IMG/VR virus record: IMGVR_UViG_3300046692_000072
Location: 1-64,000 of that record
Reading direction: 5' to 3' (one strand)
Source of the DNA: a virus
DNA: 64,000 nucleotides
This document shows positions 1 through 64,000 of this stretch, one piece after another; within the stretch, counting starts at the first letter, position 1, and every line of letters begins with the position of its first letter. A program made the translations under genes and the position numbers. The notes beneath the pieces are model-generated. The model was not told the DNA's origin, did not search any database, and saw only the letters and a list, made by a program, of their open reading frames with translations.

Positions 1-17
1 ACAGAGATTGGCTTACG

Positions 18-2162
18 ATGTATGATCTAACCGGTGTATCCCATCACCCTGTGATCTCAGAGATTATGGGTGTTCTGGGTAACAAGTTACAGAACAAAGA
101 TGAGTCTTTTTTCAGGGTTGAAATTGCTTATTTCATCTCCAAAATCGCCTCAACTATGAGAGCCAAAGTCCTCACGAAAGATCGTGGGGAAATCCCCGTC
201 AATACCTATGTGCTTGCTCTTGCAAACTCAGGTTTTGGTAAGGGACACTCCGTCAACGTCATTGAGGATGAACTCCTCAAGGGCTTTCGTACCCGATTCA
301 TGGAAGACACCTTCAAGATTATCTCTGAAGGTAACCTCTGGGAGATCGCAAATCAGCGAGCTCTCCGTAACAACACGGATCAGGCTGAAGAATACGAACG
401 TGTAGAAAAGGAATTTAAGAGCGCTGGAGCGCTTCCTTTCACGTTCGACAGTGGTACTCCACCCGCAGTCAAGCAACTGCGTCACAAGCTCCTGATGAGC
501 AACTGTGGGTCCATCAATCTCCAGATTGACGAAATCGGTTCTAACCTCATCGCTAACGTCGAGGTTCTCACCCTGTTCCTTGAACTTTATGACCAAGGTA
601 AGGTCAAGCAAAAGCTGACCAAAAACACAGCAGAGAACCAGAGAGGCGAGGAACTTGAGGGGAAGACGCCTACTAATATGCTTCTGTTCGGTACTCCTTC
701 TAAGCTCTTGGATGGAGGACAAACGGAAGATCAGTTCTACAGCTTTCTGGAGACTGGATATGCCCGCCGTTGCCTTTTCGGTTACGGTAAGCATCAACCT
801 ACTAGCGATGTGCTTACCCCAGAAGAGGTATATGCACGACTCGTAGAGACCCAGAACGATAGCACTATTGTTAAGTGGTCTCGTCACTTTGAGACACTTG
901 CAGATCCTGCCATGTATGACTGGCGGATGAGTGTTGAGGATGACACTGGTATCGAGCTTATCAAGTATAAGATCGACTGTGAAACCCGAGCCAAGGGAAT
1001 GAAGGAACACGAAGAGATCAAGAAAGCTGAAATGTCTCACCGATATTTCAAGGCTCTGAAGCTCGCTGGTGCCTTTGCCTTCCTTGATAAGAGCTTGGAG
1101 ATCACCATTGAGCATCTCAAGAGTGCTATCCTGCTCACTGAACAGTCAGGGGATTCCTTCCAGGAGATCCTGAACCGTGAGAAAGCCTATAACAAGCTGG
1201 CAAGATACATTGCTGAGGTTGGTACAGAGGTCACTCATGCTGACCTGAATGAAAACCTGCCGTTCTACAAGCAGGGTTCAGCAGCTCGTAATGAAATGAT
1301 GACGATGGCGATTGCTTGGGGTTATAAGCAACACATCATCATCAAGAAGAGGTTTATCGATGGGATCGAGTTCTTCCAAGGGGAAACCCTACAGGAGACC
1401 GATATCTCCAAGATCGGGGTCTCATACTCCGACAACTGGGCGTACAACTATCACTATGAGTTGGCACCCTTCGACAAACTCCATGAGCTCACTCAGGTTC
1501 CTGGTCTCCATTGGGCGAACCATTCGTTCAAGAACAACCATCGTGCAGAAGATAACGTTATTCCAGGTTTTAATCTGGTCGTTATTGATGTGGATGGTGG
1601 GATTCCTTTGGCTACTGTCCATGATCTTATGAAAGAATATAAGTTCATGACCTACACAACCAAGCGACATTCCGAAGAGGAAAATCGTTTTAGGTTGCTC
1701 CTGCCTACCAATTACTGCCTTCAGTTAGACAGTGATGAGTACAAGGAGTTTATGAACGGTATCATGAACTGGTTACCTTTCGCAGTAGACGAGTCTTCGA
1801 ACCAGAGAGCCAAGAAGTGGGAGTCCTTTGATGGTGAACACTTCTATAATCTCGATGGTGACCTGCTAGACGTTCTGCCTTTCATTCCGAAGACTTCTAG
1901 GAATGAACAGCTTAGAGCTGAAGGCAAGGCTATCGAAAATCTCGACAACCTTGAGCGTTGGTTTGCTCCTCGCATCGCTACTGGCAATCGCAACAACCAG
2001 ATGGTCAAATTTGCGTTTGCACTTGTGGATAGTGGGATGGATCTCTTCGCTGTCCGCGAGAAGGTTCTTGAGTTCAACAAGAAACTCAGCAACGCCTTGC
2101 CCGAGGACGAGATAGAGAGCACCATACTTGTGTCCGTAGCAAAAAGGTTTCAAGGCAAATGA
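18..2162 (+). CDS. DNA primase (N4 gp43-like)
   Basis: 714 aa; N-terminal P-loop (ANSGFGKG), primase-like DVDGG and YTTKRH motifs, PriCT-like C-terminus (GNRNNQM); N4 synteny primase-ATPase-SSB. Confidence 0.85.
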   Translation: MYDLTGVSHHPVISEIMGVLGNKLQNKDESFFRVEIAYFISKIASTMRAKVLTKDRGEIPVNTYVLALANSGFGKGHSVNVIEDELLKGFRTRFMEDTFKIISEGNLWEIANQRALRNNTDQAEEYERVEKEFKSAGALPFTFDSGTPPAVKQLRHKLLMSNCGSINLQIDEIGSNLIANVEVLTLFLELYDQGKVKQKLTKNTAENQRGEELEGKTPTNMLLFGTPSKLLDGGQTEDQFYSFLETGYARRCLFGYGKHQPTSDVLTPEEVYARLVETQNDSTIVKWSRHFETLADPAMYDWRMSVEDDTGIELIKYKIDCETRAKGMKEHEEIKKAEMSHRYFKALKLAGAFAFLDKSLEITIEHLKSAILLTEQSGDSFQEILNREKAYNKLARYIAEVGTEVTHADLNENLPFYKQGSAARNEMMTMAIAWGYKQHIIIKKRFIDGIEFFQGETLQETDISKIGVSYSDNWAYNYHYELAPFDKLHELTQVPGLHWANHSFKNNHRAEDNVIPGFNLVVIDVDGGIPLATVHDLMKEYKFMTYTTKRHSEEENRFRLLLPTNYCLQLDSDEYKEFMNGIMNWLPFAVDESSNQRAKKWESFDGEHFYNLDGDLLDVLPFIPKTSRNEQLRAEGKAIENLDNLERWFAPRIATGNRNNQMVKFAFALVDSGMDLFAVREKVLEFNKKLSNALPEDEIESTILVSVAKRFQGK

Positions 2163-2911
2163 GCACCACCGAAGAAGAAATCCCTGAACTGGCATTTAAT
2201 CCCCAACTGGTTCTGATCAGTGGGGAATCTGGCTCAGGGAAATCGGCATCACTTCGTAATCTGAAGGACCAGGAAAACTGGTTGTTTATGAACTGTGAGG
2301 CAGGTAAGCGCCTGCCTTTCAAAAACAGTTTTGAAACGGTTACGATCACTGATCCATACAGCACTTATGATGGGCTTGATTACGTCAAGAACACCGCTAA
2401 TATGCGTGGAGCTATCATCGATACCACCACGTTCCTAATGGACATGCATGAGTCTCAGTTCGTGATTAACAGTCCGAACACCCAAGCTGCTTGGGGGACG
2501 TATGCGCAGTTCTGGAAAAACCTGATGCAGCAGAAGGTAGCTCCACTCGGTAAACCCGTTATCATGCTCGCCCACGTAGTGGACGTATATGATGAAAAGA
2601 ATGCCGAGATGAAAACCCATATCCCTGTAAAGGGATCCCTGAAGAACCAGGGCATTGAGGCGTATTTCTCCACTAACGTCATGACTCGTAAGATGCCATT
2701 GCGTGATCTGGAAGATTACAAAAACCCGATGCTAAATATAACCGAGGACGAAGAGATGCTTGGGTTCAAGCATTGCTTTCAAACTCGTCTAACCAAGAAG
2801 ACTATCGGAACTCGTATCCGCTCCCCCATTGGAATGTTTACAAAGGAAGAGACGTTTATCGACAACGATTGCCAAGTCCTCTTGGACCACCTCAAGGAGT
2901 TCTACTCCTAA
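2159..2911 (+). CDS. Sak4-like AAA ATPase / ssDNA-annealing protein (N4 gp44-like)
   Basis: Walker A GESGSGKS, Walker B-like IIDTTT; lies between primase and SSB. Confidence 0.8.
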   Translation: MSTTEEEIPELAFNPQLVLISGESGSGKSASLRNLKDQENWLFMNCEAGKRLPFKNSFETVTITDPYSTYDGLDYVKNTANMRGAIIDTTTFLMDMHESQFVINSPNTQAAWGTYAQFWKNLMQQKVAPLGKPVIMLAHVVDVYDEKNAEMKTHIPVKGSLKNQGIEAYFSTNVMTRKMPLRDLEDYKNPMLNITEDEEMLGFKHCFQTRLTKKTIGTRIRSPIGMFTKEETFIDNDCQVLLDHLKEFYS

Positions 2912-2944
2912 AGGGGTAGAGCATAGCAAAAAGGACAACCCACA

Positions 2945-3679
2945 ATGGGCAATATTTTTAAAGACCTTGGTAACAAGGAAGGTGTCAAATCTGCGGATGA
3001 CCGTCTTGGCGGATTCCGTACTTTTGAAACGGATATCTATGAAGCAGAGATCCTTGCCATGTATTCGATCAAATCTGCTGGTAACGCTCATGGCGTTCAT
3101 CTGTCGCTGAAGATCGGTGACGGGCAGTATGATGAAGATATCTGGGTCACCAATAAGAAGGGTGAAAACACCTTCACCAAGGACGGTGTTACATCCTATC
3201 TCCCAGGTTGGAACCATGCAGATCATATCGCAATGGTTGCCACTGGCAATAAGGGTCTTGCTGACCTGGATGTTGAAGACAAGACCTTTAAGGTCTATGA
3301 TCCCAACGCCAAGGCTCAGCTTCCCAAGTCTGTACCGACCTTCGTTGAAGTGCTCGGCAAGAAGATCTGGGTAGCTCTCGTCAAGAAGATCGAGAACGGC
3401 GCTGACAAGGTTGGTACCGAGTATGTTGCCAACAACAAGAAGCGCGAATCGAATTCCATCGATAAGGTTTTCGATTACGACACGAAGCTGACGATTGCTG
3501 AAGCAACCGCCAATCCCCCAAAGCCTGCTGAGTTCTTTGATGCATGGCTTGCTCAGAACAAGGGCAAGACTCGTGACACTTACAAGGAGATCCAGGGCGG
3601 TGGAACAACCGGTCGTCCTGCTGGTGCACCTCCTGCTGGCGGTGACAGCAACAAGCCTTCCCTCTTTGGGAAGAAATAA
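2945..3679 (+). CDS. ssb: single-stranded DNA-binding protein (N4 gp45-like)
   Basis: 244 aa, DRLGG near N-terminus, flexible G/P/A tail ending SLFGKK; synteny; AAGGA RBS. Confidence 0.8.
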   Translation: MGNIFKDLGNKEGVKSADDRLGGFRTFETDIYEAEILAMYSIKSAGNAHGVHLSLKIGDGQYDEDIWVTNKKGENTFTKDGVTSYLPGWNHADHIAMVATGNKGLADLDVEDKTFKVYDPNAKAQLPKSVPTFVEVLGKKIWVALVKKIENGADKVGTEYVANNKKRESNSIDKVFDYDTKLTIAEATANPPKPAEFFDAWLAQNKGKTRDTYKEIQGGGTTGRPAGAPPAGGDSNKPSLFGKK

Positions 3680-3682
3680 TAA

Positions 3683-4486
3683 GTGTATCAGGTAGATGTG
3701 CCGATATATCTTCCTAAGACCAAGAAGAAGAGCTTTGCCTTAAATTTAAACATTTATCGTAATGCTCACTTCTTGCTCTTGAACAAAATGAAGATAGCTT
3801 TCAAGAATAAAATCGAAGATCAGCTAGCTTCATTACCGACCATGGATGGGGTGAAGTTGACCTATACTCTATTCATGGGAACCAATAGGGATGTGGACCT
3901 ATCGAACATCTGCGTTGTAGTGGACAAGTTCTTCTGCGATGCACTCGTTGAAGCAGGTAAACTGCCAGACGATAATATAGGTTATCTGCAAGCTATTGAT
4001 TACCGCTTTGGGGGAGTCGATAAGAACAACCCCAGGGTGGAAGTAACCCTCGAACCAACGTCTATAAAAGAGGACACAACAATGAGAATTTTTCTCGTTC
4101 AGTCTGAGATCGAACAGGCTATTCAGAACTACATCGGTGAACAGATGTCTGTTTCTGACGGCAAGGCGTTCGATATCAAGATCGCCGCAACTCGTGGCGA
4201 TGAGGGTTTCACTGCTGAAATCAACATCGTTGATAAGGTAGAGGTTCCTGAAACGGAAGCTCACAAGGAGAAGGTACGTCGCGGACCCCGTAACAAGGTA
4301 TCCGATGCCGTCACCGCTCTCCAGTTCGGCAAGCAGGAATCCGAGATCCCTGTGGTCGAAGATCCTGTCGTTGACAACGAAGTAGAGGACGCATCTGAAG
4401 GTGAGACTGCTCCTACCGCTGATGAAGCAGGTGTTCCTGCATTCCTTCAGGGTGGTAAGAAGTCCATCTTCGGCAACGCTAGCTAA
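3683..4486 (+). CDS. RusA-like Holliday junction resolvase fused in frame to a second conserved domain
   Basis: RDVDLSN..DKFFCDAL..G.LPDDN and NPRVEV are RusA hallmarks; second domain starts MRIFLVQSEIEQAI at 4082. Confidence 0.75.
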   Translation: MYQVDVPIYLPKTKKKSFALNLNIYRNAHFLLLNKMKIAFKNKIEDQLASLPTMDGVKLTYTLFMGTNRDVDLSNICVVVDKFFCDALVEAGKLPDDNIGYLQAIDYRFGGVDKNNPRVEVTLEPTSIKEDTTMRIFLVQSEIEQAIQNYIGEQMSVSDGKAFDIKIAATRGDEGFTAEINIVDKVEVPETEAHKEKVRRGPRNKVSDAVTALQFGKQESEIPVVEDPVVDNEVEDASEGETAPTADEAGVPAFLQGGKKSIFGNAS

Positions 4487-4489
4487 ACA

Positions 4490-4645
4490 GTGTCGGATGC
4501 CATCTTAGCCTTGGTGATCACCATAGTAGTCTTCTTCTTCATCTGGAAGATTATAGCTATGGCAGTGATCGCTCTAGCGGGGCTAGGAGGAGCAGTTGTA
4601 CTGTTTTGTATAGTGTGGGTGCTCCTGAAGCTCCGTAAACACTAA
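4490..4645 (+). CDS. small membrane protein (51 aa, two hydrophobic segments)
   Basis: GTG..TAA ORF translated by hand: MSDAILALVITIVVFFFIWKIIAMAVIALAGLGGAVVLFCIVWVLLKLRKH. Confidence 0.6.
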   Translation: MSDAILALVITIVVFFFIWKIIAMAVIALAGLGGAVVLFCIVWVLLKLRKH

Positions 4646-4679
4646 GCCCCTCTGGTAATCCCAGGGGGGTTCTTTTTTG
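4646..4679 (+). terminator. intrinsic terminator
   Basis: CCCCTCTGG/CCAGGGGGG hairpin followed by TTCTTTTTT. Confidence 0.7.
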
Positions 4680-4698
4680 ACCCAGAAGGAAAATATTA

Positions 4699-4860
4699 GT
4701 GGAACAAGGTAAACCAGCTCTTGTCACTTTGCTGACAGGTGTTATTCAAGCTTTCGAAAAGCTCAACAAGAAGTCAGCAGAATCAACCCTAGCGCTTCGC
4801 AGTGCAGAGGTTGCTCGCTTCTGGCTCCAAGAGGACATTCGGAAGAATGAGGACAACTAA
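4699..4860 (+). CDS. hypothetical protein (53 aa)
   Basis: GTG start after AAGGA; overlaps start of next ORF. Confidence 0.5.
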   Translation: MEQGKPALVTLLTGVIQAFEKLNKKSAESTLALRSAEVARFWLQEDIRKNEDN

Positions 4861-5095
4861 GGCAGACCGGGATCGTCTAATCGAAATGAAAGCCAGGGGC
4901 TTATCCTACGAACAAATCCGTAGGGCTACTGGCTTTTCTATTTGCACTATCCGGCGATGGACTAGTCCTGAATATAGGGAAAAGGCTAATCGCCTTAATC
5001 TCGCAAGGTACAAAAAGAATTGGGCTGAGAGCCCTGAGTACCGCGAAAGTCGTACAGAGTACAGACGTGAGTACCGATATAGGACGGGCGTGTAA
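4847..5095 (+). CDS. HTH DNA-binding protein
   Basis: GLSYEQIRRATGFSICTIRRW helix-turn-helix pattern. Confidence 0.7.
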   Translation: MRTTKADRDRLIEMKARGLSYEQIRRATGFSICTIRRWTSPEYREKANRLNLARYKKNWAESPEYRESRTEYRREYRYRTGV

Positions 5096-5379
5096 TGGGT
5101 ATTCGAATCTCTCAGGAAAAAGAAGATCTCATTCATTCCATGAGAACCGATGGGCGGACAATCAAAGAGATTGCTGAGTACCTACAGGTATCCTTGCAAT
5201 GTGTCTCTGATCATCTTAATCCTGAGAGTCGTGCCAAGCGATATGCAGACACCTATGCTCGTACCGCTAAGGACAAGCAGGATCCAGAGAAGATGGAAAG
5301 GATCCTTGCTCGTCGTAAAGAGTACTACTATCGGATCAAGATCAAGAAGATCCTAGGAGACAATTGGAATGCCAAGTGA
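5095..5379 (+). CDS. HTH DNA-binding protein
   Basis: GRTIKEIAEYLQVSLQCVSDHL HTH pattern. Confidence 0.7.
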   Translation: MGIRISQEKEDLIHSMRTDGRTIKEIAEYLQVSLQCVSDHLNPESRAKRYADTYARTAKDKQDPEKMERILARRKEYYYRIKIKKILGDNWNAK

Positions 5380-5707
5380 TGCATGGAGACTATCCCCAAA
5401 GCAATTAGCTCAAGCAAAGAAGATGCTTGAAACCGGTATGAAACGTACCGCTATTGCTAAGTTCTTGGGGTGTAGTCACCCTACGATCTACAGGGCATTT
5501 CCTGTGGAGCAGGATAGCACACAAGAAATTATCCTCAAGCTACGAGCTCGTGTGAAGAAGCTGGAAGAGGATATCTCTGAAATTTATTCAGCTTTCAACA
5601 TGCAACAGAAGAAACCTATTGTTTCTGATGAGGAACCAAAACGTGATCGCAAGAATACACGCCGCAGTAAAATACGTCCTATTCAAGAAGGACATGCCGA
5701 TGTTTGA
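5369..5707 (+). CDS. HTH DNA-binding protein with coiled coil
   Basis: GMKRTAIAKFLGCSHPTIYRAF resolvase-type HTH. Confidence 0.7.
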   Translation: MPSDAWRLSPKQLAQAKKMLETGMKRTAIAKFLGCSHPTIYRAFPVEQDSTQEIILKLRARVKKLEEDISEIYSAFNMQQKKPIVSDEEPKRDRKNTRRSKIRPIQEGHADV

Positions 5708-6065
5708 ACTTGGGGATCTTGTAAAAAAGAAGTCAGGTTCTTTCTGGCGAGGCAAGGTAGTTGGGTATTACTCAACTGAGCAAACCCCTATCGGGTATTG
5801 CGTCCAGCTTGTCATTGCTGATCCAAGGGAAGACGATAACCTTATGCCAGTTCAGATCTATCCTGAATCCGCACTGGAACCTGCTCTATCAGCACGAAAC
5901 CATCCCTATGAGAACACTGATCTCTACGTTCGCTTTCTTGCAGAGAATGGTAACGATACTGAAATCTGGTCCTTCATCACTTACTGGACCTACGGGGATT
6001 GGGATGATCTCGATAAGAATTGGCCTGAGTGGAAAAAGTTCGTAGAGAAAAACGGGGGCAAATAG
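5700..6065 (+). CDS. dfrB: type II (R67/DfrB-like) dihydrofolate reductase domain with C-terminal extension
   Basis: FELGDLVKKKSGSFWRGKVVGYYSTEQTPIGY...VQIYPESALE aligns with R67 [32 protein letters not shown]...VQIYPVAALE. Confidence 0.75.
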   Translation: MFELGDLVKKKSGSFWRGKVVGYYSTEQTPIGYCVQLVIADPREDDNLMPVQIYPESALEPALSARNHPYENTDLYVRFLAENGNDTEIWSFITYWTYGDWDDLDKNWPEWKKFVEKNGGK

Positions 6066-6079
6066 CCCCCATCTTTTTT
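6048..6079. terminator. bidirectional terminator between convergent blocks
   Basis: AAAAAC-GGGGGC-AAATA-GCCCCC-ATCTTTTTT. Confidence 0.7.
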
Positions 6080-9000
6080 AGAAAACTAGATTAAGATATG
6101 GATTAAGGAATGGGGCACGTAGTCCCATCCCTGGTCCAATAGAGTTACCTAAGTTGCCATCCTCAAGAACAGTAAAGAAGTTGTCTGTCATTGGGGTACC
6201 AATACTACCAATAATGGGTAGCGAAGGTGTGCTCATGAACAGCAACGCTCTCAATGGATTTCTACGGATCGTGCGAAGAGCAATCTTCACAGACCTGATC
6301 TTGAAATTCCAGAACCAGATAGCACCAATGCTTTCCAGGTAATTCCTGGTTCTACCGGAGAGTCTGTTGTAGTTCACAAACTCTTCAGAGACATTCGCTA
6401 CTGCCTCAGTGTGAGGCATCGTCTTCTTCAGATGATCGTAGAGAATACCCTTTGCCAAGAAGTCACCATACTGAGTGGCACGAGCAAGAGCTTTATATGC
6501 AACAGTGTCTTTGGTGATCATTGCATAGCGAGCCACGGTCTGAGCAGGACCAGGGATCGGGATATTCTTGACCAAGTTCTCAACGTAATCAACGTACTTA
6601 CCCTTGGAGATCGCAAGATCTTCCTGAGTAGGTCCACCTTCACTGATGGCACTGAATTGACCTTCTTCAATCAGCTTCCAGATCGAGAGACGCTTATTGC
6701 TGTCCTCCAACTGGTTCCATTCAGTCTGAAGCTTACGCTCAGCACGTACATCCTTACGAACCTGTGCAGCTCTCAAGTCTGCCTCCAGTTCAATCTGGCG
6801 ATCCTTGTTCTGAATGTACTTGTTGACCTCAATGGTCTTGGTTGCCATGCCACGGATGATATCCGTAACCGGCACACCTGCATGCAGAAGCTGGTACATG
6901 TTCGAGAGGATGTTCGATACTGGAACGATCACGGACTTCACCACGATCAGTTCCTTGGCAGCAGCAACACCCTTCTGAACAACCTCCTCACCTTTGACGA
7001 GGTACTTATAGGCATTGTTACCATCACCAGCGATATCGAATATCGTAGTAGCAATCTTCCTGAACCGTTTTACGGTAGACTCCGACCAACGTGTATTCCC
7101 AGTCCATGCATCACCTACAGATGCCTGACGGGAACCAAACGAGTCGTTGAGCATGTCCTTACGGACCCACAACTCTTTCCCCCCAAATTCCCGTTGGATC
7201 TCTGCCCTGACCTCAGGAGAGATGAGCTTAGCAGCATCCTGGATAATTTTATCCTTGGAAGCAAAGAAATCCACGAACTGATTTTTATCTTCAGGACGTG
7301 CATCGTTATAAATAGTCGCAAGGTTCTTGATCAGTTCTGTATTGAACTGACGAGCAAAATGCTCTTCAACCTGACGACCCTTCCAAGCACCAATCATCTC
7401 AGAGAGATTACGATTGGGGTTAAGACGTTCAAGCTGCGCTGGATGAGCGTGGCGCTCGTAAGCAACCACGTCACCTAGTGCGTCATAGATGGGGAGGAGG
7501 GCTTCGAATCCACCGTTGCTTCTACGCCGTCTAGTAATTCGGGCGACCTCAGCAGCATCACGGATAACGCCAGCATTGACAGTCCCGACAGTTTGCCCTG
7601 TGACCGGATCAACGCCGGAAGCAGTGCTATGGACAGTTTGGAAGATGCCTTGATTGTAGGCTGCTTTACCGGCGACAGGTGCATAGTAGTATCCTCTGCT
7701 AACCCCAGAACCCTCAGACTTAGAACCTTCGTAATCCGCTACACGGGTGAACCCCAGCGGAAGCAGTTTGGTTCCATAGTGATCGTTAATGATAGTTAGC
7801 TGGTGACCATTTTCGTTTTCGAGGGGAATGAAACCCTTATAATGATTTGCTTTCGCAACGTCATTGGTCACCCGAGCCATTTCATCTTTACGCTGCCCAG
7901 TCAGATATGCAAGGGTAAATTCCATGCCTTCTGGTTCCTTTTGAACCAAGGAGGACAGGGTGCTCATGATCTGGCGATCCAGCTTATCCAACGCAGTAAG
8001 GGTAACCAATTGATCAATCACATCAATCAGCTCCTGAGGAGCACGGGACTTGCGACCACCCTCACCGAGCAGGTTCGCTATAGCATGAGCATTGCGGAGC
8101 TGGTTGGCACTAGCCTCCCCCGTATTCATGAATTTAGCGAGCTCAGCGATCTTAAGCAGGAGCTTCTGTTCGTTGATGGGATCCAACGTGCGGAGACGGA
8201 GTTGCAGTTTCTGGAGTTCCTGTGCAACCGCAGCAGGGGATTCCAAAACCTCCAAAGTTTTGTTAACGCCCAGAGACTCTACAAGAGACGCCAGATCGGT
8301 TTTCGCAAGTCCATTATACAGATGCTCCCATTCCTGATCAGAGAGTTTAACCGTAAAGTGCCTAGCAATTTTAGCAGGCAACTTCTCACGGAACTGCTGA
8401 CGAGACTGTTGGACGACCGTCCGAACCTTTGTGATCATATCCCAAACGGAGGCATTACTCTGGAGTCTTCCAGACATTTCGGAAAAGAATTCCCGAAGCG
8501 TAGTCATACCTTCTTGCCTATTCAGTATCCCAGTTACGCTCTCGGCAATAGACCCAGCTACATTATCATTGATAATGCCTAGAGACATACGAGACATCGT
8601 AGCAGCAAAGCTTGCCCACTTGTTAGATGGGTTAGATGCCACATAGGTCTTGAGTTTCTTATCCCACTTGTCAGTGAGAGACTGGGTATTCTCACGGAGC
8701 ATCTGCTCAAAGCCAGAGATCTTATTACCCACTTGGTTCAGAATGAAGAACTTGTCTTCAGCTTCTTGAGCCGCAAGGACTTGAACCAGGGAGTTAATAG
8801 CTTGAGCTACGTTCTCACCCTTTTGACCACTAACAGACTTAGTGAAGTTATCAATTACATTAAGACCAGCCTTCATGAGAACATCATCAAACTTAGACTC
8901 TTGCTTATCCGCAATGTTCTTAGGGAGACTGAATTTCTTCAGGACTCCCTGAAGTCTCTCACTAGTTACAGCGAGAGCCAAGAAAGTAGGCATCAATGCT

Positions 9001-12000
9001 GATCTACCCTTAGCATCAACCCTATTGATGTAGACACCATGCAGAGCATTGAAACGTTGTTCTGCCATATAATGGTCATTAGGGTTTGTAGACTTAGGAT
9101 CATCCATGAGATCCTCAACAACCAAGGACTTCATCACATGACTGTACAGAGTATCAATGCCAGCCAACGCTGTATGATCAAGTTTATCGGCAACACCGAG
9201 GGCAGCAACGAGCGACTGGAATACAGAACGCTGTTGCTGAGTCATATTCCATCCGTGATTCTGGAAAGAGTCCGCCAGTTCGATGACACGTTTAACATAG
9301 ACATCAGCCTCGGCCTTGGTTACTGCATCATCACTATTCAGAGCTACAGTCACTTTAGCGAAGAATCTATTATCAAGATTAGTCAACCAGTCACTGCTAC
9401 CGAACTGGGCACTCTGGTAAAGACGAGTGTCTCCGACAGTGCTGTTATTCAATGGGGTAGAAAGCAGTACCCTCGTGTTAAAACGGAGGTTGCTCCACAG
9501 GTCATCCCCAACCTTTGGTCCACCATTGCCAAACAGCAATCTACGAACAGCAGCAAGGGCATCCTTAGCAAGCTTATACAGTGGGTTAAGAACCTTGGTC
9601 TCGGCAGCAACAGTAGCTAGGTTCTTATTCGTAAGGACCCATGCCATGAATTCATTAAGGGCTTCAGCCTTACGACCTTGATTGAGATAACCATGAACCG
9701 TAGCATCCGCCATCTGACGCGCAGCGATTACAGGGGCAGACTCTGCACTGTAATTAGTCGCTACCCATTCTCCCATCAAGCCTTCGAGTCGGACAATAGC
9801 TTCGCGGTCCTCAATGGAAAGGTCTACCCCATCATAGAAACTTTGAACCTTGGCGAACGTACCGGCATGAAGGAGTTCATGAGCCAGGGTCTCACTACTA
9901 GGGTTAGCAATGTAGATAGTTTTAGTTGCAAAATCGATCTTACCCAATCCTGCTTCAGAAGGGATTCGGTTAGGATTGTTCTCAAGTTCATAAGTACCAA
10001 GAGAAGCGATATCTCCTACAACTATTTTCCAGTCGTTAGAAATATTCTTCGCTGCAAAGCGAATAATCTCAGCGTGGTTTGGATCCAAGCCAGGGATGTT
10101 TGGGAGATCCTTGACCGAGAGAATACGATTACCCAGATCGTCTACGACACCTACCCCACTGAGATCCATGGGGTCAGTAAGCACTGGGGACACCTTATCC
10201 CTGATGGTGTTCCCGCTTACGATCTTGTTCATAGCTTCGGCTATAGCTGGGAAGCCTTGAGCGGCATCCTCAATTACAGACGTTCCAGTCTGTGAGTACG
10301 GGGCAGCAGCAGAAGCCATGTGATCCACGGAGAGAGGCATCTTAGCGATTGCCTCCTTACGTGCTGCAATGGATTCAGCAGCACGAGTGAGAGACTTAGA
10401 AAGACTATCAGCAAAAATAGGAATGAGACTGTTATCACTCAGTTCAAGAGCTTCAGCAATTTTAGCTTTAGTCTTTCCATCGTGCCAGATCTTGGTAAGT
10501 TCTTCTGCCTTGGTAGAGAAAGGATCTTGACGAAGGAATGCCCTGAAAGCATTAGCGATATCCTCAACAGGATTAGCCTGCCAAGCATCGTAGACTGCCT
10601 TGTTAATCAGTTCGGAGTACTCCTTGATCTTAGATGCAGGGAGCTCGATACCGTCGAAGACAGCAAGGATGTTATCCATATTGGTATTGGCAAAGATGTT
10701 CTGAACCATCTGACCATCACCAGTACCAATGACCATGTAAGGGATACCGCCTACACCCGCCTCAGACGGGGAGTAGACAAAGGCAGGACTTTCCAATTTA
10801 CCTGAAAGGGTTTTAGAGAAAGTACGTGAACCAACATCACCACGCTCAGTACCGCCAACGAAGAACTCCTGAGTTCCAGTGTCAATGACAGGATGGAATT
10901 GAGCAGTGTCTTTATAGATCTTGTTCAGCTCAGCCTGACTTAGGAAGTTGTGCTTATTGCCTTTTTCCTTGAGAGCAAGGCGAGCTTCTACCTGACCATC
11001 GAACTTGTCTTTGGCAACCAGGGACATAATCTGAATGGCGGTTTGAACCATGGAGGTAACCTCCATAGATGGTCCCATCATTTCACGAATAGAAGCATCC
11101 AACTGCCTAACGAACATTGCTTTAACATTGTTTTTCAGGTTCAGTAGTTCACCTTTGGTGAACGTAAATTCAGAAGGATCAACATTCCTGTCTTTGACAG
11201 TTTTGTCATTCTTATCCTTAATGGAGTAGTCTTTGACCTCCATGTTTCCGTCTTTGTTAATGACAACAGCTTTGCTGATCAGCGTATTAAGATCCCTGCT
11301 AAACTGTTCCCCATCAACACCAAAGACCGAACCAAGGGAACTATAGTTACCAGTTCCCACGCTGCTCAGACCTTCGTAGATTGAGTCAACAAGAGCACTA
11401 GCAACCTTCCCCGCAATACCCTTAATACCGGAACCATAGACCGTAATCGTCAATGGGTTCTTAGCAATACCACGCTTCAGCGTGAGCATTCCCGTATCAC
11501 TATCAAAGCTCAGATCACTTGTGAGAGCATTCATGGTACGGAGCAGGCTATCCATCATTGGTTCAACAGGAGTACCAACAATAGACTTACGGAAGTCAGC
11601 AATCTTACCTACCAATTTAGTGGTAGCAGTCTGATAAAGGTCACCACCTTGATCTGGTCGAGCATACTCATCAGCAAGGGTCTTACCCGTCTCGCCAATG
11701 AACAGACCACCACGAGCCATGTTTTGAACCCATGCAGCGGTAAACTCACCAGCAGTGAAGTTCATGATAGCATTGATAGGACCGTCAGTCTTACCGTCAG
11801 CTTCCAGAGAAAGGTGATGAGTAAACTCAGAAGCACTAGGATCCTTCTGGTAATCATGCCAAGCAATGAGAGCATGAATCGCCTTCATGGAAATATCAGT
11901 ACCGAGACTATTCTTAAGAATAGTAGGATCGATCTTGGTTGCCCCAGAGCGCCATGCTGAGATGTGATCAGCAGCAACCTTGAACTTGCCAGCAAGATCC

Positions 12001-15000
12001 TTCTGGACCTTCTCCACGGCGATCTCTGGCGATTCCAGTTCAGTCTTGATACCCAGTGCTTGAGCCAGGGTGAGGAAGAATGCCTGCTCATGGTCTGGAT
12101 TACGGAGATCTAGTTGAGCAACAGTAGCAACGAACAGTTCACGGGCAATCTTATCTGCTTGTGGGTTAGACGCACCCTGCATGTGCAGACGCCCTACACG
12201 AGAGACATTGTGCTCGTAGTACTGAGGCATCTCATTAACAGGAACGCCTGCCTTTTTGGCATAGGCTTCAATCGATGCAAGCTGACGCTGCACGTTTCGC
12301 AGAGAGTTTTTGATACCGCGGTTTACGCCATCAATACTTTTGAAATGATTCTTGTTAAGACTTTTAGGGATCACAGACATACCACCTAGAAGATCAACGA
12401 GATCGTTCTCGCTAATCTGATCCAGGAAATCCATAACGTTTTCGTTAACAAAGAACGGAATGTTATTAGCACGCTCAATGACAATACGTTGTTGAGCAGT
12501 GTTCTTCGTAAGCGGATTACGCATCTGCGTTTCCGGTACCTTCGAAGGAGGCGTACCAATATGAGGATCATCAGGGTTCTCAGTCAGAACCACATCAGCA
12601 ATTACAGCAGGAGCACTATCCAGTTCCTTGATCTGCTTAGCAATATCTTCGCTACGCTGATCGAACATCACACGGACAGGTGTCTTACCATTAGGAAGAG
12701 TAGTTGTCTCAAAACTGATGAGTCCTGCTTCAGACATTGCTACCAGCACTTCAGCAGCAACACCTTCAGGGATACCCTTGGTCAAACCAAGGGGAGCAGT
12801 GTCCTTACCTTTGATACCCCAGAACTTAGTAATCAAATCACCAAGATTACGTTTAGCCTCGGAAAGGCTAACACCAGCATTCAAAAACGTAATAACATCC
12901 TCAGAAAGAATATCATCATTACCGAGCTTATACGATTTACGAAGCTCTTCCTCAGTCTGTTTATAGACTTGCTTATCAGCATTCAGGTTCCAGTGGAGAC
13001 CAGCAAGAATAGCCTTCTGGATCAGCTCCTGGTTATATCCAAAACCTTTAGGAGTCTGTTCCAGGATATTCAGAGCACGTCCTTCAATTGAACCAAGGAA
13101 GGTAACCCCCTGTTCAAACAAAGCAGCACGAGTAGTCTTCTGCTTGTTGTGGGTAGTTTCCTCAGTGAAGTACGTCTTCAGTGCACCATTCAAAGAGCGG
13201 AAAATGCTACGAGCATGACCGAGGTAAACACCATAGCTTCTACCAATCCCGGCATCGAAAGCGTAACGAATATCCGAACCTCTCTGGTTGACGAGAGATG
13301 CTCGATTTGTAAGAGCGTCCATGACTGTCTGGAAAGGAGTTTCATTACTTGCAAGGGTATTACCCTCCTCAGAAAGAGTGAACGACTTCAGGAAGTTCGA
13401 TCCCTGAACTAGATTCGGGAAAGCTGTCTCAACAGTTCGAGCCTCTGGCTCAGACTTAGTTCCCACTCCCGGAGCTTGCTCTTTTTCTTGAGCAACGGAG
13501 GTGACTTCTTCAGCTCCCTTTGCGGGGGCTTCTTCTGGGACGACCTGTACTGCCTCAACCTTAGTTTCCTTCACTGGCTCAGATTTAACTTCTTGAACCA
13601 GAGGAGCTGGAGCAGCTTCCACCTTTGGTTCTGGCTTAGCCTCGACCTTGGTCTCTACCTTCGTTTCCGTAGGCGTCTCGAATGCATCAGAAGACGTAGG
13701 CGTAAAGGTCTTAGCCTTAATGCTACGAATAGCAGGACGTAGGGAGACAGTCTGTGTCTCATGGATACCGAACTCAGGCATGTTCTTGGCAACAGAATTT
13801 GCTACCTGAACAACCATCTTGGCTTCAGCGTAGATCTGTTTGGCAAGAGCAGGAGACTTATAGAAGATGGTCTGACCAGCAGAACCATATTCCATCTCCT
13901 TACCCTTAGCATCATAGGAGTGGTTAATAGCATTGACCTTAGCGGACATATGCTTTGCAAACTTCATTAGACGCTGTGCAGCAGCCCGAGCACCTTTACC
14001 GTCTCCACGCTTGATAGCTTGAGCGATAGTACCCAGATGATCATTCATCGAAGGGAATGCAGGATCCAAAGAGGTACCAATGATTTCGTTGGCAACCTCT
14101 TCAGGGGTCTTGCTTTTAGGAGTAGCTTGAAGCGTTTCAAGATCTTCTTGGAATCGTTGAGTAGCACGGAGCAGTGAGACCTTGTTTTCAAGGGCAGCAC
14201 GTTGCGCTGGATCCAGAGCTACAAAACCACGATCTGCTTGATAAAGAACAGAAGCAGCAGTAGTTGCGTTAACACCAGCAGGGTTATAGGCAGCAAGGTC
14301 CGCAGTGTCATTCGCCACAGATTGGGTAACTTCAGCAGGTGACACCTCCCGTGTTTGCTGCATCTGATTAATCGAATCCGTTACGGATCGAAGAACCGGA
14401 TGGTTATTTAGGAACTGGAGCCCCTTAAGATATGAATCAAGCTCAGCCCTATCAGGATGAGACTCCTCCAACTGATTCAATGCTTCGGGGATATCCTGGT
14501 TAAACAACGCATCATTCTTGGTCATCTGATCCAAGACCCAAAGGGCAGAATGCAGACGATCATCCTCAGAGAGGTTTGTATCCGCAGAGCGTTGACCATT
14601 CTTGATCATCGCTTCAATGCGGTTATCCGTATCCATGTTGAATGGTTGAGACGCAACCTCTTCAGGTGACATCTTCATGGAATTCTGAATGTTCGCTACA
14701 TACGCTTGTGCATGTTGAGAAGCAGCAGGAGTAGCATCAGTAGGGATGTTCCTAGCAAGGTTCTCAGCAACCAGGGGAGCTTTAGTGATAAGCTCATTAG
14801 CAGCAGCTTCAACCTTCTCCGCAGAGACAGGAGATGCTGCCTCATTACGCTTATTCAGGTTATCGTTGGTACGTTCAACGAGGGATGCACCGCCTTGGTA
14901 GACAGCTTTTGCAGCACTAGCAATTGCATGAAGACCTACACCAGGAGCCTGAGTAAGTGCAGTGGAACCAATGACACCAGGAACTGTCTTACCGATATCT

Positions 15001-16184
15001 TCACCAACACCCTCAAGGACATCCTTGTTAGCGTTGGACACATTCTGTTGAACGACATTAGAAATCAGGTCACCAGAAGCGGTTTGAGGAATTTCCTCAA
15101 CGAGTTCCTTACCAATGTTCTTGGCAGCAGTCAGAACAGATGCAGGCTTGAAAGGATTGCCTTCAAACTTGGAGACAACCTTACCAGTTACAGCACCAGC
15201 AACTGCTTGCAGTGGTGCAGCAATCTGACCAGCACGGTTCGCCACATAACGCTTTGCATCCTCTGGGGTATCACCAGCAGCAATACGTTCCTTATACAGA
15301 GGAGAGTTAACTACCTCTGGATCATTCAACACATCTGTGACGGTTTGCTGATAAGACCCACCACCTTCTTGGATCCCGATAGCAGCAGGAACTGCCAGCG
15401 CTTCAGGGACACGAGCAGCAGTCAGGAGCTTGGACGTAGGACCGGCAGCAAGCAAGGAACCAGCAGCATTACCTACGACATCATTCGTGAGGGCAGGAGA
15501 TGCAAGAGTACGCTCAAGCGCAGCTCCAGCGTCACGACCTACACGAAGCAAGCCTGCACCACCTGCACTAAGATCCCAAGAATCGTTTTCTTGTTGAGTC
15601 TTATTGTCAGTAGCTTCAAGCTGAGAAGCAATAGCTTCTTCCTGACGTGCTTGGTTCAGAGCATCTGACTGATAGGTCTGGAGAGTCTTGTTAGCCTCAT
15701 TACCTGCTTCAACGATCTTGGTAGCATTGGTAGGGCTGAACGGAGAGACGGCAAGACCAAGGAGACCAGAACCGAGACCTACAACACCCTGAGCAGCAGA
15801 GTTAGCGAGGTCACCAAGCAGTTCCGGTTCACCTTGATGCATGTCAGCAACTGTTCTGGAACGGTTCTGAGCACCAATAAGGTTACGTTGTGCCTGTGCA
15901 GAACCAGGACCATACTTAGCTTCCAGCTCATATGGACCCAGTGTATTGGCATCCAGTACGAACTGATCACCCATTGCAGGGGTGTTCTCATTCTTCAGAG
16001 CAGTGGCAATCATATCTGATGCACCACCAAGCAGAGCCTTCTTCCCCTGGCTCACAGCAGAAAGTTCAACTTGTTTAGGTGCAGTAGCGGCAGCGAGAGC
16101 TTCTGTTACACGAGCTGTAGTATCAGATCGAAGTGCTCTCTGTTGATCCAAGGGAGAAAGGGGACCTTGGGGAAAATCAACCAT
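6078..16184 (-). CDS. virion-encapsidated RNA polymerase (N4 gp50, vRNAP)
   Basis: 3368 aa; RVGRLHM, motif A LEADGKTDGP, motif B KRGIAKNPLTITVYGSG, motif C AVFDGIE; no Cys seen on reading, as known for N4 vRNAP. Confidence 0.97.
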   Translation of the reverse strand: MVDFPQGPLSPLDQQRALRSDTTARVTEALAAATAPKQVELSAVSQGKKALLGGASDMIATALKNENTPAMGDQFVLDANTLGPYELEAKYGPGSAQAQRNLIGAQNRSRTVADMHQGEPELLGDLANSAAQGVVGLGSGLLGLAVSPFSPTNATKIVEAGNEANKTLQTYQSDALNQARQEEAIASQLEATDNKTQQENDSWDLSAGGAGLLRVGRDAGAALERTLASPALTNDVVGNAAGSLLAAGPTSKLLTAARVPEALAVPAAIGIQEGGGSYQQTVTDVLNDPEVVNSPLYKERIAAGDTPEDAKRYVANRAGQIAAPLQAVAGAVTGKVVSKFEGNPFKPASVLTAAKNIGKELVEEIPQTASGDLISNVVQQNVSNANKDVLEGVGEDIGKTVPGVIGSTALTQAPGVGLHAIASAAKAVYQGGASLVERTNDNLNKRNEAASPVSAEKVEAAANELITKAPLVAENLARNIPTDATPAASQHAQAYVANIQNSMKMSPEEVASQPFNMDTDNRIEAMIKNGQRSADTNLSEDDRLHSALWVLDQMTKNDALFNQDIPEALNQLEESHPDRAELDSYLKGLQFLNNHPVLRSVTDSINQMQQTREVSPAEVTQSVANDTADLAAYNPAGVNATTAASVLYQADRGFVALDPAQRAALENKVSLLRATQRFQEDLETLQATPKSKTPEEVANEIIGTSLDPAFPSMNDHLGTIAQAIKRGDGKGARAAAQRLMKFAKHMSAKVNAINHSYDAKGKEMEYGSAGQTIFYKSPALAKQIYAEAKMVVQVANSVAKNMPEFGIHETQTVSLRPAIRSIKAKTFTPTSSDAFETPTETKVETKVEAKPEPKVEAAPAPLVQEVKSEPVKETKVEAVQVVPEEAPAKGAEEVTSVAQEKEQAPGVGTKSEPEARTVETAFPNLVQGSNFLKSFTLSEEGNTLASNETPFQTVMDALTNRASLVNQRGSDIRYAFDAGIGRSYGVYLGHARSIFRSLNGALKTYFTEETTHNKQKTTRAALFEQGVTFLGSIEGRALNILEQTPKGFGYNQELIQKAILAGLHWNLNADKQVYKQTEEELRKSYKLGNDDILSEDVITFLNAGVSLSEAKRNLGDLITKFWGIKGKDTAPLGLTKGIPEGVAAEVLVAMSEAGLISFETTTLPNGKTPVRVMFDQRSEDIAKQIKELDSAPAVIADVVLTENPDDPHIGTPPSKVPETQMRNPLTKNTAQQRIVIERANNIPFFVNENVMDFLDQISENDLVDLLGGMSVIPKSLNKNHFKSIDGVNRGIKNSLRNVQRQLASIEAYAKKAGVPVNEMPQYYEHNVSRVGRLHMQGASNPQADKIARELFVATVAQLDLRNPDHEQAFFLTLAQALGIKTELESPEIAVEKVQKDLAGKFKVAADHISAWRSGATKIDPTILKNSLGTDISMKAIHALIAWHDYQKDPSASEFTHHLSLEADGKTDGPINAIMNFTAGEFTAAWVQNMARGGLFIGETGKTLADEYARPDQGGDLYQTATTKLVGKIADFRKSIVGTPVEPMMDSLLRTMNALTSDLSFDSDTGMLTLKRGIAKNPLTITVYGSGIKGIAGKVASALVDSIYEGLSSVGTGNYSSLGSVFGVDGEQFSRDLNTLISKAVVINKDGNMEVKDYSIKDKNDKTVKDRNVDPSEFTFTKGELLNLKNNVKAMFVRQLDASIREMMGPSMEVTSMVQTAIQIMSLVAKDKFDGQVEARLALKEKGNKHNFLSQAELNKIYKDTAQFHPVIDTGTQEFFVGGTERGDVGSRTFSKTLSGKLESPAFVYSPSEAGVGGIPYMVIGTGDGQMVQNIFANTNMDNILAVFDGIELPASKIKEYSELINKAVYDAWQANPVEDIANAFRAFLRQDPFSTKAEELTKIWHDGKTKAKIAEALELSDNSLIPIFADSLSKSLTRAAESIAARKEAIAKMPLSVDHMASAAAPYSQTGTSVIEDAAQGFPAIAEAMNKIVSGNTIRDKVSPVLTDPMDLSGVGVVDDLGNRILSVKDLPNIPGLDPNHAEIIRFAAKNISNDWKIVVGDIASLGTYELENNPNRIPSEAGLGKIDFATKTIYIANPSSETLAHELLHAGTFAKVQSFYDGVDLSIEDREAIVRLEGLMGEWVATNYSAESAPVIAARQMADATVHGYLNQGRKAEALNEFMAWVLTNKNLATVAAETKVLNPLYKLAKDALAAVRRLLFGNGGPKVGDDLWSNLRFNTRVLLSTPLNNSTVGDTRLYQSAQFGSSDWLTNLDNRFFAKVTVALNSDDAVTKAEADVYVKRVIELADSFQNHGWNMTQQQRSVFQSLVAALGVADKLDHTALAGIDTLYSHVMKSLVVEDLMDDPKSTNPNDHYMAEQRFNALHGVYINRVDAKGRSALMPTFLALAVTSERLQGVLKKFSLPKNIADKQESKFDDVLMKAGLNVIDNFTKSVSGQKGENVAQAINSLVQVLAAQEAEDKFFILNQVGNKISGFEQMLRENTQSLTDKWDKKLKTYVASNPSNKWASFAATMSRMSLGIINDNVAGSIAESVTGILNRQEGMTTLREFFSEMSGRLQSNASVWDMITKVRTVVQQSRQQFREKLPAKIARHFTVKLSDQEWEHLYNGLAKTDLASLVESLGVNKTLEVLESPAAVAQELQKLQLRLRTLDPINEQKLLLKIAELAKFMNTGEASANQLRNAHAIANLLGEGGRKSRAPQELIDVIDQLVTLTALDKLDRQIMSTLSSLVQKEPEGMEFTLAYLTGQRKDEMARVTNDVAKANHYKGFIPLENENGHQLTIINDHYGTKLLPLGFTRVADYEGSKSEGSGVSRGYYYAPVAGKAAYNQGIFQTVHSTASGVDPVTGQTVGTVNAGVIRDAAEVARITRRRRSNGGFEALLPIYDALGDVVAYERHAHPAQLERLNPNRNLSEMIGAWKGRQVEEHFARQFNTELIKNLATIYNDARPEDKNQFVDFFASKDKIIQDAAKLISPEVRAEIQREFGGKELWVRKDMLNDSFGSRQASVGDAWTGNTRWSESTVKRFRKIATTIFDIAGDGNNAYKYLVKGEEVVQKGVAAAKELIVVKSVIVPVSNILSNMYQLLHAGVPVTDIIRGMATKTIEVNKYIQNKDRQIELEADLRAAQVRKDVRAERKLQTEWNQLEDSNKRLSIWKLIEEGQFSAISEGGPTQEDLAISKGKYVDYVENLVKNIPIPGPAQTVARYAMITKDTVAYKALARATQYGDFLAKGILYDHLKKTMPHTEAVANVSEEFVNYNRLSGRTRNYLESIGAIWFWNFKIRSVKIALRTIRRNPLRALLFMSTPSLPIIGSIGTPMTDNFFTVLEDGNLGNSIGPGMGLRAPFLNPYLNLVF

Positions 16185-16196
16185 CTAAATGAGCCT

Positions 16197-16223
16197 CAAA
16201 AGAAAGGGGAACCGAAGTTCCCC
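16197..16223 (-). terminator. intrinsic terminator upstream of vRNAP
   Basis: minus strand GGGGAAC-TTCG-GTTCCCC-TTTCTTTT (UUCG tetraloop). Confidence 0.75.
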
Positions 16224-16249
16224 AATCAATACCAGACTATCTCAGATGG

Positions 16250-18424
16250 TCAATAGACACCTAGTCGTCTCTTATTCTCAAGAGCAGGGTTATTGATCTC
16301 ATTAGCAATAGCATCTTGCAACAGTTGCTGTGCATTTGGTTGGTTTACAGTACCTTGACGAGGACCTTGTTGTGGTCTCGGAGGAGGTACAGCAAGTCCA
16401 GGCTGTGCAGGTTCACCACGGTTTTGCCGAACAACACCACCAATAGATAAGAATTTCTTACGATCCTCATCATACTGCTTTTTAGCAGCTTCATAGAATC
16501 GTTGAGACATATTAAGGACTCGTTCAGATTCCTTGGTTCCACGAATAGCTTGCTGTCCAGTATCCTTGTTAAGCTGTGCCTGTGCTTTCTTGAGTTGTTC
16601 CCAAGAAGCATTGAAGTTATCCCGTTGACGATCTGATTCATTCAGATTGGAAATATCATTCAGCAATTTATCAGTAGGCTTACCTGTAACAGGGTCCAGA
16701 GCCATACCTTTAAGACGATCCAATTTTTCTGGATTGTATGAAAGATCTGCTCGATTATACACCCAGCTTTTAAGCCAATCTCTGATTGGTTGGTTACCTC
16801 GAAGAGAATTAGCAATCATACCTCCTGCAATAGCAGGAGATACTTTAGCTTCTGCGCCAACACGCTCAATGACAGATGCCATATCATTAATATCAACATT
16901 GGTTCCCGCAAAGCGAGGATTCTTCATAACCTGTTGGGCAACAGTACCTGCATCAGCATCTGACTTAAGATTCTTAGTAAAGTCATTAATAATAGCAACA
17001 TCAGGATTAGAGTTACGATCCAGATCATACTGACGAATGTATGCTTGATGTTGGAGATCTTCGCGTTCCAATCCTCGACCTGCATCAGTGCTCTTATTCA
17101 AAGCTGCGGTTATAGCAGCTTCAAATTTAGCAGCACCTTCAGGTGTGGACGTTTGTTCGGCAACAGACTTTGCTCCTTCAGGGGTAGCAGTCATGCTGGC
17201 AATAATATTGGACTTCTGAACAGCAGCGTTATCAGGAGGAATGATTGTACCATCAGCAGCAACTACTGGACGATTTGGATCTCCTGATTCAAACAGACCG
17301 GATTTATCCGCAGCTTCAACGGTCTTGAGTGCTTCAATACGTTGATCAATAGGGAGATCGGTAGGAATAGCAGCAACGGCAGATGCTTTATCCAAAGCAG
17401 ATTGGATAGCATCTGTACCAATGGATCGACCAGCATCCCTAAGATCTGCCTGACGAACATCCTCCTGTTCTTTACGATCTCCTTCACGAAACTTCTGACC
17501 CTGCACCGCAGCTTCAAAGTTACCTTTCTGAACATCCAGACCATTGGTCATGGTGAGGGTGCGCTGAAGACGCTGATTGTTAATCAGTGCAGCGTTAGCA
17601 GCTTCTGGATCAGTAGCAGCAAGAGCCCGAATAGAATTGATATCCGTGAAGCCCTCAGGGAAGATCTGAGCACCACCATCCGTACCTTTGACAGCAGCAC
17701 CTCGGAGAGGTCCAGCAACAGGACGCAAGGGACCACCGCCACCTACAGGAGCTCCATAGCTAGACGTAGCTTGAGCCAAGAGGGAAGTAGCACCTGGGGT
17801 CACTGGATCTACAGGTACATCCTCAGACATTACCTGAGACGTTTCATCACCACGGACAGGTCCGCCTGCTGGCATAGGACGAAAGTCCTCGACCGTTGGC
17901 ACCGCTTGGGCAGCAGGTTGAGCAACAGGGACAACAGTTGGTGCAGTTGGAAGAGGTTGTGCTTTGCCCTTGAGGGGAACAGCAACTGGGACATTGGTAG
18001 CAACACCTGGGACAATTTGACCATCAGCAGTAAGGTATTCCGAACCCACACCGCCAGCAACAGGGATAGTGTCAGACGCAGCAGCAGCGCCACCCTTGCC
18101 ACCTTTACCCTTACCCGTTTGGGCTAGGCGAGCATATCCAAGAGCATTAGCTTGATTCTGCTTCTGTACACCGAGAGCGAAGTTAAATGCTTCTGGATCC
18201 AGAAAGGCAGGATCTACACCTTGGACTTGATCCAAAGGAGTTCCATTCAGGATCTGACCCATGAACTGAGACGAGTTCTCACGAGTCTTCTGGTCACCAT
18301 AAGCAGCAACACTCTTACGCATGATATCAGCAGCGTTAGAGATGCTCTCACCTACGAGAGCCTGTGCCTGATTAACAGAGCTGAAGTTGGGAGCAGATAC
18401 CTCCCTCCAAGTAAGTGGAGCCAT
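16250..18424 (-). CDS. internal virion/ejection protein (N4 gp51-like)
   Basis: MAPLTWREVSAPNFS N-terminus typical of this position; adjacent to vRNAP. Confidence 0.75.
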   Translation of the reverse strand: MAPLTWREVSAPNFSSVNQAQALVGESISNAADIMRKSVAAYGDQKTRENSSQFMGQILNGTPLDQVQGVDPAFLDPEAFNFALGVQKQNQANALGYARLAQTGKGKGGKGGAAAASDTIPVAGGVGSEYLTADGQIVPGVATNVPVAVPLKGKAQPLPTAPTVVPVAQPAAQAVPTVEDFRPMPAGGPVRGDETSQVMSEDVPVDPVTPGATSLLAQATSSYGAPVGGGGPLRPVAGPLRGAAVKGTDGGAQIFPEGFTDINSIRALAATDPEAANAALINNQRLQRTLTMTNGLDVQKGNFEAAVQGQKFREGDRKEQEDVRQADLRDAGRSIGTDAIQSALDKASAVAAIPTDLPIDQRIEALKTVEAADKSGLFESGDPNRPVVAADGTIIPPDNAAVQKSNIIASMTATPEGAKSVAEQTSTPEGAAKFEAAITAALNKSTDAGRGLEREDLQHQAYIRQYDLDRNSNPDVAIINDFTKNLKSDADAGTVAQQVMKNPRFAGTNVDINDMASVIERVGAEAKVSPAIAGGMIANSLRGNQPIRDWLKSWVYNRADLSYNPEKLDRLKGMALDPVTGKPTDKLLNDISNLNESDRQRDNFNASWEQLKKAQAQLNKDTGQQAIRGTKESERVLNMSQRFYEAAKKQYDEDRKKFLSIGGVVRQNRGEPAQPGLAVPPPRPQQGPRQGTVNQPNAQQLLQDAIANEINNPALENKRRLGVY

Positions 18425-18425
18425 G

Positions 18426-18902
18426 TTAACCTACCTTCTTCTGCTGAAGAGAATTCGTATTAACATACGAATCAATCTGGTCTTGGGACTGACCTTCAGT
18501 GAAACCACGAGCACGGGCACGATCAGAGAGAGCTGTATTGTAGCTGCTGATCTGGTTCGCAAGGTTCCTATTGGCGAAGTCCTTGGTGAAGGAGAACTGT
18601 TGCTTGGCAAGCTTCTGAGCCTGAAAGGCATTCCAGAGATTACCAATGGTACCAAGAGCACCAGAAACAACATTCAGTCCATTAAGACCACCACCACCTC
18701 CCATACCAAATAGACCTCCACCGGAGGCAGCGGCAGGAGAACCAAAGTTAGCAGGAAGGGCACTACTGAAGTCCATTCCAGTATAGCCTGTAGCACCAGG
18801 GCCTAGATCAAAGCCACCCTGTGCCTGTGTGTTTTGAATAGCGGAATTCACAATTCCACCGTTGGTAAAACCAGCAAGATCAAAAGCAGATGGAAGTGCC
18901 AT
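18426..18902 (-). CDS. virion/ejection protein (N4 gp52-like)
   Basis: 158 aa Gly-rich, LAKQQFSF..NQISSYNTALSDRARAR; synteny. Confidence 0.8.
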   Translation of the reverse strand: MALPSAFDLAGFTNGGIVNSAIQNTQAQGGFDLGPGATGYTGMDFSSALPANFGSPAAASGGGLFGMGGGGGLNGLNVVSGALGTIGNLWNAFQAQKLAKQQFSFTKDFANRNLANQISSYNTALSDRARARGFTEGQSQDQIDSYVNTNSLQQKKVG

Positions 18903-21367
18903 TATCCTAAGTATCCCGGTAGTTTGAGTGTCAGATCAGAGAAATCAGTCAAGAGTGATTGACTCAAATCAGCGATATCACTGCCGGTCAAAAGTGTTCT
19001 TGTCAGGAATGTATCCCGAGTTTCAGGATACATATACCTTGTATTATCAACTAAGTTAAGCGGGTTTATATTGGGGTTAGCATACCCAATCATCTTGTCA
19101 TAGAGAGAGTCAATCTCTGTACTTTGTTCCTTATAGGAACTCTGGATATCGTTAGCATCCTGATACATGGATTGAGCATTCGCTTGAACCATGGAGGAGT
19201 AACCATCAGCAAGAGCATTGGTGATCTTCAACAGGTTCCCTGGTTTGAATAGTTCCATCCAGTTAATGGGGGAACCAGTAGAGAAGGATCCTGCCACAGC
19301 ACCTATTGCAAATCCGACAAGGACACCGAGGAGTTGCCCGAGAATGCCAAGCTTTTGCATGATGGGCTGAAGGACTGTTGAAAGAGCAATAGCAGCAAGA
19401 GCGTTAACGATGCTGCCAATAATACCCGCTGTGAGCCCAGTGAAACCAAGTGCAGTACCAACAACGAGGTTGCTACCGAGCAAACCAATGCCAGCACCCC
19501 CAGTGAACAATGCAGCGACAATAGCAAAAACCACCACCAGTAGGATCTTAAAGATCCCTTTTTGATACCACTTGATCTTTACGACCTTGTAGCAGTTGAG
19601 GACCATGAACGTGCAAGCCGTGGACATTTGAGTTCCATCGACAATGCCCATATCTCTAAATGTGTTGAAGTGGAGAGGCACAATGAACCCAGATTCATCA
19701 GGATCATCCAGAGCTTCTCCAGAAGTGGTCTCAGTGTATTTCCCATTGTAGACAAAGTTCCTATGCATGGCACCAACAACCCGTACCCCAATCCATGAGG
19801 TACTGGTTCTCTGCCAGATAATATCAAAGGTATTTACAGGGCTTGGATCATCATAACGGGGGTCATTGTATTCAACGGTACCTTGATTAACCAAGGTGAC
19901 CTGTCCCTTTTTGAGTCCAGAATACAACCCAATTCCGGACAGTTCTTCGATGTAGTTCCAAAGGACTGTGACTGAGTATTCAGTGTTAACAGAACCATTA
20001 TTACTAACAGTAACAGAATTAAGGAGCATAACAGGACGAGGGACGGGAGTAGGTGCTGCACCACCCATACCATCAAACTGACGCCAGATTTCAAGATCGT
20101 GTACATAGTCTCGATAAAGCTCCAGAGCAGGACCATACGCTTCATAGGCAGCTTTGCCGTATGTCTGATTATTCAACAGGTTCAGGAAGAAGTGGTAGAG
20201 GTACTTCTTGCATTTGATTTCTTTGACGTTGAGGCTAACTCCGAAGACAACATTAGCAAAATCGATGTCTGAGAGCTTCTCGTTGTCAGCAAGTTTATCA
20301 ATGCACTCATCATACTTCTGACCGTTAAAAGCTTTCTTGTAAGCCTTTTTAGCAAGCTCATAAGCAGTACCATTTACATCACTGAGCCATTGATTATTAA
20401 CCCGCATGGGTATGATGGGAAAGAATTGACCATCGAGCTCAGACGACACATCGTCCAGAGCATCCAATGCAGCATTACCACCGGAGTTCATCTTATAGAG
20501 GTAGACACTTCTATCACTGGAGACAGGAGACGTTACGTCATAGTAATCGATCCGCCATGTATAGTCAGTCTCATAGATCCCACCACCCAGGTCATTAACG
20601 ACCTGATCCCAATACATCGTATTGTACCGGAGAACCTGAAATTCCGTGGATCCTACGAAGAAGTTTGGTTGGTCTTCTTCGCTTTTGAAGACCGCGTGTC
20701 TTTCGTATCCACCTGTGACAGGGGTCTCAGTATCAGATACGGTACGCCATCCTGAAAGGCTAGGCCAATCATCTGGACTGCTGATGCTGGTAGGAGTTCC
20801 CGTAGTCGTTCCGCTCGTGCTATCGGCAATCGATGTGCCGTAGAGTACATAGAGATAGCGCGCTGAAGCGTCAAAACCTGAAGCTGTGAAGCTAGTCGTC
20901 GTGGTGTCTTCGAAGTGAATAGTGATCGTTGTGCCAACAATGTCCGCCGTCCAGTCGGTATCAATGAGACTCTCATAGGACTGGTACATGCGTTGGAATG
21001 CCCAATCCATGTAGTCAGCACGATGAATGTCTATGGTTTCTAGAATGATTTCCTGACCACTGGTTCCAGGAATATTCGCTCTAACCACTGCCTCATTGAT
21101 ATCCCCGGTACCATTAATGGAACCAGAGGGAAGACCAATATAGGCATAGTTATCTTGAGCCCAGCGGTAAAAGGCCCGGAGAGACATCCCCGGACCATTG
21201 AGATACGATTGGTTAATCGTCTGACCTAGATAGGTCTTCGTGTTCCCCGTCATGATAGAATTCAATGTAGTAGCTTGCAGGTAGTTGACGCGCTCATCCT
21301 CGTCACCTGCCATGTTATATACTACGCTATCTACATACGTCTTCTTAGACGAAGAGAAGAGACCCAT
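18902..21367 (-). CDS. structural protein (N4 gp53-like)
   Basis: MGLFSSSKKTYV start, hydrophobic C-terminal region after KWYQKG; synteny. Confidence 0.8.
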   Translation of the reverse strand: MGLFSSSKKTYVDSVVYNMAGDEDERVNYLQATTLNSIMTGNTKTYLGQTINQSYLNGPGMSLRAFYRWAQDNYAYIGLPSGSINGTGDINEAVVRANIPGTSGQEIILETIDIHRADYMDWAFQRMYQSYESLIDTDWTADIVGTTITIHFEDTTTTSFTASGFDASARYLYVLYGTSIADSTSGTTTGTPTSISSPDDWPSLSGWRTVSDTETPVTGGYERHAVFKSEEDQPNFFVGSTEFQVLRYNTMYWDQVVNDLGGGIYETDYTWRIDYYDVTSPVSSDRSVYLYKMNSGGNAALDALDDVSSELDGQFFPIIPMRVNNQWLSDVNGTAYELAKKAYKKAFNGQKYDECIDKLADNEKLSDIDFANVVFGVSLNVKEIKCKKYLYHFFLNLLNNQTYGKAAYEAYGPALELYRDYVHDLEIWRQFDGMGGAAPTPVPRPVMLLNSVTVSNNGSVNTEYSVTVLWNYIEELSGIGLYSGLKKGQVTLVNQGTVEYNDPRYDDPSPVNTFDIIWQRTSTSWIGVRVVGAMHRNFVYNGKYTETTSGEALDDPDESGFIVPLHFNTFRDMGIVDGTQMSTACTFMVLNCYKVVKIKWYQKGIFKILLVVVFAIVAALFTGGAGIGLLGSNLVVGTALGFTGLTAGIIGSIVNALAAIALSTVLQPIMQKLGILGQLLGVLVGFAIGAVAGSFSTGSPINWMELFKPGNLLKITNALADGYSSMVQANAQSMYQDANDIQSSYKEQSTEIDSLYDKMIGYANPNINPLNLVDNTRYMYPETRDTFLTRTLLTGSDIADLSQSLLTDFSDLTLKLPGYLG

Positions 21368-22212
21368 TAGCCCAGACCATTATTGGTTTTGAGAGTGTTC
21401 AGAACCTCATCGAGAGAAGCATTGGTAAAGCCCGTAGGAGCTACCAGACCCTCGTCAATCGTCTTCTGCGTGATCCAGGCATCAGCAAAGATCTTGCCTG
21501 CCTTGACTTCAGCATCTCGTTTGTAAGAGACAATCTGCTGTGCAATCAGATCCTTCTGAGATCCGATGTTACCACGTACAGATGCACCATCCCTACGAGT
21601 GTCGAGAGTCTGTGCACGAGCTTGCTCAACCTGCTCATCAATGAGAGTACCCTGCTTAACAAGGTTAACTTGCTGAGCCAAGGCATTGCCATAAGTAGCA
21701 TCTTCAGTGGCGAGCTTGAGCTTGGTAAGGGAGTAATTAGCTTCCGCGGTATAGGCTTCATACTGAGCCAAATAGGCTTGGAGCTTAGCTGTGAGGAGCT
21801 GCACACGAGCAGTAACCAGAGCGACAGCAGCAGCTTGAGCCTGTGCCCTAGCTAGTACTGCTTGCCAGTAGATCTGATCCTTTTGGAGTACGAACTGTAC
21901 CCCATTCGCCATACATTGCTCAATCATAGCAATATATGCTTTGGTGTAATCCTGACCGGTAATCCTGCTAGCATCATACTCTGCACGAAGATGAGCCTTC
22001 GTTGCAGTCATGAGCTTGTCGAAAACACCAGTACCCCCAACCACAGTATCCGTAAGGAGAGCCACGGTGATGGGAGTTACAACGGCATCCCCGGAAGCAT
22101 CGGGAAGCTCATACACTGGATCTGAGAAATCAATGTCTTGGAGAGTGAAATCCTTACCAACGGTAAGGGAAACCTCCAGAGCATTCGCCAATACTTCCGA
22201 GTTAAATGCCAT
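21367..22212 (-). CDS. structural protein (N4 gp54-like)
   Basis: GTGVFDKLM, RITGQDY motifs; start reassigned to MAFNSE. Confidence 0.8.
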   Translation of the reverse strand: MAFNSEVLANALEVSLTVGKDFTLQDIDFSDPVYELPDASGDAVVTPITVALLTDTVVGGTGVFDKLMTATKAHLRAEYDASRITGQDYTKAYIAMIEQCMANGVQFVLQKDQIYWQAVLARAQAQAAAVALVTARVQLLTAKLQAYLAQYEAYTAEANYSLTKLKLATEDATYGNALAQQVNLVKQGTLIDEQVEQARAQTLDTRRDGASVRGNIGSQKDLIAQQIVSYKRDAEVKAGKIFADAWITQKTIDEGLVAPTGFTNASLDEVLNTLKTNNGLG

Positions 22213-22213
22213 A

Positions 22214-22855
22214 TTAGTCAATGCCTCCAGCAGCAGCTTGATTAGCAGCAAGCTTTGCAAGCTCACCAGTAGTCAGAGGAGGAAGGACATCGATAGAGAA
22301 TTCCTTCACCCAACGCTGTTGGACAATCTCTTGACCCTTTGAATTCTTGGTAACTTTTACGTCCAAGAACTTACGCTTAACCAGAGCCTTATAGAGAATA
22401 TAAGGAATGTGGTAACCACCATCCGTTACCTCACCAAAGGGAACGAACTTACGGACCACGCCCATAACATCATTACCAACTGCCAGGATCTCACCATGAA
22501 GACTCTTCTTCTTTGGATCCATGTTGGTGATACGAACACGAATCAGCTTCATGTTCTCAGCAAGCATCTCCTTGCGGATCTCATCAATGGTCTTGGGCTT
22601 GTCAGATGCCTTCACATTGGAAGTGAGTTCAGGAGATACAGGAGATTTAGTCTCTTCTTCTTCTTCACCTGCCAACTTAGCAGCGATCTTATCCTTAAGA
22701 ACCTGAGGATCCTTGAGGTTAGGGGAGAAGGTAATACCCATGAGTTTGGCACGAGCCTTGAGCATATCAAGCTCATTGACCTCAGTGACTACGGATTCTG
22801 GGGCTTCTTTGCCTTCTTCTCCCGTAGCATTCTCTGGAGTGAGTTCTGGGGGCAT
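22214..22855 (-). CDS. conserved N4 gp55-like protein
   Basis: LKARAKLMGI, LIRVRITNMDPKK, VLPPLT motifs; follows MCP. Confidence 0.8.
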   Translation of the reverse strand: MPPELTPENATGEEGKEAPESVVTEVNELDMLKARAKLMGITFSPNLKDPQVLKDKIAAKLAGEEEEETKSPVSPELTSNVKASDKPKTIDEIRKEMLAENMKLIRVRITNMDPKKKSLHGEILAVGNDVMGVVRKFVPFGEVTDGGYHIPYILYKALVKRKFLDVKVTKNSKGQEIVQQRWVKEFSIDVLPPLTTGELAKLAANQAAAGGID

Positions 22856-22878
22856 ATTAATGTTCCTTGAGTACCTAT

Positions 22879-22904
22879 GAAATAGGGGAGCACTAGGCTC
22901 CCCT
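22879..22904 (-). terminator. terminator downstream of major capsid gene
   Basis: minus strand AGGGGAGC-CTAGT-GCTCCCCT-ATTT. Confidence 0.65.
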
Positions 22905-22936
22905 TGGTTCAGTGCGATAGCAACCTATCTGATTGA

Positions 22937-24145
22937 TCAGATTGGTGCAACAGTCTTGATCAGACCGAGACGTTCAGGACGCTTAACAAGCAGACCGTAG
23001 TACCACTTGATCGAGCTGAAGCCAGTCTCACCGTAAGGATCGTTACGGTCAGCAGTGGCATTACCTGGCATCTTGGTGAGAACGGAGAACTTAACCGTCT
23101 TACCATCCGTCTGGAAGCCAATGGTAACGAACGAATCATCACCAATAACCAGCATCGGGAACACGTCGAAGTGTGCCGTACCGCCAACTACCGTAGTACG
23201 GTAACCGTTGTCCGAGGTGACAACAGCAGCACCAGCACCTTCCCAAGACAGCATTTCCGGGACCACGATGAGACGGAACTCATCGACCGAACCGATTTCG
23301 CCGTTCATGATCGTACCGGCATCGCCATACTGTTGAACAGGAACGAATGCTGGGTTGTTGAACAGATCGACCATCTGACGAACAACCGGGATCAGCTCGG
23401 AACCAATGAACATGACACGACCAGCAGAGATGGTTTTCGTGTCGATATTACGGGAACCAGTGATGATCTTGGTCTGCTTCGGAGTACGGTTGTCCGTGAG
23501 GGTCTGGCTCAGACGCATGAGCAGACGATACGAAACAACATCTGGAGTCGTCTCACCCGAGAGCTCATCCGTGTCAGTTGCCTGACCAGAATAAAGCAGA
23601 ACACCACCTTCAGCAGCAGCAAGCAGATCCTTCTGGAGGACAGCTTCCGTAAGCTGAACGGCACCGTTCATCAGTTCACGAGACAGGTGATCCATGAGAC
23701 CATCGTCCGAATCGAAGTCCAGAGATTCCTGAGTAAATTCAGTGAAGAAACCGAACTTCAGGATCGAACCTTCGCGGTCGATACGAGTGAAACCAACGCG
23801 GTTCACACGACCACCGTTTTCAGTCAGAAGCGGGAGCTTCGTAGAGATCGTACCAACGTCCTTGCTCGAACCATAAAGGTTACCAGCAGAGATGGTTACA
23901 CCGTTAGCATCGATACCCTGGTCATTGATGTTACGGTCATCGAGCAGAGGAACGTATTCATAGACCTTGATGGTCTTACCGAAGTTCTTCGGCATACCAA
24001 TCGTGGACGACAGAGGCATGAAGTACTGGTCTTTGCGCGACTGAATAATAGCGCTCTTGAGCCAGAAGAAGGTACGCATCTGATCGGACGAAGCACCGTC
24101 AATAGACGACTTCTGACCATCAATAGGAGCGTTATAATTAAGCAT
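22937..24145 (-). CDS. major capsid protein (N4 gp56)
   Basis: 402 aa; [45 protein letters not shown]. Confidence 0.95.
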
Positions 24146-24183
24146 CTTGGACTATCCTAACCTATATTGGCAGGTCGTTTTCC

Positions 24184-25341
24184 TTATATACGACCCTGCA
24201 TCTGTTTGAGGAACGCTTCATCATCCATCGCTAGATAATTGACAGCTTCCTGTTTCTTAGCTGGCGTATCCTTTGCAGGAGCAGCAGCCTTGACACGATC
24301 AGCAGCAGGATCAATCTTTGGAGTTACCGCTCGGTCAGTAGCTACAGGAGTTGGCTTTGGAGCTTCCTGTTGCTTAAACCCATTGGTTTCCACCAGATGG
24401 TCACCTACACGCTTGTAAGCTTCAATAAAGGGAATGTTGCGAGGAATTAGTCCAAGAGTCCTTTGACGCTCCATCTCAGTCGTGATCTGGTCATAGATAC
24501 CATTGGCACGTTGCTGGTGGAAAACATCGACAAGTTCTGGTTGATTCCAGAGAGCGTCCTTAGAGGTTTGATCCCAGTCGTTATTGATCTGAAGCAGTGT
24601 AGCTCTTCCTTCCTCATTGCTGGAATACTCATCCAGTTTAGTTTGGAAGGCTACCTGTTGATCACTAACACTGTGATTACCGGGCTGGTAGCTCGATGGT
24701 TCCGCAGTATTAATGTCCAGTGGATCAACTCCACTGTCCGTTATGAGCTTCTTAATAGCCTCTGGATTCTTATTTTTCAAGTCAATAAAGAATGAAATGT
24801 CAGATTCCGTAAGTTTGTTGTTATCAAGCATCGTAACTAGCTTCATCTTAGGGGCTAGTTCTTGCATCTTACGGGTATAGTTAGCACCCATCTGCATCAG
24901 CTTGACTGCTTCTTCAGGAGAGTTCAGCTTGATCTCTTTACCATTCGCTTTGAATGGTGCCAGGATCTTGTTGTACTGTTCCTCATAGTTAATTGGTTGG
25001 GCTTCAACCGGATCCTTCTTAGCAGGATCTACTACTGCATCGGGCTTCGCTTCGTCCGCCTTGGCTTCCGCAGGCTTCGCCTGCTCGCCGTCGTCCTTAC
25101 GCTCGCCTTCTACTACCTTGGTAGTATCATCGGGAACAATTTCTTCATCCGGTTTATCCAAAGGATTAGGTTCTACTGCCTTTGGTTCTTCTTGAACCAC
25201 GGGAGCCTCTACAACAACAGGAGCTTCTGTTGGTTTAGGTTCCTCAACGACAGGCGCCTCCACAATGGGAGGCGTTGACATCTTCAGGAAGTCATCATCA
25301 GACATTGCAAACATGTCTGTGGGGGACGTTGCACTAGTCAT
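24184..25341 (-). CDS. N4 gp57-like protein (often annotated tape measure; probable scaffold)
   Basis: acidic/Pro-rich N-terminus, PFKANGKEI..LMQMGANYTRKM; between portal and MCP. Confidence 0.8.
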   Translation of the reverse strand: MTSATSPTDMFAMSDDDFLKMSTPPIVEAPVVEEPKPTEAPVVVEAPVVQEEPKAVEPNPLDKPDEEIVPDDTTKVVEGERKDDGEQAKPAEAKADEAKPDAVVDPAKKDPVEAQPINYEEQYNKILAPFKANGKEIKLNSPEEAVKLMQMGANYTRKMQELAPKMKLVTMLDNNKLTESDISFFIDLKNKNPEAIKKLITDSGVDPLDINTAEPSSYQPGNHSVSDQQVAFQTKLDEYSSNEEGRATLLQINNDWDQTSKDALWNQPELVDVFHQQRANGIYDQITTEMERQRTLGLIPRNIPFIEAYKRVGDHLVETNGFKQQEAPKPTPVATDRAVTPKIDPAADRVKAAAPAKDTPAKKQEAVNYLAMDDEAFLKQMQGRI

Positions 25342-25688
25342 TCAGAAGCTCCTTCAGCACGGAGCTCATCGAGAATCTGTTCCTGATCCCGAAGATCTTG
25401 CTCAGCAACATTACCCATACGGATTAGCATCGAGAGCCAACGCTTAAGGTGACCAGATGCTTGGGCGATGTTGAGTGCATCACGACGAGAGTTATCATCA
25501 GGAAGTGCAGGATCCTGGGAGAGTTGGACAAATCGAGCTGCTTCTTTAACGAGGAACTCCTCGTTGATCAGTTTGATAAAATCCGAATTGTTCTGCAAAC
25601 GGAGAAGACGATCTCGCATTTCCATCTGAACCTTGAGTTCGGCAATACGGTATTCCGTTTGCTCAATGTTCGATTGAATTTCAGACAT
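25338..25688 (-). CDS. N4 gp58-like protein
   Basis: 116 aa helical protein in conserved position. Confidence 0.7.
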   Translation of the reverse strand: MSEIQSNIEQTEYRIAELKVQMEMRDRLLRLQNNSDFIKLINEEFLVKEAARFVQLSQDPALPDDNSRRDALNIAQASGHLKRWLSMLIRMGNVAEQDLRDQEQILDELRAEGASE

Positions 25689-25726
25689 TAGAAGTTCCTT
25701 GAGGGTTAATGTTTAACGCCTTTCAG

Positions 25727-27925
25727 TTAAAGGCTAAATCCATTGTTATGGTCTAGTGCAGGTTTAGTCAACTGGTTGTAACCAATAGCAGTCTCCACAT
25801 CTGGATCAGACTCACCACCATTAGCTTGTTTCTTTGGCTTCAGTAGAGCTTTGGTAACTTCCAGATCCTGGTTACCTTGAGACTGTGCACGCTGCTTTTG
25901 CATTTCACGCTCATGCTTAGTACCAGTCTCTGTCTCTACGAAATCGAGATTCTTGTTATCAGCATCAGCTTGCTTAACAGTAGCTTCAGCTTGATTTTTA
26001 AGAGTCTCAGACTTGAGCTTATCAATCTCAGCTTGGAGCTTCTGCATCTCAAGTTGTTGAAGCTGCTGCTGCATAGGGTCAGGCTCGGGCTTGTACATCT
26101 TGATGGCATGTTCCAGCTCAGGCATACGCTTGAGACGGCAGATCTCTGCGAGAACCATTTGAACCATGGGAAGAGGGAACTTGGGTCCGATAGTCTGGAG
26201 CATAAAGCCCAGATCTTGAGACTTTGCAGAGTCCACTTCCGCTGTAGAGATATCAACCTCTAGGTCGAAATCACCCTTCAGATCATCAGGAGAGACCTTA
26301 ACAAACTCGGTATTGGTAACTCGAACCACTTCATCTTGGCTCAAGAACACACCATTCATGGAGATGAGCTTCTGCCCAACTTCCATCATACCCTTGGCTA
26401 GACGACGAAGAATCGCCATCTCACGCTTGGATGCAGCATCAAGGACACCCTTAATACCAGCAGCAACGTCACCGTATGCTTCACCAGAGATACCGCCACC
26501 AAAGGATTTGACACCCGTAAGGGCTTCAGCTTCCTGGTTCTGGAGATTCAACATCAGTAGAGCAGACTGTGGGAGCTCTGGGTATTTATGCTCAACGAGT
26601 CCAACTGCTGGATTAGTACCAGGGTTATACTCATAATCCTGACCGTTATCGAACCGGCGACGATTCAGAACGTCAAGCATACCCTTCTGGATACCCTTCT
26701 GAGCATTGGCAGAACGACCCAAGAGGTCGATCATACCACGAGTCAAGGCACCCAGAATTGCTTGGTTATCTTCCAGAAGTTCAGCATCTGGTTCACCATA
26801 AAGCTCACGCTTTACAGGGAGATAAGGGATTACAACGAATGGGAGCTTCTGATCTGGGAATGGATTTTCTTCCATTCGAATCATCGTGTCACCGATCCAG
26901 GTAGCAACGATAGGGGTCAGAACACCATTGCCCTCTACATCGTAGAAGCCCCAATACTCATAGGCAACGATACGTTTACGAGGAGTATCCTTGAACTGAT
27001 AGGACGGATCCTTCGTAGTGGTCGTATAATCCGGCATCGATAGAGCAGGGGGAAGAGCATCCCAATTGAGGTTCTCAAGGTTCTTGTACCGACCATCCTT
27101 CTTCAGTTCAGCTTGTGACGTTTCAAAAAGAACTATGACAAACATAGCCTTATCCATGTCACCTTCGCACGAAGGATCAATGTAAACGTTACGTGGATTG
27201 AGGATCTGAACCGTAGGACGATTCTCAATAATCTTATCCTTGGTTACCTTTTGGGTACCAGTCGCTTGAGCAATCGTAATTTGCCCAGTCTCATTATAGA
27301 GATCGAGGGCAGCAACCATTTCAGGACTAGAATTCTCTTGGAAGCCTCTTGGATCTTCCTGAGACGTAGCAACCATTTCCTGGAACTTCTGAGCAGTAGC
27401 TTCATCAGTAATAGGATAATGCGTATAGGTAGGTTCTTCCGTGGTCACCTTGACAGTGGCACGCTTCCAACCTGTTCGAATGATGCAGGTACCCTCATCA
27501 ACAGTAGAGCGAACCATATCATCAATGAATTTGACTCTGTTCAGCTTGGTTCGGAACTGCCAATTGATTACAAGCTCGTTCTGTCGAGCTGCATCACCAT
27601 CCTCAAAGGTTACTGGTGATACCTTAAACAGCTTAGCTGAGCCAAGGAAGGGCTCGGTAAGTGCGGAGTATCTCCACTCAGCTTGACGACGAATCAGCTT
27701 TGGTTGGACCTTGGATCGACCCTGAACCTCTTTTGGTTTAGCAGATCCACTCACTGACATCAGATCGTTCCATTTCTGGATCCTGGCAATCTGGGTATCG
27801 TGAGAAGTTTTCGAACCAAGGAAGTCAGCGTACAGGTCTGACTTGTTAGGCTCCTTCGTCCAGTTCGTTAGCTTCTGACTTGCGGGGCGAGTTTCCGCCA
27901 ACGTGAACTGCATCTCTGACATCAT
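25727..27925 (-). CDS. portal protein (N4 gp59)
   Basis: [42 protein letters not shown]. Confidence 0.93.
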
Positions 27926-28170
27926 TGATTCCTGTACGAATTATGTGCTTCACAAGTATTCTTATTCCATACACCACCAGCACATAGTCTAGCAACAGTA
28001 CGGTTGATCTTGTCTTGATCGACAGGAGTAGCGCCTCTGGCTCCAACTAGATTGGTGCCTACGATATCACCGAGGGTTTTCACATTTGCCGGTCCCAAAG
28101 TTGTACACCCGTGGGAGGAGACACTTACTATAATCAAGCTCACCACGGTCAGCATTGCTGAGACTCTCAT
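27922..28170 (-). CDS. o-spanin (Rz1-like lipoprotein)
   Basis: hydrophobic signal and SHGC lipobox-like site, two further Cys; overlaps i-spanin in another frame. Confidence 0.65.
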
Positions 28171-28300
28171 GGTTCTGTTCCTTAATTTCTTGGCGAACTT
28201 CTTCACCACCTTTATGGAAGACAAAAAGATAGGAGGCGGCAATTGCTGCCACCCCCAATCCGATGAGTATGAGACGTATATTCCACGTCATGTTTATCAC
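28067..28300 (-). CDS. i-spanin (Rz-like)
   Basis: N-terminal TM helix, short coiled coil, C-terminal Cys pair; directly after endolysin. Confidence 0.65.
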   Translation of the reverse strand: MINMTWNIRLILIGLGVAAIAASYLFVFHKGGEEVRQEIKEQNHESLSNADRGELDYSKCLLPRVYNFGTGKCENPR

Positions 28301-29431
28301 CTATTCAGGCATGGGGACTAGAGCAGTGAAATGCTCTTCCTTGGTTCCAGTGTAAGTCTGCTTGGATTCACGCCACTTGTAAACGGTAACACCCAAACCA
28401 ACAACGATACCAACTACGGTTAAAACACCAACAATGGTATTCAGATTTTGAACCAAAGGTGAGAGAAACTCATATTGCCCTAGATCATTCACATAACCTT
28501 GGACCGTTTCCTTCGTACCCTTGAGCAGAGCAGGAGCACCAATACCACCAGCTACAGCTTTCTGGACTGTGGGGTTGCTCATCAGACTAGTCATTCCAGG
28601 CTTAGGTTTGACGTTCTCACGGTAGGTAGCAAGAGCTTGCTGTGTCTTTGGACCCACCAAACCATCCTGACCAAGACTATGATCCTTCTGGAACTGGATC
28701 AAAGCAACCTTGGTGGACTGACCAAAGTCACCATCAACGGTAACCTTATAGCCAGCGCTATTGAGAATAGCCTGAAGATCCTTAACCCCAGCACCCTTGG
28801 ATCCCATACGCAGAGTTCCATCCACATGGGAAGCAACAGGGATATTACCGCCATTGCGGGCGTAAGCCTCACTCATATGGGTATCATACTTGTACTTACG
28901 GTAATTAGGTCCGTTGTACCCACGAGCAAAACCCGAGAAGTCTCGGTTACGAAGTTCGTCTACAAGACCCTTCTTGACGATGAATTTGACCATGACTTCA
29001 AGCTGACCGTTGAAGCCAGAGCGAACTATACGGATAAAATCATCAAGAGAGCTGTATCCGAGATCCTTCCAATTGGATCCCATAACCTGACCTACACCAT
29101 AGGAGCAGGACTGGAATGCTGCGTCTTTATCAATCTGGGCAGCTTTCAGAAGAAGTTTCCATCGGTCTTCTTGCGACTTTGGATTTTTAATCTTCCCTGC
29201 TTCCGCAGACGAGACACCTGCCTTCCTTGCAGCAGTGCGCTTAGAAGGATCACACAGACGGTCAAAATAGTGACCTTCATAACGGATTATCGGTTCAAGG
29301 CGACCGTTGATCCAGGCACCGACAATGCCATTGGATTCAACTTCAAGGGGGGCAGCAAGAGCTGCATACTCAACTTGGATAGCGTTTGCGTAATTGTGGA
29401 CGGCAAGCTGCTCATCTGGCTTCAATTGCAT
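28301..29431 (-). CDS. endolysin: N-acetylmuramidase (DUF3380-like), peptidoglycan-binding domain and C-terminal membrane segment
   Basis: EVES..IRYEGHYF, SYGVGQVMG.N, FARGYNGP; LRMGSKG..VKDLQ..DGDFG..T..FQ..DGLVGPKT; start MQLKP after AAGGA. Confidence 0.88.
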   Translation of the reverse strand: MQLKPDEQLAVHNYANAIQVEYAALAAPLEVESNGIVGAWINGRLEPIIRYEGHYFDRLCDPSKRTAARKAGVSSAEAGKIKNPKSQEDRWKLLLKAAQIDKDAAFQSCSYGVGQVMGSNWKDLGYSSLDDFIRIVRSGFNGQLEVMVKFIVKKGLVDELRNRDFSGFARGYNGPNYRKYKYDTHMSEAYARNGGNIPVASHVDGTLRMGSKGAGVKDLQAILNSAGYKVTVDGDFGQSTKVALIQFQKDHSLGQDGLVGPKTQQALATYRENVKPKPGMTSLMSNPTVQKAVAGGIGAPALLKGTKETVQGYVNDLGQYEFLSPLVQNLNTIVGVLTVVGIVVGLGVTVYKWRESKQTYTGTKEEHFTALVPMPE

Positions 29432-29579
29432 AGTATAGTTCCTTAACCTGTTTGGTTGATTGAGGAACATGAATACTAACATATGACCAACCAACATATG
29501 TCAAAGCTGGAACCAGAAGGACATAGATAGCAATGTCCTTCCAGCGATTTCGAGGCAGTACGAGCTTAATGTAATGCAT

Positions 29580-29882
29580 CTACTTCACCATCAAAAGTTT
29601 GACAGCAGTGAATACACCAATAATCACACCTGCAACAGCACCAGCTTTGAAAAAGAGTTTGGTGATCCATGCAATATGATTTGCAGTGACTACCAAGTTG
29701 TTGATTGTCGATTGAGCTTCAAGGAGAGAGTAGAAGGATTTACGACGATCTTCTGAGCCAAGGGCTTTAGCGATCTTGGTAATGGCTTCCTTCTCGTCAT
29801 TGGACAAACGTTGCCAATCACGAAGGTGATCTAAATCACCCGCCGAGAGTTCAATGGTTACCTTCTTACGTGTCACATCCAT
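29580..29882 (-). CDS. putative holin/antiholin
   Basis: 100 aa with one C-terminal TM helix, immediately upstream of endolysin. Confidence 0.55.
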   Translation of the reverse strand: MDVTRKKVTIELSAGDLDHLRDWQRLSNDEKEAITKIAKALGSEDRRKSFYSLLEAQSTINNLVVTANHIAWITKLFFKAGAVAGVIIGVFTAVKLLMVK

Positions 29883-30014
29883 ATTCTTATCCTTATAAGG
29901 AAGGGAGTGACGGTATTCGTATCAGTGAGTCGTCAGGTCTTTAATAATACATATCACATATATGAGATACTAACTTTATTAATACACCCCCACTTTTCAG
30001 CGAGGGTGTAATTA

Positions 30015-31082
30015 TTAAGCAACTCTGCCGAGAATTGTTCCAGGAGTAAGGAACTGAATGTAAGCAGCACGATAAGCGTAACCTGCTACACCACCCGCTA
30101 CACCAGCAGAACCAGAGGTGTAGTTACCACTGCTGCCTGAGTTACCCGTGCCACCGGAAGATCCGTATGCTCCACCAGTTCCACCGGTACCGCCTGTGCC
30201 TGCATTGGTTCCACCAGCACTACCAGCAGATCCAGAAGCATTGCTGCCGTCAGCACCCTGACCCCTACCACCGCTACCATATGTACCACCTGAGGTGTAA
30301 GCAGTGGCAGGATAAGTCCTACGGATACCGTAGTAATCTCTAGAGGAACCAGTGGAGCTGTCAGTAGTGTGGAAGCTATCTCTATAATAAGTGTAGATAC
30401 CCGCCGTATAAGAAGTAGCAGTCTTAATGAGACTTGCAGTGACTACACCCCCACCCCAGACGAGTTGAGCAGTACCGCTACCACTGCTTGATGGTGTGGA
30501 CCAATAGTACTCACTACCAGATCTGGCATAGTAAGGGCCTTCAGTAGCAGTGTAACCGTACTGCCCTTGACCACCATTACCACCACGTCCGCCACCCCCA
30601 CCACCGGATCGGATAGTTCCATAATTGTTGATCAGGAGCTTCTTGCCACCAGTATAGGCATAAGTACCTGAATAGAAGGCATCCCCACCAACACCTGAGT
30701 TGGCAGCACCACCATTACCTTGGATGGTTCCGTAGTTATCAAGCGTGAGGGTACCACCCCAAGGAGTGGTCACAGCACCAGACTGGATAGCAATAGCCCA
30801 GGTATTACCCGAACCAGGGGAACACGTTACCCCGGCGTTGATAACAACTCGCTTGTTCTTATTCGCCGTCCAATCAGCAGGATCAAAGAGACTAGACAGA
30901 AGGAACGGACTCGTCTGGTTCGCTGTGATTGTAACAACGATTTCAGACTCATAGACGTTCTTATAAACGCCTGCCACTTTATGATTCAAGCTAATGGCGG
31001 GAACCCATACTCCCGCCTGCTTGAGATACATATTGTCTACAAGCTTATAGATGCCTGCTTCCTTACGATATGTAAAACCCAT
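30015..31082 (-). CDS. glycine-rich receptor-binding adhesin (T-even gp38-like)
   Basis: LDNYGTIQGNGG, INNYGTIRSGGGGGGRGG and repeated polyglycine segments with aromatic-rich loops. Confidence 0.7.
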   Translation of the reverse strand: MGFTYRKEAGIYKLVDNMYLKQAGVWVPAISLNHKVAGVYKNVYESEIVVTITANQTSPFLLSSLFDPADWTANKNKRVVINAGVTCSPGSGNTWAIAIQSGAVTTPWGGTLTLDNYGTIQGNGGAANSGVGGDAFYSGTYAYTGGKKLLINNYGTIRSGGGGGGRGGNGGQGQYGYTATEGPYYARSGSEYYWSTPSSSGSGTAQLVWGGGVVTASLIKTATSYTAGIYTYYRDSFHTTDSSTGSSRDYYGIRRTYPATAYTSGGTYGSGGRGQGADGSNASGSAGSAGGTNAGTGGTGGTGGAYGSSGGTGNSGSSGNYTSGSAGVAGGVAGYAYRAAYIQFLTPGTILGRVA

Positions 31083-31092
31083 AGGTCACCTC

Positions 31093-32682
31093 TTACGAAT
31101 CGTATTGGAAGTAGATGTCACCATTAACACCAGTACCGTTATCTGGAGCAGCAGTACCTGAATAGATATCCGCAGTGGCGATAGTACCAATGTCAGCAGG
31201 TTGAACGGCAGTATCCGCAAGAGATCCCTGTGCACTCGATGCCTTAGCACCAAGAGCGTCAGCAATGGCACCAGCAGCAACCATGTCAGCTTCAGACTTG
31301 TTCGCTACGTTATTGAGACCAACATCAGTCTTATCCAAAGTAACAGCACCTACCTTGCCTGCTACAGAGAACACAGACTCAGTGTTCTTGACCTTATCCC
31401 AACCAGTACCGTTAGAAACGATCCAGTCAGATACAGCCCACTCGTTAATACCAGAGATGTTAGTGGTACCTGCCGTGCCTACTTTATAGTACCAACCTTT
31501 GTTGCTGGCAGAAGCTGAAGGGATAGCAGGCGTGTTCGCCGTAGCATCCCAATCACCCTGATACTGCAAAGTACCCTTGACGCTCGCAGGAAGATTAACA
31601 AGTGGAACCAGGATGGAAGCATCCAAAGGTGCCACACCGTTTGCTACGTTCTTCTGAGAGACAGAGATCTTCGCATCGATAGCAGCTTGGAGACCAGCAA
31701 CCGTGCTGATTGCCTGAGTTCCCGTATGGTTCGCTCGTGCAAGGAGAGTAGCATTGGAGGAGTTGGCAGTTGCACCCGTTGCAATACCAGCAAGCTTGGT
31801 ACGCTCAACGTCAGTGAGAATCTTGGCAACAGAGGTTTCCACCATGTTACCCATGGAGAAAGCGTCACCGTTTTTGCCGGTTGGGTCATAAGTACCAACG
31901 AGCATATCACCGGTACCTGCACCCGCAGCACCACGAACGTTCACGCCATCTGCGATATTCGAGCTGAAACCGGTAGAGGTAACGTAGACATTGATCGCAG
32001 GTTTAGCCCCAGAACCACCCGTCCAGTCTACAATCTTTTGAACCAGAGCAGAACCATTAGCAACAAGTGCAAAGACAGGAGTCCATGCATTGTTACCAGT
32101 TGGGAGCGTGAGATCCAGAACCTGATCTGGGGTAGCACCACTGATGTTAGCAGCAGCAGTTAAACCAGAGGAGACCGTACCAATGGTCAGCGTATTCGAT
32201 GGAGCTCGCGGCATACCAAAGGTAAGACGCTTCAGGTTAGGGTCATACGATACCGTAGGATCCTCACCAGCATTCAGGATGTTACCCAGTACATTGATAC
32301 TGGTAAGCAGGTTATCTCTGATGGTGATGGATTCATTCTTGGCAGCGACCGCAGCAGCAGAGTCAGCAGCAGTTTGAGTTGCTGCATTAACAATGATCTG
32401 CAAGTCATCGTAGATATTGAGAATCTGCTCAACGTTATCAGCAACAGCAGCGACTGCTTCCAGGTTCTCAGCAAGCTGCTCGATAGAGTCGAGCTTGGGA
32501 GCAATAGCAATAATAGCAGCGATGTTATCACCAACTGCCTGCACTGCTTCAATGCCACCCTGAACAGAAACAATGAATGACATGTTCTGGGCAACGTACT
32601 TAACAACATCATACGATGTCATCAGTACTTTCTCTACGATAAGCTCAGGAGTACCTGTAGCGAATGGGGGCAAACCTGCCAT
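31093..32682 (-). CDS. tail fibre protein
   Basis: N4-type N-terminus (YDVVKYVAQNM), ERTKLAGIATGATAN, RANHTGTQAISTVAGLQ, YQGDWDATANTP, SVAGKVGAVTL fibre motifs. Confidence 0.85.
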   Translation of the reverse strand: MAGLPPFATGTPELIVEKVLMTSYDVVKYVAQNMSFIVSVQGGIEAVQAVGDNIAAIIAIAPKLDSIEQLAENLEAVAAVADNVEQILNIYDDLQIIVNAATQTAADSAAAVAAKNESITIRDNLLTSINVLGNILNAGEDPTVSYDPNLKRLTFGMPRAPSNTLTIGTVSSGLTAAANISGATPDQVLDLTLPTGNNAWTPVFALVANGSALVQKIVDWTGGSGAKPAINVYVTSTGFSSNIADGVNVRGAAGAGTGDMLVGTYDPTGKNGDAFSMGNMVETSVAKILTDVERTKLAGIATGATANSSNATLLARANHTGTQAISTVAGLQAAIDAKISVSQKNVANGVAPLDASILVPLVNLPASVKGTLQYQGDWDATANTPAIPSASASNKGWYYKVGTAGTTNISGINEWAVSDWIVSNGTGWDKVKNTESVFSVAGKVGAVTLDKTDVGLNNVANKSEADMVAAGAIADALGAKASSAQGSLADTAVQPADIGTIATADIYSGTAAPDNGTGVNGDIYFQYDS

Positions 32683-33380
32683 TATACGAATCCTCTTTTA
32701 GCGAACTTAGTATCCGAAGTGGAGGCAGTTTGGTTCACCAAGTCTTTGGATTCGATATCCAAGCAAATAGCTTCGTACTCTGCCGTAAGTGTCTGTTGCT
32801 TTAACAGATTATCCTGTCCATTCATACTGCCAATAATGGCACCACCTACCGCAGCAGTGACTGCACCCTCCAGGTAAGCTGGAACCAAAAGGGGAAATTC
32901 ATCCTCTGCATCAGAAGGAATTATCGGATGTCTAGCTTGATACTGTATTGCAAGAGCCTGACCATTCTGAGGATGAGGAACTTGAAGCACGTTTGGTTGA
33001 GGTGTGAAGAGAGACCAGAAGTCCTCGATATCATTAAGAACAAAGGTCGCGCCGAAGTTATTATACACTGCAAGGATCTTCAGTACGTCACCCGTAAAGG
33101 GTTCCTCGAAATCCATAATGTATTTGTGAGTTTCGTCACTCCCGGAAGACTGAGCGAATCTCGTCTCAAGGGGATAGTTTACCCTGCTGGAGTAGGTCTC
33201 GATCAGGACACTCTTTTCATAGAGCACAAACCTAGTAAACACACGAAGCAGAACCTCATTGATGTGTGTGACAACCTGTGCTCGCTTGCCAGTTGGAACA
33301 GTTCCTGCACCGTCATCCCCGATACTGAGATTGGAGAGGTGGCTATGAGAAAGCTTTTTAAACAGTTCACCTAGATTCAT
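32682..33380 (-). CDS. head-tail adaptor (N4 gp67-like)
   Basis: follows terminase; DVLKILAVY, YQARHP, KFAKRGFV; GAGGA RBS before MNLGEL. Confidence 0.8.
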   Translation of the reverse strand: MNLGELFKKLSHSHLSNLSIGDDGAGTVPTGKRAQVVTHINEVLLRVFTRFVLYEKSVLIETYSSRVNYPLETRFAQSSGSDETHKYIMDFEEPFTGDVLKILAVYNNFGATFVLNDIEDFWSLFTPQPNVLQVPHPQNGQALAIQYQARHPIIPSDAEDEFPLLVPAYLEGAVTAAVGGAIIGSMNGQDNLLKQQTLTAEYEAICLDIESKDLVNQTASTSDTKFAKRGFV

Positions 33381-33387
33381 AATGTCC

Positions 33388-34977
33388 TCAAACAATGTAA
33401 GATGAGAGAGGGATGGTCTCTAGATCGACTTCCTCTGGTTCCCAACGATTAGTTTCTTCAGAGTATTTACCAGCATCTTGACTTGGTTTCCATGGGGTAA
33501 GGTATGCTAGCTGAGAAATAGTATCGATGGTGTCATCTTTCCCTTTAATACCATTCATCGTAGCGAGTTTGATTTGTTCCAGGAAAATACCAACAACACG
33601 ACTAGTCCTCCACTCTTCTGGGAAATAGATCTTGCCCATTTTGAACCATGGAACGACAAGGTTAAATCGTGCGAGCTTATTAACAATTGGGTGGATGCCG
33701 GGCTTGCCGGAATCTTTATCGCTGGCAAAGGTAAACCAGATGTTTCTGTTGAGCTGCTCTTGCTGGATCCACTTGATGAATGCTCCCTGCTGACCAGACA
33801 CTTCGATGCCGACCTGCTGTGGGCGGTACTCTTGAACCAGTCGGAACAGATCATTGATAGTCTTATCCATCAACTGCTTCTCGGCAACACCGTCTACCCA
33901 GAACCAATCTCCGTTAGAGTTATAGGCCCAAACGGATATGACACTGAAATCGCTAGTCTGCTTATCCGTGGTGGCGAAGTCAGTGGTGATGTAGAAATTA
34001 AATGCCGAGCGATTCTGAAGAATACCTTGGCGAGAGAACCAGCGAATCTCGCCATCTTGGACGAGACGCTCTTCATCACTGGAGATCCTGAGCATCAGCT
34101 CCTGGTAGAAGGAGGGGAGCTTACCCGTCAGGACTGACTTCTTATACTGTTCATTAATGAACTCATATGAGAAGCGATCCTCCCAAGCTCCTCTAAACTC
34201 TTCCTTTGTGCAGGGGAATGTTTCACATACAGGCCAGACGTTCACGTCCCATGCGCCTGATTCTACCGCTTCAATGATCGGATCCTCTTTATTGAAAGGG
34301 GTACCATTGAAGATGACCTTCCTCCTCGTTGGATCCAGTGCGTAGTCAACCGCCTTGTAGATGGTGGACTTAATCGCCTCCAGCGAGGTAGGGGATCGAG
34401 CATCCTCATCCGAGATCAGGTCATCGAGCACTGCGATAGGAGGACGTTTACCAAAGATCTTGGTACCACGCAGACCTGTCTTGGCACCGAACATCTTGAT
34501 ACCAAACAACTTTCCTTCCTTGTTTTCAAACTGGATATAGTTGTCTGTGAAGTGAGCCTTGGGGATCCATTCCTGAAGGAAATCAGAGTGTTCGTAGCGA
34601 AACTCAATGTTCTTTCTCGCTGCCTTCACACCGTTATCCATCGAGTCGGATACGTAGATCATGGAGTCCACTTCTCCGAAATTCGGTAGATAGGTAAACA
34701 CACCGAGGAATAGGGAAAAGTATTCCATATACAGAGTTGTCTTAGCTGCACCACGGAAACATAGATTAACAATGTCTCTTGAGCTGGAGACTGTCTTATC
34801 CAACATCGCTAGATGCATGACTGGTGTCTTGGAAGATTCCCCTTCCTTACCATTCACCAGCTTAATGAAGTTCATGAACAGAAGAGAGAAGTCAGTTGGT
34901 ACATATGAACCATTGTTTAGGTAATCATAATCAACTTGATTCAACCAGTCATCGATACTTTGCTTCTTATTAATCAT
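33388..34977 (-). CDS. terL: terminase large subunit (N4 gp68)
   Basis: FRGAAKTT Walker A-like, VLDDL Walker B, GTP coupling motif, TTDFA..SDFS nuclease, DDTIDTIS. Confidence 0.93.
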   Translation of the reverse strand: MINKKQSIDDWLNQVDYDYLNNGSYVPTDFSLLFMNFIKLVNGKEGESSKTPVMHLAMLDKTVSSSRDIVNLCFRGAAKTTLYMEYFSLFLGVFTYLPNFGEVDSMIYVSDSMDNGVKAARKNIEFRYEHSDFLQEWIPKAHFTDNYIQFENKEGKLFGIKMFGAKTGLRGTKIFGKRPPIAVLDDLISDEDARSPTSLEAIKSTIYKAVDYALDPTRRKVIFNGTPFNKEDPIIEAVESGAWDVNVWPVCETFPCTKEEFRGAWEDRFSYEFINEQYKKSVLTGKLPSFYQELMLRISSDEERLVQDGEIRWFSRQGILQNRSAFNFYITTDFATTDKQTSDFSVISVWAYNSNGDWFWVDGVAEKQLMDKTINDLFRLVQEYRPQQVGIEVSGQQGAFIKWIQQEQLNRNIWFTFASDKDSGKPGIHPIVNKLARFNLVVPWFKMGKIYFPEEWRTSRVVGIFLEQIKLATMNGIKGKDDTIDTISQLAYLTPWKPSQDAGKYSEETNRWEPEEVDLETIPLSSYIV

Positions 34978-34978
34978 G

Positions 34979-35656
34979 TCAGTTCTTTTCTGGGGTGATA
35001 TCAATGAGCTTAGAGTGGGCAATATCCCTAGCTGAAGAACCACCCATAATCATTTCCTTCTGCTTCTTAGCAAGATCAGCAAGAGTGTTCTTCAATTCGT
35101 TCATACCAGAGTTATCCTCAGTCGAGATCTTAACCTCTAGACCCTTGACCTCTGGTCGCTTCAGGTGCGTCATTAATGAGTCAGCAGCTTCCATCCTTAC
35201 CTTCTCACTCTGAGCATTGATCATGAGATCAGCTTGAACGTTGATAGCTTTCTGAAAGATATCTTGATTCAGGACCCAGGTAGGGATTGCCACAAACTCC
35301 ATGATCTTATTCACGAGTTGGTTCTTGTGATAAGCAGCGACGTAGGCGCTGATATCCTTCTGAGTGGCACCACGAGCTACAAGATTCGCATATCGCTGTG
35401 GGTGAGTCCGTGAGTAGGCTTCCTGGTTGTTATACCCCATAGCCTTATACGACACATACATAACCGCCGATAAGTAGTCGGCAATCTTATACTTTCCGTC
35501 TTTCATGACCGAAGCATACGAGATCACATTATCTCTAAGCGTGTCTGCGAAATCAGGATCCACACCAATGGCATTGAAGTTGTTGACCATCTGCGTGGTT
35601 ACAAGCGTCTTCATTGCAGAGGGCATTGCCTGCTTAAGTTCGTCCTCGGTAATCAA
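34979..35656 (-). CDS. N4 gp69-like protein (probable terminase small subunit)
   Basis: YLSAVMYVSYK, SEKVRMEAADSLMTHLKRPE; upstream of terL. Confidence 0.75.
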   Translation of the reverse strand: MITEDELKQAMPSAMKTLVTTQMVNNFNAIGVDPDFADTLRDNVISYASVMKDGKYKIADYLSAVMYVSYKAMGYNNQEAYSRTHPQRYANLVARGATQKDISAYVAAYHKNQLVNKIMEFVAIPTWVLNQDIFQKAINVQADLMINAQSEKVRMEAADSLMTHLKRPEVKGLEVKISTEDNSGMNELKNTLADLAKKQKEMIMGGSSARDIAHSKLIDITPEKN

Positions 35657-35737
35657 AGTCAGTTCCTTTTTTGGTGTGTAATGTTGGGGGCGGGTGGTTG
35701 GTCACCTGTGCGTAATACGCAACCCGCCCCTGTATCT

Positions 35738-36307
35738 TCAAATGCGCTTGAGGCGATCCTCAAGGATTTCAACATATTCGTTCATGGCGTTCTTCTGTTG
35801 GATGAGCAGTTGCTTGTTCAAACCATCGAGAGCCTTGTACTCGTCACTCAGCATGAAGAACGCGAGCTTGTTAGCTTTTTCGTGGAGCTCATGTACTTCT
35901 GACTTCAGTCGGTCTTGCCAGTTCGTTTCTTGGGGTGGGTCGTTCCGTTGGGAATCCGCCCATGCCTGCTTGAGCATGTAACCCATGGGCACCCACATCT
36001 TATTGAAGGCACGGTCATAGGCGATCTTCTTCCCGATCTCCGCATCGAAGTTCTCAGGGTAAGCGCAAGCACTCGTACCAACGAAGGTGAAACCATTCTT
36101 CGCAGTGATAGTGCAGATGGTCAGAAGCTTGAGATGCTGAGCATCATCAACACATTCATCATCTACACCACCTTCATACGTACCTTCGACACCCTGTCGT
36201 GCAGAGAAGTAATGCACAGACGAGATATTGTCTTGAACTTGCTGAAGAGTGATACGCGGTGCTACCGCCTTGTCCTTCAAGAGTTCTTCTAAAACATTAC
36301 GGTCCAT
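35738..36307 (-). CDS. N4 gp49/Sf6 gp66-family domain fused to a helical crAss001_48-like domain
   Basis: TICTITAKNGFTFVGTSACAYPENFDAEIGKKIAY..A..KMW...GY; C-terminal WQDRL..E..EL..K..KL..F..LL..Q..AM..Y..IL..R. Confidence 0.75.
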   Translation of the reverse strand: MDRNVLEELLKDKAVAPRITLQQVQDNISSVHYFSARQGVEGTYEGGVDDECVDDAQHLKLLTICTITAKNGFTFVGTSACAYPENFDAEIGKKIAYDRAFNKMWVPMGYMLKQAWADSQRNDPPQETNWQDRLKSEVHELHEKANKLAFFMLSDEYKALDGLNKQLLIQQKNAMNEYVEILEDRLKRI

Positions 36308-36330
36308 TAAAAATTATCCTCTGTTATGGA

Positions 36331-36360
36331 CTAGACAAACTACCTTTAGACCAACTATAG
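36331..36360 (+). promoter_or_regulatory. candidate host sigma70 promoter
   Basis: CTAGAC-N18-CTATAG, close to rhizobial consensus CTTGAC-N17-CTATAT. Confidence 0.4.
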
Positions 36361-36375
36361 GTATTTGACTAGATC

Positions 36376-36469
36376 TTAGATGAAGACAGGAACCAAGGAT
36401 CTCATCCTCCCTATCCTTCTTGGGTTATTGGCATTCCTCCCCCGCTGCTAATGTCCTGTCTTCTTCTAA
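36376..36469 (+). ncRNA. candidate sRNA with two CCUCCC (anti-SD) loops
   Basis: 16-bp closing stem with one mismatch enclosing two hairpins whose loops are CTCATCCTCCCT and TTCCTCCCCCGC. Confidence 0.5.
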
Positions 36470-36570
36470 TTTCTTGTCGCCTACCGGTACATCTTCATAT
36501 ATTTATATATGGAAATGGAAGCGGAGGAGCTATATCCGTTTAAAGGAATATAACTCTAAGAGGTACTCTA

Positions 36571-36885
36571 ATGATCAATCTATTCAGAAAGAAACCAGTA
36601 ATCATTGAAGCAGTTCAATGGACTGGCAAGAATGTCCTTGAGATTCACAGCTTCATCCATGGAGCCCCATCGATCCTGAACAATCCTGCTCGTGAGAAGT
36701 GGGATGACTACTCCAAGGATCAGGAAGACAAACCCTGGCATGTTAAGACACTGGAAGATGGAGCCAATGGTGAGGCTATTCACGTAGCTGAGATCAATGA
36801 CTGGATCATCAAAGGTGTTAAGGGAGAGTTCTACCCCTGCAAGCCTGACATTTTCGAAATGACATATGAGGTAATCAATGGGTGA
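36571..36885 (+). CDS. conserved phage protein (KKPV.IEAVQW...DWIIKG..GEFYPCKPDIF family)
   Basis: recognisable widespread phage motif; GAGG RBS. Confidence 0.8.
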   Translation: MINLFRKKPVIIEAVQWTGKNVLEIHSFIHGAPSILNNPAREKWDDYSKDQEDKPWHVKTLEDGANGEAIHVAEINDWIIKGVKGEFYPCKPDIFEMTYEVING

Positions 36886-36890
36886 TAACA

Positions 36891-36920
36891 CTTGACACGA
36901 TCTGATTAGTCAGACAGGAT
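36891..36920 (+). promoter_or_regulatory. candidate sigma70 promoter for the tRNA/ncRNA array
   Basis: perfect (C)TTGACA, 17-nt spacer, weak -10 CAGGAT. Confidence 0.45.
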
Positions 36921-36979
36921 TAAGCCATTCAATGTGGTGTCCTTCTTTAATTGAACCAGTAGGGAAACTTACTGGTTCT

Positions 36980-37113
36980 TCTTTGTGAGCGATGCGTAAA
37001 ACGGAGCAATGATAGAGCGGGAAGATGACTGTCCAGAGTTTACTGGTGTGTACCGCCTTAGCAGTCCGAGTCATAGCCTCTGGTAGGTGGTTAGTATCCA
37101 CCCCTCACAAAGA
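36980..37113 (+). ncRNA. tRNA-like structured RNA
   Basis: 10-bp terminal stem TCTTTGTGAG/CTCACAAAGA adjoining T-arm-like GGTGG-TTAGTAT-CCACC. Confidence 0.45.
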
Positions 37114-37181
37114 CATACTGTCGCTCAGTCGCGGGGCAGGGAAGATGAGCTGATATCTTGCGTATCAGTTACTGGGACTCA

Positions 37182-37258
<77 letters not shown>

Positions 37259-37363
37259 TCTTATCTAATAAACCAGGGATCTGATAATTGCCCTGGTCCT
37301 ATGGTGCATGGTACCCTGACGGCACCCTACCGGAAACGGCTTGCGGTTAATGGGTTCAAGTGT

Positions 37364-37439
37364 TGGGGAGTAGCTCAGTTGGTAGAGTGGGAGACTGTTA
37401 ATCTCCTCGTCGTTGGTTCGAGTCCAACCTCCCCAGCCA
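37364..37439 (+). tRNA. tRNA-Asn(GUU)
   Basis: cloverleaf, GGAGA-CT-GTT-AA-TCTCC, encoded CCA. Confidence 0.95.
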
Positions 37440-37459
37440 ATCATTTACAGGATGTTGAC

Positions 37460-37666
37460 ATGACAGACGATCAGATCCATCACATGGTCAATCGCTTCCT
37501 TCAATGGCGATTGCCTCATACGTTCAACCCCGATGGAGGCATCAGCTTCAAGCGGGAGTTCAATGAACACACTGCCCACCCTATGGTGCATGAACCCTTA
37601 GGTACTAACCTGCTGGATGCAACACAGGCTGAAGAGATGATTCGATTCATCACTGAAGATCTTTAA
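37460..37666 (+). CDS. hypothetical protein (68 aa)
   Basis: AGGA RBS; MVNRFLQWRLP..FNPDGGISF..GTNLLDATQAEEMIRF looks like a conserved small phage protein. Confidence 0.7.
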   Translation: MTDDQIHHMVNRFLQWRLPHTFNPDGGISFKREFNEHTAHPMVHEPLGTNLLDATQAEEMIRFITEDL

Positions 37667-37850
37667 GACTCAGGCTAGCGGAACGGGACTAATCATTTAT
37701 GGTTACCCTCAGAGCCAATCACGGATAACACCGCCATAGTCCGTGGGGTTTGCTTTCCTACCTAAGAAGTGTCGATGACTGCCGACAAAAGGAAAGCACA
37801 GTCTGGAACCAAAGGGAGTGAGACCAATCTATCTCCTGCCTTTGCTTTCA

Positions 37851-37924
37851 TGGGGAATAGCCAAGCGGTACGGCAGGAGTTTTTGGTACTCCCACCCCTG
37901 GTTCGAATCCAGGTTCCCCAACCA
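37851..37924 (+). tRNA. tRNA-Gln(UUG)
   Basis: cloverleaf, GGAGT-TT-TTG-GT-ACTCC, encoded CCA. Confidence 0.92.
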
Positions 37925-37947
37925 GTTTGCAGATCCCGCAAGGGATA

Positions 37948-38061
37948 GGACGTGTAGCCCAAGCACAACGCAAGAGGCAGGGACCATGTGCCCGTCAGTG
38001 TGAGTAGGGGAAGGGGAGATACCCGGGTATCAGATCCAACCGAGTCTCACCATGTCCACCA
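37948..38061 (+). ncRNA. tRNA-Met-derived RNA with 34-nt T-loop insertion
   Basis: 7-bp acceptor GGACGTG/CATGTCC followed by A-CCA; T stem GTGAG/CTCAC around a 41-nt loop; distorted CAT anticodon arm. Confidence 0.65.
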
Positions 38062-38375
38062 ATTAAAGTTTCTCCATAGTATTCTCACGAGTCTGTGGAT
38101 AGAGAGCAAGGTCCATAATCTCCACCCTTGCAAACCTAGGAAAGATGGAATAGCCTAGGTGTATTAATTCTAATTGAACCAACTGCGAGGGGAGTTATGC
38201 CTTTCGCCCCGACAGAGTGGTTGGTTCTTTCTTGGGTCCAGCGGGTATGAGCTTCGCTCCGGTTTTATTTATGAGTGTCCTTCCTTTGCCACCTCATAAG
38301 GTTTTCCCGTCGCCTCTCCGCCCCACGCAATCAGATAGCTAGTGCTGGAAAAGCTTCTGATGATCTTCACGAACC

Positions 38376-38489
38376 AAAAAGAACTGTAGGTAATCCTCTG
38401 AGAAGCTGTGTTAATGGGTGGCGTCCCCAACAGCTACTGACGCTGAGGAATTAGAGTGGGTCAGTTCCACTTGCCTTACAGTTCTTTTT
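38376..38489 (+). ncRNA. structured RNA with long terminal stem and T-arm-like hairpin
   Basis: AAAAAGAACTGTAGGTA/TGCCTTACAGTTCTTTTT; AGTGG-GTCAGTT-CCACT. Confidence 0.5.
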
Positions 38490-38536
38490 CGGGCTAATAC
38501 GCCTTTGCAAATCCCAAAAACCTATAGGAAAATTTT

Positions 38537-38728
38537 ATGATCAAGAAGAACATCTTTCTCGCAGCAGCAGGTCTCTTTGTTGTTGCAGGTCTTGCATCGT
38601 GTGGTACGGTTGCCGTATCGTCTGAGCGTCCGCGTAGCGTGACCAACGACCACGAGCAGAACCAGATCAATGAACGCATCGAGAAGAACAAGGCAGAGCG
38701 TGCTGAGCGTGCTGCCAAGGGCTTCTAA
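38537..38728 (+). CDS. small lipoprotein
   Basis: MIKK, hydrophobic core, LASC lipobox; AGGA RBS. Confidence 0.75.
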   Translation: MIKKNIFLAAAGLFVVAGLASCGTVAVSSERPRSVTNDHEQNQINERIEKNKAERAERAAKGF

Positions 38729-38904
38729 CTAATTCGGTAGGATTGTCTTTAACTAGGCATCTGCACCCCTACCGGGTACTGGCAATATGGGGGATCTTTT
38801 GTTTCGTTCGGTGATTCGCACTTACCCAATGTAAACCAGATCCCCCTGAGTCCCTTCCTATTAGACAGCTTCATCCCAAATAGATGAGGCGCTTTAATTG
38901 GAAT

Positions 38905-39052
38905 AGATGTGATTATCGAGAGGCAGGATACGCTTGTGTATTGTATTGGTAGGTTCGAAACTATTAATGCATGTGCAAGTACCTTATCTTCACTAGGGTC
39001 TAGAACCTAGGCAGGTAGGGCTAAGCAAACCTGTCTCGCTGTAATCACATCT
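38905..39052 (+). ncRNA. multibranch structured RNA
   Basis: 11-bp closing stem AGATGTGATTA/TAATCACATCT, internal long hairpin rich in G-U pairs. Confidence 0.5.
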
Positions 39053-39209
39053 TAATGTAATCCTACGATGCATCTCTCTGGTATGAGATCTACGTCATAG
39101 ACCTAGATCAAACGATGACAGGTCAGTTCGGGGATTTGGCTGGGTACACTTACATGCCCCGGAGCATCCCGTATAGGCACAGCGCCCATCTGTATAACTG
39201 GGTATCTAT

Positions 39210-39344
39210 GACAGGATCCTAACAGCTAGTAGTACTGAATGCTGGAAGACGGGTTCATGGAGCCAAGGGGGATAATGCACAGGGGACTTGCAATAACCTG
39301 TGGGGATAATACCCTTGGTGGAGGTTCGATTCCTCCTCCTGTCG
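39210..39344 (+). ncRNA. tRNA-like RNA with giant variable arm
   Basis: acceptor GACAGGA/TCCTGTC, canonical T arm GGAGG-TTCGATT-CCTCC. Confidence 0.6.
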
Positions 39345-39744
39345 CTCACCTAATTGCATACGAATACGACTTGTGCCGTGCTACAGCCCTCAGGGTGATT
39401 GTAGATTTAGAAACCCCATCCACCCACTTGGCTCTGTATAGTGTAAAAGCCCATGGCGACAGGTGGTCGAGCAGTAACGTAGGATTCATCCTGCCTTACA
39501 CCTTGGAGCACACCGAGGTAAGCTTATGGGTCAGATCGGGATGGTCCAGTGTACAGCCCGCTGCCACCTTCCCCTTAAGCAGGAACAGGCTTGAAGCTGT
39601 TTCGGGTTCAACTGATTGTCGAACGAATCAGTAAGGGAGGGTAGTCCACTTCCTTCTCAAGAAGGTTGCTGTAACCGCAGGATAGGGGGAGATCTAGCGT
39701 ACCGGTCGCGAAGCTCCCCCGATACTAATCAAATGGAACCAAGG

Positions 39745-40020
39745 ATGAGAAACCCCTTTGTGAACGTACAGCCCGATCCGAGAGACATAGTTCATGTCAA
39801 GAATGTGGTGAAAGAGAACGCCAAGTTCGGTCTTGCAGGTGCAACACGTTTAGATGAGAACGACTTCAGAACTCTGGATCGATACATAGAGTTCCTAGAG
39901 GAACAGCTTGCTAGCGTCATCCCTGAGTTCCAAGGCATTCCCACAGAATACTTCAACATGGTTAAAAGAGAGAAGATGGAATGGCGACCTCTGGGACCAA
40001 CACCTCTGTATCTCTACTGA
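39745..40020 (+). CDS. hypothetical protein
   Basis: first of a translationally coupled run of small ORFs. Confidence 0.65.
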   Translation: MRNPFVNVQPDPRDIVHVKNVVKENAKFGLAGATRLDENDFRTLDRYIEFLEEQLASVIPEFQGIPTEYFNMVKREKMEWRPLGPTPLYLY

Positions 40021-40259
40021 TGGATGGTGAGCTAACGCATACCAGAGTAAAGGCTTTGCTAGATAAACTAAGGGCAAAGGCAAACACCAATCCTAACGGT
40101 ATGACTACCGTAACCAGGGAAGAGCTCTGGTCTATTACTCTTTCTCTGGAACTCAAGGATCAGGAACTCAATCATCTAACCGAGAACATGTCTCATGTTC
40201 TCTTGGAGAACTATGTTGAGAGAGGTGATCTCTTCACTGAATCAGAAGGCGAAGCATAA
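40020..40259 (+). CDS. small coiled-coil protein (paralogue array)
   Basis: TGATG coupling to previous ORF. Confidence 0.65.
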   Translation: MDGELTHTRVKALLDKLRAKANTNPNGMTTVTREELWSITLSLELKDQELNHLTENMSHVLLENYVERGDLFTESEGEA

Positions 40260-40261
40260 CT

Positions 40262-40528
40262 ATGGTTACGAAGCTAGATCGAACAGGTGAGTTCATTGAG
40301 CTCTTCATGAATGCTTATCCCGAAGAGAGCTTAGATGGTCTGGATGCACGAGTTCTTAGCAGTATGCTAAGAGGTATCGAGGAGAGTGCTAGGTGGAGAA
40401 AGCCTAGACACATTATTGATCAGCAAGACTTCCTTCCTTTGCTTAGATCTATCCGTAACATCATCGGTGAGAACAACAAGCTCTCCAATGAACTGGTTCA
40501 GTTAAGCAATCTCCTAGACAGGCAGTGA
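40262..40528 (+). CDS. small coiled-coil protein (paralogue array)
   Basis: tightly packed ORF with shared C-terminal heptad motif. Confidence 0.65.
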   Translation: MVTKLDRTGEFIELFMNAYPEESLDGLDARVLSSMLRGIEESARWRKPRHIIDQQDFLPLLRSIRNIIGENNKLSNELVQLSNLLDRQ

Positions 40529-40529
40529 C

Positions 40530-40736
40530 ATGGCAGAGCTAACAGACAGAGAGCTTCGTCAGATAAAATTATGCACTCAATTGAGTGCTGCTTTTAATGC
40601 TAAGACCTTCTTTAGTTTGAGAAGAGATGAGATCATCCAAGTTCTGGAAGATATCCGAGGCATAGCTAGAGAACGTAACCAGCTTGAGGATGAAGTACTC
40701 GCCCTATCCCTCCTGGTTCTAGGAGAACCTAAGTGA
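40530..40736 (+). CDS. small coiled-coil protein (paralogue array)
   Basis: tightly packed ORF with shared C-terminal heptad motif. Confidence 0.65.
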   Translation: MAELTDRELRQIKLCTQLSAAFNAKTFFSLRRDEIIQVLEDIRGIARERNQLEDEVLALSLLVLGEPK

Positions 40737-40960
40737 ACGAAGCTCCTTACATTCCGATTCGTTTGTTGTGGGAAGCGACCAATGGTAACTACCCATCAAA
40801 GGTCTGGGTGCAATCTGTCGAGGCACGTATCGAGAATTACAAGAAGTACATTGAGACAGGAGCTACCTCCATCGCTGTAGTGCCCTTGGATCTTTACCAC
40901 ATCATTGAATACGTCTCCTGCTTACAAGATGAGATCAGCAGACTGAACCAGGAGAAGTAA
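40733..40960 (+). CDS. small coiled-coil protein (paralogue array)
   Basis: AGGAG RBS, GTG start, ends LQDEISRLNQEK. Confidence 0.65.
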   Translation: MNEAPYIPIRLLWEATNGNYPSKVWVQSVEARIENYKKYIETGATSIAVVPLDLYHIIEYVSCLQDEISRLNQEK

Positions 40961-40961
40961 G

Positions 40962-41144
40962 ATGGCAACCTACACAGAACGTGACAGACTGGTCATCGCT
41001 AGGCTATGCCAGATCCGGGTTCTTATGCATGAGAACAAACTCATTGCTGAGGACGAAGCTATCAAGAACATAATCGGTAGATGGATCAAGGAGATAGACA
41101 CAGCTCTTACCATGATCAATGAAGATGATGGAAGGGATGTATGA
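40962..41144 (+). CDS. hypothetical protein
   Basis: AGGAG RBS, coupled ORF. Confidence 0.6.
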   Translation: MATYTERDRLVIARLCQIRVLMHENKLIAEDEAIKNIIGRWIKEIDTALTMINEDDGRDV

Positions 41145-41353
41145 AGGAACCCAGTGAACTAGACATCACCCTGCTCAGGGATCTTTGCGATAAGTTCTTC
41201 TATCACGATATGGACAGTGGAGCTGTCAGAGTAAACCTCTCAGTAGCACATATGCAGCAACGCAAGGATTCCCTTCGTAGGTTCCTAGATCACTACGAAC
41301 ATATGTCTGAAGAGATCTCTCGTTTGCTTCTGGAGAAACATCGTGTCGATTAA
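41141..41353 (+). CDS. small coiled-coil protein (paralogue array)
   Basis: ends MSEEISRLLLEKHRVD. Confidence 0.65.
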   Translation: MKEPSELDITLLRDLCDKFFYHDMDSGAVRVNLSVAHMQQRKDSLRRFLDHYEHMSEEISRLLLEKHRVD

Positions 41354-41540
41354 CGAGGTCCAACTCAAGAGACTACTGGAGGGGCTAAGCATCCAAGCTA
41401 CTATGTCTCAGGAGAACTACGTTCGAGTATCCACTGACGTAATAGAGAACCTTGTTAGTACAGTAGTTGAGTATCAACGTCTCAACAGAGAGATGGAGAA
41501 GGAACTAACCAGACTCGTATTGGAGAAGAACAATGGCTAA
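41343..41540 (+). CDS. small coiled-coil protein (paralogue array)
   Basis: GGAG RBS; ends MEKELTRLVLEKNNG. Confidence 0.65.
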   Translation: MSINEVQLKRLLEGLSIQATMSQENYVRVSTDVIENLVSTVVEYQRLNREMEKELTRLVLEKNNG

Positions 41541-41721
41541 GCTCTATGACGATGAAGGTCAGATGTATGTAGGTCATAAGATCTACAAGCTGAACCTTTC
41601 ACGTAACCACATTGATAGTGTGTACCCACACTGCTCACTCAAGGTAAGGAACCTACTGGAGCAAGCAGTGGATCTTCTTCTTCGTGCAGAAGCTCTTATG
41701 GAAACAGGAGAAGATAGATAA
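41533..41721 (+). CDS. hypothetical protein
   Basis: GGAG RBS, coupled ORF. Confidence 0.6.
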   Translation: MAKLYDDEGQMYVGHKIYKLNLSRNHIDSVYPHCSLKVRNLLEQAVDLLLRAEALMETGEDR

Positions 41722-41849
41722 GGAACCAATGTAATGAAGTTCATTCGTAAGATAGACCAGGGATTTGGTCATGGATGGGACTTCTACATTGGTCATTACC
41801 ATGTATGCTATCTAGTATATGAAGACCATTGGTACTTCCAGATAGTCAA

Positions 41850-42216
41850 GATCTGACACAATTCAAACACATTTCCTTATAGTCAATTTTCCCCGCTATA
41901 TATTTAGAAAGAAGTGTTTCATGAAAGCTCATGATATCCAAGCACGTTGTAGCAAATGCGATAAACGAGTTACAGCAGTCATGTCTTATGAACAAGAAGA
42001 CTACGACAAGGGTTACAGGAACCACTTCAAGATAACCTGTAAGGAATGCAATCATCATTGGTATGAATCACATGATTAGCATTCGCTTATATAGATAGCT
42101 TCTGCGCTATATTTTGCAGTATGGAAATCATCATAGTTACCTACTAATACAGGACACTATTGGGGCTTTGCCCCCTACACTCCAGACACCCCCCCCCATA
42201 CTACCACTATGGGTAT
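41850..42216. other. inferred physical genome end / terminal repeat region
   Basis: largely non-coding gap with a C9 run immediately before the first hairpin promoter and the gp1-like gene, as at the N4 left end. Confidence 0.4.
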
Positions 42217-42237
42217 GGTCCTTACGGACCTTATAGG
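42217..42237 (+). promoter_or_regulatory. vRNAP hairpin promoter (early 1)
   Basis: GGTCC-TTAC-GGACC-TTATAGG upstream of gp1-like gene; same motif recurs before gp2. Confidence 0.75.
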
Positions 42238-42260
42238 TATGTCTAACTATGGAGATAATG

Positions 42261-42584
42261 ATGACAACCATCACCACTACTGTATCCAACCTGCTTGGTA
42301 CTGTGGACACCACGGCTAACGCTGTGACCTCACTGGTCACTGCACTGGGACGTGGATCTAACATGCTGGATATGTATGTATCTGACATGCAGTTCAAGCA
42401 ACATGCTGATCAGGTTGCAATGCGAGATGAATACTCAAGCATAGCTGTCATGAAGGCATCACTAAAGATCACCGAAATGGAATCGGAGATCCAAACTAAA
42501 ATCAACCAGTCGCCAGACTTCGCAGCCAAATACGCAGAAGTCTATGCACGCATCCATGCAAAGATGAACAAGGTCGGGTCCTAA
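42261..42584 (+). CDS. N4 gp1-like early protein
   Basis: TTVSNLLGTVDTTANAVTSLV N-terminus, ~107 aa, first gene after hairpin promoter. Confidence 0.65.
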   Translation: MTTITTTVSNLLGTVDTTANAVTSLVTALGRGSNMLDMYVSDMQFKQHADQVAMRDEYSSIAVMKASLKITEMESEIQTKINQSPDFAAKYAEVYARIHAKMNKVGS

Positions 42585-42593
42585 CGGACCCGA
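42574..42593 (+). promoter_or_regulatory. hairpin resembling vRNAP promoter
   Basis: TCGGGTCC-TAAC-GGACCCGA, same stem core and TNAC loop, but lacks downstream TTAT. Confidence 0.45.
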
Positions 42594-42739
42594 ACTAACG
42601 GCTTGATAGACCAACTACTAGTCTAGCAGATAGATAGACCAAGGCTTCACCTGCTCACTACCAAGTAGTGGATAGGTGGGGCTCTGTGTGTCTATGCGTA
42701 GGCATCTACTAATAACCATTGAACCAAGGGGACAATACC

Positions 42740-42844
42740 ATGTGGAACATTCGTGTAAGCAAATGGACTGGCATCATCACCTTCTGGTTTGATGATGGTG
42801 AGACTGTACCTGAGGTACAGCAAATCGAAACGTTGGGTCTGTAA
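42740..42844 (+). CDS. early micro-protein (34 aa)
   Basis: strong RBS within repeated leader; translated by hand. Confidence 0.55.
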   Translation: MWNIRVSKWTGIITFWFDDGETVPEVQQIETLGL

Positions 42845-42889
42845 TAGGCCCAACAACAATCATCTCATTGAACCAAGGAGATAGTACCA

Positions 42890-43024
42890 ATGTGGTACGT
42901 GCTAATCGCAATCGTAATACTCATCATGCTGCTCTTGGCAGCTATCGCTCTCGTTGGTCATCTTTGTGTACCTGAAGAGGTAGCATCAGATGAGATCTCT
43001 CATTTCTGGAATGGAGAACTGTAA
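42890..43024 (+). CDS. early membrane micro-protein (44 aa)
   Basis: AAGGAG RBS, N-terminal TM helix. Confidence 0.6.
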   Translation: MWYVLIAIVILIMLLLAAIALVGHLCVPEEVASDEISHFWNGEL

Positions 43025-43027
43025 GCT

Positions 43028-43291
43028 ATGTCTAGCAGATCATCGAGAACTCACAGTTCCTGTGTGAAAACAAATTGGAATGGGCAGTTAACTTGGTGTC
43101 TCTGCCTTATGCATCCTGATAGGCTAGGTGATAACCTGTACTATCGATACTCATCCAAGAAACATTTGAAGCGTGATCTTAAGGGTCGATTCGCTAATCG
43201 ATATCGTCACGCTATCATCATCCGTGTTCGTAGAACCAAGGAGAGTTCACTATGCCTCGCTATTACATCGTCATCCTCGCACCGCTCATGA
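43028..43291 (+). CDS. hypothetical early protein
   Basis: GGAG RBS, follows previous stop. Confidence 0.5.
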   Translation: MSSRSSRTHSSCVKTNWNGQLTWCLCLMHPDRLGDNLYYRYSSKKHLKRDLKGRFANRYRHAIIIRVRRTKESSLCLAITSSSSHRS

Positions 43292-43476
43292 TGCTCACAA
43301 CTGTGTACTTCATGATCATCAATCCGATCATGCATGACGCTCGCTTCAAATACTACAAATTGTACAAGCGTGAATACGCAACTACTGTAATAGTTGTGGA
43401 TAGACGCCTGTCACCATTCGAATGCTTCAAGCTTCAGCTTGATAACAATGGTACCGTATGTCGGAGGGCACAATGA
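43252..43476 (+). CDS. early membrane protein
   Basis: AAGGAG RBS, N-terminal TM. Confidence 0.6.
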   Translation: MPRYYIVILAPLMMLTTVYFMIINPIMHDARFKYYKLYKREYATTVIVVDRRLSPFECFKLQLDNNGTVCRRAQ

Positions 43477-43623
43477 CGCATCTCAACCCAATCATGTGGT
43501 TTATTGTTGCAAACGATGAATCCAAAGGAGTTGGTCTTGCCATGACTCGTTGGATACGGGGCAGGCTTGAACATCGCGTATTCCATCAAGAGACCATTGG
43601 TCTCTGAACCAAGGAGCAATAAC

Positions 43624-43719
43624 ATGATGGATATCATCTGGATATTGGTAGGCATTATTCAGGTGATATCCCTAATCTTCTTGATTGGGGTAGTAATCCT
43701 GATCCTATCAAATCCTTGA
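43624..43719 (+). CDS. early membrane micro-protein (31 aa)
   Basis: AAGGAG RBS, single TM; translated by hand. Confidence 0.55.
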   Translation: MMDIIWILVGIIQVISLIFLIGVVILILSNP

Positions 43720-43735
43720 ACCAAAGGGAAAAGAC

Positions 43736-43927
43736 ATGAACTTCGTAGTACCATTCTGGCTTCATATGCCAGCAGGTGTAGTGCTTACAGCACTCACAAT
43801 GACACTGCTCACCAGGATAGCATTCGCTATCCCTGATCCAAGGATCAAATCAATCAAGATTGGATACCCATTCATGATCTGGGTACTGCTCACCATGACC
43901 TATTGGTCTTGGATAATCTGGGGTTAG
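43736..43927 (+). CDS. early membrane protein (2 TM)
   Basis: RBS and two hydrophobic segments. Confidence 0.6.
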   Translation: MNFVVPFWLHMPAGVVLTALTMTLLTRIAFAIPDPRIKSIKIGYPFMIWVLLTMTYWSWIIWG

Positions 43928-43929
43928 TC

Positions 43930-44175
43930 ATGAGCACCTATTCAAGAATCTTGGGAACCAAGGAAGAGAACCTTTCGATAGCTCTCAATGAGGAGCTACA
44001 CTCCAAAGATCCAGCACAACCTCGGAGTCTCCGAGATTGGTGCAAATGCTGTGCAGAGTATTACTTTCTCTGCGCTTTACGTCTTGAGCTTGGTTACAAT
44101 GCCATGATCAGACGTGAGGATTTCCATAAACTGTGGTTAGAAGGAGATGATGCAATCGCTCATCTCTATCTCTAA
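43930..44175 (+). CDS. hypothetical early protein
   Basis: ATG just after previous stop. Confidence 0.55.
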   Translation: MSTYSRILGTKEENLSIALNEELHSKDPAQPRSLRDWCKCCAEYYFLCALRLELGYNAMIRREDFHKLWLEGDDAIAHLYL

Positions 44176-44308
44176 TGACACCTGAACAACTCGCAGAGAT
44201 TGAGAGGGTCTGTCAGCAAGCTCTACGCTACAGTGCACGTCGCGCTGTAGATAGGAAATTCTGGGCAGATCAGTTGGAAACTATCAAGCGAATCAAGGAA
44301 CTAGCAGA

Positions 44309-44656
44309 ATGACATCGCCATTCAAAACCATGTACACCATCGTGTTCACAACTGAACAGGATTCGTATCATATCGAACGTGATCCAAAGGATTACGATGA
44401 GACTTATCAGTGGAACTTCATGTCATCTGAGGAAACTCCTCATGCCATGCCTTATCAGGAAATCCTGGAGATCCTGAAGAGACCCAGTAAATACGTGGGA
44501 TTTCCAGAAGTTACTGGAGTATTCCATGTCTATAAGCTGGACGCAGAAGAGATTCCTATCTCTGGTGTCACTGATGACATGCAGAAAATCAAACGTGACG
44601 TGGCATTGTCCAAGCTTACGGAGGAAGAAATCCAACTCTTAGGGATCAAAATATGA
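44309..44656 (+). CDS. hypothetical protein
   Basis: AAGGA RBS; ends ALSKLTEEEIQLLGI, a common phage C-terminal motif. Confidence 0.7.
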   Translation: MTSPFKTMYTIVFTTEQDSYHIERDPKDYDETYQWNFMSSEETPHAMPYQEILEILKRPSKYVGFPEVTGVFHVYKLDAEEIPISGVTDDMQKIKRDVALSKLTEEEIQLLGIKI

Positions 44657-45024
44657 GCGATCAGATAAAAACTCTTCTGAGAACCATGGGAGTGCTTAAC
44701 GATAAACTGCGTTATGCAATCGGAGAGTCTGAACGTATAGCACTCTCACATGAATTATCTGATTTAGCTACGCAGATTGAGAACCTTAAACAAGGAGGCA
44801 TCCAACAAATGAGAACATTTCGAGTCACTGATACGCACCATCAAACAATTGATAGGTGCGATGAAATGACCTTCGAAGAAGCTTGTGGCACAGCTCGTGC
44901 CATGAGCAGGGGTAATGAGAATCGTAATCCTAAGATCCTCATGATCAAAGAAATGCCTTCGGAGATTGTCACTGCCATTTATCACAATGGCGTTGAGTAT
45001 GCTCCTCAGTTAAAGAAGGATTGA
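44653..45024 (+). CDS. hypothetical protein (possible internal start at MRTF)
   Basis: coupled ORF; internal AAGGAGG RBS. Confidence 0.6.
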   Translation: MSDQIKTLLRTMGVLNDKLRYAIGESERIALSHELSDLATQIENLKQGGIQQMRTFRVTDTHHQTIDRCDEMTFEEACGTARAMSRGNENRNPKILMIKEMPSEIVTAIYHNGVEYAPQLKKD

Positions 45025-45028
45025 GGCG

Positions 45029-45244
45029 ATGGTTAAACCAGAGCCTCACTACGTCTCACCCATATTCGGACATAATGAACTAATTCGTAGATGCACTATC
45101 AATGTGTATCAGGATAAGGAATTTCCGAATGTCTACATCAAATCCCGGTTCAGTTATGATGCTATGGCATTGCTGGAACCGGGGAATAGATGGGGTAACT
45201 TCATATACCGGATAAGGATTAAGCCTCATGGGAACCAAGGATGA
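45029..45244 (+). CDS. hypothetical protein
   Basis: RBS and packing. Confidence 0.55.
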   Translation: MVKPEPHYVSPIFGHNELIRRCTINVYQDKEFPNVYIKSRFSYDAMALLEPGNRWGNFIYRIRIKPHGNQG

Positions 45245-45419
45245 TTACACTACTCACGGGGAAGCGCAGGATGCGTTGTATGCTCTACAACGCTATGCTC
45301 GTGACCTCGGAGTATCACTCGAATCAGTGATGCATTCACTGGTAAGAGAACAACTCGTCAACACAACAATGAAGGAACATCCCAATGCTGGGTTGGTTAA
45401 AATCTTGGTGGGATCGTGA
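45228..45419 (+). CDS. hypothetical protein
   Basis: RBS and packing. Confidence 0.55.
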   Translation: MGTKDDYTTHGEAQDALYALQRYARDLGVSLESVMHSLVREQLVNTTMKEHPNAGLVKILVGS

Positions 45420-45642
45420 AGTCTGCACATCTGATCAAACACTGATTAGTCAGTGGGAGACTGATGTCAGTAATCTTCCCATCATTCAGCAACACTACAA
45501 TGATGGAACCATCAGGGTTCTAATGCCCTCAGAGGTCAAAGACCTCTATGATATTCAGATGGGAGCATATGTGCTCCCTGATGATCACGAACTCACATTG
45601 ATCCAGGACGACATGGATCAGAAACGAGTAGGTCAATGTTAG
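45385..45642 (+). CDS. hypothetical protein
   Basis: AAGGA RBS. Confidence 0.55.
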   Translation: MLGWLKSWWDREVCTSDQTLISQWETDVSNLPIIQQHYNDGTIRVLMPSEVKDLYDIQMGAYVLPDDHELTLIQDDMDQKRVGQC

Positions 45643-45875
45643 GCTTTCTACTCATGATGCTGGGAGCTACGCTCATCAGCATACTCGCATTCTCAATACA
45701 CAATCCTTGGAGAGGGGTTGTTACAGACAATAATCAGCGCTTTGTCTGGGCGTTACAGATGATATATCTGCTAGTCCAACTATTCCTAATCGTGCTGGTC
45801 ATGAAGAGTTAATAACGCGCTGCTAGGCGCGTTGTTTAGATAACTTTGCCTTGGGGTTCTCTGCCCTACTTGGGC

Positions 45876-45896
45876 AGGCCCTTACGGGCCTTATGG
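45876..45896 (+). promoter_or_regulatory. vRNAP hairpin promoter (early, before gp2)
   Basis: AGGCCC-TTAC-GGGCCT-TATGG; compensatory stem change relative to the 42217 copy. Confidence 0.75.
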
Positions 45897-45941
45897 CGCT
45901 AAAATGGCGTTATTCCAACCATCAACAAATGGAGATTTACG

Positions 45942-46364
45942 ATGGCTCTCACTTTCAATGCACCTGCTACCCGCAATGCTCCTGCTGCTCGCGAAGAGCG
46001 TCCGCAGACCCAGTATTGGCTCAACATCGGCATCGTCGCTCAGGACGGCACGTTCGTCGCTCTGCCGAATGGTCTGCCGCTCGATACGATGGAACACCGT
46101 CTCATTCGTGGTTCCAACGCGGAATGGAATGCTCTTCAGTCGGCATCGAACTCGCTGCTCGACATGATCCTCGAATCTGTCAAGGTTCTGAATCCGGGTC
46201 AGGAAGAGGTCATCGAAGGACTGTCGATCCAGGTCAAGCGCATCAAGGCTGATGCAGGCGAGGTCAAGGCTGACGACAATCCGTTCCTCGCTGGCTTTGC
46301 AGGTATCTCTGCTCGTAAGCCTGCTCAGGAACAGGAAGCACCGAAGGGTAAGCGTAGCGCTTAA
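45942..46364 (+). CDS. N4 gp2-like ssDNA-binding activator of RNAP II
   Basis: QYWLNIG..FVALP.GLPLDT..N.LLD.IL.....L.PG; GGAG RBS; after hairpin promoter. Confidence 0.8.
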   Translation: MALTFNAPATRNAPAAREERPQTQYWLNIGIVAQDGTFVALPNGLPLDTMEHRLIRGSNAEWNALQSASNSLLDMILESVKVLNPGQEEVIEGLSIQVKRIKADAGEVKADDNPFLAGFAGISARKPAQEQEAPKGKRSA

Positions 46365-46395
46365 CCTGTATCTGCCGACGATGACTACAACTATT

Positions 46396-46425
46396 GAGGG
46401 AGCCTTTGGCTCCCTCTCTTATTTT
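46396..46425 (+). terminator. intrinsic terminator after gp2
   Basis: GAGGGAGCC-TTT-GGCTCCCTC-TCTTATTTT. Confidence 0.75.
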
Positions 46426-46680
46426 CAGGGGATAGACCTAAACCTAGTCTAAACCTAGGGATTCCAATATACTAAATACCAACTCATCATTTTTGGCAGG
46501 GGATAGCCTAAAGGGTATCAACCATGGAAATCAGGATCAAAATCAAGGTTAAGAACGATGCTGTAACCTCATTGGCTCAAGCAGCAAAACTTGCTGATGT
46601 GCTGGAATTCTCAGTGCATGGAACCATGAAGCAAACGGTATTCGCAGACGAATACGAGATCGAGGTAGAGGAATACTACG

Positions 46681-47640
46681 GTGAAGAAACTTGTGTATGA
46701 ATGCCTAGAGGCATTGAAACCCCTTGCTGATCTTGCATTAGCTCATAAGGATTACTGGGGAAATCCTGCTCTGCTTATCCTGGCTCATGACCAGGAAACA
46801 GGCTCGGCAATCACCTTGAGGGATTGTCAGATCGCTCACCATACAAGGATCGAGCTCAAGCTCAGACTGGAAAGGTATGACAGTCCATGAAAATCACAGT
46901 TGAAATCACCATTGATGATGCTGTCATTGAACATCAGTCAATTGCTGAGAAGCAAGCGAATCGTGTGATCCAGAGACTGGATCAGATGTTCGAATTCGAA
47001 TTCAGAACAGAAACGAGCATCGAAGTTAACTGGGAATTCCAGAAATTCTCAGGCTCGATGACCAATGAAAGGAATCCCTCGTGACAGGGCACGACGACAT
47101 CAAAGCAACTGAACGATGGTTGGATCTCCGTAAGCGTCTTGCCATTAAATATCTCGACTCATTGCAAGTTATTATAGTTGGGATGGAAGCAGGAGAACAG
47201 ATGGATATCACCACTTTCAGGGTGATGAAGGACATGACTGAGTACTGTGACAAAGTATTCCTCACAACAAAGGAACCAAACTGATGGGTGGTAAGAAACT
47301 CCCTATCCCTCGTTATCGTATCGGGGGACCAATTGAGATTGCACTTACCCTCAGCGGCGGAACATCTTGGATCCAAGGAACTCTGGTTCAGATGTCTCCT
47401 CAGTTGAAGGTAGATGTGTTGGGTGTCATCCATACTATTGGTGACAGCTTCACATTCCATCGTCCTGCTCCTAATGCAAAGTCCAGTGTTCCTCAGGATC
47501 TGGATCCAGAGATAGCAGCACCACTATATAAAGCTGCTCTGGTGAACATCCTCAAGGAAACAAACACGAAGCAACCCAATGCCACTGTGCAACGTGTTAT
47601 TCACATTGTGAAAGAAGCACTGGGAGAGCTGGACTCATGA
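46681..47640 (+). CDS. four coupled hypothetical ORFs (46681-46890, 46887-47084, 47081-47284, 47284-47640)
   Basis: overlapping stop/start codons and RBSs. Confidence 0.55.
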
Positions 47641-47776
47641 CCATCACCAAAGATGATGTAATGAACCACCTGAGGAATACCCTCAGGGATGCCCGTGCAC
47701 TCAGAGATCATATCGATGAGAACATTCGATACCTCTCTGATGAGATCGCATCAGTCAAACGCAAGGAATATGACGA

Positions 47777-48307
47777 GTGGAAGAAGGCAAATTCTACGCA
47801 GGAGTAGGCTCTCAGCTTACTCCTTTAGACGTATGCATAACGATGACATCTATCGCAAGCGTATTGCGGTCGATAGGCTGGCACCTCCGATCAGGGGGAG
47901 CCAAGAGGGCAGACCAAGCATTCGCAGATGGTGCCGGTGTCGAGAAGACAGAATTCCTGCCTTGGCATCGCTTCGAAGGAAGGGATGGTATCGTCCCTCA
48001 CCATACCAGGGAGCTCTATGATCTCGCTGGTACCTATTGGGATATGCGTCCTGACATGCATCCTTGGTACATGCTCAAGGATACCACCAAGTTATTCATG
48101 ATGCGTAACGTCTGTCAGATGCTCGGAGAGGATCTCAAGACACCAAGCAAAGCTGTCGTATGCTGGACCCAAGGAGGTGCAGTAGTAGGCGGTACAGGTA
48201 TGGCTCTAACCATCGCTCTGCATCATGAGATACCAATCTTCAATCTGGCTCTGCCAAATACAATGGAAAGAATGGAGGAATTCTTTAATGGGGACAGTCA
48301 GAATTAA
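47777..48307 (+). CDS. DprA/SLOG-family nucleotide-binding protein
   Basis: YAGVGS..TP, LRSGGA..AD.AF, RN..Q.LG, GGTGMA..IA....IPIFNL. Confidence 0.8.
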   Translation: MEEGKFYAGVGSQLTPLDVCITMTSIASVLRSIGWHLRSGGAKRADQAFADGAGVEKTEFLPWHRFEGRDGIVPHHTRELYDLAGTYWDMRPDMHPWYMLKDTTKLFMMRNVCQMLGEDLKTPSKAVVCWTQGGAVVGGTGMALTIALHHEIPIFNLALPNTMERMEEFFNGDSQN

Positions 48308-48694
48308 GTTCAGCAATCGAAGCGCTACACCCAAGGAAATCGAGTTCGATATCTCCAAAGAAGCTGTTGAACCAATGATGTCTTGGTATGGGGCTTACCA
48401 TGCTGGAGATAGATACAGTGTCTCTATCGACGGTAAGAAAGTCAAAAAGGATATCAACGGTGAGTTAATACCATGATCATCTTTGAATATGACAAAACAG
48501 AACTTCCTAACGGATTCTATGTAGTTGAGTTCTCAGGCAATAGATCTATTGCTGAATACACACAAAACTACTGGAACCAACCAGGAGCTGACTATGATCG
48601 TTGGCAATTTGAATATCAAACTCCTATGCCTAGGATAGTTGTTATTGCCAGAATCGATCCCGATACTCTAACCATCACAGAGGTAAACGAGTGA
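48288..48694 (+). CDS. two coupled hypothetical ORFs (48288-48476, 48473-48694)
   Basis: GGAGG RBS, ATGA overlap. Confidence 0.55.
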
Positions 48695-48767
48695 TTACAA
48701 AATACAGTAAATACTGGACTTGTCCTTACTGTAAACACCTCAATTACAATTGTAACAAATGTGAAAA

Positions 48768-49160
48768 TTGTGGGAAAACCTAATGATCTTCGTCTTTGGA
48801 TCTAATGAAGCAGGCTACCACGGAGCTGGTGCTGCTAAGTATGCATTCTGGCATCATGGTGCCAAGATGCATCAAGGAACAGGACTGGCAGGCAATAGCT
48901 ATGCCATTCCTACGAAAGACAAAATGATCAAGACTCTCCCTCTCAAGGAGATCAAGCAGTACGTCGATAGCTTTATCGACTACGCTACGGTCTACAATGA
49001 GGAGAGCTTCCAGGTCACCAGAATAGGCTGCGGACTAGCAGGATACAAGGATGAGGACATAGCTCCTCTCTTCCTTGGTTCCCCTAGTAACTGCCAATTC
49101 GACAATGCTTGGAAAGCATTCCTCGGAGAGGAATACAAGTACTGGGGAACAATTAAATGA
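48768..49160 (+). CDS. macrodomain-like protein (IFVFGSN..G.HGAGAA family)
   Basis: IFVFGSNEAGYHGAGAA, SYAIPTK, FQVTRIGCGLAG; true start may be MIFVF. Confidence 0.8.
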   Translation: MWENLMIFVFGSNEAGYHGAGAAKYAFWHHGAKMHQGTGLAGNSYAIPTKDKMIKTLPLKEIKQYVDSFIDYATVYNEESFQVTRIGCGLAGYKDEDIAPLFLGSPSNCQFDNAWKAFLGEEYKYWGTIK

Positions 49161-49375
49161 TCAGTGAACAAGAGCAACCCAATATCGTAATTGGTATTGG
49201 CATCACCATTGGTGAAGGCATGGAACTGTTTATTGATAACAAGGACGAAAGTCTTTGGCTTCACAAGATCAATACAGATCCCAACACAGCAACACGTATC
49301 TGCTCAAACTTCTTGAGCAGGTATAAGGATATAGTTGAAAGTCTACGACGATTATCGAACCACGCTAAAGATTGA
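49157..49375 (+). CDS. hypothetical protein
   Basis: ATGA overlap. Confidence 0.55.
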   Translation: MISEQEQPNIVIGIGITIGEGMELFIDNKDESLWLHKINTDPNTATRICSNFLSRYKDIVESLRRLSNHAKD

Positions 49376-49428
49376 ACCAGGACCAGGAGGAAACTCTTGG
49401 TTCTTTCACATTAATGGGGAGACTACAA

Positions 49429-49971
49429 ATGGCATCTTATGGATGGGTTAAAGTTGTAATCACAACTGAGAACCGTGACCGTGCAGGGGGTCATCACACA
49501 TCGGATGGTTACATCGGTGCTTGTAATTCCAACAACATGAAGGCTTGCAGGAAGAAAGCTAACCGTAAGAAGCAGCGTCGTCAGCTCAAGCAGCTAGAGC
49601 GTGAAGCTGAGAGCTTTCATTACTGGGATATGCACGAAACTCACCTTGAACTGCGTAAGCGTGAAGAGGAAGAGTGGGCAGAAGAACTGGATCAGTTCTA
49701 CCAAGAAGACGACTACGATGATTCTGACCTACGGAATCATTGTGACGACTGGGCGTCTGATTACTTGGATGACTGGTCATCGGACTATGATTCTCGTGAC
49801 TTCGAAGACGACTACAATTCGGACTTCGATAATGAGGAGATATATTCAGTAGGTTACTTATCTCGTCAAGGGATAACCCGACTCGACATGAATGCACGCA
49901 TCATCAGTGAAGACGATGCAGGTAAATCCCTTGGAGACCTGCTCCAGGAAGCACTACAAAGAAGGGCATAA
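49429..49971 (+). CDS. protein with basic N-half and very acidic C-half
   Basis: GGAG RBS; K/R-rich helix, then D/E/Y/W-rich tract. Confidence 0.7.
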   Translation: MASYGWVKVVITTENRDRAGGHHTSDGYIGACNSNNMKACRKKANRKKQRRQLKQLEREAESFHYWDMHETHLELRKREEEEWAEELDQFYQEDDYDDSDLRNHCDDWASDYLDDWSSDYDSRDFEDDYNSDFDNEEIYSVGYLSRQGITRLDMNARIISEDDAGKSLGDLLQEALQRRA

Positions 49972-49975
49972 GGCA

Positions 49976-50782
49976 ATGGATTACATCGGATATCAAATCG
50001 ACCTGGAGAAGTTGTTCAGTAAGAATCAACTTATACCGCGTATCAAGAAGGAGTTCGAAGCAGAGCCAGCACTGATGGCTCACATGCTTGAAAACAACAT
50101 CCTTCCAGGATTTGGTTTCGATCTCCTTACCCAACTGGTTCTACATAAACGTATGAATGTACGAACAGCAGTTGGTATTCTACGTCGTCATTTTGAGAAT
50201 TCTCAGATGACAATGGAAGAATTGAAGAAGTGTGCTGAACACGACCTCTGTGATTGGTCACCTGTCACAGAGGAATTCATCATTAAGATAGATGTCACTC
50301 AAGATGTGAAAGACGATCTTGAGAGATACCAGTATCCATTACCAATGGTAGTGGAACCAAAGGTGGTAAGGAACAATGCTCAGTCAGGGTATCTTACCAT
50401 TCAGTCATCAGTGATCTTGAAGAACAATCATCACGACGACGATGTATGTCTGGATCACATCAACAGAGTGAATAAGATCAAGTTCAGGATCAACCACGAT
50501 GTCGCTACGCAGATACATAACACTTGGTCATCCCTTGATAAGCCAAAGGATGGTGAAACCATTCAATCCTTCAAGATGCGTCAAGCTCAGTTCAAGAAAT
50601 ATGATGAGAGCTGCAAAGATATCTTTGTTCATGCGGAGATCGCTGGAGGCGTATTTCACCTCACACATAAGTACGACAAGCGAGGACGTGTCTACTCCCA
50701 GGGGTACCACGTTAATTACCAAGGAAACACTTGGAATAAAGCGACTATCGAATTTGCTGAAGGAGAGATGATCGATGGATGA
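49976..50782 (+). CDS. RNA polymerase II subunit 1 (N4 gp15)
   Basis: YPLPMVVEP, HKYDKRGRVYSQGYHVNYQG (DxRGR motif). Confidence 0.92.
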   Translation: MDYIGYQIDLEKLFSKNQLIPRIKKEFEAEPALMAHMLENNILPGFGFDLLTQLVLHKRMNVRTAVGILRRHFENSQMTMEELKKCAEHDLCDWSPVTEEFIIKIDVTQDVKDDLERYQYPLPMVVEPKVVRNNAQSGYLTIQSSVILKNNHHDDDVCLDHINRVNKIKFRINHDVATQIHNTWSSLDKPKDGETIQSFKMRQAQFKKYDESCKDIFVHAEIAGGVFHLTHKYDKRGRVYSQGYHVNYQGNTWNKATIEFAEGEMIDG

Positions 50783-50914
50783 GGATGATATGGCTCATGC
50801 ACTATGCTTTGAACTTAACAAGGAACCTTGGAAAGCTGAAATGTACATTGGTAATCAGTTCTACCTCACTAATGAAGATGGTGAAAAGTTCCTGGTTACC
50901 GTGGAAAAAGAAGA

Positions 50915-53184
50915 TGATGACTCATCGATATAAAGTCGGTGATAAGGTCATTTTTACCAATGACTTTGGTGTCTGCTGGGGTGTGAAGACAATCACAGCT
51001 CTAGCTCTTAGACCCACCACACGAGACGATGCAGGACCACAGAGGCCCTGCTACCATTACGAAGGTAGTGACACCCCTTGGTTCCCTACCTATGAAAGAA
51101 ACCTGTCTCTTGCTACTGAGGAGGATCTTAAAGCTTCTGCTGAAGATCTTCAAAAGAAGTATGGATTCATCCCAACCATCGAACAGCTAGGGGGCTGTTA
51201 CTGAAAGGACTAAATTATGAGAGCCCGTAAGGGGGACTATGTTGAGTGCTTGGTTAATGACTACTCTTACTACAGCAAGGGTAGCAAAGCCTTAGTACAA
51301 GATGTTGGAAAGCAGGATTCCACAGGTAATCCTCTTATCAAGCTGTATAACCCAATGAGTCCATTGGGTTATTCGTGGTATCTAGCCAAGGGATTTAAAC
51401 ACCTTGCTCACTATGGAAACAACGAGGAGCCTACGAAAATGGCATACGAAAAGACGAAGTACTTCGCAGCAGTAATTAATGAGGAAGCTTCTACACCCAC
51501 CTTCCTGGTAACAGATGGTGAGAGCGTAGGTCCCATGCGGGATACCAAGTCAGAAGCATTGAAAGATGCTGAGATTCGTATCCGTGGTGAAGATGCTGGT
51601 AAGAAGCTTATCATCCTTCAGATCATTGCATTGGTTCAGGAGGAAGATCCTCGTCCGCCCATCAAGATCACAGAGTATCGGTGATGGAACCAAAGGAGAT
51701 CGATGTTGAGGGCTTCATCAGGGAGTGTCAGAATGATCTCCCTACTCCTATTATCAATCATGATAAGGAGCAGATGTTCGTAGCTATAGACTACGGTACG
51801 TTAGAGTACACAGTAATGGTTCATTACCTTCAGACACCTGAGGGTCTGACCATACTGAAGAGTCTCAAAATAGGGGAACAAGATATTACTATTGACACCC
51901 TGTACCCTTCTGATGTCAGATCATCTGGAATTGATATGTATATCGATACCAAATGCTTTGAAAAGAGTGTCAAAACAGGGTCTGAAAATCACGATCAATT
52001 CGGCAACTATCGTTACGACTTCGGACGTAACGAGCATTCTCGCTCTCCTCGGAAGAGAAAATGATATGTCTGACATACCTGAGTTTGAGACCGATCACTC
52101 CCTTGAGGATGATAGGGACGAATACACCTGCATTAAACTAAGCCCACTATGGTCCCTCATGGTTCATCCAGAAGGGGACCTGGGACTCAGGTATCAACCG
52201 GATCCAAACGATCCAGATGCAAAAGAATACACAGTAGATATAGGTTTTACAGAATTGTCTGCACAGGGCATTAACCAGATCCTCTCAGTCATGAAGACTG
52301 GAGGTGAATCGAGCGTAATCCACTAATAAGGAGAACCAAGTGGAAACGAAGAAGGTCACTAAAGAAGGTACAGATCTTGTGGACTTTATCCTTGGACTGG
52401 TAGTCGATATCGATGATATTCGACTTGCCAAGGCTTACGAAGCCCTTACAGGACATACCTGTAGGCGCATAGGCAATGACATATTCGAGATTACCTCCAA
52501 TGTCGAAGAGAAGCCAGTTTGACAAGAAGCTTGAAGAATACGAGCAGAAGCTAACCCAAAAGGATAGTAATCCAGATGAGCTAGTCAAAGCTCGTAACAA
52601 GCTAATCGCCTACCACTACCATAACGTGGAACGATCCAGAGGAACCAAAGTGAAGAGAGCCTAGTGGCTCTCTTTTTTCATATGGAGATATGACATGCCA
52701 AAAGGAACACTTAAAGGCTTCAAATCAGATGTTCTGATGAGGAAGATTGATAAGGTCATCAAAGCTGCTGAAGCACATGCCTTCAAAGGAACTCATTCTG
52801 AGTACCCTGGTGAAGTTGCGAAAATAGAATACAATCTTCGTAAAGCTCGTTTGGACCTCGTTACTTATGTAATCGAACATGTCTGTTGAAGAAGCAATAC
52901 TAAAACTCTTCAAGAAAGCAAGAACCAAGAGGCTTAGGCATCTTAAGAGAGAGCTTTATAAAGCTGAACACGTCCGTTACTACATCCAATTTCAATGGAG
53001 AAATCCAAATGGATGTCAAGGAGACCCTCGTGATTTTAGATCTTGGAGGGTCTTTGCAGCTATGCCTATCCTCTTCCATACAAGAGAGGAGGCATGGGAA
53101 TTCATACGTGAAGTTCCAGACATATTCGCTGACTATAGAGGGTGCCGTAAAGTATCCTGTAGTGTGGAACATACAAGAATCTAG
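50915..53184 (+). CDS. run of small hypothetical ORFs between the RNAP II subunits (~50915-51204, 51217-51684, 51684-52064, ~52066-52326, 52340-52522, 52695-52889, 52879-53184)
   Basis: tight packing with RBSs; no function recognised. Confidence 0.55.
52653..52678 (+). terminator. intrinsic terminator
   Basis: AAGAGAGC-CTAGTG-GCTCTCTT-TTTT. Confidence 0.7.
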
Positions 53185-53194
53185 GAGAAATGCT

Positions 53195-53473
53195 TTGGAA
53201 TCTAAGAACTATAATACCATGACTTCCGAGATGAGACGACTCATCAGGAAAGCATACGAAGAAGATCAAGGTGGTATCTGCTACCACTGCAAAGAAGTCC
53301 TTACTGGTCCACCCAGTAAAGAGATCCAGAACAAGGTAATCAATAAGAATCTATTCCCGAATGGATTCTTCAATAACCCTGTTCATCTTCACCACAACCA
53401 CAATACAGGCATGACCATCGGAGCAGTACATTGCAAATGTAATGCTGTCCTATGGCAATATCACGGAGAGTGA
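53195..53473 (+). CDS. endonuclease VII/HNH-like zinc-binding protein
   Basis: Q.GICYHC...HLHHNHNTGMTIGAVHCKCN; TTG start after AGGAG. Confidence 0.7.
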   Translation: MESKNYNTMTSEMRRLIRKAYEEDQGGICYHCKEVLTGPPSKEIQNKVINKNLFPNGFFNNPVHLHHNHNTGMTIGAVHCKCNAVLWQYHGE

Positions 53474-53661
53474 AATGACTGTAGCTGAACTCATTGAGGA
53501 GCTTAAGAAGCTCCCTCAGGATGCAATAGTCCTCCAGTACGGTGGTGACGAGTTCTATCACATAGCTGAAGGTGTAGAGCTTCAGAAAACAAATAGAGAT
53601 ATCGACTGGGATGGGAAAGTAACAGGCCCATTTGTCACCCTATTCTAACAGGAGAAATACC

Positions 53662-54870
53662 ATGCAACTCTTCAGCGGTGTCGAGTACTTGCAGATTGAT
53701 ATTGCCAACAACTTCGGACTCGACAAAAAGGATTGGGACATTCGTCTCAACTGGTTCAAGGACAATGAAGATAAACTTCTCTCACTGGTTCAGCAAGCTG
53801 AAGAGCCCGCATTGTATTATGCTGGCGTCAAAGCCTGGAATGACCATCTTGCAGGAAAGAATTGTCACTATCCGATCTCACTCGACGCAACCTCGTCTGG
53901 ACTACAAATCTTGGCTTGCCTCACAGGCGATAGGAAAGCGTCTCAGATATGCAACGTGGTTGATACCGGAAAGCGAGAAGACGCTTATACGGCGATCTAT
54001 GAGGCGATGCTCTCCTGCACAGGAGGCGAAAACAAGATCGAGCGTAAGCAGACCAAGCAGGCGGTAATGACCTCGCTCTACGGGTCAGAAGCTGTGCCTA
54101 AGTCTGTGTTTGGTGAGGGAGCTCTCTTAGCTCTCTTTGAACAAACCATGGACGATCAAGCCCCTGGTGCATGGGAACTTAACAAGCAGATGCTTGCTCT
54201 GTGGAATCCAGAAGCCTATGATTATCATTGGGTTATGCCTGATAACTTCAATGTTCACATTAAGGTTATGCAGATGACTTCTGAAAATGTCCATTTCCTG
54301 GACAAGCCTTATGAAGTCAGCTATGCCGTCAATGCTCCTATGGAGCGAGGTCGGTCTCTCGGTGCTAACATGACGCATTCCATTGATGGAATGATCGTGC
54401 GAGAGATGACACGTCGCTGCATGTACAACCTCGAAAAGGTTCTATACATCAGAGACATCCTCTGCGATCCCTCAACCAAAACCTTCACACATGGAGCCAA
54501 GGATGAGAATGCGAAAATGGTCATGGCGCTTTGGAGTCACTATCAGGCGTCTGGGTTCCTTAGTGCTAGGATCCTTGACCATCTTACTCTGGATACTATT
54601 CCTCTTGTCGATAGGATGGTTATTCTGGACCTTATTCAATCACTTCCTCGGAGACCCTTTCAGGTCATCGCGGTACATGATTGTTTCAGATGCCTACCTA
54701 ACTACGGAAATGATCTCAGAAAACAGTACAATATACTGCTCTCTGGAATCGCCAAATCCCGACTACTCTCCCACCTGCTTACGCAGATCACCGGGAGAAA
54801 GATGGAAGTTGGCAAGCTCGACCATGGGCTCTGGGTTGATGTGCTCAATACCAACTACGCCCTCTCCTAA
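53662..54870 (+). CDS. RNA polymerase II subunit 2 (N4 gp16)
   Basis: motif A LDATSSGLQ, motif B RKQTKQAVMTSLYGS, motif C VHDCF. Confidence 0.94.
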   Translation: MQLFSGVEYLQIDIANNFGLDKKDWDIRLNWFKDNEDKLLSLVQQAEEPALYYAGVKAWNDHLAGKNCHYPISLDATSSGLQILACLTGDRKASQICNVVDTGKREDAYTAIYEAMLSCTGGENKIERKQTKQAVMTSLYGSEAVPKSVFGEGALLALFEQTMDDQAPGAWELNKQMLALWNPEAYDYHWVMPDNFNVHIKVMQMTSENVHFLDKPYEVSYAVNAPMERGRSLGANMTHSIDGMIVREMTRRCMYNLEKVLYIRDILCDPSTKTFTHGAKDENAKMVMALWSHYQASGFLSARILDHLTLDTIPLVDRMVILDLIQSLPRRPFQVIAVHDCFRCLPNYGNDLRKQYNILLSGIAKSRLLSHLLTQITGRKMEVGKLDHGLWVDVLNTNYALS

Positions 54871-54896
54871 ACAGTGCTAACTCAGTGCTTACACAG

Positions 54897-54928
54897 TAAC
54901 CCCTCCCTAGCGGAGGGGTTATTTTTTT
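54897..54928 (+). terminator. intrinsic terminator
   Basis: TAACCCCTCC-CTAGC-GGAGGGGTTA-TTTTTTT. Confidence 0.8.
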
Positions 54929-54970
54929 GTTATAGACCACCTAGTTAAACCACCTAGCTAGGAAGAACTA

Positions 54971-57900
54971 ATGAGCATTTTGAGAGTATTTTATAATCCT
55001 GGAACCAAGAGTGTGAGGATTAGGGAACAAGGTCTTGCTGATCTTGCTGCTCCATATGTACTCGCGGGATCTTTCGAACATGGTGGTAGCAATGATCCAG
55101 AAGGCTGGGATCATAACCACGTCATGTATCACCATGTCAGAGATGCTCTGTACAAGGTTGGTGTTCAGGACATGAACTCGGTCCATATTCTGTCCATTCT
55201 CTATGTTGGACAGAAGGCTATCACCTATAGTGATAGTGGTGAGATCGCTGAGAACACTCCTGTTGGTACTATTGTATCGACACTCTCTGTCCTCAATGGC
55301 TCTGGATCCTACATCTTCACAGAACTGTCAGATACTGATGGCAAGTTCGTAATTGAAGGTTCCAACATCAAGCTTGCTGCTGCATTGGATTATGAGACTA
55401 AGACTTCTCATACTATCGATGTGCAGGCTGATGGTGTCGGTGGTCCTCTTACTCGTTCGCATGTATTTAACGTAAGCAACGAGAATGACCCAATTATCAA
55501 CATCTCTGCTGTCAACATTGTTGAGTCTGCCACTGTAGGTACTACGGTAGGCGTTCTCTCTATTACCAATGGTTCAGGTTCTTATACCTTCACCAAGATT
55601 GCTGACCCAGATAGCAAGTTCGTTATCTCTGGTAACAACCTCAATCTGGCTGCTGCTATCGACTATGAGACCAAAGCTTTCCACAGCGTCACTGTTCAAG
55701 CTGCTGGTACTGGTGGACCGGTCACGAGAACGATCAACATCAACGTCAGCAATGCTGTTGAAGGTACGCTTGCACCTACGACTGCCTCTATCACTGATGA
55801 GATTGCTGATGGCGCTACCGTCTTTACCGTTACCGGTTTTGACGTTGGAGCCAATGAGGTAATCTCCAGCATTTCGCCAAATGATGGTCGATTCGCTATT
55901 GCCTCTGGTAACAGGATCGTCAAGGGTCTCAGCGCTGTGTCGGCAGGTACTGTAGCTCTTACGCTTACGATGTCTACTGGTCGTACCCTTACGAACAACA
56001 TCACCATCACGACTACCTCGCTCCCTGACTACACTTTCCAAGCAGAAACCGATGCACTTCAAGTGTCTCGTACTGCTGCTGGTATCCCCATGACTCGTCG
56101 TCAGAAGCTTGCTTTTGACCGTATGGTGGTACGTGTTAAGGCTGCTGGTGTTAGCGTTGCTGATTGGGCTGCTCTTTATGTCCCATCTACACCTACGGAA
56201 GTACAAGCTCGTGTTAACCAGATTCACCCTGGAACCAACGATCTGGTACCCGTAACTACCGTTCCCACTTACACTGCCAACGATAAGTGGAGTGCTTTCG
56301 GTACGCCTAAATACAATACCGGTATTGGTCTCCAGAGCTTTGCTCAGGGGCAGTTCACCATCTTCTTCTACTCACGCACCACTGCGGGTGCCTCGGGTGG
56401 TGACTTTGGTGCTCAGACCGCTGGTGGTGATGGTATTGCTGCTAACACCCGTGACGCTTCGAACAAGTTCAATGCCCGTCTTCAGGGTACAAACTATGCA
56501 TCAGTAGGTACTACCTTCACCCCTGGTCAGGGTATGTACTCCATCCGTCCTAACAAGCTGGATACCTTTGGTATCAAGCGTGAAGACACCTCCACTACCT
56601 ATGTTGCTCCAGCAACCAATCCAACAATCCACCTTGGTGGTATTAATGGTGGTGCCTCAGCAGGCAAGGATTGCGGTCTCTTTGCAATCTTCAAGGTCAC
56701 CTTGACTGATGCTCAGAATCGGGAAGTCAGTGCTGCTCTGCTCGACTACTACTACAAAGTTCGCTTTGGTATGGTCGATTACTACGAAGCTGGTAAAGCC
56801 CCAACCACTGCCGATTACGATGTCGTGGTCTATGGTGCTAGCTGGACTGCTGTCTGTGCTGCTTATGCTGCCAAGCAGGAAGGCAAGAGCGTCTGCATCG
56901 TCTGTGATGAGCACGCTAAGACGGACTGGGATATCGGTGGTATGCCTGCATCCGGTCTTGCCTATGTGGACTGCTACAACTACACGGCAATGAAGGGTCT
57001 CTATCGAGATCTGACCCAGTGGGTAAACACCACGATCATCAACCGTGCAGATACGAACAACCAAGCAGGTAACTCTGTTGAAAGCTGGCAGTTCTGCCAA
57101 GCTGTTCGTCGTATGCTAGATCCAGCACGAACCAATGGTACTCTGATCTTTGGTCAGGATATCCCTGTCTACTTCTCTACCGGTATTCAGTCCATTACCT
57201 CGGTAGGTACGAAAGACACTGCTCTCCATACTAAGGATGGCAGAACCTTTACCGGTAAGGTCTTTGTATCCGCTGACTATGATGGCGAATACAACCACAT
57301 GTCCACTGGTATTCCTACCATCACTGGTATCGAAGCTGCTGGATCTGGTTCTGAAGCCAACAACGGTTACAAGGGCTCCGGCTCCATGAGCAAGCCCTAT
57401 GGTTCAGACATCAGCCCTTACATCACTGAAGGTAACTCTGGATCTGGTCTTCTCCCTGATATTCAGGGTGAAATGCCTCTTCCTGGTTTGACCATTGGTA
57501 ATGCCATCACTGCTCTTGAGAGCATGAACTATCGTCTCGCCATGACGACTGATCCTGCTCGTGTGGTTCCAGTTACCACTATGGATCCACATCGTAACTA
57601 TAATGCTCTACGTTATGAGACTGCCGGTCGTGCCTATGTCCTCAATCCAAGTGCACAGATTAGCAACCTGTCCGGTACCCAAACTCTGCTGCAATTTGCA
57701 GTCGGTGGCACATCGAACAAGATCGATGTGAACAACGGTTCGGGCGGTCTGTCTACTGACCTTCCTGGTTCTGGTTATCGTTATGCCACGGCAGCGGATT
57801 CTGCTGCTCGTAAGGCAGTTATCGATGACCTCCGGGATTATCAGCTTGGTTGGTTCTGGTGGCACAACAACTCGGGGGATTCTCGTATTCCTTCCTCGTT

Positions 57901-58471
57901 GCGTACCTCCATGCTAGCTCTTGGACTTGATGCAGGTACTTTCCTGGATCCAGGTCCAGATGGTCTCCTGTTCTGGCCTAACCGTCCGTATCAGCGTGAT
58001 CCTGTCTGGCGCCTCAAAAACACTGGTTACGTCTCGACTGCACAGGATTATTGCAAGACGGATGGTACGTCGCTTCGGTCTGACAAGACCATTGCTGCAA
58101 CCTCCTATGACTGCGATAAGCATCCTGAATGGAAGGTAGCCTCTGGCGGACTTCTCTACACTCAGGGTTCTGTTCCAGGTGGTCTCCAAGCTGGTGTTGA
58201 CCGTATGGCTCCAATTCCTTTGGAAGAGATTGTCCCTGACGTTGGTGTCAAGACGAACGTTATCGTTCCTTGGGCTTCGTCCTGCACGATTCTCTGCTGG
58301 TACATGAGCCGTCTTGAGCCAACTGGTGGTCATAAGGGTGAAGCAGCAGGCGTCATTGCCTCTATGGCAATTGACGGAAACATCGAAGTGCAGAACGTAG
58401 ACTACACTTCCCTGCGTACTAAGTTGCTGGCAAGAGATGTGAACCACCCTTACCTGCCACAGGTCGCATAA
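54971..58471 (+). CDS. multidomain protein: putative capsid-anchor domain, two cadherin-like repeats, beta-rich domain(s) and FAD-dependent oxidoreductase-fold domain
   Basis: I.EN..VGT.V..LS...KF.I.G..L.LAAALDYETK twice; DYDVVVYGA..AAYAA..GKSV, GGMPASGL, RLEP..GEAAG.IA.MA. Confidence 0.8.
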   Translation: MSILRVFYNPGTKSVRIREQGLADLAAPYVLAGSFEHGGSNDPEGWDHNHVMYHHVRDALYKVGVQDMNSVHILSILYVGQKAITYSDSGEIAENTPVGTIVSTLSVLNGSGSYIFTELSDTDGKFVIEGSNIKLAAALDYETKTSHTIDVQADGVGGPLTRSHVFNVSNENDPIINISAVNIVESATVGTTVGVLSITNGSGSYTFTKIADPDSKFVISGNNLNLAAAIDYETKAFHSVTVQAAGTGGPVTRTININVSNAVEGTLAPTTASITDEIADGATVFTVTGFDVGANEVISSISPNDGRFAIASGNRIVKGLSAVSAGTVALTLTMSTGRTLTNNITITTTSLPDYTFQAETDALQVSRTAAGIPMTRRQKLAFDRMVVRVKAAGVSVADWAALYVPSTPTEVQARVNQIHPGTNDLVPVTTVPTYTANDKWSAFGTPKYNTGIGLQSFAQGQFTIFFYSRTTAGASGGDFGAQTAGGDGIAANTRDASNKFNARLQGTNYASVGTTFTPGQGMYSIRPNKLDTFGIKREDTSTTYVAPATNPTIHLGGINGGASAGKDCGLFAIFKVTLTDAQNREVSAALLDYYYKVRFGMVDYYEAGKAPTTADYDVVVYGASWTAVCAAYAAKQEGKSVCIVCDEHAKTDWDIGGMPASGLAYVDCYNYTAMKGLYRDLTQWVNTTIINRADTNNQAGNSVESWQFCQAVRRMLDPARTNGTLIFGQDIPVYFSTGIQSITSVGTKDTALHTKDGRTFTGKVFVSADYDGEYNHMSTGIPTITGIEAAGSGSEANNGYKGSGSMSKPYGSDISPYITEGNSGSGLLPDIQGEMPLPGLTIGNAITALESMNYRLAMTTDPARVVPVTTMDPHRNYNALRYETAGRAYVLNPSAQISNLSGTQTLLQFAVGGTSNKIDVNNGSGGLSTDLPGSGYRYATAADSAARKAVIDDLRDYQLGWFWWHNNSGDSRIPSSLRTSMLALGLDAGTFLDPGPDGLLFWPNRPYQRDPVWRLKNTGYVSTAQDYCKTDGTSLRSDKTIAATSYDCDKHPEWKVASGGLLYTQGSVPGGLQAGVDRMAPIPLEEIVPDVGVKTNVIVPWASSCTILCWYMSRLEPTGGHKGEAAGVIASMAIDGNIEVQNVDYTSLRTKLLARDVNHPYLPQVA

Positions 58472-58503
58472 CACTTTAAACCAAAGTGTTTTCAATATAT
58501 AAG

Positions 58504-58531
58504 GAGCGGGCTAGCCCCGCTCTTTTCTTTT
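58504..58531 (+). terminator. intrinsic terminator
   Basis: GAGCGGG-CTAGC-CCCGCTC-TTTTCTTTT. Confidence 0.75.
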
Positions 58532-58543
58532 ATGAGGATCCTT

Positions 58544-59050
58544 ATGACTACTTATCAATGTGCCTTTAAGGCAACCGGTAACACTGCTGTTGTTACCATG
58601 CAGCGTGCTGCTGACACTCTTCCTGCTGGTGCAACTGATATCGGTGACGTTATTCATGACGTAGAGCCTGACAATCTGTCTGGTCAGACGACTTTCAATG
58701 ACTCTCACGTCCTTTATCAGCATGTTCAGGAACTCTGCTACAAGCATGGTTGGACGGACATGGCAAACGTCACCATCAATTGGGATGTTGTCGGTGTTGA
58801 GATTACCAATGGTGCAACTGGCACAGTTACTGCTGCCGCTGGTGCTAACCATACTCTACAGCTTTATGCTCGTACTCTTCCTGAGGAAGCTACGTCTGAG
58901 GATATCGTCTGGACGAGTGGTACCCCTGCCAAGGCAACTGTCAACTCGACCGGTCTTGTGACTGGTGTTGCTGCTGGTAGCACTGTTATCACTGCGAAAT
59001 CTAGTGTAGATAATGCTGCACTCGATACGATCACGATTACTGTTACGTAA
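58544..59050 (+). CDS. Ig-like (Big_2) capsid decoration protein, N4 gp17-like
   Basis: IVWTSGTPAKATVNSTGLVTGVAAGSTVITAKS; position after RNAP II as for N4 gp17. Confidence 0.8.
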   Translation: MTTYQCAFKATGNTAVVTMQRAADTLPAGATDIGDVIHDVEPDNLSGQTTFNDSHVLYQHVQELCYKHGWTDMANVTINWDVVGVEITNGATGTVTAAAGANHTLQLYARTLPEEATSEDIVWTSGTPAKATVNSTGLVTGVAAGSTVITAKSSVDNAALDTITITVT

Positions 59051-59061
59051 GGATTTTTATC

Positions 59062-59451
59062 ATGGATGCTGACAAGATGGCTCAGGATTTCCTTATGTGG
59101 AATTCCCTCAAGTTGGCTCCATATGATCCCAAAATTAATCACCCCCAGGATGTAGGTCTTGGGGGTCCATCCACCGAGTACACCGCTACGGTAGATACTC
59201 CTCAAGGGACGTTTAAAAACATCCCTCAGCTTTGGTGGCAGCGCAATGGTAAACCTCTCCTCGTCCCTGAGGAGACCGCTAGAGGGCTTGCTAGCCTCAC
59301 AGAGCGGGTTACCGGTAGATCCTTCCCAGAATACACGACACCTGATGAAGCCGACCTAGAGGCTTCTGAGAGATCCAAGGCAGGTGGTGCTGAAAAGCAA
59401 TCCTTGATGGATTATGCGGATGAAATCCGCAAATACGGACCCAGGTACTAA
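59062..59451 (+). CDS. hypothetical protein
   Basis: AAGGA RBS. Confidence 0.65.
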   Translation: MDADKMAQDFLMWNSLKLAPYDPKINHPQDVGLGGPSTEYTATVDTPQGTFKNIPQLWWQRNGKPLLVPEETARGLASLTERVTGRSFPEYTTPDEADLEASERSKAGGAEKQSLMDYADEIRKYGPRY

Positions 59452-59511
59452 AATACACATTCCCATCATTCATTTTCTTGGTTTAATGGTCTTGAGCCAA
59501 GGAGAGAAAAG

Positions 59512-59775
59512 ATGTTCAGTTACACCGCGAAGCCTCGGCAGGTAGAGGCATGGCAATATTTCAGGGACGTAGGCACTGATACCGCTTGCATCCCTCGTTG
59601 GGCTATCCAGATGGCACTGGATGGAAATATCCATACCCATGGCAAAATCGATTACCTGATCAATGGTGCAGAAAGTACCATACTCGAATCTGGGGATTGG
59701 ATCGTGAAAGATGGGGAAAACTATACCCATTTCACTAACGACATGTTCCATGAGTGGTATATCCCCACTGTTTAA
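59512..59775 (+). CDS. conserved phage protein, related to 36571-36885
   Basis: AKP..VEAWQY...GDWIVK.GE.Y......F...Y. Confidence 0.65.
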   Translation: MFSYTAKPRQVEAWQYFRDVGTDTACIPRWAIQMALDGNIHTHGKIDYLINGAESTILESGDWIVKDGENYTHFTNDMFHEWYIPTV

Positions 59776-59986
59776 ATCTAGACCGGCATGAGCTCGGGTC
59801 ACATCGGTAGGGGAAGGAGTCGAGGGGTCAGATCCCTTTAGCGTTGATAAGGAAGAAGGATCTCCTTGGAGCTACTCTGCGCCTCTCCATCGGCAAGAGC
59901 GATGTTTACATCAATGGTCTAGTGGGGGAGGGGTCGTTCCCCTCCCTACTCAATTCAACGACGACAAACACTAACAAGGACAGAAA

Positions 59987-61027
59987 ATGAGTAACGCGAA
60001 TGCAGTCAGTCCCTTGAGGGCTATGCCTCTTATTAAAATGACCCTGAAGGCTCGTAAGGTTCCTTACCTGAAGTCCTCACCAGGGATTGGTAAGTCCGCT
60101 ATGGCAGCAGAGCTTGCCCAGGAATTCAATCTTAAGCTGATCGACCATCGTATCAGCACCTCTGCTCCGACCGATCTGACAGGCTTGCCTGAGATCCAGA
60201 ATGGAAGGTCTAGCTTTAATCCCTTCGACTTCTTCCCCATTAAGGGGAAAGATGAACCAGTGAAGGGTACGAATGGGTGGCTCCTGTTCCTGGATGAGTT
60301 CAACTCTGGCTCCAAAGCAGTTCTGGCAGCAGCGTACAAGCTGGTGCTGGATAAGAAGGTTGGTCAGTATGACCTCCATCCTAATGTAGCAGTCATGTGT
60401 GCGGGTAACCGTGACACAGACCGTGCTATCACCACCAACATCGGTACTGCTATGCAGTCTCGATTGACCACCTATAATATTGAACTCAACAATGATGAGT
60501 TCATCAACCATGTCATGATCAAACAAAAATGGGATGATCGTGTCATCGCCTATCTGTCCTCAGAACCAAACAAGATCAATGACTTCCGTCCTGATCACTC
60601 TGATGACACCTTTTGCTGCCCGCGTACCTGGGACAGTGTACAGGAACAGATCAAGGGTGAGAAAATCACTCGTGCACATCTGCCCCTGATTGGTGGTACT
60701 ATCACCTCTGGCGTAGCTGCCGACTTCCTGACCTTCCTTGATGTCTATCAGGATATGCCGAAATTTGAGGACGTTCTTCGTGAACCAAACTCATACCCGC
60801 TTCCGACAAATCCTCAGCTCAAGTGGGCAGTAGTTTCCAGCTTCTCCCAGAAGACAAACAAGAAGAATTTCAATCAGATCGCTACCTATATTGGTCGATT
60901 TGATATGACCTTCCAGGTTCTGTTCTTCCGTATGACACTTCCCAGCAACCCTGAACTGCGTGAGCTTCCCGAGTTCGGACCCATCGCAGTCAAATTTGCA
61001 AAGTATATGTTCGATGCAGTTAGCTGA
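59987..61027 (+). CDS. MoxR-like AAA+ ATPase (N4 gp24)
   Basis: SSPGIGKS, LFLDEFN, CAGNR, PRTW. Confidence 0.9.
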   Translation: MSNANAVSPLRAMPLIKMTLKARKVPYLKSSPGIGKSAMAAELAQEFNLKLIDHRISTSAPTDLTGLPEIQNGRSSFNPFDFFPIKGKDEPVKGTNGWLLFLDEFNSGSKAVLAAAYKLVLDKKVGQYDLHPNVAVMCAGNRDTDRAITTNIGTAMQSRLTTYNIELNNDEFINHVMIKQKWDDRVIAYLSSEPNKINDFRPDHSDDTFCCPRTWDSVQEQIKGEKITRAHLPLIGGTITSGVAADFLTFLDVYQDMPKFEDVLREPNSYPLPTNPQLKWAVVSSFSQKTNKKNFNQIATYIGRFDMTFQVLFFRMTLPSNPELRELPEFGPIAVKFAKYMFDAVS

Positions 61028-62237
61028 AGCTATTCCTGAAGAGGAAGACTACGAGAAACTTAATCGTCTCCTCGACCACGTAAAACGTGACATCTTCCTT
61101 TCCAAGAATAGTAAGGGAGAAGTCAAGAGGGACTTCGCTACCTTCTTTGGCTCACTCATGAGTGGGCTTACATACATTTGGGACTCCAAGAAAAAGACTG
61201 CTGCTACCAACGGTATCAACATGTTCTGGAGCCCCAAATTCTTCCTGTCACTTCCGCATGGAACACGTCTCACAATCTTCATGCATGAGCTGTGGCACGT
61301 TGCTCGCTTGGATACGATCTACCATTACGGTAAGGATCCAAGGAGATGGAATGCAGCTTGTGACATCTGGATCAATAATACCCTTGATGATCAGGGGTAT
61401 TCTTGGGAAGGTATTCCCTTCAAGTTCTGGCTCGATCATTCCTATGATGGTTGGACTGCTGAAGACATCTATGATGATCTGAAGAAGAAGGACGATGAAG
61501 CTTGGGAAGAGTTCTGCAAGGAACATGGCATTGATCCTAATGATCCATCCACCTGGGTAGATCTCATTGAACCAAGTGACGAAGAGGATCTTGACTCCGG
61601 TCAGGTCTCTGAGGAACAGCTCAAGGTAATCGCCATTGTCCAGACTGCTGCTCAGGCAGCAAAGATGGCAGGTGAAGGTTCACCGGATGCTACTCTAGAC
61701 ACCATCAAACAGTTTCTTACTCCTAAGATAGCTTGGGAGAAGGAAATGATTAACATGATGGATGCTCTTATCGAAGAAGACTACTCATGGAACTGTAGGG
61801 ATCGTCGTTACAACGACATATACCTTCCTTGGTTCGAAGAGATGGAAGGTCTTGAAGACCTCTTCTACGGTATAGATGTTTCAGGATCTATGCTCGACCC
61901 CATGGTTGTGCGTTGTACCTCTGAAGTCAAATATATCAAAGAACGCTTCAGACCTAAGACAGTCACACTCTTCCAGTTTGATGAGATCGTTCAACGTATC
62001 GATACCTGGACTGATGAGGATGAGTTCAAAGAAGTCATCGTACAGGGTCGTGGTGGTACATCACTCCATCTGGTCGCTGACTACCTAGAAAAACATAAAC
62101 CCCGTGCTGCTATCATCTTTAGCGACCTATACTGCGACAAGATGAGGAAAGTACCTGGGGTGGAAATCATTTGGGTAGTTCTCAATAACCCTCATGCCAC
62201 TGTTAACCAGGGCAGGATGCTACACATTAGGGAGTGA
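61014..62237 (+). CDS. metallopeptidase-vWA protein (N4 gp25)
   Basis: TAATNG, HELWH, WNAACD..IN, DVSGSM MIDAS, GRGGT. Confidence 0.9.
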   Translation: MQLAEAIPEEEDYEKLNRLLDHVKRDIFLSKNSKGEVKRDFATFFGSLMSGLTYIWDSKKKTAATNGINMFWSPKFFLSLPHGTRLTIFMHELWHVARLDTIYHYGKDPRRWNAACDIWINNTLDDQGYSWEGIPFKFWLDHSYDGWTAEDIYDDLKKKDDEAWEEFCKEHGIDPNDPSTWVDLIEPSDEEDLDSGQVSEEQLKVIAIVQTAAQAAKMAGEGSPDATLDTIKQFLTPKIAWEKEMINMMDALIEEDYSWNCRDRRYNDIYLPWFEEMEGLEDLFYGIDVSGSMLDPMVVRCTSEVKYIKERFRPKTVTLFQFDEIVQRIDTWTDEDEFKEVIVQGRGGTSLHLVADYLEKHKPRAAIIFSDLYCDKMRKVPGVEIIWVVLNNPHATVNQGRMLHIRE

Positions 62238-62240
62238 GTT

Positions 62241-62468
62241 ATGCCATTGCCATCAGATTATGAGCGTGAACCAGATGATGCAGGAGAGCAGAGCCTCTCA
62301 GCACTGGTTCTCGGTGGAATCACCTTTGTTGTTGGTAACACCAAAAAAGGTCAAATATATTTATCTATCCAAGGCGAAACCTCGGATAAGATTTATATGA
62401 GTACCACTGAGGCTTTGATGCTATCTCTCGCTTTTCAGCAAGCAGTAGAGGATCTCGATAATGAGTAA
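62241..62468 (+). CDS. hypothetical protein
   Basis: GGAG RBS. Confidence 0.55.
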   Translation: MPLPSDYEREPDDAGEQSLSALVLGGITFVVGNTKKGQIYLSIQGETSDKIYMSTTEALMLSLAFQQAVEDLDNE

Positions 62469-62597
62469 TGAAGAAGAGATCGTATCTGCGTATCTCAACA
62501 ATGATATTACTTATGACGAAGCTGTAGAACTATTGATCTACAACTGCCGTCTAACAGCAATGGAAGCTGAGAAAATTCTTGATGAGGTAACACCAGA

Positions 62598-63194
62598 ATG
62601 ATCATTAATGGCGTCTACCTAAAACTGCTAAAACCCATCAAAGACATGATCTTCACCAAAGAAAGATCCCATGGCGTAAGCTATGGGCTTTCCGAGGTTG
62701 GGTATGACATTCGTGTCAAACAAAAAATCGAATACTTTCCGCCAGATGCTGAAGAAATCCTGCATCTCATTACCAATCAAGGCAGTATCCATTTAACACA
62801 TGGGTATGTTGTACAGCGAGTACAGAAAGCAATTCATGGATACACTCGAGTCTACACATCGGAGACTAATTTCGTTGAGTCCATTGGGCGCACTGCTCTT
62901 GCTAGCAGCATCGAACAATTCAAGCTCCCCCCAGATCTCTGGGGAGAACTTAGAAACAAATCCACCCATGCAAGACGATTCTTCGACGCCACCCTTGGTA
63001 CCGACATGGAACCAGGATGGGAAGGATTCCTGACCATCGAGATTATCTTTCATGGTCTGGAGCCTGTGACCATTGAGGCAGGAACTGGAATCGCCAAAGC
63101 AGTATTCCATGAGCTAAAGGATCATGCGTACTATGACGGCAAGTACCAATCTCAAGCAGATGCGCCAGTCCCTCCGATCTTCGAACGCAGCTAG
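62598..63194 (+). CDS. dcd: dCTP deaminase (N4 gp26-like)
   Basis: SYGLSEVGYDIR, KSTHAR, EPGWEGFLTIE, YDGKYQ. Confidence 0.88.
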   Translation: MIINGVYLKLLKPIKDMIFTKERSHGVSYGLSEVGYDIRVKQKIEYFPPDAEEILHLITNQGSIHLTHGYVVQRVQKAIHGYTRVYTSETNFVESIGRTALASSIEQFKLPPDLWGELRNKSTHARRFFDATLGTDMEPGWEGFLTIEIIFHGLEPVTIEAGTGIAKAVFHELKDHAYYDGKYQSQADAPVPPIFERS

Positions 63195-63654
63195 GACAGT
63201 CCGAGTAGCTCATAGCGATATAGGTTATCTATATCGTTATGACACTTCTTGGGTCAACAAAGATTGGCCTGGGAATTCCTATCCAATATTTCAGTGTTGG
63301 GAATACCCAATCATATCGGAAACCTTGCACACTTACCTTATCTTCGATGGATCCAAGAAACGCAGGATCTACAAAGGTAATTCAAAAGGTTGGGCTCACA
63401 AGACGATAGTCGCTGCTAGAACCCACTATGTTAGACGTAAGTCGAACCAATTGAACATCATCGAGCAGCAACGGGATAGCGCACTCACTGTGCTGAGAAC
63501 TCTCCGTGAGGAATGGGGAGTAGGTAGTGATTGGGATCTTCCCGACACACGAACAATCAACCAAGTCTATGAAGCTGAGCTAGCAGCTCAACGCATGGAA
63601 GATCAAAGAAAAAGGACAATCGACCTCTATGGTGATGGAGCTTTTAAACCATGA
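63124..63654 (+). CDS. hypothetical protein (start uncertain)
   Basis: fills gap between dcd and next gene. Confidence 0.55.
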   Translation: MRTMTASTNLKQMRQSLRSSNAARTVRVAHSDIGYLYRYDTSWVNKDWPGNSYPIFQCWEYPIISETLHTYLIFDGSKKRRIYKGNSKGWAHKTIVAARTHYVRRKSNQLNIIEQQRDSALTVLRTLREEWGVGSDWDLPDTRTINQVYEAELAAQRMEDQRKRTIDLYGDGAFKP

Positions 63655-63985
63655 CTTACTCAGTGCATTTTTGCTGCTGGTAGGTCTACATTTCTGGTTT
63701 GACTACCCCGGTCAAGGGGACTTTCTTGCCTGTCAGAAAAACCCAGGATTCACACCAAGGTATATTCCTTGGTACCATGCCAACTTCGCTCATGCAGCGA
63801 TCCACGGGCTCCCTGTGGGCATTGTGACTGGATCTGTTTTATTGGGGATCTGTGAAGTGATTATTCACTTTTTCATTGACCTAGCTAAGTCGAAAGGATT
63901 CATTAATATCCACGTCGATCAAGTCCTACACATTTTGTGTAAAGCCCTTTGGGTTACTCTTATCCTTTATGGGAAAGTCTGGTAG
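63629..63985 (+). CDS. DUF3307-like membrane protein
   Basis: HFWFDY..Q, HAAIHG, HFFID..K, DQVLH. Confidence 0.75.
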   Translation: MVMELLNHDLLSAFLLLVGLHFWFDYPGQGDFLACQKNPGFTPRYIPWYHANFAHAAIHGLPVGIVTGSVLLGICEVIIHFFIDLAKSKGFINIHVDQVLHILCKALWVTLILYGKVW

Positions 63986-64000
63986 AGCGATTGCTGTATC

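Follow-up and report, generated by a model that had tools for sequence, protein, structure and literature searches.

The rightward early/middle gene block of a virus from a rhizosphere metagenome, whose record is complete (77,721 bp) and carries direct terminal repeats, ends with a gene (positions 5700–6065, + strand, TAG stop included) whose 121-aa product, P0001, joins a DfrB/R67-type SH3 domain to a C-terminal helical module. Unless stated otherwise, positions refer to the window, the whole 64,000-nucleotide stretch of this record that was analysed. On the basis of sequence comparisons, P0001 is probably a functional DfrB-type reductase that recycles dihydrofolate from the phage's own ThyA, with a remodelled L3 loop and an accessory module that would not be needed for catalysis. 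DfrB enzymes are a textbook example of how a binding fold can give rise to a primitive enzyme, and they form a trimethoprim-resistance family. Earlier work has already described phage DfrBs, fusions to other domains and an active enzyme whose interface loop carries 7 inserted residues (PMC9835603, PMC12486381); as a class, P0001 is known, and it adds little to the existing picture of phage DfrBs serving ThyA. Amid these known phage DfrBs, two features are specific to P0001: its extreme L3 insertion, and its fusion to an uncatalogued module that is predicted to fold into four helices.

A DfrB-type SH3 domain

The preliminary description of this DNA had recognised a phage-borne DfrB/R67-type homologue and proposed an HMM search against the DHFR_2 family as a check. 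When run, that search bore the assignment out: residues 2–60 (positions 5703–5879, + strand) match Pfam DHFR_2 (PF06442), the family of PDB 1vie/2rk1, with 48.6 bits (E 7.6e-13) against a gathering score of 25 bits. P0001 also matches phrog_31682 (E 1.2e-13) and, by HMMER, the solved R67/DfrB structures (1vie, 2rk1, 6ny0 and others; E about 2.5e-9). In the HMMER alignment to R67 chains, 29 of 52 aligned columns are identical, ~56% of SH3 columns, and the one gap corresponds to 7 extra residues of P0001 in the loop leading to VQIY.

All four signatures noted at the outset (KKSG, a conserved Trp, TPxGY and VQIY) are found in P0001. They comprise KKKSG (residues 9–13, positions 5724–5738, + strand), in which K9-K10-K11-S12-G13 aligns with R31-K32-K33-S34-G35 of R67; Trp16 (positions 5745–5747, + strand), equivalent to R67 W38; TPIGY (residues 29–33), aligned with R67 TPEGY; and the VQIY pore motif (residues 51–54, positions 5850–5861, + strand), which is kept in 83 of 84 homologues and whose extended form VQIYP..ALE aligns with V66-Q67-I68-Y69-P70..ALE of R67. 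The K32, W38 and VQIY-strand equivalents of DfrB1 in P0001 are K10, W16 and V51-Q52-I53-Y54. In R67, K32 is a ligand-binding lysine at the pore mouth, W38 belongs to the dimer-dimer interface, and the VQIY residues line the pore and orient ligands (PMC9835603). The motif is present as first described, but its designation as "catalytic" was an overstatement, since these residues are not strictly required (PMC9835603).

The likeness to R67/DfrB1 therefore lies in the SH3 core, KKSG, the W38 equivalent, TPxGY and VQIYP..ALE. P0001 differs in having Tyr in place of W45, in adding a 60-aa C-terminal helical module and, if ATG 5700 is the start, in lacking the disordered N-terminal tail; R67/DfrB1 is a plasmid/integron type B enzyme, whereas the context of P0001 is a lytic phage. 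A six-frame search of the complete genome found the dfrB domain as a single copy (50.4 bits). A single-sequence AF2 model of the whole protein (mean pLDDT 50, SH3 part below 50) was set aside for fold searching, as was a combined alignment of DfrB and module (A3) in which the first half of the module was misaligned onto the SH3 domain.

Reading frame and start codon

The ORF at 5700–6065 contains no internal stop over 121 aa, and an identical 121-aa product is present on a record from a 77,608-bp contig. GC content is 0.46 in both halves of the gene against 0.47 for the genome and the window. A variant contig from another rhizosphere run is 92% identical to the window over 5559–5810; 7 of the 8 differences listed for its dfrB part fall at third codon positions of the P0001 frame, a direct sign of purifying selection on it.

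The start codon is uncertain, since both ATG 5700 and GTG 5643 have an RBS-like site upstream (AAGGA at 9 nt and GAGGAA, positions 5630–5635, at 8 nt, respectively). With ATG 5700 the product begins at the first SH3 strand and has no N-tail. Initiation at GTG 5643 would instead give a 140-aa protein with 19 additional residues (MIARIH...; possible N-terminal extension, positions 5643–5699, + strand). In alignment A1 this tail resembles the MIT(V/I).. tails of related phage DfrBs, and the extension would overlap the 3′ end of the upstream helix-turn-helix (HTH) gene, as the DfrB ORF of Rhizobium phage RHph_N38 does. The N-terminal tail is required for good expression of DfrB1 (PMC9835603), and a start at ATG 5700, with its tail-less protein, would count against a working reductase.

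An N4-like rhizobiophage with an exchanged dfrB cassette

Similarity to described phages identifies this virus as an N4-like (Schitoviridae) Rhizobium phage with a complete 77.7-kb genome. The dfrB-module gene is convergent on the gene for the virion RNA polymerase (vRNAP; positions 6078–16184, − strand, 3368 aa), a hallmark of N4-like phages, which is syntenic with the annotated vRNAP genes of RHEph24, RHph_Y2_6 and RHph_N38. Flanking genes share about 80% nucleotide identity with RHEph24, RHEph22, RHph_Y38, RHph_Y2_6, RHph_N38 and others (Schitoviridae, Demetervirinae). Between the two convergent genes lies a GC-rich hairpin (GGGGGC-AAATA-GCCCCC, positions 6054–6079) with T-runs on both strands, which contains the dfrB stop codon and is likely a bidirectional terminator for both transcripts.

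In the relatives, too, the rightward gene series that runs up to the convergent vRNAP gene closes with a gene for a DfrB-like protein of 82–98 aa, annotated as 'dihydrofolate reductase protein' except in RHph_N38, where it is unannotated. These syntenic DfrBs of RHEph24, RHph_Y2_6, RHph_N38 and their kin occupy the same slot and have ThyA upstream in the same place, but their loop is short (G-M/L-E-N-G-P), they possess an N-tail, they lack the helical module, and their identity to P0001 is only 47–55%. Over window positions 5360–6085, blastn breakpoints delimit a segment with no nucleotide similarity to the closest published phages. This loss of similarity covers dfrB and the gene upstream of it, a resolvase-type HTH gene (positions 5369–5707, + strand, 112 aa; Pfam HTH_7, 34.5 bits), and shows that the two form an exchanged cassette.

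The lengthened L3 loop

The β3-β4 loop of P0001 (L3; residues 38–50, positions 5811–5849, + strand) reads VIADPREDDNLMP and replaces the ..EAHPGS.. of R67 with a stretch 7 residues longer. It had been described beforehand as a longer substitute for the SEAHPGS loop and its interface His, and the HMMER alignment agrees: the loop has no His, and R67 His62 is left without a counterpart. Four acidic residues and one basic residue give the insertion a net charge of −3. Loop length, counted from the conserved GY.V strand to VQIY, was compared across 84 homologues. Seventy have 8 aa, as in R67, eleven have 9 aa and one has 10 aa; a single homologue, P0006, reaches 13 aa, and P0001, with 15 aa, has the longest loop of the 84. 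Because P0001 is sister to P0006 in the SH3 tree (support 97/71), the loop seems to have lengthened within a single small lineage.

Loops L1 and L3 build the dimer-dimer interface of DfrB1 (PMC12486381); in P0001, L1 (KKSGSFW) is conserved and L3 is not. There is precedent for such a change in one active tetrameric DfrB homologue, which carries a 7-residue insertion in a dimer-dimer loop (PMC12486381). The singleton DfrB homologue A0A5E7Z8W7 was found experimentally to be a tetramer and has normal kinetics (PMC12486381), with the pore motif IQNF and 30% identity to DfrB1, whereas P0001 has VQIY. Positive tunnel potential predicts the activity of DfrB homologues (PMC12486381), and the longest, acidic (net −3) L3 of P0001 counts in this respect against a working reductase. 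With 7 additional residues of acidic insertion in an otherwise canonical VQIY enzyme, P0001 offers a natural experiment on the tolerance of the dimer-dimer loop to change, for which the short-loop sister genes in syntenic phages provide controls.

The variant contig and the window part ways precisely at 5810/5811, between the Leu37 codon and the first codon of the long loop. Past this point the contig (run X3) continues with S-L-D-G codons, 14 loose letters at a depth of about 3. The break suggests either a recombination joint or a strain whose loop differs from that of P0001 and is probably short, and hints that the 3′ part of dfrB, from the loop onward, differs between close strains.

A rare helical module in phage early proteins

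Residues 61–121 (positions 5880–6062, + strand) form a short linker and the C-terminal module, delimited by phmmer, alignment A2 and AF2. The Trp-rich domain of ~60 aa that the preliminary description saw appended to the DfrB part is thereby substantiated: the region contains 5 Trp, has at least 20 homologues and yields a confidently predicted fold. An exhaustive phmmer search with residues 61–121 against 1.84 billion cluster representatives returned 20 representatives (E 2e-8 to 3e-4), which share a block of ~50 residues, H-P/K/R-Y-E-N/D, a conserved Phe and F-L/I-x2-W-x2-G-D/E-W-x2-L/I-D-x-D/E-W/F-P-E-W-x2-F, with 8 invariant columns in A2. In P0001 this conserved core spans residues about 67–117 (HPYEN...F...FxxWxYGDWDDLDKNWPEWKKF). 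With A2 as input, AF2 predicts a compact four-helix bundle (mean pLDDT 87).

The module occurs as free proteins of 56–61 aa (P0090–P0092, P0095, P0102 and P0104) and also sits N- or C-terminally on unrelated phage proteins. Its fusion partner is PinA/Lon-inhibitor-like in P0094 and weakly MazG-like in P0101 (sub-threshold matches, E 0.0035 to Pfam and 0.0016 to PHROGs), while the fusions P0088 and P0108 match PHROGs of unknown function. In IMG/VR the module was found at three loci (L005–L007), all of them fusions in early/replication-type regions and none with DfrB; another candidate locus (L014) was discarded as a chance WPEW match in a tail-fibre-like protein. A scan of 185,579 bacterial and archaeal species genomes (GTDB) gave an 18-residue partial match only, so the module is essentially absent there, and profile searches of a 5.8-billion-protein set add only few members. 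No match to the module was found among Pfam, PHROG, NCBIfam and PADLOC families, nor did its profile match PDB sequences. Searches with the model gave 0 Foldseek matches in the PDB and one in BFVD (E 7.9); the best hit of a wide fold search (VIA; RbcX, Z 4.1) is at noise level for helical bundles, and the ESM Atlas yielded no usable match to the module or to the standalone P0091. The module thus appears to constitute a rare, phage-restricted and previously uncatalogued domain family of ~50 aa, a small helical family absent from Pfam and PHROGs that has been repeatedly shuffled among early phage proteins.

A part in the catalytic site is unlikely for this module; its role is most likely, we infer, an accessory one, in protein-protein contact, extra oligomerisation or partner docking. 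A more specific proposal, to which we give a distinctly low probability, is that the module is a phage docking or oligomerisation domain that brings nucleotide-metabolism enzymes and other early proteins, or its free 56–61-aa form, to one common partner. Under this proposal the partner could be, for example, the replisome, a dNTP-synthesis complex or a host target; the tagged enzymes would be DfrB (P0001, P0096), the MazG-like pyrophosphatase-type P0101 and perhaps P0108; and the module might also offset the remodelled tetramer interface in this phage. The partner of the module could reveal how phages organise their nucleotide-supply enzymes.

Recurrence of the fusion and other DfrB architectures

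The same architecture recurs in P0096, a 122-aa metagenomic protein among the phmmer matches to the module, in which a DfrB domain is followed by the module with the same junction as in P0001, at 48% identity over both domains. This recurrence of architecture and junction indicates that selection maintains the fusion. P0096 differs from P0001 in its 9-residue, normal loop and in having an N-tail, and the SH3 tree groups it with the RHEph24/Y2_6 DfrBs (support 100/90), apart from P0001. The module is thus found in two sub-branches of the rhizobiophage DfrB clade and, in this tree of 53 columns, may either be old and often lost or have been swapped in, the 3′ end of the gene being variable.

Among the metagenomic DfrB homologues, two 124-aa proteins (P0065 and P0076) carry a different Trp/Tyr-rich C-terminal extension of ~60 aa that looks β-rich. 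Its alignment with the P0001 module is superficial only, and we regard it as another, uncharacterised, putative DfrB fusion partner. A metagenome scan returned one 1.4-kb DfrB fragment.

Published phage homologues also carry additional domains. DfrB-H3 (Pseudomonas phage) and DfrB-H4 (Vibrio phage) have unrelated extra domains, activity resides in the SH3 part alone and is independent of these domains, and trimethoprim resistance conferred by DfrB-H4 does not depend on them (PMC9835603). The later study likewise found DfrB fusions with other domains to be active, with its analysed fusions being proteins >160 aa, placed 20 viral homologues in cluster I/II, and observed trimethoprim resistance for 114 of 123 homologues that were predicted as DfrB1-like tetramers (PMC12486381). 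The viral DfrBs of Lemay-St-Denis et al. (PMC9835603, PMC12486381) resemble P0001 in being phage-borne and joined to extra domains, but their domains differ from the module and have no similarity to each other. The main texts of both papers mention neither N4-like rhizobiophages nor the HPYE...WPEW module.

Probable folate recycling and alternative roles

The gene complement of the phage is consistent with a role in nucleotide supply, as the preliminary description had supposed. The 77,721-bp record encodes ThyA at its positions 64715–65518 (341 bits), and the complete genome gives no match to ThyX (PF02511) or FolA-type DHFR (PF00186). The distance between dfrB and thyA, calculated from the coordinates across the terminal repeat, is about 18–19 kb, and in RHEph24, RHph_Y2_6 and RHph_N38, three relatives that keep both genes, ThyA precedes dfrB by ~18 kb on the same strand. 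For viral genomes that have ThyA and lack FolA, Lemay-St-Denis et al. (Mol Biol Evol 2025, PMC12486381) proposed DfrB as the missing dihydrofolate reductase, a role that they also assayed for viral DfrBs; they took ThyA present, FolA and ThyX absent and a dfrB–thyA distance <20 kb as the marks of ThyA-coupled viral DfrBs. The phage studied here has ThyA, neither FolA nor ThyX, and a spacing below 20 kb. The ~18 kb between dfrB and thyA is not a tight linkage, which counts against the working-reductase reading, and because the host presumably has its own FolA, the phage dfrB may be dispensable.

We infer that P0001 would form a tetramer with reductase activity, the module having an accessory role. 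On the model of R67, the tetramer would enclose a single central pore between its four SH3 protomers, with VQIY lining the pore and Lys10/Lys11 at the entrance; NADPH and dihydrofolate would bind next to one another in it, positioned for direct hydride transfer. During infection, dihydrofolate released by phage ThyA would be reduced back to tetrahydrofolate by P0001. This would spare the phage a FolA and make its dTMP cycle inherently insensitive when host FolA is inhibited in the manner of trimethoprim. The lineage-specific 7-residue acidic insertion in L3 probably remodels the dimer-dimer interface without abolishing it, and the four-helix module would be an independent mobile phage domain, fused to the reductase for accessory protein-protein contact.

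A different outcome of the same insertion would be that the long acidic L3 blocks a DfrB1-like tetramer, so that P0001, helical module included, would act in the phage early programme as a binding or adaptor protein. A binding/adaptor-type role has been proposed for DfrB clusters III–V, and non-tetrameric homologues in the 2025 study were all inactive (PMC12486381). L3 makes up half of the dimer-dimer contact (PMC12486381) and in P0001 is replaced by the most extreme version among the 84 homologues, 7 residues longer, and the module is also joined to proteins unrelated to folate. However, the inactive clusters have no VQIY-like motifs and only 22–29% local identity to DfrB1 (PMC12486381), whereas P0001 keeps the VQIY, K32 and W38 equivalents and ~56% identity over aligned SH3 columns. 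Since a 7-residue interface-loop insertion is also known in an active tetramer (PMC12486381) and the phage lineage retains ThyA without FolA, we consider the adaptor role unlikely and prefer the reductase.

The two-domain protein could also be spurious, the C-terminal part being an assembly or frameshift join of dfrB to a small downstream gene, or a meaningless read-through tail. Relatives do have a variable space between the SH3 domain and the vRNAP stop, with a separate 64-aa ORF there in RHEph24, yet the sequence at 5847–6003, across the domain junction, recurs unchanged in a contig from a second rhizosphere sample, and P0096 has both domains in one frame with the same junction. The module moreover has conserved homologues and its pLDDT-87 fold, and the region encoding it offers neither an internal Met or GTG start nor an RBS from which a separate product could be made; an artefact is thus extremely improbable. 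A further suggestion, made in the preliminary description, was that the gene may be a reservoir or ancestor of dfrB, which would make P0001 chiefly an antibiotic-resistance determinant behind the clinical integron cassettes. It shares the fold family of clinical DfrB, DfrB-type enzymes are intrinsically trimethoprim-insensitive, and the phage homologue DfrB-H4 gave resistance when over-expressed (PMC9835603). Against this, P0001 scores 54.6 bits with NCBIfam trim_DfrB (NF000331), for which the cut-off is 137. In the SH3 tree, which covers 53 columns and leaves out the clinical dfrB alleles themselves, it falls in a rhizobiophage branch with G-P before VQIY, split with 100/99 support from the R67-like clade with HPGS/EPGS-VQIY loops. 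No integron, attC site or transposase lies near the gene, which sits in a lytic N4-like genome of matching GC, and Kneis et al. 2024, cited in PMC12486381, traced clinical dfrB to Burkholderiales. Taken with the origin reported in that citation, the score and the separate branch speak against a reservoir or ancestor, and we regard this origin as very unlikely.

Neighbouring genes and unannotated ORFs

Several observations concern the surroundings of dfrB. Three consecutive small genes at window positions 4802–5707 (97, 94 and 112 aa) are translationally coupled and encode seemingly paralogous HTH proteins, of which only the last reaches the Pfam cut-off (HTH_7, HTH_23), the first being a weak HTH_23 match; relatives hold two or three such genes in the same place. 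In RHph_N38 (MN988517.1), a 98-aa DfrB-type ORF with VQIY (positions 3085–3381 of locus L003) is unannotated, and the record lists only the HTH gene that overlaps it by ~170 nt in a different frame. In RHEph24, the separate 64-aa ORF between dfrB and the vRNAP stop (positions 3096–3290 of locus L001) takes the position of the fused module of the window. It was considered as an unfused module and rejected, since its sequence is unrelated. Small genes seem to turn over especially often on the 3′ side of dfrB.

Beyond the rhizobiophages, a tblastn match to the DfrB domain lies at the very start of the record of Aeromonas phage AsC4_1 (PV158446.1, positions 3–143), where no feature is annotated. 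Within the window, positions 4490–4645 hold a 51-aa ORF whose product is almost entirely hydrophobic and may be an early-region membrane peptide; it is followed by a strong terminator-like hairpin at 4645–4671.

Follow-up and report, generated by a model that had tools for sequence, protein, structure and literature searches.

A candidate capsid-displayed lectin and flavoprotein-fold protein with a gp17-type anchor in a Rhizobium N4-like phage

The window analysed here is a stretch of 64,000 nucleotides (positions 1 to 64,000 of IMG/VR virus record IMGVR_UViG_3300046692_000072) from a Rhizobium N4-like phage (Schitoviridae). It encodes a 1166-amino-acid protein, P0001, whose N-terminal domain is shared with P0002, the product of the next gene. 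Sequence profiles and a predicted fold support identification of this domain as DI, the capsid-binding domain of the gp17 decoration family. Display of P0001 on the capsid is well supported by homology, because of the relationship to DI, the position of the gene at the gp17 locus and the DI fusions found in related phages; the phage probably carries an enzyme on its head by means of DI and a stalk. To our knowledge, an enzyme displayed on the head is undescribed for natural phages. We consider it somewhat better than an even chance that P0001 is a gp17-type paralogue, docked through DI, that carries a lectin and a flavoprotein-fold domain on a stalk and both binds and processes host polysaccharide.

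An AGGAAG Shine-Dalgarno sequence lies ahead of the P0001 reading frame (54971-58471, plus strand). The reading frame of P0002 was listed at 58532-59050 on the same strand (172 amino acids), with a likely true start at the second ATG, 58544, preceded by a GAGGA Shine-Dalgarno sequence. The resulting protein (58544-59050, plus strand) has 168 amino acids, the length at which the window's own P0002 is listed in the database. It consists of DI and one Ig domain of the Big_2 type (amino acids 107-157, Pfam E 2e-10), and its full-length tblastn matches were genes of N4-like phages annotated as 'capsid decorating protein' or 'Hoc-like head decoration'. The synteny marker upstream of the locus is the gene for RNAP2, the N4 gp16 homologue (53632-54870, plus strand; phrog_2051, E 1.3e-160; Pfam RNA_pol). 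The N4 gene order is gp16 (RNAP2) and gp17, followed further on by gp24 (ATPase) and gp25; in the window RNAP2 is followed by P0001, P0002 and, further on, an ATPase gene (59987-61027) and a vWA/metallopeptidase-like gene (60960-62237). P0001 therefore has the gp17-type position, immediately after the RNAP2 gene, and the same arrangement was seen in N4-like phages of Burkholderia, Stenotrophomonas and Sinorhizobium. Pfam and synteny agree with the initial annotation, which had placed P0002, as the shared domain plus an Ig domain, at the locus of N4 gp17.

Direct BLASTP comparison aligned P0001 46-73 with P0002 55-82 (43% identity, E 8e-5), a match that is weak alone, and both proteins matched phrog_38673. 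The relationship was settled by cross-validated profiles, which agree with each other. A profile of nine gp17-type N-domains, containing no large-type members, matched P0001 1-73 with 49.9 bits (E 1.5e-12 at Z=1e5); among unrelated open reading frames the highest score was 4.8 bits. The reverse profile, made from three large-type N-domains, matched P0002 with 30.3 bits and N4 gp17 with 30.5 bits, and a profile built without N4 still matched N4 gp17 with 44 bits. A shared N-terminal domain of about 75 residues had been proposed from the sequence, with profile comparison of the two N-termini as a check, and the scores in both directions bear it out. A DI profile of 104 sequences, P0001 included, matched PDB 9d7z_J (E 2.6e-23, aligned from residue 1) and N4 gp17 9e99_J (E 2.2e-17). 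Searching with P0001 1-85 by tblastn yielded 60 phage records, all of 69-78 kb, the typical N4-like size, in which the matches were annotated mostly as decoration or Ig structural proteins.

The predicted structure of the anchor (amino acids 1-75; 54971-55195, plus strand) points to the same family. An AF2 model of residues 1-85 had a pLDDT of 83, and the top five Foldseek matches in the PDB were gp17 chains of coliphage N4 and Shigella phage Moo19 (probability 1.0, TM 0.60-0.64), with the next match at E > 2.6. VIA aligned 75 residues of the model to 9d7z_J (Z 8.9, rmsd 2.9 A; next match 3.5). The near-invariant residues of the DI family, G33, H37, H50, Y61 and M68, are all kept in P0001, whose DI shares 31-51% identity with most members of the family and lies nearer the consensus than that of P0002.

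The presumed docking surface is the major capsid protein, of the N4 gp56 family (22937-24145, minus strand; phrog_1357, E 2e-134). It matched N4 9e99_A over its full length with 677 bits and Moo19 9d7z_A with 676 bits, and shares 77-78% identity with the capsid proteins of Klebsiella N4-like phages. In N4 gp17 the Ig-like domain DII lies on the P-domain of the capsid protein and also contacts the capsid. The domain after DI in P0001 is a cadherin repeat, whereas in the gp17 family it is of the Big_2 type; since cadherin repeats occupy the DII position, DI of P0001, with a cargo of 120 kDa, may by itself bind the capsid weakly. In the solved N4 capsid DI is found at every quasi-3-fold axis (PMC11768535). 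By analogy, P0001 would dock at the quasi-3-fold junctions of a T=9 capsid, a few copies occupying some of the capsid's 180 DI sites and the small Ig form, P0002, the others. The usual Ig domain would be swapped for a calcium-stiffened cadherin stalk, which would keep the lectin and flavoprotein-fold domains away from the head.

The two cadherin repeats (amino acids 89-175 and 178-262; 55235-55756, plus strand) had been recognized in the initial annotation. Pfam Cadherin (PF00028) matched residues 89-154 with 32 bits, above the cut-off of 28.8, and an alignment to cadherin-23 EC1-2 covered residues 92-246, equivalent to two repeats. Predicted calcium-site motifs were found at 94 (ENTP), 139 (LDYE), 185 (ESAT) and 230 (IDYE), with NENDP at the junction of repeats 1 and 2, and unrelated Rhizobium jumbo phages have cadherin proteins with about 40% identity to this region. 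Further beta-rich domains had also been noted; those seen here are a jelly-roll, described below, and a third beta domain, assigned to no family (amino acids 263-349; 55757-56017, plus strand). The latter is conserved with the C-terminus of EVB68_042, a 331-amino-acid protein of phage RHph_Y2_6, the tblastn match running to residue 338. Other large proteins are found at the gp17 locus in sister phages; in RHph_Y2_6 the slot of P0001 is taken by EVB68_043, a beta-helix protein annotated as a pectin lyase. EVB68_042 and EVB68_043 are in the same frame, separated by TAA and one codon before the ATG; readthrough is not claimed, because chance alone gives the same frame one time in three.

Amino acids 350-600 (56018-56770, plus strand; AF2 model m46994ea99059) were predicted to form two helices and a jelly-roll beta-sandwich with the ConA-like/LamG carbohydrate-binding fold. 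VIA matched the predicted lectin domain to carbohydrate-binding domain 4 of AbnA (5ho0/5hon; Z 16.2, rmsd 2.9-3.0 A over 183-185 residues) and to the lectin domain of T. rangeli sialidase (Z 14.8), and its look-alikes in the ESM Atlas were viral proteins of about 255 amino acids and a Laminin_G_3 cluster. No beta-helix (pectin-lyase fold) depolymerase or tailspike domain was found in P0001, residues 350-1166 being predicted as the jelly-roll and an alpha/beta flavoprotein fold; unlike EVB68_043, P0001 has no Beta_helix Pfam match.

The C-terminal domain (amino acids 606-1166; 56786-58468, plus strand) was assigned to the flavoprotein, or two-dinucleotide-binding, fold. PF12831 (FAD_oxidored) matched residues 617-1152 with 94.6 bits (cut-off 27), the alignment covering profile positions 1-416, and VIA matched the predicted domain to AhpF (Z 16.5), urocanate reductase (Z 16.3) and fumarate reductase (Z 15.0), in agreement with the FAD-oxidoreductase fold of about 550 residues originally proposed. 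NCBIfam gave only weak matches to the start of the Rossmann fold. The canonical GxGxxG dinucleotide motif is absent from P0001, which has GASWTA (within VVVYGASWTA). This departure is common to the whole PF12831 subfamily, cellular members included (YGxT/SxxG/A), and beta-2 still ends in an acidic residue (IVCDE). Because of the GASWTA motif, and because we found no member of this subfamily with a measured activity, catalysis and FAD binding by P0001 are regarded as putative. A literature search likewise revealed no characterized glycan-active PF12831 member; the xanthan lyase of Paenibacillus alginolyticus was considered and dropped, as a review lists it under PL8.

The lectin and flavoprotein-fold domains appear to constitute a ready-made cassette, which would have been joined in one piece to the anchor and stalk. 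Residues 350-1166 are 63-83% identical to proteins of 818-857 amino acids in Rhizobium genomes; in three unrelated Rhizobium phages, RHph_N3_19, RHph_Y55 and RHph_I72, the identity of the corresponding proteins is 27-30%; the free-standing phage module begins at the residue equivalent to P0001 350. These free proteins of about 840 amino acids are collinear with P0001 and have the GASWTA-type motif, but lack the DI anchor and the cadherin stalk; in phages their genes lie inside head-morphogenesis clusters. Cellular homologues carry signal peptides, one of them twin-arginine, and were found beside a TonB-dependent receptor and, as three tandem copies, in a SusC/SusD locus, of which they are the sole enzyme-like genes. 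The GC content of the module (0.51; GC3 0.44-0.48) does not depart from the range found in the phage's own genes, and so gives no compositional sign of recent transfer. Searches for related loci with single-sequence queries against viral and genome contigs gave no match. The lectin fold, the beta-helix protein in the same slot of RHph_Y2_6 and the SusC/SusD and TonB-dependent receptor neighbours together form the link to glycans. This context suggests that the putative enzyme acts on glycans; the cassette would most likely bind and chemically process a polysaccharide of the host surface (EPS, CPS or LPS).

A clearly smaller share of the probability goes to P0001 being a capsid-bound, glycan-binding adhesin without catalytic activity, as proposed for T4 Hoc; its lectin, and perhaps a degenerate flavoprotein-fold domain, would then serve to bind glycans of the host or the environment. 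Only about a third of the flavoprotein-fold domain aligns to known flavoenzymes (180-230 of some 560 residues by VIA), the dinucleotide motif is non-canonical, and decoration proteins are generally adhesive or stabilizing (PMC7602432). Against this, the motif, the acidic beta-2 residue and GGM..GL are all conserved throughout the family, the twin-arginine signal in some cellular homologues is typical of cofactor-loaded exported enzymes, and the homologues are the only enzyme-like genes of their SusC/SusD locus. The anchor of Hoc is C-terminal, unrelated to DI and located at hexamer centres, and Hoc has no enzyme-like domain. As proposed for P0001, Hoc combines a capsid-binding domain with a projecting string of Ig-superfamily domains, and is thought to adhere to glycans (PMC7602432).

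It is unlikely that P0001 is instead a receptor-binding protein, analogous to a tailspike, whose DI sits on a tail or neck component. Its predicted helices and lectin resemble the N-terminal region of a podophage tailspike, chain 9vyh_q of cyanopodophage Pan3 (Z 14.6), and sister phages have a beta-helix protein at this locus. Nevertheless, DI is known solely as a capsid-surface domain (PDB 9e99, 9d7z, 9lbz), the P0001 gene is at the gp17 locus, outside the tail module, and the late operon of the source phage encodes a separate appendage or tail protein (31093-32682). The N4-like phage G7C has an SGNH O-antigen deacetylase tailspike, gp63.1. A polysaccharide-deacetylating fibre is reported for Pectobacterium phage Possum (PMC9569702). 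These enzymes are virion-borne glycan modifiers within Schitoviridae, but are attached through tail adaptor domains, whereas the attachment domain of P0001 is of the capsid decoration type.

Equally improbable is that P0001 is no stable virion component but is made during infection and either released at lysis as a free enzyme or acts on the infected cell, its DI a leftover of duplication: free homologues without DI exist, and the gene is flanked by terminator-like hairpins within the early/middle region, as in a moron cassette (54895-54923, plus strand, a 12-bp stem with 6 GC pairs, then TTTTTGTT, just 5' of P0001; and 58501-58525, plus strand, a 10-bp stem with 6 GC pairs, then TCTTTT, between P0001 and P0002), but its DI keeps all five near-invariant residues, nearer the consensus than P0002, and N4 gp17 is encoded in the same region yet is a virion protein (PMC11768535).

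The 32-kDa gp17 of N4 (PDB 9E99) and the Moo19 decoration protein (PDB 9D7Z) resemble P0001 in having a homologous DI, the post-RNAP2 position and a highly conserved capsid protein. P0001 differs in its length of 1166 amino acids and in its cadherin repeats, lectin and flavoprotein-fold domain, and its phage differs in keeping a separate small DI and Ig form as well. More tentatively, and with the odds against it, the gp17 DI of Schitoviridae may be a general plug-in scaffold for glycan-active enzymes on the shell and not the tail, its cargoes being SGNH esterases and a lectin-linked flavoprotein-fold enzyme, and the PF12831 subfamily may be an uncharacterized polysaccharide-processing class common to phages and bacterial polysaccharide-utilization loci. 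Natural decoration proteins are described as cements or weak adhesins, and a 2020 review lists no catalytic ones (PMC7602432). An enzyme at up to 180 head sites would make the head an active and not a passive surface, would alter the view of how phage heads cross exopolysaccharide or biofilm matrices, and would offer a natural, structurally defined display scaffold on a capsid protein well conserved between Rhizobium and Klebsiella N4-like phages. As the lectin-plus-PF12831 combination is found in several unrelated Rhizobium phages and has homologues in a SusC/SusD locus, P0001 may make a widespread, uncharacterized family of secreted flavoprotein-fold proteins accessible to functional study.

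The modular display system envisaged in the initial annotation is backed, at the level of sequence and models, by the identity of DI and by a survey of its other cargoes, which had also been suggested; redox chemistry or root mucilage as its sphere of action found no specific support, the context being that of bacterial surface glycans. Among metagenomic contigs of N4-like size, the fusion partners of DI were Ig domains (1-7 of them), SGNH/GDSL esterases and unassigned cargoes of 450-900 amino acids. On contigs of 71-77 kb, for example, P0043 carries DI together with seven Big_2 domains, and P0114 and P0078 join it to a GDSL and an L1-like esterase, respectively, the latter two proteins carrying the same enzyme class as the G7C and Possum proteins. 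P0035, a T9SS adhesin of 4103 amino acids with eight weak DI-like stretches, was left out of the family. By these sequence comparisons DI behaves as an autonomous module, and proteins consisting of DI only, of about 77 amino acids, recur at constant length on several contigs.

The window carries an N4-like gene set, comprising a 3368-aa virion RNA polymerase ORF, RNAP1/RNAP2, an N4 gp56-family capsid protein, portal and terminase. Its closest relatives in GenBank are the Rhizobium N4-like Schitoviridae RHph_Y38, RHEph22/24, RHph_N38, RHph_Y2_6 and RHph_I1_6, with a DNA identity of ~76-79% that is restricted to flanking genes. P0001, the 1166-aa protein in which an N-terminal domain is followed by a cadherin stalk, a lectin domain and a PF12831 flavoprotein-fold domain, is encoded on the + strand at 54971-58471. 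The adjacent gene (58532/58544-59050, + strand, 172/168 aa) encodes P0002, a small protein with an N-terminal domain and a Big_2 Ig domain, and is followed by a 129-aa ORF (59062-59451, + strand) that is conserved in the Rhizobium relatives and whose one match, a weak one, is to a portion of a giant 'endolysin' PHROG (E 2e-5). The order RNAP2, [P0001], P0002, ..., ATPase, vWA-like gene mirrors gp16, gp17, ..., gp24, gp25 of N4, bearing out the assignment of the P0002 gene in the initial annotation to the locus of the N4 capsid decoration protein gp17.

The initial annotation had proposed that P0001 is displayed on the capsid through an N-terminal domain shared with P0002. Direct BLASTP comparison of the two proteins gave a single 28-residue match (43% identity, E 8e-5), and both matched one PHROG of unknown function. 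Profiles were then built from gp17-locus proteins of N4, a Klebsiella phage, Burkholderia HN05, Stenotrophomonas C121, Sinorhizobium ort11, Erwinia UCB24 and two Rhizobium phages. The gp17-type profile contained nine N-domains and left out the large-type members, three of which made up a separate profile. With the gp17-type profile, P0001 1-73 scored 49.9 bits (E 1.5e-12 at Z=1e5) and its two orthologues 47-60 bits, compared with 4.8 bits for the top unrelated ORF; N4 gp17 was recovered at 44 bits by a profile made without N4. In the reciprocal direction the large-type profile gave 83 bits for ort11, 30.5 bits for N4 gp17 and 30.3 bits for P0002. The common N-terminal domain is thus borne out by profile matches in both directions, and the other domains of the two proteins agree with their initial description. 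When P0001 1-85 was searched by tblastn against 50,697 phage records, 60 were matched. Every one is a genome of 69-78 kb, as is typical for N4-like phages, and the matches fall, with few exceptions, under annotations as decoration or Ig structural proteins.

A profile of 104 sequences headed by P0001 1-85 matched the Shigella phage Moo19 decoration protein (9d7z_J) with E 2.6e-23, aligned from residue 1, and N4 gp17 (9e99_J) with E 2.2e-17. An AlphaFold model of P0001 1-85 (pLDDT 83) had credible PDB matches limited to gp17 chains of N4 (9e99, 9lbz) and Moo19 (9d7z), with a Foldseek probability of 1.0 and TM 0.60-0.64, the next match having E > 2.6. VIA-align superimposed 75 residues on gp17 at 2.9 A rmsd with 28% identity (Z 8.9; next Z 3.5). 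In the 2.45 A structure of the N4 capsid (PMC11768535), gp17 places its domain DI on all quasi-3-fold axes and DII on a P-domain; its DIII is in the solvent and flexible. Homology to this structurally located DI gives good support to reading the DI domain of P0001 as a capsid anchor. Since the capsid protein encoded in the window (22937-24145, - strand) matches that of N4 over its full length with 677 bits and is 77-78% identical to those of Klebsiella N4-like phages, the presumed docking surface is conserved. Such conservation between Rhizobium and Klebsiella phages, across host classes, is unusually strong for a phage capsid protein.

Downstream of DI, P0001 contains two cadherin repeats with calcium-site motifs (ENTP, LDYE and NENDP, then ESAT and IDYE), followed by a third beta domain. 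Residues 350-1166 were modelled from a 20-sequence alignment (pLDDT 82, pTM 0.89). In the predicted model, residues ~387-600 form a ConA-like jelly-roll whose top matches were carbohydrate-binding domain 4 of arabinanase AbnA (Z 16.2) and the lectin domain of T. rangeli sialidase (Z 14.8), with a tailspike chain of cyanopodophage Pan3 also among the best (Z 14.6). Residues 606-1166 adopt a two-dinucleotide-binding flavoprotein fold, best matched by AhpF (Z 16.5), urocanate reductase (Z 16.3) and fumarate reductase (Z 15.0), these matches covering just ~180-230 of the ~560 residues. The Rossmann start is VVVYGASWTA rather than GxGxxG, with the acidic end of beta-2 retained, and this YGxT/SxxG/A variant runs through the whole family, cellular members included.

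The same region also occurs as a separate protein. Residues 350-1166 are 63-83% identical to proteins of 818-857 aa in Rhizobium genomes. Three unrelated Rhizobium phages encode full-length counterparts at 27-30% identity, and in these phages the gene sits within head-morphogenesis clusters. Since the free proteins start almost exactly where the match to P0001 starts, a whole protein was fused to the anchor and stalk.

Literature and NCBIfam searches turned up no member of this PF12831 subfamily that has been characterised. Context points to glycans as the possible target of this predicted enzyme-like domain, which is joined to a lectin domain in P0001. Homologues in cellular genomes have signal peptides, in one case a twin-arginine signal. 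Three tandem homologue genes lie directly behind SusC/SusD on a Chondrinema litorale plasmid (L095 5143-10587), and one Sphingobium copy lies behind a sigma/FecR/TonB-dependent receptor set. On an Agrobacterium-type plasmid of Rhizobium sp. AB2/73 (L093 8911-10659), a homologue is located between a VirA-like sensor kinase gene and virB1. In one of the sister phages, a beta-helix protein is encoded at the corresponding position.

Judged from sequence comparison, the gp17 locus is a probable display site with variable content. In RHph_N38, I1_6, RHEph22/24 and Y38, RNAP2 and the small Ig gene are separated by genes for a 678-aa DI protein and then a 792-aa protein; in RHph_Y2_6 and RHEph16 they are separated by genes for a 331-aa DI-plus-cadherin protein and then a 1206-aa beta-helix protein annotated as a pectin lyase. 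In RHph_Y2_6 the latter two genes, EVB68_042 and EVB68_043, are in one frame, separated by TAA and one codon (L003 6994-7002), which may reflect chance, a recent split or a readthrough site.

A search of 1.84 billion representatives with a DI profile made from two sequences yielded 189 clusters (E <= 1e-3), most of which pair DI with a single Ig domain (155-190 aa) or consist of DI alone (~77 aa). The DI-only proteins (P0062, P0052, P0076, P0140) have a constant length across several metagenomic contigs of up to 43 kb, which suggests a minimal one-domain decoration protein. Other cargoes were seven Big_2 domains (P0043, 76.6-kb contig), a GDSL esterase (P0114, 75.6-kb contig) and an L1-like esterase (P0078, 71-kb contig), and several further DI proteins of 440-1003 aa lacked a family match; this range of cargoes lends support to the proposed modular display. 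P0087 (692 aa) and P0126 (527 aa), differing DI proteins without a Pfam family, are each listed on a contig of 28,347 bp, perhaps from a further phage that has a pair of large DI paralogues. Eight stretches of P0035, a 4103-aa Bacteroidota T9SS SprB/CHU_C adhesin, matched the second half of the profile and overlap odd DUF2282 matches; they may be spurious or a distant cellular relative of the DI fold.

Capsid display of P0001 is probable, and the full statement, that a glycan-processing enzyme is displayed on the capsid, is slightly favoured. No catalytic example appears in the list of a 2020 review of decoration proteins (PMC7602432), and literature searches turned up no gp17 paralogue described as carrying an enzyme, in line with the earlier remark that no described head-displayed flavoenzyme is known.

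The P0001 gene is flanked on both sides by strong terminator-like hairpins with T-runs, at 54895-54923 before the gene and at 58501-58525 between it and the P0002 gene, resembling an insulated moron cassette. As the second hairpin stops ~18 nt before its start, the P0002 gene would need readthrough or a promoter of its own.
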